DNA of 32,000 nt from positions 1 to 32,000 of the forward strand of contig RQZE01000010.1 of assembly GCA_003858585.1 (NCBI GenBank), given 5' to 3'. Below the pieces are notes generated by a model that was given only the letters and a program-made list of their open reading frames with translations, ran no database searches and had not been told where the DNA came from. Within the stretch, counting starts at the first letter, position 1. Every line of letters begins with the position of its first letter. This document shows, one piece after another, positions 1-32,000 of this stretch. Source of the DNA: Erysipelotrichaceae bacterium OH741_COT-311. GTDB lineage: Bacteria; Bacillota_I; Bacilli_A; Erysipelotrichales; Erysipelotrichaceae. Both the position numbers and the translations under genes were made by a program.

Positions 1-61
1 GGCTTATTCAAAGTTTAGCATAAGAAGGACTTTTTTGTTCATCGCTTAAGCTCATCTTTAC

Positions 62-86
62 CCACGCCACTATGGCGTGGTTTTTC
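62..86 (+). terminator. Rho-independent terminator for a + strand gene lying left of the window
   Basis: GC-rich hairpin CCACGCCA-cta-TGGCGTGG (62-80) followed by TTTTT. Confidence 0.6.
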
Positions 87-87
87 T

Positions 88-123
88 ATATAAAAAAGTG
101 ATAATCAATTTTGATTATCACTT
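88..123 (-). terminator. Rho-independent terminator for the 201..599 minus-strand gene
   Basis: Perfect 13-bp inverted repeat AAGTGATAATCAA / TTGATTATCACTT (96-123). On the minus strand it is followed by TTTTATAT. It lies 78 nt downstream of the ORF stop. Confidence 0.6.
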
Positions 124-200
124 CAGGCGTACCGATTTGAACGGCTATCTCCGCAGTGGGTTAATAACCCATACATCACAGCGTGTGTCCTATCACACCA

Positions 201-599
201 TCAACCTGTAATATAATTATTCCATAATTTATTCACTTTTTCAATTAGTTTAGCTTCTTTCATTGTGATTTTGCGTGTTCCATTTTCATCATGCTCATAC
301 CCTTTATGGACATGCGGTAAAACTTTACTGCCATTAATAAAGTGTGCATGTCCACTAATATCAATTTGTTTATATCTTTTATTGTCTTTATCGAAATAAG
401 TTATATGAACAGGAACATTTTTCACTTTGTTTACAGTAACATAAACACGCCCTTTAGTCATTGTTTCCATTGGGGCTGTTGTAGCTCCTTCGTTAATTGA
501 GATAAATTTTATATTTCCATCTGAAAACAATGTTTTATATTCTGTCCCGTAAGGTTTCCCTTTTACGCTCATTCCTAGACTTGCTCCTCTTCCGCCCAT
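201..599 (-). CDS. Hypothetical protein, probably phage or mobile-element derived (132 aa, Gly-rich N-terminus, His-rich HAHF/HVHKGYEH segment)
   Basis: Intact ORF. GAGAGGA RBS 7 nt before the ATG at 599. The start overlaps the upstream fragment by 25 nt, as in phage gene packing. No family recognised by eye. Confidence 0.5.
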   Translation of the reverse strand: MGGRGASLGMSVKGKPYGTEYKTLFSDGNIKFISINEGATTAPMETMTKGRVYVTVNKVKNVPVHITYFDKDNKRYKQIDISGHAHFINGSKVLPHVHKGYEHDENGTRKITMKEAKLIEKVNKLWNNYITG

Positions 600-850
600 C
601 GTTTCATCCTCTCTGTGACTTTATTTTCAAAGTAAATAACTTTAATTTTTCCATAATCAAAATCAAGCTTACCTCCGTAAACAAGAATGGTGCGAGGTTC
701 AATCTTTTCAATCATAGCTTTCATACCTTCTTGCCAAATATTGAACGCTTCTGTTTGCTTTTTGACTCCAATAGTTGAGACAGCCACAATTGAACCTTTT
801 GGGATTCCATCAAAGCAAAACGTAACGTGGATACACGATCTGTAATGGAA
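575..850 (-). pseudogene. C-terminal fragment of a phage-associated protein (recalled as DUF4417-like), with the N-terminal part missing
   Basis: The minus-strand frame is open only from 850 down to 575 and has no plausible start or RBS. The translation ...FCFDGIPKGSIVAVSTIGVKK...ILVYGG... resembles the C-terminal half of DUF4417 proteins as I recall them. This is memory only; no search was run. Confidence 0.35.
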
Positions 851-946
851 TTAATGGGACATAAAACCGCTATAATGACATTAGAATACGCTAGATCTAA
901 CGATGAACTAAAACGAGATATAATTAACAATAGAAAAGATAGTTAA
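794..946 (+). pseudogene. C-terminal remnant (about 50 aa) of a tyrosine recombinase/integrase
   Basis: The frame opens after a TGA at 791-793 with no start codon. The translation TFWDSIKAKRNVDTRSVMELMGHKTAIMTLEYARSNDEL... matches the integrase C-terminal box (LMGH ... catalytic Y). The upstream catalytic R/K/HxxR region is absent. Confidence 0.55.
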
Positions 947-968
947 TAGGTTATTAGAAAGGAACACT

Positions 969-1331
969 ATGATGAAATTTAAATTAAAAGGCTATGTAGT
1001 AGACATAATTAATCAATCTAATGTTGTAATTAATGCAGGTTCTAAAGATGATGTTCAATTAAACGACATGGGAGAATTCTATATAGAGTTACCAATATTA
1101 GACGTAAAAAACAATATAAATCTAGGAAATATTGAATTGCCAATTGCAACATTCACCGTTTATGAAGTGTATGAAAATTTTTGTGTTGTCATTCCCCTCG
1201 ATAGTAAAATAGATTGGGAAGATAATTCAAAAAGTAAGTTTAATATTAAAGAAGATCATAATCAATTCATATCCAAAGAAATAGAATTTCAAACAAAAGC
1301 TAGAATACTGGATCAAAAAAATGATCTCTAA
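969..1331 (+). CDS. Hypothetical protein (120 aa), no recognisable family
   Basis: AAAGGAA RBS before ATGATG. The ORF is clean, with no signal peptide or TM segment. Confidence 0.5.
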   Translation: MMKFKLKGYVVDIINQSNVVINAGSKDDVQLNDMGEFYIELPILDVKNNINLGNIELPIATFTVYEVYENFCVVIPLDSKIDWEDNSKSKFNIKEDHNQFISKEIEFQTKARILDQKNDL

Positions 1332-1478
1332 AAACACAATATTTTGTTCCTTTTTATCACAAAAATATCGCAAAATCAATTTCCAATTATGAAAAATCTT
1401 TATTTAAAGGCTTACATGCATTTTTGCATTTCTCATTCTAGGGACCATTTAATAAAATTAAGTAGTATAAACATATAA

Positions 1479-1507
1479 AAGTCCTTATTAATAAAGGACT
1501 TTTTTAT
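1479..1507. terminator. Bidirectional intrinsic terminator
   Basis: AAGTCCTT-attaata-AAGGACTT flanked by an A-run upstream and TTTTTT downstream. It lies between the convergent genes 969..1331 (+) and 1590..1787 (-). Confidence 0.6.
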
Positions 1508-1589
1508 TATTAAGATTTCTTTTATAGCTTACAATGTTTATAGTCTTATCAAAAACATTCAATTTTATTTTAAATATTTTGTTTAAAAC

Positions 1590-1787
1590 CTATTTCTTTG
1601 GATGATCTGGATTTAAGTAACTTGAATGACTATTAAGTTTAACGAAAAAATACACACTGATAAATGCACAAATCAAAAGAACAGCAGCCAGCTCAAGTTG
1701 TTTATTGATAGCGCTAAAGATAGCACCAATCACAAGTACAACAAATACCACAGGCAACACATACATCTTTTTATCCTTAATTACCAT
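1590..1787 (-). CDS. Small membrane protein (65 aa, two hydrophobic helices). The start may instead be the internal Met at codon 8.
   Basis: Two TM-like stretches (YVLPVVFVVLVIGAIFSAI, LAAVLLICAFISVYFFV). An AAGGA RBS lies 7 nt before the internal ATG. Confidence 0.4.
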   Translation of the reverse strand: MVIKDKKMYVLPVVFVVLVIGAIFSAINKQLELAAVLLICAFISVYFFVKLNSHSSYLNPDHPKK

Positions 1788-1912
1788 AACATCTTTAACC
1801 TACCTTTCTTTACATTATTATTATATCATCAATAAAACAATTTAATATATTTCATTGAAATATATATGATATTATATAATAAAAAAGATAACTTATTTGG
1901 AAAGGAGCTTTT

Positions 1913-2950
1913 ATGTTTAAAAAATATGTATTAGTATTAACAGCACTTTCTCTACTTTTATTAACAAGCTGTAACAAAGTAAAAAACAATGAATCTATAT
2001 ATCTATCCATTGCAACATACGATAGAGATTCTATTACCTTATACACCTTTGACGTTGATACAAAACAACTGAAAGAACATGAAACTATAAAAACTTTTGC
2101 AGTAAATCCAGATGCAATCATTGATCCTAAAGCACATACTATTTATTATACTGAACGTCATCTATTGGGAGATAAAAGCGAAGTTCGCCACAACGATGGT
2201 GATCAGGTGTATAGCTATAACTATAAAACAAATATATCCATCAAACTTACTCATAACCTTATTAATGGTGCTACTTTATTTAAACTAGAAGATCAATTAC
2301 TGATTCTTAGTAAAGAATTTAACGAGTATCGTATCGCTTTAAATGCTTATGACTTAACCCAACACAAGCAGACAAATCTTGAACCAAACCTAGATATTTC
2401 TTTTAGAACTTCAAATCTAAATCCAATCACAAACGAGTTTGTTACAACAGCTATTTCAGAAACAGAAAAAGATCAAAAATATCAACAATCAGAAACAACG
2501 AACTTGTATGAAAACACTAAAAACAAACTATACACTTATAAAGATAATCAACTTCAATACGTAACAGAAACTGCCCCTGGTACTATTAAAACGATTGTCA
2601 TAAATGATTCTTATATCATTTACCATTTATTAGATGAAGTAGATGAAAACAAAGGCACTTATTCTCAAAAACACATTCACTTTAATGGATATTTAACATA
2701 TCATCGTACAACCAAAGAAACAACGCCAGGTATTATAAATATTAATGATCCAAACATTGATCAATTACTTTACCTTTCAGAAGATCAAACCTATTTAATT
2801 TGTACGTATAAAGAAAATAAAAAAGAAGATATTTCCCATCGTGGAAATATTGTTAAATATAATTTAGTTGATCAAACCTATGAAACATTATTAGAGTTTG
2901 ATACTATGTTTCCAAAAGATTATTTATATATAGCCATTATGAAAAAATAG
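1913..2950 (+). CDS. Lipoprotein of unknown function, possibly a beta-propeller-like fold
   Basis: Signal peptide with lipobox LLLTSC. GGAAAGGAG RBS. Repeated ...Y.Y... strand-like segments. The fold assignment is a guess. Confidence 0.7.
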   Translation: MFKKYVLVLTALSLLLLTSCNKVKNNESIYLSIATYDRDSITLYTFDVDTKQLKEHETIKTFAVNPDAIIDPKAHTIYYTERHLLGDKSEVRHNDGDQVYSYNYKTNISIKLTHNLINGATLFKLEDQLLILSKEFNEYRIALNAYDLTQHKQTNLEPNLDISFRTSNLNPITNEFVTTAISETEKDQKYQQSETTNLYENTKNKLYTYKDNQLQYVTETAPGTIKTIVINDSYIIYHLLDEVDENKGTYSQKHIHFNGYLTYHRTTKETTPGIININDPNIDQLLYLSEDQTYLICTYKENKKEDISHRGNIVKYNLVDQTYETLLEFDTMFPKDYLYIAIMKK

Positions 2951-2976
2951 TTTATACCCAAGTATAAACTATTTTT
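2948..2976. terminator. Bidirectional intrinsic terminator between convergent genes
   Basis: TAGTTTATAC-ccaa-GTATAAACTA flanked by AAAAAA (2942-2947) and TTTTT (2972-2976). Confidence 0.6.
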
Positions 2977-3904
2977 AAATATTCAGAATAATTAAGAAAT
3001 GCAACACACATAAAATAATCAGTGATAACACAATCGTAACTCTTGAAAAAAAGAGTTTTAACAAATATGTAGTTGCAGATTCTTTTTTTATGATAATATG
3101 ATGACTCTTTTTTAAAATAAAGAAATAAATCATACATAAATACACAAGTAAAATAGCTAAAGGTATCCCCCAACTATATTGATTTGGAATAAGCCCTACT
3201 CCATATACAAACATATTATAAATACTATGTATTACAATCGTTGGTAAAATACTTTTATATCTCAATGTAATCAAGATTAACGATGCACTAAAAATCATCG
3301 CAGGTATCATTTGTGAAATATCCAATTGCACAAGAGCATACATCAGTGAAATTGCGATTAATGCAAAACGATTACCAAAGCGTCCTAATCCTCTTAACAG
3401 TACTCCTCGAAAAAAATATTCTTCCAGAAATGGTGATACAACAAGCAATATAAATACATGTAAAAAATTAAAGCTTTGAACTTGCCTAAAATCAAAACCC
3501 ACCGGTGATAAGATATGAATTTTAAAATCAAAGATACTTGAAAAAATAATCAAACTGAATGTTGCAAAAAAACTTAATCCAATCGTCATCGATTCATAAG
3601 CTAAAAACGAAGATACTTTCATCGTTGTTTTACGTATAAAATCCTTTGTAGGTATCTCTAACTTCGTTTGAATGATTAAACTTGCAAACAACGTAGTTAA
3701 CGACATTACAACAAGATAGAAAGACAAGACTAAGTATTCTATTTTATATTTTGGTAACCACTCCAACAATATCTTTACGATTTGATCTTGATGAATAAAT
3801 AATAAACAAAGTACTACACTATATAAAAGAATGCTGATACCAACAACAAAAAATTTTTTTTTGCATTCATCAGGAGTTACAATAATTTTTTTTCCATCTA
3901 CCAT
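2975..3904 (-). CDS. CPBP-family (CAAX-type) intramembrane glutamic protease
   Basis: Polytopic membrane protein with EEYFFRG (EExxxR) and a distal HSIYN motif. The start is moved to ATG 3904, behind an AAAGGAAGTG RBS. Confidence 0.8.
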   Translation of the reverse strand: MVDGKKIIVTPDECKKKFFVVGISILLYSVVLCLLFIHQDQIVKILLEWLPKYKIEYLVLSFYLVVMSLTTLFASLIIQTKLEIPTKDFIRKTTMKVSSFLAYESMTIGLSFFATFSLIIFSSIFDFKIHILSPVGFDFRQVQSFNFLHVFILLVVSPFLEEYFFRGVLLRGLGRFGNRFALIAISLMYALVQLDISQMIPAMIFSASLILITLRYKSILPTIVIHSIYNMFVYGVGLIPNQYSWGIPLAILLVYLCMIYFFILKKSHHIIIKKESATTYLLKLFFSRVTIVLSLIILCVLHFLIILNI

Positions 3905-4000
3905 AGTTTCACTTCCTTTAATAATTATTGCATTTATTAATAGTGTTTGCAAATAGATAAAGATGTGAAATTTCGTTATAATAATTCAGAGGTGATTTTT

Positions 4001-5566
4001 ATGTTAGTCATAAATCAAATAAAATGTAGTCTCAATCAAATTAATCAATTAAAACAGAGGATTGCTTCAAAGCTAAAAGCACCCCTTGAAGATATTTTGC
4101 ACTATGAAATTTTAAAAGAATCGATTGATGCCAGAAAGGAAGTAATCATTGTTTATAGCTGCCTTGTAAACATCAAGCATGAACAACGTTATCTAAGCAA
4201 ACAAGATGTCAGTTTGTATCATCCAGAAGTATTTTCTATTCCTCCAGCTTTAAAGGAAACTTCACCCATTGTAATCGGATTTGGACCTTCTGGTATGTTT
4301 GCAGCCTTAACCCTTGCACAAAGTGGATTAACACCCATTATTTTTGAACGAGGAAGTCGTGTAGAAAAACGTTTAGAAGATGTCGAAAAACTATGGAAAG
4401 ATGGCATTATAAATCCAGAATCGAACGTTCAATTTGGAGAAGGTGGTGCAGGAACCTTCTCAGATGGAAAATTAACCACTCGTAGTAAAGACTTACGTAT
4501 TCATCATATTTTTGAAATGTTTATTGAGCATGGTGCAAAAGAAGAAATTCGCTACAAACAACACCCTCATATTGGAACTGACTGTCTTGTAGATATTGTA
4601 CGTAATATACGAAATCATATTATAGAGCTAGGAGGAACCTTTTATTTTGATACCAAAGTGGAATCCTTACTGATTGAAAAAGAAACTTGTATTGGTATAT
4701 GTGCAAATGGAAAGAACTACTATAGTAACTATGTGGTATTAGCTATTGGTCATAGTGCATATGATACATTAAAGTCCATCTATACAGATCAAGTATATAT
4801 GGAAGCAAAAGACTTTGCAGTAGGTGTAAGAGTAGAACATCCTCAAAAAATGATTGATAAGAATCAATATAAACAATACTTTAAACACCCTCTTTTAAAA
4901 GCGAGTGAATATCGTTTAACGTATCAAGCAAGTAATGCAAGAGGCGTTTATTCTTTCTGTATGTGTCCTGGAGGTTATGTTGTCGCAAGCAATAGTAATC
5001 ATGGAGAAATTGTTACAAATGGTATGAGTAAATCCAAACGAGATCATGTATATGCAAACAGTGCTATTTTGGTACAAGTTAAAAAAGAAGACTATTATAA
5101 AAGCAGTGTCTTAGATGGCATTGATTATTTAAAAAAGATAGAACAACAAGCTTATCTTTTAGGTGGAAGTAATTATTATGCTCCTTGTTGTAACATCAAA
5201 GACTTTGTATATGATACAAATAACCCTCTGATTTTCAAACCAACCTACTTACCTGGTGTAAAACAAATGGATATGAACTCCTTATTTTCAACATCCATCT
5301 TATTATCACTAAAAGAAGCTCTGCTTCATTTTGATAAAAAAATTCCCGGATTTATTGAACAGGGTGTTATGATTGCCCCTGAAACACGTTCAAGTAGTGT
5401 AGTACGCATTTTAAGAAACGAACAACTAGAAAGCCTTAATACAAAACAATTATATCCTTGTGGGGAAGGTGCAGGTTATGCCGGAGGAATTACCTCAAGT
5501 GCCTTAGATGGTTTAAAAGTCGCTATTGCCATTATTGAAGATATTAACAAAGGAGTAAAACAGTGA
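4001..5566 (+). CDS. FAD-dependent oxidoreductase of the COG2509 type (uncharacterised FAD-dependent dehydrogenase)
   Basis: GFGPSGMFAALTLAQSG dinucleotide-binding motif, an N-terminal SIDARK segment and C-terminal GEGAGYAGGI. The start is moved to ATG 4001, behind a GAGGTGA RBS. Confidence 0.8.
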   Translation: MLVINQIKCSLNQINQLKQRIASKLKAPLEDILHYEILKESIDARKEVIIVYSCLVNIKHEQRYLSKQDVSLYHPEVFSIPPALKETSPIVIGFGPSGMFAALTLAQSGLTPIIFERGSRVEKRLEDVEKLWKDGIINPESNVQFGEGGAGTFSDGKLTTRSKDLRIHHIFEMFIEHGAKEEIRYKQHPHIGTDCLVDIVRNIRNHIIELGGTFYFDTKVESLLIEKETCIGICANGKNYYSNYVVLAIGHSAYDTLKSIYTDQVYMEAKDFAVGVRVEHPQKMIDKNQYKQYFKHPLLKASEYRLTYQASNARGVYSFCMCPGGYVVASNSNHGEIVTNGMSKSKRDHVYANSAILVQVKKEDYYKSSVLDGIDYLKKIEQQAYLLGGSNYYAPCCNIKDFVYDTNNPLIFKPTYLPGVKQMDMNSLFSTSILLSLKEALLHFDKKIPGFIEQGVMIAPETRSSSVVRILRNEQLESLNTKQLYPCGEGAGYAGGITSSALDGLKVAIAIIEDINKGVKQ

Positions 5567-6597
5567 AAGTAAAAATCAAAATCATACATTTATTATTCTT
5601 AGTTATTGGATTATCCATGATTTTTGGATATTTAGGAAGTTATCTAGCACTACAACTTCACCATAAATCAGTCTCAATTCCTATCTCACATACTTCCAAT
5701 ATGCCACAAATATCTACCAACAGTATTCAAGACATTGTACGTAAAGCTAGTCAAAGTGTTGTAGAAATCAAAGCAAAAACAAATAATAACCATTATACAT
5801 CCAATGGCAGCGGTGTCATTGTAAGTACGGATGGTTATATCGCCACAAACAACCATGTAGTAGAGCATACTACTGACGTTGTAGTTAAACTGTATAATGG
5901 TGAACAATATGATGCAACTATCATCGCAACAGACCCTAAAACAGATCTAGCTGTTCTTAAAATTGACAAAACAGACCTTATAGCAGCAAGCTTTGCTGAT
6001 TCTGGAAATTTAGCTGTGGGAGACTTTGCAATGGCAATTGGAAATCCTTTGGGTACATTAGGTGGAACAGTAACCGACGGTATTATTAGCGCCCTAGATC
6101 GTGAGCTCATTCTTGAAAATGAGCCTATGAATTTACTTCAAACAAATGCCCAAATCAATCAAGGAAACTCTGGTGGTGGATTATTTAACGCCAATGGGGA
6201 ATTAATTGGTATTGTAGTAGCGAAAACAACCGGAAAGGGCATAGAAGGAATTGGCTTTGCTATTCCTAGCAATGATGCCCTTGAAATCATTGAACAACTG
6301 ATTGAAAAAGGCTATGTTGCAAATCGACCAACCATTGGTGTGCGCTTAAAAACATTAAATCTTCAACAAGAACAAGCATTATTCATTACTGAGGTTTTTC
6401 CAAATTCAGCTGCAAGTGAAGCAGGTTTACAAGTAAATGATCAAATTATCAAGTTTAATAATCAACCTATTCGTAATTATTTAGACTTACGCTTTTCCAT
6501 CCGTGATTTAAAAATAAACGATACTGTAGAGGTGATTGTACTCCGTGATAACAAGGAAGTTATACTACAGCTCACGCTAAAAGAAGCTACAAAATAA
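5563..6597 (+). CDS. htrA: HtrA/DegP-family serine protease with an N-terminal membrane anchor and a C-terminal PDZ domain
   Basis: Catalytic triad contexts TNNHVV, DLAVLK and GNSGGG. GTG start overlapping the upstream TGA, with an AAAGGAG RBS. Confidence 0.9.
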   Translation: MKVKIKIIHLLFLVIGLSMIFGYLGSYLALQLHHKSVSIPISHTSNMPQISTNSIQDIVRKASQSVVEIKAKTNNNHYTSNGSGVIVSTDGYIATNNHVVEHTTDVVVKLYNGEQYDATIIATDPKTDLAVLKIDKTDLIAASFADSGNLAVGDFAMAIGNPLGTLGGTVTDGIISALDRELILENEPMNLLQTNAQINQGNSGGGLFNANGELIGIVVAKTTGKGIEGIGFAIPSNDALEIIEQLIEKGYVANRPTIGVRLKTLNLQQEQALFITEVFPNSAASEAGLQVNDQIIKFNNQPIRNYLDLRFSIRDLKINDTVEVIVLRDNKEVILQLTLKEATK

Positions 6598-6603
6598 ATT
6601 TAA

Positions 6604-6636
6604 AACAGTCAGGAATTATTTTCCTGACTGTTTTAT
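6604..6636. terminator. Bidirectional intrinsic terminator
   Basis: AACAGTCAGGAA-ttatt-TTCCTGACTGTT followed by TTTT, between convergent htrA and the ArsR-type gene. Confidence 0.75.
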
Positions 6637-6671
6637 TATAAATGATTTGTAATTCATATCATCAAAGTTTT

Positions 6672-7691
6672 TTATAACTCAAATTCATCTTGTATTTTTT
6701 GTATTACATTTTTTAGTAATAATTTATTTAATTGATATTTCATAAAATCTTCATCAACTGAAATAGAAAGTAAATTAGTGTTAATTAATTTTTGAATATG
6801 AAAAGAAACGTTAGCCGGTGTAATACTTAACTTTTCAGCAATCTCTTTCTTCTTTAAATTTGTTTGTATCATCAACTTTAATACATCATATCGAATCGGA
6901 TCCGATAATGCCTTCATTGCCATGAATAATAATTCTTCTTTATCTTGTAAAGAACGATTCATAAATAAATGTGCTCTGGAAAATAGAAATAAATCTATGT
7001 TTGGATTTGTTTGATCTTCCTTAATAGATGCTAAAATTCTAGGATTTAAAGACGATAAAACAAAAACACGTACATGTTTATTACTGAATTGATTGATATT
7101 AAAAGCCGAATCTTTAAATAGTTCATATATATCTAAATTATCTATCATATCATCTATTTCTCTTTCATACGTTTTATAATAGGGAATATACTTTGGTAAA
7201 ATCTCTTGATATAAACTTAATATTTCTTCTATAACTTTAGGTAAATGATAATAGGACCAATAAATATTCCATTTTTCTTTTTCATCTTCAATTTCATCTT
7301 CAATCATCTGAATCAAATCTTCTGATGATTCAATATTTATTTTTTTATCAAAAACAGTATATAAAAAGACTTCCTTTAGTATTGAATTCGATAATTCCAT
7401 TACCATTTCAAACAAATCTTCCATCGTTTTGGGATCTTTTCCTTCATTTAATAAATTAAGATATAAATTTATGATATATATTTTATGATTCTTATTATGA
7501 TAATATTTTTCAATACGTTTCTTAAAAGGATGTAATATCTTCTTTACCTCTTTTAAATCATTAAAAATATCTTTTGCTTTCTCCTTTTCTTCACTGGTCA
7601 ATGAAATTTGATTGTAATCTTCTATCAGTATATAAGGTGCATATAAATAATCCATAATTTGACTTTGATGTTTATAAACAAAAACTTTCAT
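6672..7691 (-). CDS. ArsR-family winged-helix regulator with a long (about 250 aa) uncharacterised N-terminal domain
   Basis: C-terminal ALSDPIRYDVLKLMIQ...KKEIAEKLSITPANVSFHIQKLINTNLL matches the ArsR/SmtB HTH. The N-terminal part is acidic and helical with no family recognised. The start lies 1 nt after the MFS stop, with a GGAAGTGAAG RBS. Confidence 0.7.
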   Translation of the reverse strand: MKVFVYKHQSQIMDYLYAPYILIEDYNQISLTSEEKEKAKDIFNDLKEVKKILHPFKKRIEKYYHNKNHKIYIINLYLNLLNEGKDPKTMEDLFEMVMELSNSILKEVFLYTVFDKKINIESSEDLIQMIEDEIEDEKEKWNIYWSYYHLPKVIEEILSLYQEILPKYIPYYKTYEREIDDMIDNLDIYELFKDSAFNINQFSNKHVRVFVLSSLNPRILASIKEDQTNPNIDLFLFSRAHLFMNRSLQDKEELLFMAMKALSDPIRYDVLKLMIQTNLKKKEIAEKLSITPANVSFHIQKLINTNLLSISVDEDFMKYQLNKLLLKNVIQKIQDEFEL

Positions 7692-7692
7692 A

Positions 7693-8946
7693 TTAATTCT
7701 TCACTTCCTTTTCGCTAAAAATAACATATCCCAAAAAAATCAAAGCTATCAATAACATAATAAGCGATAATGCTTCGGCATTCAAGACTAACAACAAGCC
7801 TGAAACTACCATCTTCATAATAATCATTCCCATTTGGAAATAGGTTGCAATACCACCACTGACTGTCGCAATTTTATCCTCTGAAATACGATTAAAAATT
7901 AAGGTCTGTAATTTAGGATTTACTCCTCCAACTACAATTCCCAAAATCAAAAATAAAATTATCATAATATAAACTTGTTGAAGAAACAATGAGGCCATAA
8001 GTAACACGGTAATCACCATTGATATTTTTAATGTATTATAAATACTAAGATTTTTAAACAGAGACATCACCAATACACCACCTAAAATCGCACCTATTAA
8101 ATGACTTGTTTGTATCATAGCTAAAGTAATAGCAGGTGTTTTAATAATAAATTGAACATTACTTGCCATAATTAATGTAATAATGATTGGAAATACAGCA
8201 AATAATCCATTGATAATAGGAACTATAATCATACACATATTTAAATCCGGTACTTTTTTCATTTCACTAACAGATAGCTTTAAAGTATTGATCATATTTT
8301 TAAAAACACCATTTTTTTGAAGTTCACCTTGATTAAAGTGAATCGGTTTTTCATCAAATAAATAGTTTAATCGTTTACTTAAAAGGATAATTATTCCCAA
8401 TGGAATTAAAAAAGTAAATGCATTTAAATAAGCTAAATGAGAAAAACTTAGCAGTGAAATTAATAGCGCTCCTAACGGTTGGAAAAGAATATATGCACTT
8501 AAATGCAAACTTTGTGTAAAACCCATATATTTCCCTCGTTCTTCATTCTCAATTATTCTTAAATGTATTGGGATATAAAGACCATTTTCAAGTTGCCCGG
8601 CAACACTAGATAAAAAACTAATCACAGAAGCTACTACAACAATCCACAAATTGGGATTAAACCTCATCATATAACCTAATATCATAAACATCACAGATCG
8701 AATCATTAAAGATATTTTTATAACTTTAATTTTATTGTGAATTTTATCCGATATATACCCCGTAAACAAGCGAACTCCTATAGGCAATGTTTCAGAAAAG
8801 GCAATAATGGATAATGCAAGACTTGGATTTTCTAAAAAAAGCACATAATTCATCAAAGCTAGATAATATACAGTATCACCAAAATTTGAAATTAAATCAG
8901 AAAAGGTTAAATACATAAATAGTTTGTTCTTTAAAATCTTTTTCAT
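7693..8946 (-). CDS. MFS transporter (ENTS/Mef-like subfamily by appearance)
   Basis: About 12 hydrophobic helices and an N-terminal FSDLISNFGDTVYYLAL motif. ATG 8946 sits behind an AGAGGTG RBS; the GTG at 8952 in the ORF track is part of that RBS. Confidence 0.8.
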   Translation of the reverse strand: MKKILKNKLFMYLTFSDLISNFGDTVYYLALMNYVLFLENPSLALSIIAFSETLPIGVRLFTGYISDKIHNKIKVIKISLMIRSVMFMILGYMMRFNPNLWIVVVASVISFLSSVAGQLENGLYIPIHLRIIENEERGKYMGFTQSLHLSAYILFQPLGALLISLLSFSHLAYLNAFTFLIPLGIIILLSKRLNYLFDEKPIHFNQGELQKNGVFKNMINTLKLSVSEMKKVPDLNMCMIIVPIINGLFAVFPIIITLIMASNVQFIIKTPAITLAMIQTSHLIGAILGGVLVMSLFKNLSIYNTLKISMVITVLLMASLFLQQVYIMIILFLILGIVVGGVNPKLQTLIFNRISEDKIATVSGGIATYFQMGMIIMKMVVSGLLLVLNAEALSLIMLLIALIFLGYVIFSEKEVKN

Positions 8947-9001
8947 ACGCACACCTCTTTAAACGTTTGTTTAATATTTAATTTAATATCTATTTAAATA
9001 A

Positions 9002-9030
9002 AGTATACTATTTCAATTTATTTTTGTAAA
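9002..9030 (-). promoter_or_regulatory. Candidate SigA-type promoter of the MFS/ArsR operon
   Basis: Minus strand TTTACA-17 nt-TATACT, about 55 nt upstream of the MFS start. Confidence 0.45.
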
Positions 9031-9076
9031 TACTAAATTTTAAATTAAATAATTACTTAATCATAATTATATTCTG

Positions 9077-9110
9077 CAAAACAAAAACAAACCTTTAAAG
9101 GTTTGTTTTT
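9077..9110 (-). terminator. Intrinsic terminator of the ankyrin / EF-G-paralog operon
   Basis: Palindrome AAACAAACCTTT/AAAGGTTTGTTT (9085-9108) followed on the minus strand by a T-run, directly after the stop at 9117. Confidence 0.75.
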
Positions 9111-9116
9111 ATTACA

Positions 9117-11189
9117 TTAATCTTCGTCTTCGTCTTTTACTGCTTCTTTAATTACCTTATCAGAAATATGGGCTGGTGCTTGTTCATAGCGGTCAAATTC
9201 CATATTATATACACCACGACCTTGTGTCATACTTCTTAACTCTGTCGCATACTTCTGCATTTCAGACATTGGAACTTCTGCTGTAATGACTTGATCTTTA
9301 TCCTCATTTAATTCCATACCGACAATCATTCCACGACGTTTATTAAAATCACCAATAATTGTTCCTGTATATTCTTCCGGAACTTCCACAATAACTTTAC
9401 CTACCGGCTCAAGTAACACAGGTTTTGCTTTTGGCATACCTGCCTTATAAGCTAACCTTGCTGCTGCTTTAAAGGCAATTTCTTTACTATCGACATCGTG
9501 ATAGCTTCCATCATAAAGCGTTGCTTTTACACCTACAACTTTATATCCAGCCAATACTCCCTTATTCATACATTCTCTTAAGCCTGCCTCCGTTGCAGGG
9601 AAATATTGTTTAGGAACTGCACCACCAAATACCTCTTCTTCAAATACCATTTCTTCACTTTCACATGGTTCAAAACGAATCCATACATGACCATATTGTC
9701 CTGCACCACCTGATTGTTTTTTATGTTTACCTTCTGCCTCAACTTTGCCACGAATTGTTTCACGGTATTGAACTTTTGGCTGTGTTGTTGTAACTTCTAC
9801 TTTATATTTTGTTTTTAACTTATTAATCACAACATCAATCGCTTGATCACCCATTGCATATAAGACTTGTTCATGCGTTTCAATGTTTTTATCTAATCTT
9901 AAAGATTTATCTTCTTCTAACATTTTAGCAACCGCAAAACTCATCTTATCTTCATCAAGTTTTGTTTTTGGCCAAATCGCAACACCAAGCATTGGTTTTG
10001 GAAACTCAATTTCATCAAATACTACCACTTTATTTTTTAAACACAATGTATCATTTGTATCTGTATTAGAAAGTTTAACCACACAACCAATATCTCCGGT
10101 AAACAATTTACCTGCTGCAACTTGGTTCTTACCTTTAATTAAATAAATTTGAGCAATCTTTTCATTTTGTTCTTTCTTTGAATTATAAACAACAGAATCG
10201 CTAATTAACGTTCCACTCATGACCTTTAAGAATGAAATTTTACCAACAAACGGGTCAATAATTGTTTTAAAGACAAATGCTGATAAACTTTCCTTTTCAT
10301 TTGTCTCAAGTAACACTTGATTACCATCAAGATCTTTCGCTTCCACAACTCCTTTTTCAGCATAAGAAGGGAAATACTCAATGATTAAATCCATTAAACG
10401 ACGAATACCTGTTGAATGGGTTGCACTACCGCAATAAACTGGACGTATATCCCCATTACGTACACCAATACGTAAACCCTTAGCTACTTCTTTTTCATCA
10501 AATGTTTCTCCTGAGAAAAACTTTTCCATTAACTCTTCATCTTGCATTGCAATTGCTTCAGCAATTTGTTGATAATACACACTTACTGCCTCTTTTAAAT
10601 GATCAGGAACTTCCTTAGCCGTTTCACGATCAGCATAATACCAAGCCTTATTTCTTAAAATATTAACAGAACCCACTACAACACCATTTTCTACAATTGG
10701 CATTTCAAATGGAATAACCGTCTTACCAAAATGTTCTCTTAGCTCATTATATGTCTTATCAAACGAAGCATTTTCTTCATCAATTTTATTAATAAAGAAA
10801 ATCGTCGGTAATTTTTTACGATTGACAATCTTCCAAGCCTTTAGTGTGCCAGCTTCTACGCCTTCTTTTGCACCAACAACAATCAAAGCATTATCTCCAA
10901 CACGAATTCCAGCTCTTTGTTCTCCTTCATAATCCAAATAACCTGGAGTATCAATAAAGTTAATTTTGCAATTTAACCACTCTACCGGCGCTAAAGCTGT
11001 AAATACAGATTGTTGACGCTTCATTTCTTCTTGGTCATAATCCAATGTACAGTTACCATCACTAATTTTACCTAAACGATCAATCGCTTTTGTAAAATAT
11101 AACGCAGCTTCTACTAAACTTGTTTTACCACTTCCACTATGTCCTAACAAAACAACATTGCGAACTTCACTTGCTAAATAGTCTTTCAT
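9117..11189 (-). CDS. Elongation factor G paralog (EF-G2-like translational GTPase)
   Basis: G motifs GHSGSGKTS, DTPGY and NKID. Domain IV has YDGSYHDVDSKEIAFK and domain V has LEPV...VPEEYTGTIIGDFNKRRG...LRSMTQGRG. The switch-I region (EEMKRQQSV) diverges from the canonical RGITI. ATG 11189 sits behind an AGGTG RBS that overlaps the ankyrin stop codon. Confidence 0.85.
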   Translation of the reverse strand: MKDYLASEVRNVVLLGHSGSGKTSLVEAALYFTKAIDRLGKISDGNCTLDYDQEEMKRQQSVFTALAPVEWLNCKINFIDTPGYLDYEGEQRAGIRVGDNALIVVGAKEGVEAGTLKAWKIVNRKKLPTIFFINKIDEENASFDKTYNELREHFGKTVIPFEMPIVENGVVVGSVNILRNKAWYYADRETAKEVPDHLKEAVSVYYQQIAEAIAMQDEELMEKFFSGETFDEKEVAKGLRIGVRNGDIRPVYCGSATHSTGIRRLMDLIIEYFPSYAEKGVVEAKDLDGNQVLLETNEKESLSAFVFKTIIDPFVGKISFLKVMSGTLISDSVVYNSKKEQNEKIAQIYLIKGKNQVAAGKLFTGDIGCVVKLSNTDTNDTLCLKNKVVVFDEIEFPKPMLGVAIWPKTKLDEDKMSFAVAKMLEEDKSLRLDKNIETHEQVLYAMGDQAIDVVINKLKTKYKVEVTTTQPKVQYRETIRGKVEAEGKHKKQSGGAGQYGHVWIRFEPCESEEMVFEEEVFGGAVPKQYFPATEAGLRECMNKGVLAGYKVVGVKATLYDGSYHDVDSKEIAFKAAARLAYKAGMPKAKPVLLEPVGKVIVEVPEEYTGTIIGDFNKRRGMIVGMELNEDKDQVITAEVPMSEMQKYATELRSMTQGRGVYNMEFDRYEQAPAHISDKVIKEAVKDEDED

Positions 11190-11198
11190 GCTAATCAC

Positions 11199-11867
11199 CT
11201 ACTTCAAATAATCCTTTAATTCTAAGAAACAATGTTCACGAACATAATGAATTGCTTTATTTCCTTCATGGTCAACAATATCTTTATCTGCACCTTTATT
11301 TAATAAGTAAATAACTAAATCTACATAACCGCCGTAACTAGCTCTCATAAGCGCTGTACACCCTTTATTATCTTTCGCGTTAATATCTGCACCGGCATTA
11401 ATCAAAAAATGAATAACATCCACTTTAAACGCTAAAACAGCTTCTGATAATGCACTACGTCCACGATTATCTTTCGCATTAACATCTGCTTTATGACTCA
11501 CTAACAACTCACATACATCCACATGACCTAAAAAAGCTGCACGCATCAGTGAATTACGACCATTGTTATCATGAGCATCAACATCGGCACCACTTTCAAT
11601 CAATAATTTACAAATATCTAAATGCCCTTTTTTAGCTGCACCCATTAAAGCAGTCTTATTATCTTTATCACGAGCTCGAACATTTGCGTTATTGTCTAAT
11701 AAGAAACGAACAATATCTTCGTACCCACGTTTTGCACTACGCATTAAACCAGTACGTCCATCTCCATTTTTAACATTAACATCTGCTCCCTTTGAAACAG
11801 CCGCACACACTTTGGCAAAATCACCACTTGCACATGCATCAAAAAATTCTTTGTTTGTTAGATCCAT
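11199..11867 (-). CDS. Ankyrin-repeat protein (5 full plus 2 capping repeats), cytoplasmic
   Basis: 33-residue periodicity with G..TALM.AA..G..D.V..LL..GADVNA.D in each unit. AAGGAGG RBS 8 nt before ATG 11867. No signal peptide. The stop overlaps the RBS of the EF-G paralog. Confidence 0.9.
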   Translation of the reverse strand: MDLTNKEFFDACASGDFAKVCAAVSKGADVNVKNGDGRTGLMRSAKRGYEDIVRFLLDNNANVRARDKDNKTALMGAAKKGHLDICKLLIESGADVDAHDNNGRNSLMRAAFLGHVDVCELLVSHKADVNAKDNRGRSALSEAVLAFKVDVIHFLINAGADINAKDNKGCTALMRASYGGYVDLVIYLLNKGADKDIVDHEGNKAIHYVREHCFLELKDYLK

Positions 11868-11897
11868 AATAGTTTCCTCCTTAGTTACAAACAATAT

Positions 11898-11926
11898 AAA
11901 TAAAAAGCGGACACATTAATGCCCAC
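11898..11926 (-). terminator. Intrinsic terminator inside the 5' leader of the ankyrin/EF-G operon (candidate attenuator)
   Basis: Minus strand GUGGGCAU-uaau-GUGUCCGC (8 bp: 4 G-C, 1 A-U, 3 G-U) followed by UUUUUAUUU, 30 nt upstream of the ankyrin RBS. Confidence 0.55.
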
Positions 11927-11934
11927 CGAAAAAC

Positions 11935-12015
11935 CTAATTTGTCGTACAAACCCCGTTTAAAACATCGTCCTCACTTACATTATACAAATTCCAAACATG
12001 ATTAACAGTATTCAT
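11935..12015 (-). CDS. Candidate 26-codon leader peptide MNTVNHVWNLYNVSEDDVLNGVCTTN
   Basis: GGAG RBS 8 nt before the ATG. The TAG stop lies 8 nt upstream of the terminator stem. The ORF sits inside the transcribed leader downstream of a consensus-like promoter. Confidence 0.35.
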   Translation of the reverse strand: MNTVNHVWNLYNVSEDDVLNGVCTTN

Positions 12016-12047
12016 AAACGTCACTCCAATCAGGTATCTTTAGTAAT

Positions 12048-12076
12048 ATTGTAAACGCTATCACATCTTAATGCAA
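12048..12076 (-). promoter_or_regulatory. SigA-type promoter of the leader/ankyrin/EF-G transcription unit
   Basis: Minus strand TTGCAT-17 nt-TACAAT, starting 8 nt after the upstream gene's stop. Confidence 0.6.
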
Positions 12077-12083
12077 GAACTTT

Positions 12084-12764
12084 TTACCTTAACCACCCTT
12101 CATACTTTTTATAATCCGGCATATAAGCTTGTATGATTTGATAAAACCGTTTAGAATGATTAAATTCTACTAAATGAACTAATTCATGCAGTAACACATA
12201 ATCCAAACAACGAATATCAAAATGAATTAAATGTACATTCACATCAATGTGATTCTTCACTTTATTACACTGTCCCCATTTTCCCTTCATCTTCTTAACA
12301 TGGATGCTAGGATCATAAAAACCAAATACGGAAAGATCTTTTATCCACTTTTCTTTTAAATCAAAAATCGCAACTTCCAACTCTTTTTTAGCAAACTGAT
12401 AAAACAAATGTAAAGCATAATCTTCATCCTCTTTTAAACTATAAATACAAATACGATTTCCATCTATTAAAACATCATTAAATGAACTTAAAATAATATC
12501 AAAATAAAATCGATTTCCATAAAAATAGATATAAGGTCCTTTTAATCCTATATACTTTTTTCCATTTATAGAATCATACTGTTTAAGATGGGTTTCTATC
12601 CAATCCTTTTTCTCTTCAATAAACCTTAACACTTGTCTTTCATCTACATGAAAAGAACATGTAAGCTTTAAGGTAGTTTTATCAACCACCCTAAGATACA
12701 TGTTTTTAATGCGTTTTCGTATAATCAAGACTTGGATTTTTTGTTGATTAATTACGATTTCCAT
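12084..12764 (-). CDS. DUF45/YgjP-like (M48-related, SprT-like) zinc metallopeptidase-fold protein
   Basis: C-terminal LLHELVHLVEFNHSKRFYQIIQAYMPDYKKYEGWL (HExxH...NH motif). The start is uncertain: ATG 12764 or TTG 12791. Either overlaps the degV 3' end. Confidence 0.75.
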   Translation of the reverse strand: MEIVINQQKIQVLIIRKRIKNMYLRVVDKTTLKLTCSFHVDERQVLRFIEEKKDWIETHLKQYDSINGKKYIGLKGPYIYFYGNRFYFDIILSSFNDVLIDGNRICIYSLKEDEDYALHLFYQFAKKELEVAIFDLKEKWIKDLSVFGFYDPSIHVKKMKGKWGQCNKVKNHIDVNVHLIHFDIRCLDYVLLHELVHLVEFNHSKRFYQIIQAYMPDYKKYEGWLR

Positions 12765-13596
12765 TAATTTTCTTAACACGTCCAAAAGCAAGTGTTCCAG
12801 GACCTACATGGGCTAAAACAACTGCTCTAATTTTATTAATGAATACAGGTCTACCAATCTTAGCTTCAATTTCTTTTGCATAGATGGCTGCTTCCTCTTC
12901 CATTTCCGCTTCAATCACATAGAAATTATAATCATCATAATTCTCTACGTTCAATAATTCATTGAAAGCTGTTTGATGGGCTTTCTTTAAAGTACGAACC
13001 TTATCAAATACATCAATAGCACCATCTTCAAACTTCAAGATTGGAAAAATCTTCAACAAGCTCGCTAAGGCTGCTGCCGCAGCAGAAATACGACCTCCAC
13101 GCTTTAAATATTTTAAATCACCAGGAATAATCCAAGCATTCATTTGTCCTTCTTGTTCCACAAGTTCTTTGATTTGTAATGGTGTTAAGCCTTGCTTTAC
13201 AAACTCTTTAATTTGTAAACATAAATCAGTTAAAAAATAACATACATGCTTCGCATCAATGACTGTAATTTTACCTTCATACTCACTTGCAACCGATACC
13301 GCTGTTTGATATGTACCACTTAACTTATGTGAAATAGGAACAAAAATAATATGATCATATTCTTTTAGTAATGCATCAAAACTTTGTATTAAGTGTCCAG
13401 GAATCGGTTGAGAAGTACTTACTGTTTTATTGTTTTTCATTTCTGAAAGTAATTGTTCAATCTTAATTTGTTCTTCTTCCATATATTCTACATGATCTAC
13501 AATTACCGGCATTCTTACCACATGTATTCCTAATTCGCTTGCTTTTACTGCATCAATATCTGCAGATGAATCTGTCAAAATTGCAATTTTATTCAT
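12748..13596 (-). CDS. DegV-family fatty-acid-binding protein
   Basis: IAILTDSSADI, STSQP, ISHKLSGTYQ and YLKRGGRIS motifs. AGGAG RBS before ATG 13596. Confidence 0.9.
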   Translation of the reverse strand: MNKIAILTDSSADIDAVKASELGIHVVRMPVIVDHVEYMEEEQIKIEQLLSEMKNNKTVSTSQPIPGHLIQSFDALLKEYDHIIFVPISHKLSGTYQTAVSVASEYEGKITVIDAKHVCYFLTDLCLQIKEFVKQGLTPLQIKELVEQEGQMNAWIIPGDLKYLKRGGRISAAAAALASLLKIFPILKFEDGAIDVFDKVRTLKKAHQTAFNELLNVENYDDYNFYVIEAEMEEEAAIYAKEIEAKIGRPVFINKIRAVVLAHVGPGTLAFGRVKKINGNRN

Positions 13597-13712
13597 AATT
13601 ATCAACTCCTAACTATTTTAAATTCTATCAAATGCTTACTTCATAAACAAGCAAATTTAGCTAGTATCTGACTCTAGATAACAACATAAACATAACTACA
13701 TTTATACCATAC

Positions 13713-13740
13713 AAATAAAAAAACCTTAATTCTAAGGTTT
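13713..13740 (-). terminator. Intrinsic terminator downstream of tRNA-His
   Basis: AAACCTTA-gaau-TAAGGTTT followed by TTTTATTT on the minus strand. Confidence 0.65.
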
Positions 13741-13752
13741 CTATCACTATAA

Positions 13753-13829
13753 TGGGGCGATTGACGGGGATCGAACCCGCGAGTGCTGGAGCCACAATCC
13801 AGAGTGTTAACCGCTTCACCACAACCGCC
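13753..13829 (-). tRNA. tRNA-His (anticodon GUG) with the extra 5' G(-1) and an encoded CCA
   Basis: Minus strand GGCGGTTGTGGTGAAGCGGTTAACACTCTGGATTGTGGCTCCAGCACTCGCGGGTTCGATCCCCGTCAATCGCCCCA. Anticodon stem CTGGA/TCCAG with loop TTGTGGC. T-loop GGTTCGATCC. The acceptor pairs GCGGTTG with CAATCGC, and G-1 pairs with C73. Confidence 0.9.
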
Positions 13830-13842
13830 ATTAGCACTATAT

Positions 13843-13871
13843 ATGATACATGAAATAACTATGTTTGTAAA
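13843..13871 (-). promoter_or_regulatory. Candidate promoter of tRNA-His
   Basis: Minus strand TTTACA-17 nt-TATCAT, ending 13 nt upstream of the mature tRNA 5' end. Confidence 0.5.
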
Positions 13872-13889
13872 GGATAAAATACAAAATAA

Positions 13890-15023
13890 TTATGGAAACA
13901 ATTTATGACTCTTAAGTAATGCATAAAGCTTAGGTTGAAGATGAAATTTCTCCATTAACGCTTCTACTTCTTTTAACATTTGATGCTTGATTGAAGCAGG
14001 AATATGCGTTTTTCCTGCCCTTATCAATAAGTTTTTAGCAGTATGCTGCAAATCAATAAACTCTAATAATTGTGTCTTATAGCCCATAGATTGTAATAGG
14101 TTGCAACGTATTACATCAGTATAAATAGCTGATAAACGTTCTTTAGCAATACCATATCTTGTAAGAATAGAGAATTCCTCACAATGTATCTGACTATTTA
14201 ATTCATGTTGACAACATGGAACACTAAAAATCATTTTAGCATTCCAAATAATTGCATTAAAAAGAGCATAATCCGTTGCAATATCACAAGCATGTAAAGT
14301 AATGACCATATCTACTTCATAATCAACTTTATATCCATGAATATCTCCAATTTCAAATCGCAAGTTATGATAACCATATCGTTTGGCAACTTCGTTACAA
14401 TGTACAATAACATCTTCTTTTAAATCCAATCCGACCATTGAAACATCAATCTGTTTTACTTTTGTTAAAAAGTAATATAACACAAATGTTAAATAAGACT
14501 TCCCACAACCAAAGTCAACAATTGTTAGCTTCTTATATTCTTTTTGTTTTAATTGATCATCAATGATTTCTAAAAATTTATTAATTTGTTTAAACTTATC
14601 ATACATTGAAGCAATAACTTTACCCTCTTTGGTAAAAATACCCATATCTACTAACGGAGGTATCAACATTCCTTCTTTTAAGATATAATGCTTCTTACGA
14701 TTGTGTTCCAATGTTTTCTTTGCTACTTGGTTTTTGCTTTTACCAATCATAATTTTATTTTTTTTACTTACTTTTAAACAATATTCATATTGTTCATCAA
14801 AACTATTAACCTGTTTATAATGTTCTATATACGTTAAAAGATAATCCATTAAAGAAATAGCATTATCATGAAATACCTGTTTATCTGTATATTTACTGGC
14901 GATATACTTATTATCTTTTATTTCAATCACAATTTTATAATATGGAAATGTTTTATCTTTTACATTACTTAACACAATTTTATAGGTAGTATCATGAAGA
15001 ATTTGATTTAAATATGTTTCCAT
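13890..15023 (-). CDS. Class I SAM-dependent methyltransferase (Methyltransf_32-like), substrate unknown
   Basis: Motif I IVDFGCGKSYLT, followed by LHACDIATD and PCCQHE motifs that I recall from this family. Confidence 0.75.
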   Translation of the reverse strand: METYLNQILHDTTYKIVLSNVKDKTFPYYKIVIEIKDNKYIASKYTDKQVFHDNAISLMDYLLTYIEHYKQVNSFDEQYEYCLKVSKKNKIMIGKSKNQVAKKTLEHNRKKHYILKEGMLIPPLVDMGIFTKEGKVIASMYDKFKQINKFLEIIDDQLKQKEYKKLTIVDFGCGKSYLTFVLYYFLTKVKQIDVSMVGLDLKEDVIVHCNEVAKRYGYHNLRFEIGDIHGYKVDYEVDMVITLHACDIATDYALFNAIIWNAKMIFSVPCCQHELNSQIHCEEFSILTRYGIAKERLSAIYTDVIRCNLLQSMGYKTQLLEFIDLQHTAKNLLIRAGKTHIPASIKHQMLKEVEALMEKFHLQPKLYALLKSHKLFP

Positions 15024-15045
15024 TATTTCACCCTACTATATTTTA

Positions 15046-15753
15046 TCAAACATTATTTAAATATTCTAATACCTTTGACTCATTATGAAGAATCGATTCT
15101 TCTTTTACTTCATAACTATCAAAACTGACATATAATTCGATTTCTCCTACTTTACTTGCATTGGATAATACCTTCACCGCTTCTTGTGAAATTGCTAAAA
15201 CGCAAATATGTGGTACTCCATTTGACCTTGTATCATCTAACGTTAATCCTTTACGATCTTTAATCGAAATAATACGTACATGACTCAATACTTTATCAAA
15301 AATAGGTTGTTCATGTTTCATTGGTAACGATACATAAATATCTACATACTGCCCTTCTACAATTGTATTGCCATTTAATTTATTTAAATCTACCGGCAAA
15401 GAAAAAGTCACTTGATTTTCCTTAAGTAATAAAGAAGGATAATCCGGCAATTGCTTTATATCAAATAAACTTGAAGCATAAAACATACTGCCTTCAGGAA
15501 TGGATGTATAAATATCCGTATATTTACCTAAAAGATCTTCTTTATGTAAAATCACTTGATCAATTTGATATCCTTGCACAACATCAATGTAAGAAATATC
15601 TTCTTCTGTAATTAAACTTCTTGGGGCAATGGTCTTATTGGCAATTGGAATTTTCACCATTTTTATCAAATTCATTTTTAAAATTATTACATAACCATAC
15701 CCTAACAAAGCTATAACAAGTAACATTAAACAAACACTAAATATTTTTTTCAT
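15046..15753 (-). CDS. Membrane-anchored CpaB/RcpC-like protein with a SAF domain
   Basis: N-terminal TM helix. SAF-like segment IANKTIAPRSLITEEDISYIDV...LLGKY...IPEGSMF. Then VTFSLPVDLNKLNGNTIVEGQYVDIYV, typical of the CpaB C-terminal domain. No tad/flp genes nearby. Confidence 0.45.
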   Translation of the reverse strand: MKKIFSVCLMLLVIALLGYGYVIILKMNLIKMVKIPIANKTIAPRSLITEEDISYIDVVQGYQIDQVILHKEDLLGKYTDIYTSIPEGSMFYASSLFDIKQLPDYPSLLLKENQVTFSLPVDLNKLNGNTIVEGQYVDIYVSLPMKHEQPIFDKVLSHVRIISIKDRKGLTLDDTRSNGVPHICVLAISQEAVKVLSNASKVGEIELYVSFDSYEVKEESILHNESKVLEYLNNV

Positions 15754-15798
15754 ATAATCACCTCTTTACCTTTTTATAGTCAAAAAGGTGTTATTTGC

Positions 15799-15827
15799 TA
15801 AAAAAAGTAGTGCAAATATGCACTACT
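15799..15827 (-). terminator. Intrinsic terminator of the rnf operon
   Basis: AGTAGTGCA-uauu-TGCACTACT followed by TTTTTTT on the minus strand. The stem overlaps the rnfB stop codon. Confidence 0.75.
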
Positions 15828-16134
15828 AAGGTTTTACATTTAACACCTTTCCATCTGGACCAGGTGTAGAATTTAAATATTCTGCAATTTTTATTTTTGC
15901 ATCCATTTTTGACGGTTTACATAAACTAACCGTATTTGTATCTTGTGATACTAACGCTTCTGCCATCCCCTTACAGCCAGCATAACCACATCCACCACAG
16001 TTAATACCAGGAAGCATAGAGATAACTTGATCAATACGATTATCAATTTCTACATGGAATACGATAGAAGCAACCCCTAAAACAAGCCCCATCAATCCAC
16101 CAACTACCAACATAACTAAAACGGCATTTAACAT
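15826..16134 (-). CDS. rnfB: Short RnfB-like subunit: membrane anchor plus N-terminal Fe-S domain only, with no ferredoxin-type 4Fe-4S domains
   Basis: 102 aa. TM helix, then LPGINCGGCGYAGCKGMAEAL...LCKPS and KIAEYLN, colinear with the first ~100 residues of E. coli RsxB as I recall it. The ORF stops where the CxxCxxCxxxCP domains normally begin. Confidence 0.75.
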   Translation of the reverse strand: MLNAVLVMLVVGGLMGLVLGVASIVFHVEIDNRIDQVISMLPGINCGGCGYAGCKGMAEALVSQDTNTVSLCKPSKMDAKIKIAEYLNSTPGPDGKVLNVKP

Positions 16135-16136
16135 AC

Positions 16137-16319
16137 TTACTCTTCCTCCTTAATATCATGTACTGGATGTACTTCACAAGAAGTAATATTACATCCTTCA
16201 CATTCTAATTTTAAATCTTGACATTCTTTGGGAAGTGGTGTTTTATGATTTAAATAATAGCCTAAAGCATAAAACATCGCTAATATACCAACAAATACTA
16301 TTGCATAAATATACGTCAT
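16137..16319 (-). CDS. Small single-TM Cys-rich protein (60 aa) embedded between rnfA and rnfB
   Basis: TM helix IYAIVFVGILAMFYALGYYL followed by C-x6-C-x2-C-x4-C (CQDLKLECEGCNITSC) and an acidic tail. Translationally coupled: rnfA TAG-T-ATG at its start, and the rnfB RBS AAGGAGG lies within its last codons. Confidence 0.6.
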   Translation of the reverse strand: MTYIYAIVFVGILAMFYALGYYLNHKTPLPKECQDLKLECEGCNITSCEVHPVHDIKEEE

Positions 16320-16320
16320 A

Positions 16321-16896
16321 CTAAATCAATCCTGCCAATCCTGAAAATGCTAGTGCCATAATAGCTGCACACACCAAAGCAATTGGATTACCAATAAATG
16401 GTAATGGAACATTTGATTCATCTAAACGTTCACGAATACATGAAAAGATGTATAGAATTAGAGTAAAACCTAAAGGTACTCCAAATGCACTTGCTAACAT
16501 TTGCCAGAAATCATACTTACTTGAAATATTATCTAAAGCAACATATAACACTGCACAGTTTGTTGTAATCAAAGGAAGATAAATTCCCAATGATTTGTAT
16601 AAAGCTGGAGAAAATTTTTTAATAAACATCTCAGTAAATTGCACAAAAGATGCAATCACTAGAATAAAGGTAATTAAATCCATATATTCTAAATGTAATG
16701 GTACAAGCACTAAATAATACAATGAATATGTAAATATAGATGCTCCAACAATAACAAACGTTACTGCAAACCCCATACCTAAGGCACTACTTGTCTTACG
16801 ACTTACCCCAAGGAATGGACACATACCTAAAAATTTAGATAAGATAACATTATTGATTAAAATCGCTGTTAAGAAAATCGTAAATATCGTTTGCAT
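16321..16896 (-). CDS. rnfA: Rnf complex subunit A
   Basis: 191 aa, six-helix protein. NNVILSKFLGMCPFLGVS motif. The start overlaps the rnfE stop (TAATG). Confidence 0.92.
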   Translation of the reverse strand: MQTIFTIFLTAILINNVILSKFLGMCPFLGVSRKTSSALGMGFAVTFVIVGASIFTYSLYYLVLVPLHLEYMDLITFILVIASFVQFTEMFIKKFSPALYKSLGIYLPLITTNCAVLYVALDNISSKYDFWQMLASAFGVPLGFTLILYIFSCIRERLDESNVPLPFIGNPIALVCAAIMALAFSGLAGLI

Positions 16897-17546
16897 TATT
16901 TTACTCCTTTCTTTTTTGTTTTTGGTTCTAAACTATTTTTGTAAGCCGCTAATGCCGCAGCCAATAGTGCAAAGGTCAAAAAAGCACCTGTTGAAGTTGT
17001 AAACATGGAAATCTTATAATTCTCCGGAATAATACGTAATTGAAAAATCAATTGATCTGTCATTGGATTTGTTAGGTCAATAATACCTGTTCCTAAAACT
17101 TGACGTATCACCGAAATCATAACAAGAGAAAATGTGTAACCTAAGCCCATGCCTAAACCATCCAGCATAGAATCAAAAACATTGTTCTTTGAAGCAAAAG
17201 CTTCTGCACGCCCTAGAATAATACAGTTTACAACAATTAACTGAATAAATACACCAAGAGCATTATAAATACTTGGCATATATGCATGTATTAACATTTC
17301 AATCGCTTTTACAATCGCTGCGATAATAACAATATACACCGGAATACGAATATCATCAGGGATGATATTACGCATTAATGAAATCACCGCATTTGAGACG
17401 ATTAGTACCAAGATAACCGCAATTCCCATACCTAAAGCATTATTTAAAGAAGTAGAAATTGCAAGTGTTGAACATATACCTAAATATAAACCAAATACTG
17501 GATTTTCACGAATAAAACCGGCTGTGAAATTCTTCATTCTATTCAT
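16896..17546 (-). CDS. rnfE: Rnf complex subunit E
   Basis: 216 aa. ENPVFGLYLGICSTLAIS motif. AGGAGG RBS. Confidence 0.92.
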   Translation of the reverse strand: MNRMKNFTAGFIRENPVFGLYLGICSTLAISTSLNNALGMGIAVILVLIVSNAVISLMRNIIPDDIRIPVYIVIIAAIVKAIEMLIHAYMPSIYNALGVFIQLIVVNCIILGRAEAFASKNNVFDSMLDGLGMGLGYTFSLVMISVIRQVLGTGIIDLTNPMTDQLIFQLRIIPENYKISMFTTSTGAFLTFALLAAALAAYKNSLEPKTKKKGVK

Positions 17547-17556
17547 ATCTTACCTC

Positions 17557-18468
17557 CTACTGTCCAGCTGCTTGCAATGCAGCTAACACAGAAGCAATCA
17601 CACTATTACTTGTATAGGTTGCACCTGTAACAAGATCAACTTCATCGTCCATCGTTTTATCGATAAATTGATCTAAATATGTTTGATCTACAGCTTTATC
17701 TCCAATATTTGGAGTATCACCAAAGGTAACCAGTGTAATTGATTTAATCTTTTGATCTTCTATCTCAATCATAAATTCATTTCTTACATAGTCAAAATGA
17801 GAAGAATCACCCTCTAATAGTCCATATCCTTTTACATTTACTTGATATGTACTACCTTCTACTGTAACTTGTGCATCATACACTGACCAATCTTGATTTA
17901 TCAAAACTTTTACAGCTTGCACTTCTTTAGGTTCTTGTTCAACTGTTTCAACTTTTTCAAGACCATTGATTGTATTAAATAAATCTCTAGAAGCATTTAA
18001 GCCTTTTACAACCGCTGTACTTGTAACAGTAGCACCTGTTAAAGTATCATAATTGTCTTTGTTTGTTTTCTTTAGTAGGCCCTGTGAATATTCATCTGTA
18101 AATACACGAGAACCAATTCCATTTGTTTCTTGTTGTTGTAGTTCTTTAAACCCTATAATATTACCTTCATTACTAAAGGCAACCATATAAACAATTGGGG
18201 TTGACGAATTATATCCTACTGTTTCTACTTTAAAAACATACCCTTGTCCTTCGACTTGATATACACCCTTTACTAACCCTGTTTCATCTTTAAATTCCAA
18301 GGCTTTAAATTCACCATTTGGAAATAACAACTCTAAATTCTTTTGTTCAGCAGCAATTGCCATCTTTTCAATGACAGGTGCAGTGATACTATTGACATAA
18401 CCCAAAATGCCCCCGGCAATCGCGCTAACAATTGCTAAAAACAACATTAATTGAACTGTTTTCTTCAC
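17557..18468 (-). CDS. rnfG: Rnf complex subunit G with two FMN-binding domains (canonical domain plus an extra C-terminal one)
   Basis: 303 aa. GTG start behind an AGGTG RBS. N-terminal anchor. First flavinylation motif LTGATVTS (18019-18039). Acidic linker. The second domain ends in VTGATYTS (17608-17628). Confidence 0.88.
   Translation of the reverse strand: MKKTVQLMLFLAIVSAIAGGILGYVNSITAPVIEKMAIAAEQKNLELLFPNGEFKALEFKDETGLVKGVYQVEGQGYVFKVETVGYNSSTPIVYMVAFSNEGNIIGFKELQQQETNGIGSRVFTDEYSQGLLKKTNKDNYDTLTGATVTSTAVVKGLNASRDLFNTINGLEKVETVEQEPKEVQAVKVLINQDWSVYDAQVTVEGSTYQVNVKGYGLLEGDSSHFDYVRNEFMIEIEDQKIKSITLVTFGDTPNIGDKAVDQTYLDQFIDKTMDDEVDLVTGATYTSNSVIASVLAALQAAGQ
17560..17886 (-). repeat. Paralogous FMN-binding-domain coding segment, copy in rnfG (residues 195-303)
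   Basis: Colinear with rnfD residues 380-488. Shared blocks are KGYGLLEGD.SHFDYV.N.F.I.IEDQK, VTFGDTP.IGDK and DEVD....AT.TS.SV. DNA similarity is visible, e.g. TCAAAATGAGAAGAATCACCCTCTAATAGTCCATATCCTTTT versus TCAAAGTGAGAAGCATCACCTTCTAGTAAACCATATCCTTTT. Confidence 0.8.
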
Positions 18469-18477
18469 TTTTTACAC

Positions 18478-19944
18478 CTACTTTCCTGCCTCTTGTAGTG
18501 CTAAAGATACAGCAGCCACCACAGATTTACTTGTAAAAGTTGCTGAAGATAAAGCATCTACTTCATCCTCTAAAGATAAACCTTCATAGATTGATAAATA
18601 GGTGTCATCTACTTTATCACCAATTCCCGGCGTATCTCCAAAAGTAACAAATTTCACAGAAACGACTTTTTGATCTTCAATCACAATTTCAAATACATTT
18701 TTTACATAATCAAAGTGAGAAGCATCACCTTCTAGTAAACCATATCCTTTTGCTTCTACAGTATAGGTATTCCCTTCTACACGTACGATTTTTGCATCAT
18801 ACTTAGCATAATCATCCATTACTTTCATGGTTTCACTAAATGACAAACTTGATGTATCAGTTGTGCCACCAGCAATTTTAATCTCTTTTGCTTCTAATGT
18901 GGTAGAACTAAATCCTATTGTTACAAGACCAATCACCGCAAGAGAAATTACTGCCATCATATTTGTTTTTAACTTTTTAATTTGATTCCCTTCTAATGCA
19001 CGATCAATCGCCGGTGTTAACATATTCATAATCAAAATTGAGAATAATACACCCTCCGGTAAGTTTGCCAACACACGAATCAAGACAGTAATAAATCCAC
19101 TTCCCATAGCAAATAAAATACGACCTGTAATCGAAGTTGGATTTGTAACAGGATCTGTTAACATAAAGAAAGCACCAAACATTGCTCCACCTGTTAGGAT
19201 ATGAAACAATGGATAATACATACCTGTATTACGAACCAATGCAATCACTGTTGCAGAAGCAAAAATAGTACCTAAATACACAAGTGGAATACGATAATCA
19301 ATCACATTACGAATGATTAATACAATCCCCACTAACATAATTAATAACGCACTTGTTTCACCTAATGTCCCCGGATAATTTCCAAGAAACATATTGGTTA
19401 AACCACCAAATTGGGCAATAAATGTTTCGAAAAGATCTGCTTGCATAATCCATCCGGCAGAAGCAAATGATGCTGTAGGTGTTGCTGAAGTCACTAAATC
19501 AGTAACCACAGCAGATGAAAATGAACTAAACACTAACGCACGACCAACACCCGCTGGATTAAAAATATTTTGACCAAATCCACCAAACACCAATTTAGCA
19601 AAAACAACGCCAATAAAGGTACTAGCTCCTACTGCATAAGCAGAGGTATTTACAGGAACCATCAATACTAAAATTAATGGTGTTACCCATGGAAATGATG
19701 TTTTAAAGAATTGAATCGGATCTAACTTTCTTAGTTTTGCATAAGCAAATTCACTTAGAAAAGATACCACAACACTAACAATCAATAACACTATCGCATT
19801 GATACCATATTGACTACCTAACTTAAAACTGTTATAAAGTCCAAACGCATAGATTACCAATAAACCCAATGTAAGTTCAAAAATAATACTCTGTGTCGAC
19901 TTTTTATCACGATAATTCGGAGACGGCTTAAATACAAACTTCAT
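18478..19944 (-). CDS. rnfD: Rnf complex subunit D fused to an extra TM helix and a C-terminal FMN-binding domain
   Basis: 488 aa. The RnfD/NqrB core has FGGFGQNIFNPAG, DLVTSATPTAS and MLTDPVT. The core ends near residue 327. It is followed by the helix MMAVISLAVIGLVTIGF and a soluble domain ending in LSSATFTS (18529-18549). AGGAGG RBS. Confidence 0.88.
   Translation of the reverse strand: MKFVFKPSPNYRDKKSTQSIIFELTLGLLVIYAFGLYNSFKLGSQYGINAIVLLIVSVVVSFLSEFAYAKLRKLDPIQFFKTSFPWVTPLILVLMVPVNTSAYAVGASTFIGVVFAKLVFGGFGQNIFNPAGVGRALVFSSFSSAVVTDLVTSATPTASFASAGWIMQADLFETFIAQFGGLTNMFLGNYPGTLGETSALLIMLVGIVLIIRNVIDYRIPLVYLGTIFASATVIALVRNTGMYYPLFHILTGGAMFGAFFMLTDPVTNPTSITGRILFAMGSGFITVLIRVLANLPEGVLFSILIMNMLTPAIDRALEGNQIKKLKTNMMAVISLAVIGLVTIGFSSTTLEAKEIKIAGGTTDTSSLSFSETMKVMDDYAKYDAKIVRVEGNTYTVEAKGYGLLEGDASHFDYVKNVFEIVIEDQKVVSVKFVTFGDTPGIGDKVDDTYLSIYEGLSLEDEVDALSSATFTSKSVVAAVSLALQEAGK
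18481..18807 (-). repeat. Paralogous FMN-binding-domain coding segment, copy in rnfD (residues 380-488)
   Basis: See the partner copy at 17560..17886. More than half of the aligned residues are identical by eye. Confidence 0.8.
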
Positions 19945-19953
19945 AAATACCTC

Positions 19954-21240
19954 CTACTTCTTTCCCTTCAATGCTAAAAATCTCTTGGCACGACGAACAC
20001 CTTCTGTAACATCTAACTTACTTGGACAAACATACGTACACATACCACATTCAATACATGCATTTACATTTAGTTTTAGCAAGCGATCGACATTTTTAGT
20101 CTTTTCAGCATTGTTAATATTTACAGGCATAATTGCACTTGGACAATGATCAACACATGCCCCACAACGCAAACAAGCCATTGATTTTACTTCTTGATAT
20201 TTTAAAACCGTTAATCCATTATCTGATGCTGTAATGACAAAATTATCATTTGTAATCGCATTACCCATCATCGGTCCTCCAGCAATTAACTGGATGTTTT
20301 CTGTTGTATACCCTTGGCAAAGTTCTACCAAATGACTAACCGGTGTACCAACTCGAACCAATACATTACATGGACTTTTAATCCCATCTCCACTGACAGT
20401 TACAATCTTTTCAACGATTGGTAATCCTGTACGCATAGCTTGTGCTGTTTTAATCGCTGTTGTAACGTTTGAAACAATACAACCTGCTTCAATCGGAAGT
20501 TTATCATAACGTTTTTTCAACACTTCATACACTAAAGTACGTTCCCAACCCATAGGATACACATCCGAAACACCTACAACTTCAATATTAGTTTCATTTT
20601 TAAATAACTCTTTTATACGTTCAATAAACTCTTTTTTCGTTTTCTTAATCGCTATTTTACATGTTGAAGCCCCACTTATACGGAATAATGTTTTAATACC
20701 TAACACCATATCCTCTAAGTTTTCTTTCATATTTAAATAATCACTTGTCAAATATGGTTCACACTCAACCGCATTGATTAATAGTGTTTGGCACCCATCT
20801 GTTTTTACAAACTTAAAGTATGTAGGAAAACCGGCACCACCACAACCTACAATACCCTTTTCTTTTATGAAATTAACAACTTCTTCTTTACTTGCATCTT
20901 CTGATAGAGTTGTTAAGTCTTCTACAACATACTTAAAATCATTTTCAATGACAATATGCTCTGCCATTTTTGTTGATGATGTCATACGTTTTTCAAAACC
21001 CTTAACAACGCCCGAGACACTTGAAAAGACCGGAACATAAAAATGATCATTACGTAATGCCACTACTGTTCCAACTTTTACATAGTCACCTTCACTAACT
21101 TTTTTTTCTAGGAGCGCAGTACCCATCGCTAGTGGTATATAGATTTTATCAACATCTTTACACTTGATAATCTCTTTATGACTCGTTAGTTCTTTATGAC
21201 CTGGTAAATGTTTACTCATAGGTCCTAATAATAAAGACAT
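19954..21240 (-). CDS. rnfC: Rnf complex subunit C (NADH-binding, 2x[4Fe-4S])
   Basis: GCGGAGFPT motif. CLRCGACVDHCP and CIECGMCTYVCP clusters. The start is moved to ATG 21240, behind a GGGAGGAAAG RBS. Confidence 0.92.
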   Translation of the reverse strand: MSLLLGPMSKHLPGHKELTSHKEIIKCKDVDKIYIPLAMGTALLEKKVSEGDYVKVGTVVALRNDHFYVPVFSSVSGVVKGFEKRMTSSTKMAEHIVIENDFKYVVEDLTTLSEDASKEEVVNFIKEKGIVGCGGAGFPTYFKFVKTDGCQTLLINAVECEPYLTSDYLNMKENLEDMVLGIKTLFRISGASTCKIAIKKTKKEFIERIKELFKNETNIEVVGVSDVYPMGWERTLVYEVLKKRYDKLPIEAGCIVSNVTTAIKTAQAMRTGLPIVEKIVTVSGDGIKSPCNVLVRVGTPVSHLVELCQGYTTENIQLIAGGPMMGNAITNDNFVITASDNGLTVLKYQEVKSMACLRCGACVDHCPSAIMPVNINNAEKTKNVDRLLKLNVNACIECGMCTYVCPSKLDVTEGVRRAKRFLALKGKK

Positions 21241-21275
21241 TTCTTTCCTCCCTCTCAATCATCTAAGTACTTGTT

Positions 21276-21284
21276 ATTATATCA
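21276..21284 (-). promoter_or_regulatory. Candidate extended -10 promoter element of the rnf operon
   Basis: Minus strand TGATATAAT (TGnTATAAT) about 35 nt upstream of the rnfC start. No convincing -35. Confidence 0.4.
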
Positions 21285-21325
21285 TATTCTTTAACAATTT
21301 ATGCTATACTAAATGAGGTGATTTT

Positions 21326-22438
21326 ATGAAAAAAATACTATTTATCCTATTGACAATACTCCTTTTAACGGGATGTCATGCTCCGTTAAAAAAATATTCA
21401 AATATTACAGTCGATGCAGGATTTAATACTTTTATACAATTAATTGCTTATACAAAAGATTCAAAAGACTTTGAAACATATTTCAACCATACAACCAAAC
21501 GTTTTAAAGAATTAAATCAATTGTTCGATATTTACCATGAATACCCTGATATGAATAATCTATATACCATTAATAAACATGCTGGCATTCAACCTATAAA
21601 GGTTCAACAAGAAATCATCGATTTATTACTAAAAGCCCGCTACTTTAGTGAACTTTCCAATGGTGAATTTGATATTACCATGGGCTCTGTATTAAAAATT
21701 TGGCATACATATCGTGAAAATGCTTTGCTTCTTACCGAGGAAAATAAACTGGATGAAATTACACTTCCAAAGATAGAAGAACTTCAAAAGGCTAGTTTAA
21801 AAACAGGATGGGATTTCATTGAAATTGACGAAGAGCAAAAAACCGTTTTTATCAAAGAAAAAGGCGTTAGCTTAGATGTCGGTGGTATTGCAAAAGGCTA
21901 TGCAGCTGAAGTGGTTGCATTAGAATTAGAAGCATTAGGTTTAAAACATGCTTCCATAAATGCTGGTGGTAATATTCGTACTATCAACAATAAGCCAGAT
22001 CATCGTCCATGGTCCATTGGAATTACACACCCTCGTAGTCAACAGCATAATGCAAGTATTGCCTCAATCAAACTAAGTGATTCAAAAGCCTTTGTAACTT
22101 CAGGAGATTATCAAAACTTCTTTATCACAAGTGATTTAAAAAGGTATCATCACATTATTGACAATGATACCTTATTCCCTGCTCAACACTTTTACTCAAT
22201 TACTATTTTAGGAAATGATAGTGGACATGCAGATGCTTTAAGTACAACCTTATTTACAATGGATTATCAACAAGGTTTAGCCTTTATTGAGACTTATAAC
22301 CAAGCTCATCCTGAAGATGCTATCGATGTTATTTGGATTTTAGATGAAAAAAACAAAATTGACACACAATATTCAACAATAAAAGATGGTTTACAAATCA
22401 TATGGACAGCTAATTTAAATGATAAGATTAGCTATTGA
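21326..22438 (+). CDS. apbE: ApbE-family FAD:protein FMN transferase, lipoprotein
   Basis: Lipobox LLLTGC. DVGGIAKGYAAE, SGDYQNFF, HHIIDNDT and ADALSTTLF motifs. GAGGTGA RBS. Divergent from rnfC. Confidence 0.9.
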   Translation: MKKILFILLTILLLTGCHAPLKKYSNITVDAGFNTFIQLIAYTKDSKDFETYFNHTTKRFKELNQLFDIYHEYPDMNNLYTINKHAGIQPIKVQQEIIDLLLKARYFSELSNGEFDITMGSVLKIWHTYRENALLLTEENKLDEITLPKIEELQKASLKTGWDFIEIDEEQKTVFIKEKGVSLDVGGIAKGYAAEVVALELEALGLKHASINAGGNIRTINNKPDHRPWSIGITHPRSQQHNASIASIKLSDSKAFVTSGDYQNFFITSDLKRYHHIIDNDTLFPAQHFYSITILGNDSGHADALSTTLFTMDYQQGLAFIETYNQAHPEDAIDVIWILDEKNKIDTQYSTIKDGLQIIWTANLNDKISY

Positions 22439-22460
22439 TGATGTGTACATCATCTTTTTT
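22437..22460 (+). terminator. Intrinsic terminator of apbE
   Basis: GATGATGT-gt-ACATCATC followed by TTTTTT. It overlaps the 3' end of the convergent hydrolase gene. Confidence 0.55.
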
Positions 22461-23400
22461 CATTCCTTTCATCCAGCATAAGCTCTTGTAGCTTCATCCC
22501 ATAATTGATTTCTTCATAAAGCTTATTGTGCTTATGAGGTATACAGTCTTCTACCCAATACCACCAAAAATATCCTCCAATAAATGATTCAGAATACTTT
22601 TGAGCAGAATAATAAGAACGTATCCTAGAAATTTTACTATCAACACTTGCATCTATTTCTGTATTGCCACATTCTCCAATACCAAGTTTCGCACTAGGAA
22701 AATACGTTTCTAAAGAAGAAAATATGAGATTCCAATCTGGTTTATATCCATCATTATCATCCTCATAATAACTAATCAATATATAGTCAATATCGAATGT
22801 TCCGGTACCTGAAAAATGCTTAGAAACCCAATCAAACATATCTACTTTACTTGGATCTGTATAATATAAAGTTACAGCACTTTTTCCACCCTTAGCTTTA
22901 ATAAAGGCATTCACTTGTAAAACTTTATTTACAATCAATGTGGATTCTTGCTGAATCCATTCTATACCATTGATTTCATTACCAATTTCCCATATATCAA
23001 CATACATTGATAACACATCATAAGTCTCTTTAAAACGTTTTAAATAAGACTCTTCATCCTTATAGGAAGACATATCACTGGAATCTACCGGTGATGCCAT
23101 CACATAAGCAACTTGATTCAGTTCTTTAAACAACGTTTCATAAGTAGAAGGCGATCGATCCAATGACATAACAACACGTACAGTTGGTTTTACGGGCATA
23201 TTTTTAATGGCATCTACAATCTCATGAACCCCTACCCTTTCATACCAAGTATCATCAATAGTAATACCGTACATCCATTGATCTATTGAACGTACTTTTT
23301 GTACATTTGAAGCCATATAAAACCATAAAATACATTTTAAAAAAATAGTCATTCCTAAGAAAGAAACATATATATTTTTACGATGTTTTCTTTTACACAT
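22450..23400 (-). CDS. Secreted or membrane-anchored glycoside-hydrolase-like TIM-barrel protein (clan GH-A-like; family not assignable by eye)
   Basis: N-terminal basic segment plus a hydrophobic anchor. DIWEIGNEINGIEW (Asn-Glu acid/base-type motif) and LGIGECGN (candidate nucleophile Glu). Confidence 0.55.
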   Translation of the reverse strand: MCKRKHRKNIYVSFLGMTIFLKCILWFYMASNVQKVRSIDQWMYGITIDDTWYERVGVHEIVDAIKNMPVKPTVRVVMSLDRSPSTYETLFKELNQVAYVMASPVDSSDMSSYKDEESYLKRFKETYDVLSMYVDIWEIGNEINGIEWIQQESTLIVNKVLQVNAFIKAKGGKSAVTLYYTDPSKVDMFDWVSKHFSGTGTFDIDYILISYYEDDNDGYKPDWNLIFSSLETYFPSAKLGIGECGNTEIDASVDSKISRIRSYYSAQKYSESFIGGYFWWYWVEDCIPHKHNKLYEEINYGMKLQELMLDERNEKR

Positions 23401-23482
23401 AAAATCTCCAAAGATACATTACCTTTTATACTTCTATAGGCTAAGTATATTATAACATTTTGAGAAATCTTTCTACTTTTTC

Positions 23483-23511
23483 AAATAAAAATACTGAATT
23501 TCCTTCAGTAT
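23483..23511 (-). terminator. Intrinsic terminator after the NifU-like gene
   Basis: ATACTGAA-ggaaa-TTCAGTAT followed by TTTTATTT on the minus strand. Confidence 0.65.
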
Positions 23512-23750
23512 TAAAGATACATATCCATATCTGCCAAAACAACCCTTGTTACCCCCGGAACTTCATCCAGCAAAATACTTTCAATTCCACCTTGTAAAGT
23601 ATCATCAATAGCATGACAGTCTACACAAGCCCCAAGCAAACGTACAGTTACTACACCCTCTTCATCTACAGAGACAAATTCAACATCACCTCCGTCACGT
23701 TGAATATAGGGTCTAATCTTTTCTAAAACTTCAATAATATTTTCTTCCAT
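23511..23750 (-). CDS. NifU C-terminal-domain (Nfu-type) Fe-S cluster scaffold/carrier protein
   Basis: IRPYIQRDGGDVEFV...LLGACVDCHAIDDTLQGGIE motif (CxxC). The start is moved to ATG 23750 (MEENIIEVLEK); the longer track ORF would overlap the upstream gene. Confidence 0.85.
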   Translation of the reverse strand: MEENIIEVLEKIRPYIQRDGGDVEFVSVDEEGVVTVRLLGACVDCHAIDDTLQGGIESILLDEVPGVTRVVLADMDMYL

Positions 23751-23758
23751 AACTTCCT

Positions 23759-24211
23759 CTACCAATAAAACAATATCAATGCGATCATAACTCCATGTAG
23801 GATGCCACCAAATACTTCTAACCATTCATGTCCTAGTACATTTTTCACCTTTAAAAAATATACGGGATCATCTAACTTCGCATCCGTAATCTCTTGAACA
23901 TCCTTAATTAGCTGTTGTGTTATTTGTATATTACGTCCGGCATAACGACGTACATTTGCAGCATCATAAGCAACAATCATAGAAAACGCCAACACAACCG
24001 CAAAGATTGTACTTGAGAAACGTTCTTGAATACCAACCGATAAACTTAAGGCAGATACTGCAGCTGTATGAGAAGATGGGTAGCCACCACTTGCCCATAT
24101 CTGTGAACAATCCCATTTATTTGTCTTTAAATAATGAAACAACGGCTTTAATAGCTGTGCCGATAACATAGAAATAATACATGCCCAAAAAGGATACATC
24201 TGATTTAACAT
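23759..24211 (-). CDS. Divergent PAP2-family membrane protein (YuiD-like)
   Basis: SGGYPSSHTAAVSAL, YDAANVRRYAG and LGHEWLEVFGG are colinear with B. subtilis YuiD as I recall it. The start was chosen at ATG 24211 by that alignment and is uncertain. Confidence 0.75.
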   Translation of the reverse strand: MLNQMYPFWACIISMLSAQLLKPLFHYLKTNKWDCSQIWASGGYPSSHTAAVSALSLSVGIQERFSSTIFAVVLAFSMIVAYDAANVRRYAGRNIQITQQLIKDVQEITDAKLDDPVYFLKVKNVLGHEWLEVFGGILHGVMIALILFYW

Positions 24212-24266
24212 AAGTTTCAAATGACTCACCTCGCCTAATAAGTATATCATAATTTAAAAAAATATA

Positions 24267-24275
24267 TGGTATAAT
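24267..24275 (+). promoter_or_regulatory. Candidate extended -10 promoter element for the S1-domain/pgi operon
   Basis: TGGTATAAT (TGnTATAAT) 22 nt upstream of the S1-protein start. Confidence 0.45.
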
Positions 24276-24297
24276 ATATCAGGTATTGGAGGTAAAT

Positions 24298-24651
24298 ATG
24301 CAATATAAACCAGGAATGGTTGTAGATGGCATCGTAACCGGCATACAACCATATGGTGTCTTTGTTGCTTTTGAAGATGGTGCAATTGGTTTGATTCATA
24401 TTTCAGAATTAAGTGATGGCTTTGTTAAAGATGTACGATTATTTGTATCTCTAAAAGATCATGTAAAAGTCAAAGTCATTGATGTAGATCCTCAAACACA
24501 TCAACTACGTCTATCCATTAAAGCCTTACACAAAAACCGACGCAATCAATACAAAAGAAATTATATGCAAAGATTACCACAAATGAAAATTGGTTTTACA
24601 TCAATTAAAGAGAAAATGCCACAATGGATTAAGGAGGCTCAAAATGATTAA
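24298..24651 (+). CDS. S1 RNA-binding-domain protein (YugI/GSP13-like)
   Basis: GMVVDGIVTGIQPYGVFVAFEDGAIGLIHISELSDGFV... S1 fold signature. GGAGGT RBS before ATG 24298. Confidence 0.85.
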   Translation: MQYKPGMVVDGIVTGIQPYGVFVAFEDGAIGLIHISELSDGFVKDVRLFVSLKDHVKVKVIDVDPQTHQLRLSIKALHKNRRNQYKRNYMQRLPQMKIGFTSIKEKMPQWIKEAQND

Positions 24652-25918
24652 ATTAGATTTAACACATGCATTATTAAAAGAAAACGTAGAAGATTACGCC
24701 AACAAAGTAAAAGTAGCTCATGACATGTTACATAATAAAACTGGTTTAGGTAATGATTACGTTGGATGGGTAAAGTGGCCATTAGAATATGATAAGGCTG
24801 AATTTGAAAAAATTAAAACAGTTGCTAATGTCGTTAAAGACAAAGCAGAAGTACTATTGGTTTGTGGAATTGGGGGATCTTACCTTGGTGCACGTAGTGC
24901 TTTAGAAATGATTTATGGTCTATATCCTCAATTAAAAACAAAAGTCATTTATATTGGAAATACCTTTTCAAGTACATACTTCAAACAAGTGGAACAATAC
25001 ATTGAAGATAAAAGCGTAGTCTTAAATGTAATTAGCAAGTCTGGAACAACAACAGAAACAGCCATTGCTTTTCGTATGTTAAAACAAATCATGGAAAAGA
25101 AATATGGCAAAGAAGAATGTAAACAACGTATTATCGCTACAACAGATGCTTGTAAAGGAACACTAAAAGAATTGGCGATGAAAGAAGGTTATCAAACATT
25201 TACAATTCCAAACGATATTGGAGGTCGCTATTCGGTATTAACACCGGTTGGTCTACTACCATTAGCTATTGCCGGAGTAAATATTGATGAAATCATGCAA
25301 GGTGCATTAGATGCCTATCATACATTTAATAATGATGATGTAAAAACAAACATCGCATATCAATACGCCGTTGCAAGAAGAATCCTAGACAATCAAGGTA
25401 AAAAAGCTGAAATGCTTGTTACATATGAACCACATTTACAAATGGTCACTGAATGGTGGAAACAATTATTTGGAGAATCAGAAGGAAAAGAAGGAAAAGG
25501 ATTACTACCTACTTCATGTACATTCTCAACAGATTTACACTCACTTGGTCAATTTATCCAAGAAGGTAGTAGTGTACTATTTGAAACTCTACTTTTAATT
25601 GATAAACCGATGTTAGATGGAACATTCCCAAGTGATGAAGATAATTTAGATAACATGAATTACTTAGCCGGTAAATCACTAGATTGGGTTAATAAGATGG
25701 CTATGCAAGGAACCCTATTAGCTCATGAAAAAGAAGGAAATGTACCAAACATTATCCTTACACTTGAAGATACTTCAGCCAGAAGTTTTGGATACATGGC
25801 ATATTTCTTCTTCATCGCATGTGGAGTTAGTTGCTACTTATTAGATATTAATCCATTTAATCAACCGGGTGTTGAAGTCTATAAAAAGAATATGTTTAAA
25901 TTATTAGGTAAAAATTAA
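24644..25918 (+). CDS. pgi: Glucose-6-phosphate isomerase
   Basis: Firmicutes-type PGI of about 425 aa. GIGGSYLG, ISKSGTTTET, GGRYSVLT and FGESEGKEGKG motifs. AAGGAGG RBS before ATG 24644. Overlaps the S1 gene by 8 nt. Confidence 0.93.
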   Translation: MIKLDLTHALLKENVEDYANKVKVAHDMLHNKTGLGNDYVGWVKWPLEYDKAEFEKIKTVANVVKDKAEVLLVCGIGGSYLGARSALEMIYGLYPQLKTKVIYIGNTFSSTYFKQVEQYIEDKSVVLNVISKSGTTTETAIAFRMLKQIMEKKYGKEECKQRIIATTDACKGTLKELAMKEGYQTFTIPNDIGGRYSVLTPVGLLPLAIAGVNIDEIMQGALDAYHTFNNDDVKTNIAYQYAVARRILDNQGKKAEMLVTYEPHLQMVTEWWKQLFGESEGKEGKGLLPTSCTFSTDLHSLGQFIQEGSSVLFETLLLIDKPMLDGTFPSDEDNLDNMNYLAGKSLDWVNKMAMQGTLLAHEKEGNVPNIILTLEDTSARSFGYMAYFFFIACGVSCYLLDINPFNQPGVEVYKKNMFKLLGKN

Positions 25919-25945
25919 AACAAGGTTTAAAAGCCTTGTTTTTAA
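25917..25945. terminator. Bidirectional intrinsic terminator between pgi and the AI-2E transporter gene
   Basis: AACAAGG...CCTTGTT hairpin flanked by an A-run and a T-run. Confidence 0.65.
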
Positions 25946-27075
25946 TTTATATTTATATTTTGATGATGCAATCGTCGGTAAATAAACCCTTTAAACAAGT
26001 GATAGAAAATCGCAAAGACAGGAACTCCTAAGAACATTCCCACAATACCAAACAACCCTCCACCTAATAAGATTGCAAACATAACCCATAGACTTGATAA
26101 ACCTAACGAGTCACCAAGAATATATGGACCTAAAATATTACCATCAAATTGTTGTAATCCTAATATAAATAAAGCAAACCACAATGCACTAATTGGATTA
26201 ATAATAAATAAGATAAATATTCCAGGTATTGCTCCAATGAAAGGTCCAAAAACAGGAATCATGTTTGTTAAACCGACAATAAAACTAATCAGTAATACAT
26301 AGTCAAACTTAAAGATAGTCATACCTATAAAACATAAAATTCCAATAATAATAGAATCTATAATTTTCCCGATAATGAAACTATTAAAGACACGATTCGA
26401 TAACTTCATAATGGATACAAAACGATTTCCTATATTAACACCAAATATACCATAAACCGTTTTTTTTATTTGCAAAGCAAACTTCTCACGATCAAGTAAG
26501 ATATATACCGCAATAATAATGCCAATAATCATAGAAAACGTTTTTGTAATAAAGTTAATTGAACTTGATAATAACTGTGGTAAATAATTTCTTATTGAAA
26601 CGATTACATTATCTACAATACCACTACCTGTACTTAAAATATAGTTAGAGACTTCACTACTAATATTAAGATTTGTATTTAAGTCCATAATAAATTTCGA
26701 AGCATTGGTGATGTATTCCGACATTTTATTTGATAATTGTGTTGCACTAAATACTAGTTGTGGAATTAAAATACCAAGAAACGTAGATAATACCAAAAAG
26801 AAACACAACATAGATAAAAACACTGAAATTTTACGGCGTGTTGCAAACTTCATCGTCTTTGGTAAGATACGTTCAATATGCTTTGTAATCGGCAATAAAA
26901 TAAATGCCAAGGCAAAACCCGATATAAAAGGAAGTAATATATCAAAGGTTTTCGTTAGAATTGCTTTTACGCTATTAAAATTTAAAAATAAGAAATAAAC
27001 ACTAACAATAACTAATCCAACTAAAATACCAGATATAACATTCTCTTTGATACGATTAGAAAAATCAATTTTCAT
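25942..27075 (-). CDS. AI-2E family transporter (PerM/YhhT-like, UPF0118)
   Basis: Polytopic membrane protein with NMIPVFGPFIGAIPG and a conserved C-terminal half. AAGGAGGTGA RBS before ATG 27075. Confidence 0.85.
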   Translation of the reverse strand: MKIDFSNRIKENVISGILVGLVIVSVYFLFLNFNSVKAILTKTFDILLPFISGFALAFILLPITKHIERILPKTMKFATRRKISVFLSMLCFFLVLSTFLGILIPQLVFSATQLSNKMSEYITNASKFIMDLNTNLNISSEVSNYILSTGSGIVDNVIVSIRNYLPQLLSSSINFITKTFSMIIGIIIAVYILLDREKFALQIKKTVYGIFGVNIGNRFVSIMKLSNRVFNSFIIGKIIDSIIIGILCFIGMTIFKFDYVLLISFIVGLTNMIPVFGPFIGAIPGIFILFIINPISALWFALFILGLQQFDGNILGPYILGDSLGLSSLWVMFAILLGGGLFGIVGMFLGVPVFAIFYHLFKGFIYRRLHHQNININ

Positions 27076-27119
27076 TCCATCACCTCCTTTTGATAATAGC
27101 ACATTTCTAAAACAAGATA

Positions 27120-27143
27120 AAGAAGTAGGTTTCCCTACTTCTT
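27120..27143 (-). other. Hairpin overlapping the ileS stop codon (weak terminator or processing site)
   Basis: AAGAAGTAGG-gaaa-CCTACTTCTT. On the minus strand it is followed only by an interrupted T-run (TATCTTGTTTT). Confidence 0.35.
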
Positions 27144-29861
27144 TAATACTTCATGACATCTACAGCATAAACCTTCTTCATCAATATCCTTAACTACATT
27201 CCAACATCTTGGACACACTGTTCCCTCTGCCTTAATGATATTTACTTTACATGTTTCATATTGAGTAAAGGTACTATTTGATACAAATTCAACATTAGAA
27301 ACAATAAACCATTGAGCAACCTTATTATCTAACGTTGATAATAATAACGCTTGATCTTCATTGGAAACATCTAATTGTACCGTTGCCTCTAATGGTTTTC
27401 CAATTATTTTTTCAGCACGTGATACTTCTAAAGCTTTAAATACATCACTACGAATTAAGAACAAACGGGCAAATTTATCTTTGATAGTTTGACTATTTTC
27501 ATACGATTCTGTAGCCGGAAAATCATGATAATGAATACTCTTTTCTTGATTATGTTTAAAGTTACTCCAAACTTCTTCCATTGTAAACACTAGAATTGGA
27601 GCCCATAATTTACTTAAAACATTTACACATTGATAAATAACAGATTGTACTTGTCGGCGACGTACACTATTCATTTTTTCAATATATAAAATATCCTTAG
27701 AGAAATCTAAATAATAACTACTTAATTCATTGGTCATTAAATTCATCAATTGACCACTTAAACCAACATAGTCATAACGTAAATACTTTTCTTTTACATC
27801 ATTTAATGTTTCATTTAAACGTATTAAAATATATTGATCAACTTCTGTTAAATCCATATAAGCAACAAAATCTTTAGAAGCATCAAAATCATGTAACGTA
27901 CCTAACATAAATTTAAACGTATTGCGAACTTTACGATATAACTCTGAAACTTGTTTTAAGTTATCATCACCAATACACATATCTTGTTTAAAATCGACAT
28001 TACTTGCCCAAAGTCTAAAAATATCAGCTCCGTATTTATTAATTACATCAATTGGATTTAAGACATTGCCACGAGATTTACTCATTTTTTCTCTTTTTGA
28101 ATCCAATACATAACCATGTGATAGTACAGACTTATATGGTGCTTGTCCATGCACAATGCTACCTATGATTAACGAAGAGTTAAACCAACCACGATATTGG
28201 TCACTACCTTCAAAGTATAAATCAGCAGGATAGCGAAGTCCTCTTGCTTGTAACTCATTGGAACTTGAACCCGAATCAAACCAAACATCCATAATATCTT
28301 TTTCCTTGGTAAATAAACCATTTGGTGATTTTGGATTTTTATAATTTAACGGTAATAAATCTTTCGCTTCTCTTTCAAACCAAACATTAGAACCATGTTG
28401 AAGTACTAAATCAGCAATGTGATCAAAGACTTCTTTTTCCATGATTGGTGAACCATCTTCATTATAAATGATTGGGATTGGAACACCCCATAGGCGTTGT
28501 CTTGAAATACACCAATCGCCACGATCTTTAATCATATTGTAAAGTCGAACTTCACCCCATTGATTTTCCCAGTTTACATTTTTAATTTCTGCCAGTAATT
28601 TTTCACGTACCTTTTCAATAGATGCAAACCATTGTACCGTTGCACGGAAAATAACCGGTTTTTTCATACGTTCATCATGCGGATAACTATGCACGATTGT
28701 TTCAACGTGCATTAAAGCATTTAACTCATTTAATTTCGTAATTACTTTTTTACTACAATCATCAACAAATAAACCAACCAAATCTTCCCCTGCCTCAGGC
28801 ATCATACATCCTTTTTCATCCACCGGACAAAATGGTGCAATTCCATACTTACTTGCAACATAGAAGTCATCACTACCATGCCCTGGAGCAGTATGGACAC
28901 AACCTGTACCATCTTCATCTGTAACGTGATTTCCTAAAATAACCAAAGATGGACGCTCCGGATAAAATGGATGCTTAACAGTAATATGTTCTAAATCTTT
29001 CCCTTTATATAGTTTTTCAATGCCTAAATGTTCAAGATTAAATTTTTGTAATAGTTCATCTACCTTACTTGCTAAAACAACCAACTTTCCTTTATTTGTT
29101 TTTACAACTGCATAATCAAAAGATTCATTTAAACAAATCGCTAAGTTAGCTGGTATTGTCCAAGGTGTTGTTGTCCAGATAATAAAACGTTCATCACTTA
29201 AAACCCCTTTACCATCCAGTACGTCAAACGCCACAAAGATAGCAGGATCTTTCTTATCAATATATATGATTTCACTATCTGCAATCGCTGTTTCCTGTAC
29301 AGGTGACCAATAAATAGGTTTTAATCCTTGATAAATTAAACCATCTAATGCCATTTTCGCAAATGACTGTATCTCTCTACTTTCAAATTCTTTAAATAAT
29401 GTAATGTAAGGGTGATCATAGTCTGCAATGGTTCCTAAACGAATCATTGTTTCTTTTTGTATTTCTACTTGTTTTAAAGCAAACTCTTCACATTTCTTTC
29501 TAAATTGTGCTGAAGTCATTTCTTTACGATTTACCCCAAGTTTTGCCATGGCATTTTCAATTGGTAAACCATGTGTATCCCAACCAGGAAAAAACGGTGT
29601 ATAATAACCACTCATCGCATGTGAACGTACAATAATATCTTTAATAGTACGATTCATCGCTGTTCCTGCATGAAGATTTCCATTGGCATAAGGAGGACCA
29701 TCATGCAAAATGAAAGAAGGCTTTCCTTCATGACGCTTTAAAATTTCTTCATAATGACGATCTTCTATCCATGTTTGTAAAATCTTTGGTTCCTTTGTAG
29801 GTAAATTCCCTCGCATTTCAAATTCTGTTTTAGGCATTAATAACGTATCTTTTAATTCCAT
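27135..29861 (-). CDS. ileS: Isoleucine--tRNA ligase
   Basis: HIGH-type PPYANGNLHAGT and KMSKS (EKMSKSRGN). C-terminal Zn-finger cysteines CPRCW...CCRCH. GGAGGA RBS. Confidence 0.96.
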   Translation of the reverse strand: MELKDTLLMPKTEFEMRGNLPTKEPKILQTWIEDRHYEEILKRHEGKPSFILHDGPPYANGNLHAGTAMNRTIKDIIVRSHAMSGYYTPFFPGWDTHGLPIENAMAKLGVNRKEMTSAQFRKKCEEFALKQVEIQKETMIRLGTIADYDHPYITLFKEFESREIQSFAKMALDGLIYQGLKPIYWSPVQETAIADSEIIYIDKKDPAIFVAFDVLDGKGVLSDERFIIWTTTPWTIPANLAICLNESFDYAVVKTNKGKLVVLASKVDELLQKFNLEHLGIEKLYKGKDLEHITVKHPFYPERPSLVILGNHVTDEDGTGCVHTAPGHGSDDFYVASKYGIAPFCPVDEKGCMMPEAGEDLVGLFVDDCSKKVITKLNELNALMHVETIVHSYPHDERMKKPVIFRATVQWFASIEKVREKLLAEIKNVNWENQWGEVRLYNMIKDRGDWCISRQRLWGVPIPIIYNEDGSPIMEKEVFDHIADLVLQHGSNVWFEREAKDLLPLNYKNPKSPNGLFTKEKDIMDVWFDSGSSSNELQARGLRYPADLYFEGSDQYRGWFNSSLIIGSIVHGQAPYKSVLSHGYVLDSKREKMSKSRGNVLNPIDVINKYGADIFRLWASNVDFKQDMCIGDDNLKQVSELYRKVRNTFKFMLGTLHDFDASKDFVAYMDLTEVDQYILIRLNETLNDVKEKYLRYDYVGLSGQLMNLMTNELSSYYLDFSKDILYIEKMNSVRRRQVQSVIYQCVNVLSKLWAPILVFTMEEVWSNFKHNQEKSIHYHDFPATESYENSQTIKDKFARLFLIRSDVFKALEVSRAEKIIGKPLEATVQLDVSNEDQALLLSTLDNKVAQWFIVSNVEFVSNSTFTQYETCKVNIIKAEGTVCPRCWNVVKDIDEEGLCCRCHEVLKK

Positions 29862-29874
29862 ATCTATCCTCCAA

Positions 29875-30062
29875 TAAAAAAAGTCCTTAATAATCTAAGG
29901 ACGAAAATTTCCGCGGTACCACCTTAGTTCATATGTAAACATATGCCCTTTTGCCTTTTAACGCAAAGCCTACGATTATCCATTTCCTGATAATACTTGC
30001 AAGTGATACAACTATAAACTCTTTATTTGGTTCCACCAACCCCAAACTCTCTATAAAATCCT
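29875..30062 (-). promoter_or_regulatory. T-box riboswitch leader (Ile) controlling ileS
   Basis: Minus strand: AGAGAG stem-I start, a candidate AUC specifier (29974-29976) and the T-box AACUAAGGUGGUACCGCGG (29911-29929). The terminator is GTCCTTA-gattat-TAAGGAC plus TTTTTTT. The T-box CUAAGG can pair with the CCUUAG of the terminator 5' arm to form the antiterminator. Confidence 0.88.
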
Positions 30063-30068
30063 TTATAG

Positions 30069-30554
30069 TTACTTGTCTTGCTCATCGCTTTCTTTATTAA
30101 TCGCTTCAATCCAACGAATGTCAGGAAGCCTTGGTAACATTATATCATCAATATCTTGTTGCAGTTGATTAAGTTTCATAATCATATCTTTTTTTATAAG
30201 ATCTGTTGAAGATGTGATTGTACTTAACTCTGTAATAATAATTCGAGCAGTTGTTAAAGCTTCTTTCACAATCACATCCGCATTATTACTGGCACAACCA
30301 ATGACAGAGTTCGCTTCTTTAATTGCTAAACGAGAAATTTCTTGATATGCACTCTCTTTTGTCTGCACTTGCAAAGAGATATCCGCAAGTTCTTCTTTTA
30401 ACTGCTTCATTTCTTCTTTTAATCGATTGATTTCTTTCAAATATAAATCATTCTGTATATTTAAATAGGAAATGGTACTTTGATATTCACTAATGGCATC
30501 ATCTACCGCAAAACGATCGTATCCATTTTTCATCATACGAAACTTTTCGCTCAC
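30069..30554 (-). CDS. divIVA: DivIVA-domain cell-division protein
   Basis: N-terminal FRMMKNGYDRFAVDDAISEY (DivIVA lipid-binding domain pattern) followed by a coiled coil. GTG start at 30554 behind an AGGAGGTGA RBS. Synteny ylmH-divIVA-ileS as in B. subtilis. Confidence 0.75.
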   Translation of the reverse strand: MSEKFRMMKNGYDRFAVDDAISEYQSTISYLNIQNDLYLKEINRLKEEMKQLKEELADISLQVQTKESAYQEISRLAIKEANSVIGCASNNADVIVKEALTTARIIITELSTITSSTDLIKKDMIMKLNQLQQDIDDIMLPRLPDIRWIEAINKESDEQDK

Positions 30555-30570
30555 AATTTCACCTCCTAGA

Positions 30571-31296
30571 TTAAATATACTTCTTAAATAATAAAAACAG
30601 TCGCTCTTTTTTACTGATTCCCAAAAAAGATTCAAGAATAAATTTACCAAATCGACGAATGGTAATCTTATCTTGCTCTTTACATAGATAACTGTTTTGC
30701 ATAACAACAACATCATTTACATACACAAGACCTTCTACAATATAGCGATTCGCTTCCTTACGTGATATATGCATAAGACCTGCAACAATCGTATCCATTC
30801 TTGTACTTGATACATTGATCTTTATTTCTTCAAATTGTACCGGTTGATACAACATTTCAGTACTAATTTGAAATTTAACACCTATATGTTTAATTTTATG
30901 TAAATGATTCATAATAAACAAAGCCATTGTTGCAGTCGTATATACCGCAACCACATCTTCAAAAATAACAATATCACCAATTTGATTACGCCTAATATCT
31001 AACGAAGTTAGAGCACCCAAAACATCTTGATGTCTCAACGATGTAAATTTATTATGATACTTACTCTTTAAACAAACAACTTGACTTTGATAGCCTTCAC
31101 TATTAAAAATAACTTTCTTTCGTATCGCTTGAGGGTAACCACCATCTTCTATAAAATCGACGCGATGAAAAACATTATTTTTTAATGTTGCATACTCTTC
31201 TTCACTTAGAAAATCCGTTTCAACGGGACGTTGATAGGTTAAAGATTGTAAAATCCAATCTTCAATTCTAGCAAGAAATAAATTAGTTTTCTTCAA
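30571..31296 (-). CDS. ylmH: YlmH-like RNA-binding protein with a C-terminal S4 domain
   Basis: TDFLSEEE N-terminal motif and a C-terminal S4-like RMDTIVAGLMHISRKEANRYIVEGLVYVND. TTG start overlapping the sepF 3' end. Conserved position between sepF and divIVA. Confidence 0.8.
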   Translation of the reverse strand: MKKTNLFLARIEDWILQSLTYQRPVETDFLSEEEYATLKNNVFHRVDFIEDGGYPQAIRKKVIFNSEGYQSQVVCLKSKYHNKFTSLRHQDVLGALTSLDIRRNQIGDIVIFEDVVAVYTTATMALFIMNHLHKIKHIGVKFQISTEMLYQPVQFEEIKINVSSTRMDTIVAGLMHISRKEANRYIVEGLVYVNDVVVMQNSYLCKEQDKITIRRFGKFILESFLGISKKERLFLLFKKYI

Positions 31297-31687
31297 GTGA
31301 CTCTAAACTAATTTCTCCTTGTACACCAATCGAATTTGGAGTACATAAAATAACATTATGTCCAATCTTTTGAATTGAACCATCTAATGCAAATACTACA
31401 CCCGTTAAAAAGTCAATAGTACGTTGTGCGTAATCTCTTTGTAAACGATGCAAATTTACAACACATGCACGACGAAACTTTAAATGTTTTGCGATTTCTT
31501 CCGCTTCATCAAAACTACGAGGTTCAAATAACACCATTTTTGTATCTTGTGCTACTTTTGCTACACCTTTATTTTTTGGAGCTTCATATTCACTAACAAC
31601 TTTAGCTTCTTCTTGTGTTAATTCTAACTCTTCATCAACAGGTTCTAACGGTGCAATAAAGTTTTTGATTTTATCTGCGATTCCCAT
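31283..31687 (-). CDS. sepF: Cell division protein SepF
   Basis: VLFEPRSFDEAEEIAKHLKFRRACVVNL...AQRTIDFLTGVVFALDGSIQKIG. AGGAGGA RBS before ATG 31687. Confidence 0.9.
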   Translation of the reverse strand: MGIADKIKNFIAPLEPVDEELELTQEEAKVVSEYEAPKNKGVAKVAQDTKMVLFEPRSFDEAEEIAKHLKFRRACVVNLHRLQRDYAQRTIDFLTGVVFALDGSIQKIGHNVILCTPNSIGVQGEISLESLEEN

Positions 31688-31775
31688 AAAAAATCCTCCT
31701 AAATACCAGTTTATTATAACATAGATTAAAAACATTATACAGATATTCTACTGCATAAATCATTATTCTTACCTC

Positions 31776-31807
31776 AAGAAAAAGAGCATTTCTAATTAGA
31801 AATACTC
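31776..31807 (-). terminator. Intrinsic terminator upstream of sepF, closing the partial gene at the window edge
   Basis: GAGTATTTCTAA/TTAGAAATGCTC hairpin followed by TTTTTCTT on the minus strand. Confidence 0.6.
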
Positions 31808-31812
31808 ACTTC

Positions 31813-32000
31813 TTATTTTTTAGCATTAAAATAAGCTAAAAAATGAACGATAGAAACAACCGTTACAATTCCAGCAATCCCATAAGAAACAGCGATTAAT
31901 GTAATATCGTGTTTTTTTTCTAATGCATTTAACACCAATAGTACGGCTAAGGTTAAATATAAGATCGACTTCAATAGTAAACGCGTCTTTGACGTTTTAT
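31813..32000 (-). CDS. 3' end of a membrane-protein gene that runs off the window (partial)
   Basis: Open minus-strand frame from the window edge to a TAA at 31813-31815. It translates to ...LLLKSILYLTLAVLLVLNALEKKHDITLIAVSYGIAGIVTVVSIVHFLAYFNAKK (two hydrophobic helices). No family recognised. Confidence 0.35.
   Translation of the reverse strand, partial: KTSKTRLLLKSILYLTLAVLLVLNALEKKHDITLIAVSYGIAGIVTVVSIVHFLAYFNAKK

Follow-up and report, generated by a model that had tools for sequence, protein, structure and literature searches.

How a gene for an ankyrin-repeat protein came to be joined to a gene for a second elongation factor G, and whether the two products work together, is the question raised by a locus of Erysipelotrichaceae bacterium OH741_COT-311. 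Both genes lie on the minus strand of the window (the whole stretch of DNA that was analyzed, 32,000 nucleotides). The ankyrin-repeat gene occupies positions 11199 to 11882 (Shine-Dalgarno [SD] sequence AAGGAGG at 11882-11876, ATG at 11867, TAG stop at 11201-11199) and encodes a cytoplasmic protein of 222 amino acids; the downstream gene, at 9117 to 11200 (SD AGGTGA at 11200-11195, ATG at 11189, TAA stop at 9119-9117), encodes a 690-amino-acid EF-G2-type (EFG II) paralog. Because the junction reads ...TTG AAG TAG GTG ATT AGC ATG, the AGGTGA, 5 nt ahead of the EF-G2 ATG, shares two bases with the ankyrin stop codon, in agreement with the initial annotation of this DNA, which had placed the TAG within the AGGTG SD of the next gene.

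On its sequence, the 690-amino-acid protein belongs to the His-less EFG II/EF-G2 group. It had been annotated as an EF-G-family GTPase, and Pfam confirmed all five EF-G domains (GTP_EFTU, EF-G_D2, EFG_III, EFG_IV, and EFG_C); AlphaFold modeled the protein alone with a pLDDT of 89.9 and a pTM of 0.84. The motifs found were G1 GHSGSGKTS, switch I EEMKRQQSV, G3 DTPGY, G4 NKID, and the domain IV tip SYHDVDS, the canonical EF-G of the same genome having AHIDAGKTT, ERGITI, DTPGH, and NKMD. The nucleotide-binding motifs G1, G4, and G5 are thus retained, Tyr stands where DTPGH has its catalytic His, and the switch I RQQSV carries Ser for the Thr of the canonical ERGITI (its orthologs read R-G-x-S-[VI]). 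At the tip of domain IV the protein does not differ from canonical EF-G; this canonical tip and the noncanonical switch I had both been pointed out, and both are present. The claim of intact G1, G3, and G4 motifs, on the other hand, stands for G1 and G4 but not for G3. GHSGSGKT, DTPG(Y), NKID, and CGSA are shared by the EF-G2 of the window and 36 ankyrin-linked orthologs. An M. smegmatis EF-G2 with the same His-to-Tyr change is without ribosome-dependent GTPase activity, and H88Y in EF-G1 nearly abolishes GTPase (preprint 10.64898/2026.05.25.727771).

EFG II has been defined by the motifs GhxxxGKT, xxxSx, DxPG, NKxD, and gSAx, with RxxSI in a Clostridia subgroup (Margus, Remm & Tenson 2011, PMC3150367). 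The window protein carries this motif set, including the relaxed switch I, and, as the definition also demands, it coexists with an EFG I copy in the str cluster (rpsL-rpsG-fusA-tuf): the canonical fusA (C2:104156-106219) lies immediately before tuf, with S7 upstream, and scores 1198 bits on TIGR00484. The initial annotation had missed both the loss of the catalytic His and the fact that the subfamily of the paralog was already defined, as the EFG II of Margus et al. 2011. The paralog scores 886 bits against a cut-off of 583 on NF009381, which the canonical EF-G of the same genome passes too (818 bits), and 638 bits on the EF-G equivalog TIGR00484, under its trusted cut-off of 659. As it also lies below the NCBIfam EF-G2 equivalog cut-offs (NF009377, 602 versus 890 bits; Bacteroides NF058620, 568 versus 1000), its link to classical EFG II is one of motifs and of the "Clostridia" subgroup. 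A PDB search likewise gave canonical EF-G first (530 bits), ahead of T. thermophilus EF-G-2 (1WDT, 440 bits) and M. smegmatis EF-G2 (9K0Z, 430 bits).

In a tree of His-less Firmicute paralogs and canonical EF-G, the His-less paralogs form one clade separate from canonical EF-G (support 100), and the ankyrin-linked EF-G2s form one clade as well (support 100). The GTPase groups with the EF-G2-type paralogs and not with Tet(M)/(O), RF3, LepA, or BipA, among which the initial annotation had proposed to place it. Nineteen residues are fixed only in the ankyrin-linked clade; they fall in domains G, G', II, III, and V, and none falls in domain IV.

The 222-amino-acid protein consists, as first described, almost entirely of ankyrin repeats. 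The Pfam models Ank, Ank_2, and Ank_4 span its full length (E value, 5e-42) at scores above gathering (Ank_2, 142.8 bits, with a cut-off of 27.3; Ank, 131.7 bits), and the repeats number five full ANK units and two caps. Every repeat has its paired helices in the model of a fused chain described below (pLDDT, about 90-97). Orthologs are 222-225 amino acids long across all genera, with a mean column identity of 70%, and registers 5, 10, 13, and 14 of the ankyrin groove are near-invariant and mainly Arg or Lys. Since Arg at register 5 and basic residues at 13 and 14 are close to the general ankyrin consensus, this conservation may partly reflect fold stability.

Is the pairing of the two genes a property of this strain or of its relatives? 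When the ankyrin protein was used in a word-indexed homolog search, the matches were mainly generic ankyrin proteins of ~35% identity, with few ortholog fragments; being uninformative on context, this search was replaced by whole-genome searches with an ortholog profile. These found the ankyrin ortholog in 298 of 318 Erysipelotrichaceae genomes, in 1 of 81 genomes of the sister family (a weak match), and, at ortholog-level score, in none of ~350 other Bacillota. The gene stands directly upstream of EF-G2 in 21/21, 3/3, and 30/30 loci from 48 distinct family genomes and in all 13 public Erysipelotrichaceae contigs, including that of the cultured Bulleidia extructa W1219. Gene order, a spacing of 1-24 nt, and the SD at the ankyrin stop codon are constant across >70 genera, with flanking genes that differ. 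Ten of ten ankyrin-less family genomes tested have the canonical EF-G only, and within the Erysipelotrichaceae no genome tested retains either gene without the other. Branch-rate residuals of the ankyrin protein and EF-G2 are correlated (r = 0.67, P = 3e-6), the correlations against EF-G1, EF-Tu, and S7 being |r| ≤ 0.32. The sister family and other Firmicutes have EF-G2 without an ankyrin gene. We conclude that a single acquisition, basal to the Erysipelotrichaceae, brought in the ankyrin gene, that this gene has been adjacent to and upstream of EF-G2 ever since, and that the two genes are retained or lost jointly, with shared lineage-specific changes in rate; the neighborhood check called for in the initial annotation thus extends the pairing to the whole family. 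Co-loss and rate covariation are equally expected, however, for any two genes of one operon that share their expression.

The idea that the ankyrin protein is a dedicated partner of the paralog accordingly gained from the conserved linkage, the co-loss, and the rate covariation; it gained nothing from structure prediction, another of the checks that had been suggested. We folded both proteins as one chain, the natural in-frame read-through with the TAG taken as Gly, using a block alignment with 4 rows paired and 35 unpaired. AlphaFold modeled both parts confidently (mean pLDDT of 89, the linker falling below 50) but gave no confident docking, with a pTM of 0.69 versus 0.84 for EF-G2 alone, in what is a weak and crude test. 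These scores are what an unplaced 222-residue module would give, and because the tether is only 4 residues long and the paired alignment is shallow, they do not refute docking.

The alternative that survives best is that the ankyrin protein acts on some other ribosome-associated target (canonical EF-G, the acidic bL12 stalk, a hibernation factor, or rRNA) and shares an operon with EF-G2 solely through being needed under the same condition. The failure to dock in the fused chain is consistent with this, RNA or an acidic protein (bL12, for example) would be a fitting ligand for the strongly basic conserved groove, and EF-G2 functions without an ankyrin protein in other Firmicutes and the sister family. 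Against it, the SD-in-stop coupling kept in every locus argues for matched stoichiometry of the two proteins, the rate covariation is limited to the ankyrin/EF-G2 pair and absent with EF-G1, EF-Tu, and S7, and the EF-G2 of the ankyrin-bearing clade has its own 19 fixed residues. Weighing these points, we regard another target as rather improbable, and we favor, with a probability of about 0.6, the interpretation that this self-contained operon encodes an alternative translocation factor, impaired in hydrolysis, and an ankyrin protein dedicated to it as an accessory.

When would such an operon be expressed? The initial annotation had given the pair its own promoter, leader, and strong terminator, making it a discrete two-gene unit, and all these elements could be located. 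A promoter read by eye lies at 12048-12076 on the minus strand (−35 TTGCAT at 12076-12071, a 17-nt spacer, −10 TACAAT at 12053-12048). It was absent from a consensus scan because TTGCAT matches only 3/6 bases of TTGACA; promoters of the type TTGCA-17-TACAAT are found at the equivalent place in orthologous loci. Overlapping the spacer and the −10 box on the same strand is a cre-like (LacI/CcpA-type) operator, TGATAGCGTTTACA (12050-12063), which matches TGWAANCGNTNWCA perfectly, as no other site in the 1.51-Mb genome does. Among 33 distinct orthologous promoters, 11 have a perfect cre-like box (shuffled controls, 1/875) and 20 have a match of at least 13/14 (shuffled controls, 21/875), and in the sister family a similar box, perfect in 6 of 13, lies at the −35 position of EF-G2 genes that stand without an ankyrin gene. 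An HPr kinase is encoded in the genome (354 bits; cut-off, 240). The best CcpA-like LacI regulator reaches 266 bits, under the cut-off of 442, and cre-like sites with at most one mismatch are not enriched genome-wide (119 versus 179 in the control); the operator may belong to a LacI-type regulator other than CcpA. In Bacteroides, fusA2 is induced 238-fold under carbon limitation (PMC6989115).

Downstream of the promoter, still on the minus strand, comes a leader (11935-12027) in which an SD (GGAG, 12027-12024) precedes a 26-codon open reading frame (ORF) running from the ATG at 12015 to the TAG at 11937-11935 (MNTVNHVWNLYNVSEDDVLNGVCTTN). An intrinsic terminator identified by a terminator scan and by folding (11898-11927, minus strand; stem GGTGGGCATTAATGTGTCCGC and a U run) begins 7-8 nt past the leader stop and lies ~30 nt ahead of the ankyrin ATG. 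It folds with −12.4 kcal/mol (z = −3.9). The operon terminator that closes the unit (9075-9116, minus strand) is an 18-bp hairpin with a U-rich 3' side, folding with −16.4 kcal/mol (z = −4.9; 0 of 200 shuffles as stable). Both hairpins are thus stabler than shuffled sequence; the whole leader is not (z = −0.07).

The order of elements in the leader (promoter, SD and short ORF, stop near the terminator stem, gene) is that of a ribosome-occlusion attenuator, and it recurs in 29 of 33 distinct orthologous leaders, where an SD-preceded ORF of 19-35 codons ends between −29 and +15 nt (median, 0) from the terminator stem; most orthologous loci have a hairpin and T run 28-54 nt ahead of the ankyrin ATG. 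The leader peptide itself is poorly conserved. In a small test for purifying selection, confined to three close pairs of the same length, its codons showed no synonymous excess (4 synonymous versus 17 nonsynonymous differences). A weak motif, hydrophobic-F/L-x-G-V, can be seen repeatedly among the leader peptides. No Rfam family matched the leader, whether at the gathering score or with E ≤ 5, and 13 leaders held no conserved antiterminator pairing with the 5' arm of the terminator, which favors direct occlusion by the ribosome. Induction could come from a ribosome dwelling at the stop codon or from tight coupling of ribosome and polymerase. The ankyrin-less EF-G2 genes of Clostridia and the sister family lack the combination of leader ORF and terminator, so that the putative attenuator is specific to the ankyrin-bearing clade.

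Leaders of this kind are known. Those of E. coli pyrBI and pyrE and of Tn916 tet(M) have a short translated ORF that ends at or in a terminator, and the ribosome prevents the hairpin from forming; the products of msrD and tet(M) are ribosome-binding translation factors. For msrDL-msrD, the terminator ahead of a translation factor gene is kept from acting by a stalled ribosome (PMC10314930). The present leader resembles msrDL-msrD in its short ORF ending at or in an intrinsic terminator and in having a translation factor as the regulated gene. It differs in its highly variable peptides of 19-35 amino acids, MsrDL being a defined 6-amino-acid arrest peptide, and in the second layer of control, the cre-like operator at the promoter.

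This layout, shared with the msrDL-msrD and tet(M) leaders, raises the prospect of a drug-inducible ribosome protection or EF-G rescue system (in the style of Tet(M)/(O), FusB, or the ARE ABC-F proteins) with antibiotic-stalled leader ribosomes as the switch, the more so as tetracycline protection proteins are EF-G homologs too. We nevertheless consider a resistance function unlikely: the operon is near-universal, single copy, and vertically inherited in one family from a single origin, with no mobile-element context seen; EF-G2 is far below the tetracycline-protection cut-offs (tet_protect model NF012153, 321 versus 775 bits; Tet(M)/(W), 224 versus 1100); its domain IV tip is the same as that of canonical EF-G; the cre-like operator points to nutritional control; and a drug-specific arrest peptide would not be expected to vary as much as the leader peptides do. 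Membership in an antiphage defense system was likewise rejected, since PADLOC matched the ankyrin protein at the level of repeats only and the GTPase marginally, with no full-length match.

That the adjacency is merely inherited gene order, devoid of functional meaning, seems to us very improbable. Related genomes are not independent samples, and inertia could preserve an insertion that happened once in an ancestor; yet order, spacing, and SD-in-stop coupling have held in >70 genera while the flanks differ, no tested genome has one gene alone, the rates of the two proteins covary, and the adjacency, far from being confined to one strain, recurs in every related locus read. Hardly credible is a single ankyrin-EF-G2 protein made by read-through of the TAG, which we rejected: although the two genes share a frame in the window (separated only by TAG GTG ATT AGC), in 16/24 family genomes, and in 5/12 named public contigs, where one-third is expected, the frame varies among loci, the ankyrin stop is TAA in 9/24 of them, another stop is present in some in-frame spacers, each EF-G2 is preceded by an SD and begins at an ATG of its own, and the excess of TAG arises because TAG-G contributes to the AGGAGG/AGGTG SD.

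The best reading of these sequences is thus an alternative translocation factor that would be gated by carbon and translation status, with the ankyrin protein as its dedicated subunit. Transcription would start once a LacI/CcpA-type repressor leaves the cre-like operator, the likeliest derepressing condition being, by analogy with Bacteroides fusA2, carbon limitation. Polymerase would pass the terminator and enter the operon only as long as a ribosome on the last leader codons or stop keeps the 5' arm of that terminator unpaired, and operon expression would therefore report how ribosomes perform. Translational coupling would then yield roughly equimolar ankyrin protein and EF-G2. The latter would occupy the ribosomal A site as EF-G does and either translocate slowly, with little use of GTP, or hold the ribosome. 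The conserved basic concave groove of the ankyrin protein would bind EF-G2, most probably at the G/G'/domain II side, which we propose because clade-specific substitutions are found there; alternatively, it might bind an acidic ribosomal partner of EF-G2. Either way, the ankyrin protein would control the loading or release of a factor unable to leave the ribosome by GTP hydrolysis, in a FusB-like turnover role or as a chaperone.

More tentatively, and at a likelihood well below even, the ankyrin protein might be a new kind of translational-GTPase accessory subunit that replaces the missing GTPase cycle of EF-G2 by loading and release, in an operon that regulates itself. Termination would return once the EF-G2/ankyrin pair had cleared the ribosome waiting at the leader ORF's end, in the way that MsrD acts on msrDL, and such a "monitoring substrate" circuit would gauge translocation or recycling capacity under carbon limitation. 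If the ankyrin protein is a translational GTPase cofactor, it would be, to our knowledge, the first ankyrin-repeat cofactor described in bacterial translation.

Partial parallels exist. FusB and FusC, which confer fusidic acid resistance on staphylococci, are small soluble proteins that bind EF-G and promote the turnover of EF-G on the ribosome; FusB has a zinc-binding two-domain fold, acts on the housekeeping EF-G, and is horizontally acquired. The ankyrin protein is likewise small and soluble, with a proposed EF-G-binding and turnover role, but its fold is unrelated. Yar1, the yeast ankyrin-repeat chaperone of ribosomal protein uS3, resembles it, by analogy only, as a small stand-alone cytoplasmic ankyrin protein of ~200 amino acids that serves a single translation component; unlike the ankyrin/EF-G2 unit, Yar1 is eukaryotic, has a ribosomal protein as its client, and has no operon logic.

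EF-G2-type paralogs are widespread (Thermus, mycobacteria, Bacteroides, cyanobacteria, and many Firmicutes), and their mechanism and purpose are debated, slow GTP-independent translocation, stress-specific ribosome binding, and a spare-factor role all being considered. Described members include those of T. thermophilus (PDB 1WDT/2DY1), M. smegmatis (PDB 9K0Z/9K10), and Bacteroides thetaiotaomicron (EF-G2/fusA2). The Erysipelotrichaceae protein is like EFG II/EF-G2 in that it is encoded outside the str operon as an additional EF-G and has G1 GHxxxGKT, a switch I Ser, NKxD, DxPG followed by a residue other than His (Tyr, as in M. smegmatis), five domains, and an EF-G-type domain IV. In sequence it is closer to canonical EF-G than it is to the solved EF-G2s. 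Nutritional control is likely both here, by the cre-like operator, and in Bacteroides, by a carbon limitation activator. None of the studied EF-G2s has been reported with a partner gene; here, an ankyrin gene is coupled upstream, behind a leader ORF and terminator that would gate the operon. The initial annotation had not recognized a described system, and we too found no description of the ankyrin/EF-G2 pair in the searchable literature.

Taken together, these results suggest that a family of gut, rumen, and oral bacteria pairs EF-G2 with an obligate-looking partner, a nutritional operator, and a terminator predicted to be operated by the ribosome. The three features together would tell when EF-G2 is wanted and suggest that EF-G2 needs help. 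The poorly understood EF-G2 proteins thereby gain a likely partner and a testable on-switch, and these features can be tested in cultured members of the family.

The ankyrin and EF-G2 open reading frames lie head to tail, both on the minus strand. The ankyrin gene (ATG at 11867, TAG at 11201-11199) encodes a 222-residue protein (Pfam Ank_2), and the EF-G2 gene (11189-9117) encodes a 690-residue protein with the complete set of five EF-G domains. The junction reads ...AAG TAG GTG ATT AGC ATG, so that the EF-G2 Shine-Dalgarno (SD) sequence, AGGTGA (11200-11195, minus strand), shares two bases with the ankyrin stop codon. The operon ends in a strong hairpin terminator (9116-9075, minus strand; -16.4 kcal/mol, z -4.9), and its neighbors, a YgjP-like metallopeptidase and DegV upstream and an MFS transporter and an ArsR-type regulator downstream, are unrelated to the pair. 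The window also carries, on the minus strand, a tRNA gene between DegV and a methyltransferase-type ORF (13756-13828) and a T-box leader match (29894-30094; 130 bits, over the gathering score). The genome itself is a MAG of 1.51 Mb in 24 contigs and is 98.5% complete.

The ankyrin protein consists of ankyrin repeats over its full length (Pfam, Ank_2 E 5e-42). Judged by register, five full 33-residue repeats are flanked by an N- and a C-terminal cap; the repeats carry G-R-T-A-L-M-R-A-A at the place of the textbook consensus TPLH, and the protein lacks a signal peptide or hydrophobic segment. Its orthologs are 222 to 225 residues long throughout, with a mean column identity of 70%. Concave-groove registers 5, 10, 13, and 14 hardly vary and carry mainly basic residues (R38, R43, K46, R47, K71, K79, K80, R104, R109, R137, and R175), further conserved groove residues are F112, L113, E142, and Y178, and the finger-tip registers 2, 3, and 33 are variable. 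Conservation is somewhat higher in the groove than on the rest of the surface (p=0.03) and is in part that of the ordinary ankyrin consensus. A second, unrelated ankyrin-repeat region lies in the same genome outside the window (G000:C2:3186-5087; 100 bits against the ortholog profile), with an in-frame TAA in one of its ankyrin-profile matches.

On a fixed 21-taxon topology, with branch lengths regressed on a control concatenate of EF-G1 (the canonical, fusA-encoded EF-G), EF-Tu, and S7, the residuals of the ankyrin protein and EF-G2 were correlated (r=0.67, p=3e-6; rho 0.50), and those of either protein against each control gave |r| of at most 0.32. This covariation is compatible with a shared constraint; operon genes share expression too, and hence it is no proof of contact. 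At 19 positions, EF-G2 has a residue that is fixed in the ankyrin-linked clade but seldom seen in other proteins of EFG II (the EF-G2-type, His-less paralog subfamily); these positions fall in domains G (7), G' (4), II (5), III (2), and V (1), with none in domain IV, and they include residues 78, 132, 147, 161, 162, 183, 208, 264, 268, 276, and 356-364. We favor a model in which the ankyrin protein would bind the G/G'/II face of EF-G2 directly and act in loading, release, or stabilization. We rate lower the alternative that the ankyrin protein acts on a target other than EF-G2, against which these clade-specific positions and the rate covariation speak.

All of the EF-G2 motifs quoted in the initial annotation were found in the translated sequence. 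The GTPase groups with the His-less EF-G2-type paralogs by motifs and the tree, and stands apart from the Tet(M)-type, RF3, LepA, and BipA factors by model scores. The initial annotation's description of G3 as intact does not hold: the motif is DTPGY, not DTPGH, and the catalytic His is Tyr. Aligned with the canonical EF-G of its own genome, EF-G2 reads GHSGSGKTS, KRQQSV, DTPGY, and NKID versus AHIDAGKTT, ERGITI, DTPGH, and NKMD. The canonical fusA gene lies directly before tuf and scores 1198 bits on TIGR00484; EF-G2 scores 638 bits, just under the cut-off of 659, and clears the generic model NF009381 only. Margus et al. defined EFG II by GhxxxGKT, xxxSx (Ser for Thr), DxPG, NKxD, and gSAx, with 'RxxSI' in its Clostridia subgroup (PMC3150367), and the EF-G2 motifs, as read from the sequence, are the defining features of this known subfamily. 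The catalytic-His position is Tyr in 36/36 ankyrin-linked orthologs; elsewhere among Firmicute EFG II proteins it is A/S/T/N/F. Mycobacterium smegmatis EF-G2, which has the same His-to-Tyr change, is reported to be without ribosome-dependent GTPase activity, and H88Y in EF-G1 nearly abolishes GTPase activity (preprint 10.64898/2026.05.25.727771). Domain IV retains the EF-G tip (SYHDVDS; KKQSGGxGQ[YF]G). The scores of EF-G2 on the Tet(M)-type, RF3, LepA, and BipA models are far lower. EF-G2 would most likely be a translocase-like factor that binds GTP and cannot hydrolyze it on the ribosome. That the operon is instead a drug-protection module, a reading against which both the retained tip and the low Tet(M)-type score speak, we consider less likely.

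In the ankyrin-less EF-G2s of the sister family (loci L039-L053), G3 is DTPG[A/S/T] and G4 is degenerate, with NGxD/SGLD for NKxD; guanine specificity may have been lost. Many relatives, apparently not including the genome studied here, encode a further EF-G-like protein of ~840-925 residues that comprises a G domain plus domains II-V, a third paralog class (e.g., G038:C109, G014:C41, and G018:C11).

The ankyrin and EF-G2 genes share a frame in 16/24 genera (junctions in loci L009-L030 and L047-L049), an excess that may reflect phylogenetic inertia. The ankyrin stop codon is TAG in 15 of the 24; TAG is a rare stop codon in low-GC genomes, and its excess here arises because TAG-G forms part of the SD. 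EF-G2 modeled alone was confident (pLDDT 89.9, pTM 0.84). When the natural in-frame ankyrin-EF-G2 read-through was folded as a single chain with a 4-residue linker, both modules were confident and the linker was not, and the pTM of 0.69 was about the value for an unplaced ankyrin module; the result neither supports nor refutes docking. Production of the two proteins as a read-through fusion is likewise rated lower, because the shared frame is not conserved across loci.

Canonical EF-G was found in 41/41 relatives and a second EF-G copy in most. An ankyrin ORF lies directly 5' of this second copy in 24/24 same-family genera of the first set, in 24 further family genomes, and in 13/13 public Erysipelotrichaceae contigs that extend far enough upstream, among them that of the cultured Bulleidia extructa W1219; the arrangement noted in the initial annotation is therefore not strain specific, being present in all 48 family genomes and 13 public contigs examined, although these genomes are related and so are not independent samples. 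The two genes are 1-24 nt apart, and the SD lies at the ankyrin stop codon or follows it. By ortholog-profile search, the ankyrin gene is present in 298/318 family genomes and in 0/1 and 1/81 (a weak match) of the order's two other families, and none was found at ortholog-level score in ~350 other Bacillota. Ten ankyrin-less family genomes (three genera; 3/10 closed) have canonical EF-G only, EF-G2 also being absent. In the tree, the His-less paralogs form one clade (support 100), and within it the ankyrin-linked EF-G2s form another (support 100), whose sole "ankyrin-less" row comes from a contig that breaks off at the gene start. No ankyrin gene neighbors EFG II in the sister family, in Oscillospiraceae, or in Christensenellaceae. 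The single clade and the family-wide distribution indicate, from sequence comparison, a single gain of the ankyrin gene at the base of the Erysipelotrichaceae. Adjacency without meaning is rated lower in view of this distribution, even with the relatedness of the genomes counted.

The operon promoter (TTGCAT-17-TACAAT; 12076-12048, minus strand) contains a cre-like palindrome, TGATAGCGTTTACA (12063-12050, minus strand), that overlaps the -10 box. No other site in the 1.51-Mb genome matches TGWAANCGNTNWCA perfectly, and the reversed control pattern occurs 11 times; either this genome has unusually few sites of the classical cre consensus or the operator serves a dedicated LacI-type regulator. 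An HPr kinase gene is present, and a CcpA-like LacI regulator is encoded with a score under the cut-off. Near-cre sites showed no genome-wide enrichment, and control may therefore lie with a dedicated LacI-type protein. Among orthologous promoters the box is perfect in 11/33 (shuffles, 1/875) and matches at least 13/14 positions in 20/33 (shuffles, 21/875). In the sister family, EFG II genes without an ankyrin partner have a cre-like box at -35, at a fixed distance and perfect in 6/13, and their loci L039-L053 combine this position with the absence of a leader ORF; no such box was found in clostridial EFG II or canonical fusA promoters. This operator closely parallels the nutritional control of Bacteroides fusA2, which shows the strongest induction of any gene under carbon limitation, via the master carbohydrate regulator (PMC6989115).

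Between promoter and ankyrin gene, a 26-codon leader ORF preceded by GGAG and ending in TAG (12015-11935, minus strand) is followed, 7-8 nt past that stop codon, by a terminator hairpin and U run (11927-11898, minus strand), and the ankyrin start lies ~30 nt beyond. In 29/33 distinct orthologous leaders, an SD-preceded ORF has its end between -29 and +15 nt relative to the stem foot, with a median of 0. The peptides diverge freely except for a weak h-F/L-x-G-V motif, which coincides with a repeated nucleotide motif, GTTTT[CT]AA[TG]G[AG]GG, and frequent [VIM]-F ends. In several leaders (11935-12040 of the window and orthologs), base pairing is possible between the 5' end, which contains the leader SD (…CC[UC]GAUUGGAG…), and a G/U-rich stretch just before the terminator; no conserved anti-terminator was found among 13 leaders. 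The layout is that of msrDL-msrD, in which ribosome occlusion has been demonstrated experimentally (PMC10314930), and it is absent from ankyrin-less EFG II genes. In Christensenellaceae (loci L071-L090), the EF-G2 start is preceded, ~150 nt upstream, by a long 5' leader of high conservation (…GTGGTTTACAAGGCGTTTTGAAGCTGATAAAAT…GGCGCGAC…) that has no leader ORF and may be a different regulatory RNA.

The GTPase itself is already known at the subfamily level; we found no paper that brings together the ankyrin partner, the cre-like operator, and the leader attenuator. Output of the operon would depend on ribosome behavior at the leader, with the attenuator polarity that we infer, and the ankyrin protein would be a helper added by the Erysipelotrichaceae lineage. 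Most likely, the operon provides EF-G2 together with an equimolar ankyrin helper on carbon limitation and depending on how ribosomes behave at the leader.

Follow-up and report, generated by a model that had tools for sequence, protein, structure and literature searches.

[quoted passage not shown] The locus lies in a window of 32,000 nucleotides (the whole stretch of DNA that was analysed; Erysipelotrichaceae bacterium OH741_COT-311, assembly GCA_003858585.1, contig RQZE01000010.1, positions 1 to 32,000 of the forward strand). Six Rnf open reading frames on the minus strand within 15826-21258, in the order rnfCDGEAB, were all assigned by Pfam and NCBIfam, and the locus is an Erysipelotrichales-type Rnf complex, for which the canonical ferredoxin:NAD+ oxidoreductase activity, with its coupled transport of Na+ or H+, is putative. 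RnfC (19954..21258, minus strand; 434 aa from a TTG start, 428 aa in the public gene call) has an NADH/FMN domain and two [4Fe-4S] motifs, with matches to the Pfam RnfC_N, Complex1_51K, SLBB and Fer4 families and a score of 351 bits against NCBIfam TIGR01945, over the cut-off. RnfE (16896..17546, minus strand; 216 aa; PF02508, E 5e-61) and RnfA (16321..16896, minus strand; 191 aa; PF02508, E 5e-57) contain all four Cys that ligate the [2Fe-2S] cluster (RnfE C25 and C108, RnfA C26 and C114), and these columns were Cys in 69–70 of 76 relatives; the assignment of these residues as ligands of an intramembrane cluster is that of PMC11889175. The six core genes and their order are shared with the canonical complexes of A. 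woodii (9ERI), C. tetanomorphum (7ZC6) and A. vinelandii (8AHX). Also shared are the covalent-FMN threonines in RnfD and in RnfG, the four Cys of RnfA/E and those of the first RnfB cluster, and both the RnfD core and the RnfG core can be superposed on their solved counterparts.

RnfD (18478-19944, minus strand; 488 aa) begins with a core of 324 residues (18973..19944) which matched PF03116 at residues 5–319 (E 2e-76) and aligned in Foldseek with 9eri_D, 7zc6_D and 8ahx_D (target-normalised TM 0.74–0.82); RnfD scored below the NCBIfam subfamily cut-off (196.5 vs 207). The flavinylation site of the core, DLVTSAT (T155, codon 19480-19482), was invariant at T155 in 61 homologues. After a K-rich stretch (NQIKKLK) the chain continues, beyond anything in canonical RnfD, with an eleventh transmembrane helix (residues 325–347; 18904..18972, minus strand), evident as a hydropathy peak of 2.11 at residues 329–347 and as a helix over residues 325–347 of the AlphaFold2 model (pLDDT 88–96), and still present in the module-less RnfDs of the clade. 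A Ser/Thr-rich flexible linker (residues 348–368; 18841..18903, minus strand; pLDDT <50 at residues 357–367), differing in sequence and length between homologues, then leads to a C-terminal FMN_bind module (residues 369–488; 18481..18840, minus strand) with the motif DALSSAT (T469, codon 18538-18540), which AlphaFold2 modelled as a folded alpha/beta domain and which gave a Pfam FMN_bind (PF04205) match of 41.4 bits at residues 418–484 (gathering cut-off 22).

RnfG (17557-18468, minus strand; 303 aa, GTG start) likewise exceeds the canonical subunit by a second FMN_bind module. Its core (residues 1–167; 17968..18468) comprises an N-terminal helix as membrane anchor and an FMN_bind domain with the motif DTLTGAT (T147, codon 18028-18030), and was matched by TIGR01947 (rnfG) at residues 9–164 and in Foldseek by 9eri_G (E 2e-8) and 7zc6_G; the NCBIfam subfamily score of RnfG is below the cut-off (74 vs 102). 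An acidic linker read from the sequence (residues 168–186, NGLEKVETVEQEPKEVQAV; 17911..17967, minus strand), around which pLDDT dips to 78–80, joins the core to the C-terminal module (residues 187–303; 17560..17910, minus strand; DLVTGAT, T284, codon 17617-17619), a paralogue of the RnfD module; Pfam FMN_bind matched RnfG in two stretches with 84.8 bits (cut-off 22). The original prediction had described these proteins from the letters and reading frames, and its account is borne out in the lengths of both ORFs, in every peptide string that it quoted, in the additional hydrophobic helix of RnfD and in the claim that both proteins are oversized (solved RnfD chains are 304–349 aa and solved RnfG chains 187–237 aa); the HMM search that it proposed for the extensions identified both as FMN_bind, above the Pfam gathering cut-off.

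The two extensions had been aligned by eye as colinear paralogues, and their similarity is well past chance level: an alignment of 115 aa shows 59% identical and 76% positive positions (E 4e-45), and the DNA is 70% identical across 330 nt (E 1.6e-36). All four predicted flavinylation sites have intact Dxx[ST][GS]AT motifs (RnfD T155 and T469, RnfG T147 and T284), dN/dS between the two window modules was 0.38 with synonymous sites near saturation, and purifying selection acts on the modules. Both are confidently folded in the two AlphaFold2 models (pLDDT 84.6 and 91.1), which are of monomers only (pTM 0.65–0.70). The modules were rejected as copies of the RnfG core, to which they are only ~25% identical; their closest solved sequence relative is 8p2b CbFMN4-D1 (E 3.5e-8, against 3e-4 for RnfG), with target-normalised TM 0.77–0.84 in structural comparison, and they are more like stand-alone multi-flavinylated proteins such as CbFMN4 than RnfG, a likeness already proposed from the sequence. 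CbFMN4 and SaFMN3 (Tong et al. 2023, PMC10339131; PDB 8P2B, 8P2A) have the compact FMN_bind fold and Thr-linked FMN predicted here, the Thr–FMN bond being crystallographically proven in 8p2b, and resemble the present modules in their beads-on-a-string arrangement with linkers; unlike them, proteins of this type are soluble and secreted, have 3–13 repeats and are free of a membrane complex, whereas in the present locus the modules, one or two in number, are covalently built into Rnf subunits. The pseudo-dimeric FMN-bind2 subtype (Huang 2024; ~160 aa, with beta-sheet insertions pairing two domains) was considered and rejected, the modules being only ~115 aa and their best compact structural match the small CbFMN4-D1 domain.

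The flavin transferase is encoded next door, as had been noted: apbE (21326-22438, plus strand) is divergent from rnfC and specifies a lipoprotein (Pfam ApbE PF02424, E 4e-69; LPAM_1 match, lipobox LLLTGC), and a divergent apbE beside rnfC is kept in most related loci. Covalent flavinylation of T469 and T284 is predicted from the motifs together with this ApbE.

A survey of 80 related loci, from Erysipelotrichales and a few Clostridiaceae, placed the window in a wider series. Extra modules numbered 0–3 on RnfD and 0–4 on RnfG and occurred also on RnfE, giving 0 to 5 per operon, with different numbers in close relatives. In the 77 operons for which layouts were counted, a sample skewed to fused forms by a query profile that was itself derived from fused proteins, the arrangement of one module on RnfD and one on RnfG was the commonest (23/77), while 16 had no extra module. 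The architecture is not unusual but common among Erysipelotrichales of the gut, and multi-flavinylated RnfG was published in 2021 (PMC8238504). Its proposal of a duplication within the operon holds in so far as the modules are paralogues but is too simple, since the family extends across ~80 loci, shows concerted evolution and is mobile: judged by sequence, it moves among RnfD, RnfG and RnfE, and copies inside one operon clearly evolve in concert and recombine. The family was also found in stand-alone proteins with 8–13 FMN_bind modules.

Such instability could suggest that the extra domains are decaying or neutral duplicates, baggage of unequal recombination with no redox role, as the copies within an operon are direct repeats ~0.9 kb apart that recombine (99.7% DNA identity in locus L067). 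This reading is strongly disfavoured and in our estimation scarcely credible: of 202 aligned modules, 201 retain the flavinylated Thr and one has Ser (75/75 D-modules, 48/49 G-extension modules with the one Ser, and 78/78 G-cores), and the conserved motif, the dN/dS value, the confident fold of both modules and the use of the same helix, linker and module solution on RnfE as on RnfD all stand against it.

The location of the modules follows from the topology of solved Rnf. Canonical RnfD has ten transmembrane helices, and each of its terminal loops is bound to RnfC on the cytoplasmic side (PMC11889175); with canonical termini in the cytoplasm and K-rich residues ahead of the added helix, homology with the solved complexes, together with the positive-inside rule, predicts that the eleventh helix should put the RnfD module outside. 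In Dielma and Traorella, RnfE has also gained one extra transmembrane helix, a linker and a module, and its core ends in a K-rich tail that would be cytoplasmic by the positive-inside rule, so that the same arrangement on RnfE fits the predicted outside location. RnfG gains modules without an added helix because its C-terminus is already outside. The lipoprotein nature of ApbE likewise accords with modules outside the cytoplasm.

Two features relevant to mechanism were not part of the original prediction, namely a truncated RnfB and a small membrane protein with four Cys. RnfB (15826..16134, minus strand; 102 aa) consists of a transmembrane helix and a single [4Fe-4S] domain (PF04060), this FeS family being its sole Pfam match, with no polyferredoxin (ferredoxin-docking) domain, in contrast to canonical RnfB; it covers positions 5–92 of the 190-position TIGR01944 with 67.4 bits, below the cut-off of 68.7. 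In 67 relatives RnfB is 88–135 aa with four invariant Cys, and none of the 67 has the CxxCxxCxxxC ferredoxin motif; by sequence, RnfB of the whole clade is minimal (~100 aa) and devoid of the ferredoxin-docking domain. Between rnfA and rnfB, and also in contrast to canonical Rnf, lies an unannotated gene for a 60-aa membrane protein (16137..16319, minus strand; small60), just 1–2 nt from either neighbour, with one transmembrane helix followed by GCE-x5-C-x2-C-x4-C. Homologues with conserved Cys occupy the same position in 66/80 loci, and one public assembly calls the gene; searches of Pfam, NCBIfam and PDB gave no match. The small protein is likely an extra Rnf subunit, one that may have gone unrecognised.

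Our preferred explanation, which we hold as probable though well short of assured, is that the tethered modules serve as an extracytoplasmic electron outlet of Rnf. The canonical U-shaped chain would start at RnfC (FMN and Fe-S clusters), run through the riboflavin and FMN-T155 of RnfD to FMN-T147 of RnfG, and end through the RnfA/E [2Fe-2S] cluster at the [4Fe-4S] cluster of RnfB. Two added ApbE-flavinylated FMN_bind modules would lengthen it at the outer membrane face, one hung from RnfD by the eleventh helix and a flexible linker of ~20 residues, the other from the C-terminus of RnfG by an acidic linker of ~20 residues. We infer an outward direction of flow, in which the tethered flavins would form a mobile outlet taking electrons from FMN-G or FMN-D and passing them to acceptors outside the cytoplasm, which might be flavinylated reductases, flavins in solution, metals or O2. 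Extracellular acceptors could in this way re-oxidise NADH and the reductant of the minimal RnfB. An outlet was proposed independently for multi-flavinylated RnfG by Méheust et al. 2021 (eLife, PMC8238504), who described rnf clusters in which RnfG has multiple FMN_bind domains, as here, and suggested that these open a further route to other acceptors outside the cytosol. The variable number of modules, differing in close relatives, is what would be expected if they were an accessory wire rather than part of the core; the kinship with the stand-alone 8–13-module proteins and a whole clade without the ferredoxin-docking part of RnfB further argue for an outlet.

Six Clostridiaceae loci point the same way. 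They keep RnfC, RnfE, RnfA and a module-bearing RnfD, and RnfG carries a module in five of them (the sixth, L030, has a shorter RnfG of 248 aa with one); all four RnfA/E [2Fe-2S] Cys are lost, and neither rnfB nor small60 was detected beside the operon. With these Cys lost and no rnfB detected, the only intact redox route within that operon would lead from NADH through RnfC and RnfD to the outer flavins, and an operon whose sole remaining route ends there supports the outlet. The same loci bear on an internal relay, in which the tethered flavins would shuttle or buffer electrons between the RnfA/E [2Fe-2S] cluster, FMN-G and FMN-D and so speed or stabilise a long periplasmic hop that normally relies on the moving single RnfG domain. 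In solved Rnf this domain must travel between RnfA/E and RnfD (PMC11889175), the flexible tethers are anchored on the two subunits bordering that gap, the operon has no linked partner or acceptor gene, and the window keeps its four RnfA/E Cys and the RnfB branch intact. A relay nevertheless seems rather unlikely to us: 0–5 copies shifting between close relatives are hard to square with a tuned step, the Clostridiaceae variant keeps its modules after loss of the [2Fe-2S] cluster, when there is no gap left to bridge, and the closest relatives of the modules are secreted multi-flavin proteins, RnfG being more distant.

Against an outlet, the operon has no linked acceptor gene; further FMN_bind proteins within ~10 kb of the operon were found in none of the 80 loci, and no reductase was among the larger window ORFs scanned against Pfam, one of which (3947-5566) encodes a FAD-dependent protein. 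The 16 module-free operons, too, count against it, as they imply that the modules are dispensable for the job of the core complex. Want of a dedicated linked acceptor would suit an oxygen or ROS valve, by which the outer flavins mainly dump electrons on O2 or on quinone- or flavin-like oxidants as a detoxifying or redox-balancing safety device for anaerobes, rather than supplying dedicated respiratory reductases, and reduced SaFMN3 is indeed re-oxidised by dioxygen (Em -184 mV, according to PMC10339131). Reactivity with O2 is, however, generic to exposed reduced flavins, and a valve would be a sub-case of the outlet in which the acceptor alone differs; as a separate explanation we regard it as improbable. 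Fermentative Erysipelotrichales generally need electron sinks and not sources, which weighs against flow in the opposite direction, in which the modules would gather electrons from extracellular donors (reduced flavins, partner organisms) and Rnf would use them for the reduction of NAD+ or an RnfB-side acceptor. Such an inlet could draw on the general reversibility of Rnf, as stated in PMC11889175, and on the ability of flavin domains to transfer electrons both ways. A variant without the RnfA/E cluster would then be limited to producing NADH at the expense of external donors, a role that nothing in its context supports, and we give this reading very little credence.

If the outlet explanation is true, the Rnf scaffold could be rewired into an electron exporter by outward covalent flavins, shedding of the ferredoxin-docking domain and, in one branch, loss of the [2Fe-2S] cluster, and it would be a candidate link from cytoplasmic NADH to outside acceptors in gut Erysipelotrichaceae (Holdemania, Solobacterium, Erysipelothrix and relatives). 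Nature would thereby offer a ready mutant set for the study of electron flow through Rnf, in the series of 0–5 modules and in the variant without the RnfA/E cluster. More tentatively, and as a possibility that we do not regard as the probable case, gut Erysipelotrichaceae may drive their large arsenals of extracytosolic flavin reductases with the Erysipelotrichales-type Rnf, which would then be the membrane electron-transport module so far missing for them. Rnf would in that case have changed from a ferredoxin:NAD+ pump to a respiratory oxidoreductase between NADH or another low-potential donor and extracellular flavoproteins, with the Clostridiaceae RnfCDGEA as a stripped-down one-way form. 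This proposal combines the minimal RnfB, the four-Cys mini-subunit and the 0–5 modules on RnfD, RnfG or RnfE; the words ‘Rnf’ and ‘quinone’ are absent from the text of the paper describing those arsenals.

The module fusions on RnfD and RnfE appear to be undescribed so far: PMC8238504, its follow-up of 2024 and the ApbE review of 2025 are silent on RnfD or RnfE fusions via an added helix, module interchange, the minimal RnfB, the small Cys protein or the variant without the RnfA/E cluster. A functional parallel to the Clostridiaceae relatives without the RnfA/E cluster is the NQR/RNF-like two-subunit system (PMC8238504, PMC11334425), an RnfD-NqrF fusion with an RnfG-like protein, conceived as a one-way route on an RnfD-type membrane domain by which NAD(P)H reduces an extracytosolic flavin; its RnfD is joined to a cytosolic NqrF NAD-binding domain (PF00175) and no longer has the flavinylation Thr. 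Identity of the present locus with that system was rejected, as PF00175 gave no match, FMN_bind is fused instead, T155 is kept and RnfC, RnfE and RnfA are present.

The NCBIfam PplA model gave a marginal match here (E 0.0027, 16.9 bits vs a cut-off of 325). PplA receives its electrons from Ndh2, a quinone and EetA/B. This Listeria lipoprotein with two FMN_bind domains (PMC10979944) is a surface-exposed, ApbE-flavinylated electron exit in a Gram-positive organism, but it is a separate protein, whereas the flavin domains here are built into Rnf itself. A precedent for a side-exit from Rnf to extracellular acceptors is given by Methanosarcina Rnf (cited in PMC8238504; PMC6703419) with the multihaem cytochrome MmcA, where the exit is a separate cytochrome and not, as here, covalent flavin domains fused to the Rnf subunits.

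The rnf operon in the window occupies the minus strand, where rnfC (19954-21258) is followed by rnfD (18478-19944, 488 aa), rnfG (17557-18468, 303 aa), rnfE, rnfA, an ORF of 60 aa and an rnfB of 102 aa; apbE (21326-22438, plus strand), the product of which carries a lipobox, is divergent from the operon. The original prediction had read RnfD and RnfG as each bearing an extra, C-terminal FMN-binding module, and Pfam analysis bore this out, with PF03116 at residues 5-319 and FMN_bind at 418-484 of RnfD, and FMN_bind matched in two stretches of RnfG, one being the ordinary core domain and the other the extension; all of the sequence strings quoted in that prediction were found. Four Dxx[ST][GS]AT motifs were present, ending at the putative FMN acceptor threonines T155 and T469 of RnfD and T147 and T284 of RnfG. 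The two extensions showed 59% amino acid identity over 115 residues (BLASTP, E 4e-45) and 70% DNA identity over 330 nt. The start of rnfG is ambiguous (18447-18468, minus strand): a GTG at 18468 gives 303 aa and fits the MKK... consensus of homologues, while an ATG at 18447, used by the public gene call, gives 296 aa. Both proteins scored below the NCBIfam subfamily cut-offs (RnfD, 196.5 vs 207.05; RnfG, 74.1 vs 102), and the clade is so divergent that RnfG homologues often appear in public records simply as 'FMN-binding protein'.

Canonical RnfD has ten transmembrane helices, with N- and C-terminal loops that contact the cytoplasmic RnfC (PMC11889175). Since the core of the window RnfD ends in NQIKKLK and is followed by one additional hydrophobic helix (residues 329-347), the module should, on predicted topology, lie outside the membrane. 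The AlphaFold2 monomer model of RnfD, built with homologue alignments as input (pLDDT 84.6), exhibited this eleventh helix at 325-347, a disordered linker (357-367) and a folded alpha/beta module (369-487), and that of RnfG (pLDDT 91.1) consisted of an anchor helix, core domain, linker and second domain. Two features of related operons support the outside topology. The eleventh helix and a short tail were kept in every module-less RnfD of the clade, and RnfE proteins of Dielma and Traorella (353-369 aa; L025 12384-13484, L049 1796-2905 and L079 12303-13364, loci of the reference-genome scan described below) possessed a K-rich tail, predicted by the positive-inside rule to be cytoplasmic, then one extra transmembrane helix, which a linker joins to an FMN_bind module whose SGAT site is intact. 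RnfG, with a C-terminus that lies outside in any case, needs no such helix.

In Foldseek comparison, the RnfD and RnfG cores matched their counterparts in the solved complexes 9ERI, 7ZC6 and 8AHX, and the top compact single-domain structural match was domain 1 of CbFMN4 (PDB 8P2B), reported as a multi-flavinylated protein in which the Thr-FMN bond was proven by crystallography (PMC10339131). A profile built from both modules likewise ranked 8P2B (E 3.5e-8) ahead of RnfG (E 3e-4), and the modules shared only ~25% identity with the RnfG core as against 59% with each other, which rules out an origin as copies of that core. By sequence and profile comparison, the modules are therefore best placed in the multi-flavinylated-protein branch of FMN_bind rather than among RnfG duplicates. 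An FMN-bind2-style pairing of the two modules is disfavoured, as the size does not fit.

With the isolated module as query, a word-indexed homologue search returned no homologues, a sensitivity limit of that search, and many relatives were recovered by full-length RnfD and RnfG queries and an exhaustive HMMER search. The full-length RnfD query gave over 100 clusters, 450-770 aa in length, with PF03116 and PF04205 together in 118 of the best 120; these fused proteins, from Anaerorhabdus, Solobacterium and Erysipelotrichaceae, were named plain RnfD or 'FMN-binding protein', and one RnfD of 872 aa bore four modules. A scan of reference genomes, annotated by phmmer and an iterated module HMM, yielded 80 related loci, chiefly from Erysipelotrichales together with six from Clostridiaceae; the query profile was made from fused proteins and the sample is thereby biased to fused forms. 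Writing extra modules as (RnfD, RnfG), 16 loci were (0,0), three each (0,1) and (0,2), 14 (1,0), 23 (1,1), two each (1,2) and (1,4), eight (2,0), four (2,1), and one each (3,0) and (3,1), so that the layout of the window (1,1) was the most frequent in this fused-biased sample. The fusion is real, and the survey of lengths and architectures that had been proposed showed it to be common in one order, not rare. The acceptor threonine was present in 75/75 aligned D-modules, 78/78 RnfG cores and 48/49 RnfG extension modules, with Ser in the remaining one. Module number differed between near neighbours on a neighbour-joining tree of RnfD cores, drawn without support values (L040 with two D-modules and L041 with one; L010 (3,1) and L012 (1,1)). 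Five Erysipelotrichales-type operons (L059, L063, L071, L078 and L080) came from bins labelled Methanomethylophilaceae, Paratractidigestivibacter, Waltera, Bifidobacteriaceae or Eubacterium, for which binning contamination seems more likely than true hosts.

The description of the modules as a duplication within the operon held in so far as the copies are paralogous (59% amino acid identity), but one ancient duplication that left positional orthologues did not suffice as the whole explanation, as copies within a genome were usually more alike than orthologues. The window modules were 62% identical over HMM-aligned columns and at most 53% identical to any module of another genome. In the nearest relative (P0002 and P0265, on one contig) the pair was 70% identical, and its modules were 44-50% identical to those of the window whatever positions were compared, while the cores were 64-67% identical. 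DNA identity between copies within an operon, ~930-960 nt apart, was 88% in L002, 77% in L003, 66% in L013 and 99.7% in L067, a Bulleidia MAG in which the identity extends over 306 nt at a spacing of 929 nt and points to very recent gene conversion or re-duplication. Positional orthology did hold among close species (Proteiniclasticum, Anaerorhabdus), and the overall pattern, as read from these identities, is that of gene conversion or re-duplication in episodes. Recent conversion in the window itself was unsupported: dS was 0.89 and, of 68 identical residues, 44 shared the same codon (37.6 expected), so that its copies are old. With a dN/dS of 0.38, both modules are under purifying selection, and we regard it as highly improbable that they are neutral duplicates.

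RnfA and RnfE of the window retain all four Cys of AE1, their intramembrane [2Fe-2S] cluster. The minimal rnfB (15826-16134, minus strand) encodes a transmembrane helix and a PF04060 domain for one cluster, and no polyferredoxin part that would dock ferredoxin; in A. woodii RnfB, clusters B1-B7 dock ferredoxin, and the window protein corresponds to TM1 and the 'B8 domain' (PMC11889175). Related RnfB proteins (n=67) were 88-135 aa with four invariant Cys, and a ferredoxin motif was found in 0/67. The unannotated 60-aa ORF (16137-16319, minus strand) lies 1-2 nt from both rnfA and rnfB and encodes one transmembrane helix followed by N-x-K-T-P-x-P-x-G-C-E-x5-C-x2-C-x4-C, with homologues at the same position in 66/80 loci. 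With no match in Pfam, NCBIfam or PDB, assignment to another known family was rejected, and RseC was ruled out by the order of its elements, its Cys motif being N-terminal to two transmembrane helices. The protein is a candidate for a new subunit of Rnf that binds Fe-S or Zn.

The six Clostridiaceae loci (L017, L018, L019, L021, L024 and L030, from Proteiniclasticum, Youngiibacter and a Clostridiaceae MAG) had the operon rnfC-D-G-E-A, with an extra module on RnfD in 6/6 and on RnfG in 5/6, the RnfG of L030 being shorter (248 aa, single module). Homologues of rnfB and of the 60-aa ORF were detected in 0/6 at phmmer E ≤ 1e-5, and close reading downstream of rnfA in L017 and L018 found neither. 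All four cluster-ligating Cys were replaced (RnfA, G/S and S; RnfE, T and S/T). Because this operon has no AE1/RnfB route, its sole intact path would run from NADH through RnfC and RnfD to the outer flavins. On the neighbour-joining RnfD tree, which carries no support values, the Clostridiaceae sequences nest within the Erysipelotrichales radiation, pointing to possible horizontal transfer with later reduction.

The best-supported reading, which we consider probable, is that the tethered modules are flavinylated by ApbE and mobile, and would hand electrons received from FMN-G or FMN-D to acceptors beyond the cytoplasmic membrane. This outlet is weakened by the finding of no other FMN_bind ORF within ~10 kb of the operon in the 80 loci and, with no reductase among the window ORFs scanned against Pfam, a linked acceptor or partner gene was rejected; that a fifth of related operons had no extra modules also counts against it. 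An internal relay, in which the modules would pass electrons within the normal Rnf circuit, is unlikely though the foremost of the rivals. The variant of the outlet model in which the modules act as a valve to O2 or another oxidant seems doubtful, and their use as an electron inlet more doubtful still.

Méheust et al. 2021 (PMC8238504) reported RNF clusters whose RnfG is multi-flavinylated and proposed that they offer a second route to extracytosolic acceptors; in kind, the RnfG half was thus known before. Nothing on RnfD or RnfE fusions is added by Huang et al. 2024 or a 2025 ApbE review, and both Rnf and quinone are absent from the account of Erysipelotrichaceae flavin-reductase arsenals by Little et al. 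Full-text searches, whose coverage excluded most subscription journals so that absence is not proof, returned no paper on RnfD/RnfE fusions, minimal RnfB or AE1-less Rnf. What appears to be new is the way in which modules are fused to RnfD and RnfE, their interchange and concerted evolution, the minimal RnfB and four-Cys mini-protein found across the clade, and the AE1-less variant.

Directly downstream of rnfB, past a terminator-like hairpin, the window encodes an RcpC/CpaB-like protein of 235 aa with an N-terminal transmembrane helix (15046-15753, minus strand); roughly half of the related loci have a homologue of it after rnfB. A further minus-strand gene (11199-11894) encodes a protein of 231 aa in which ankyrin repeats (Pfam Ank_2, E 1e-41) take up nearly the whole length.
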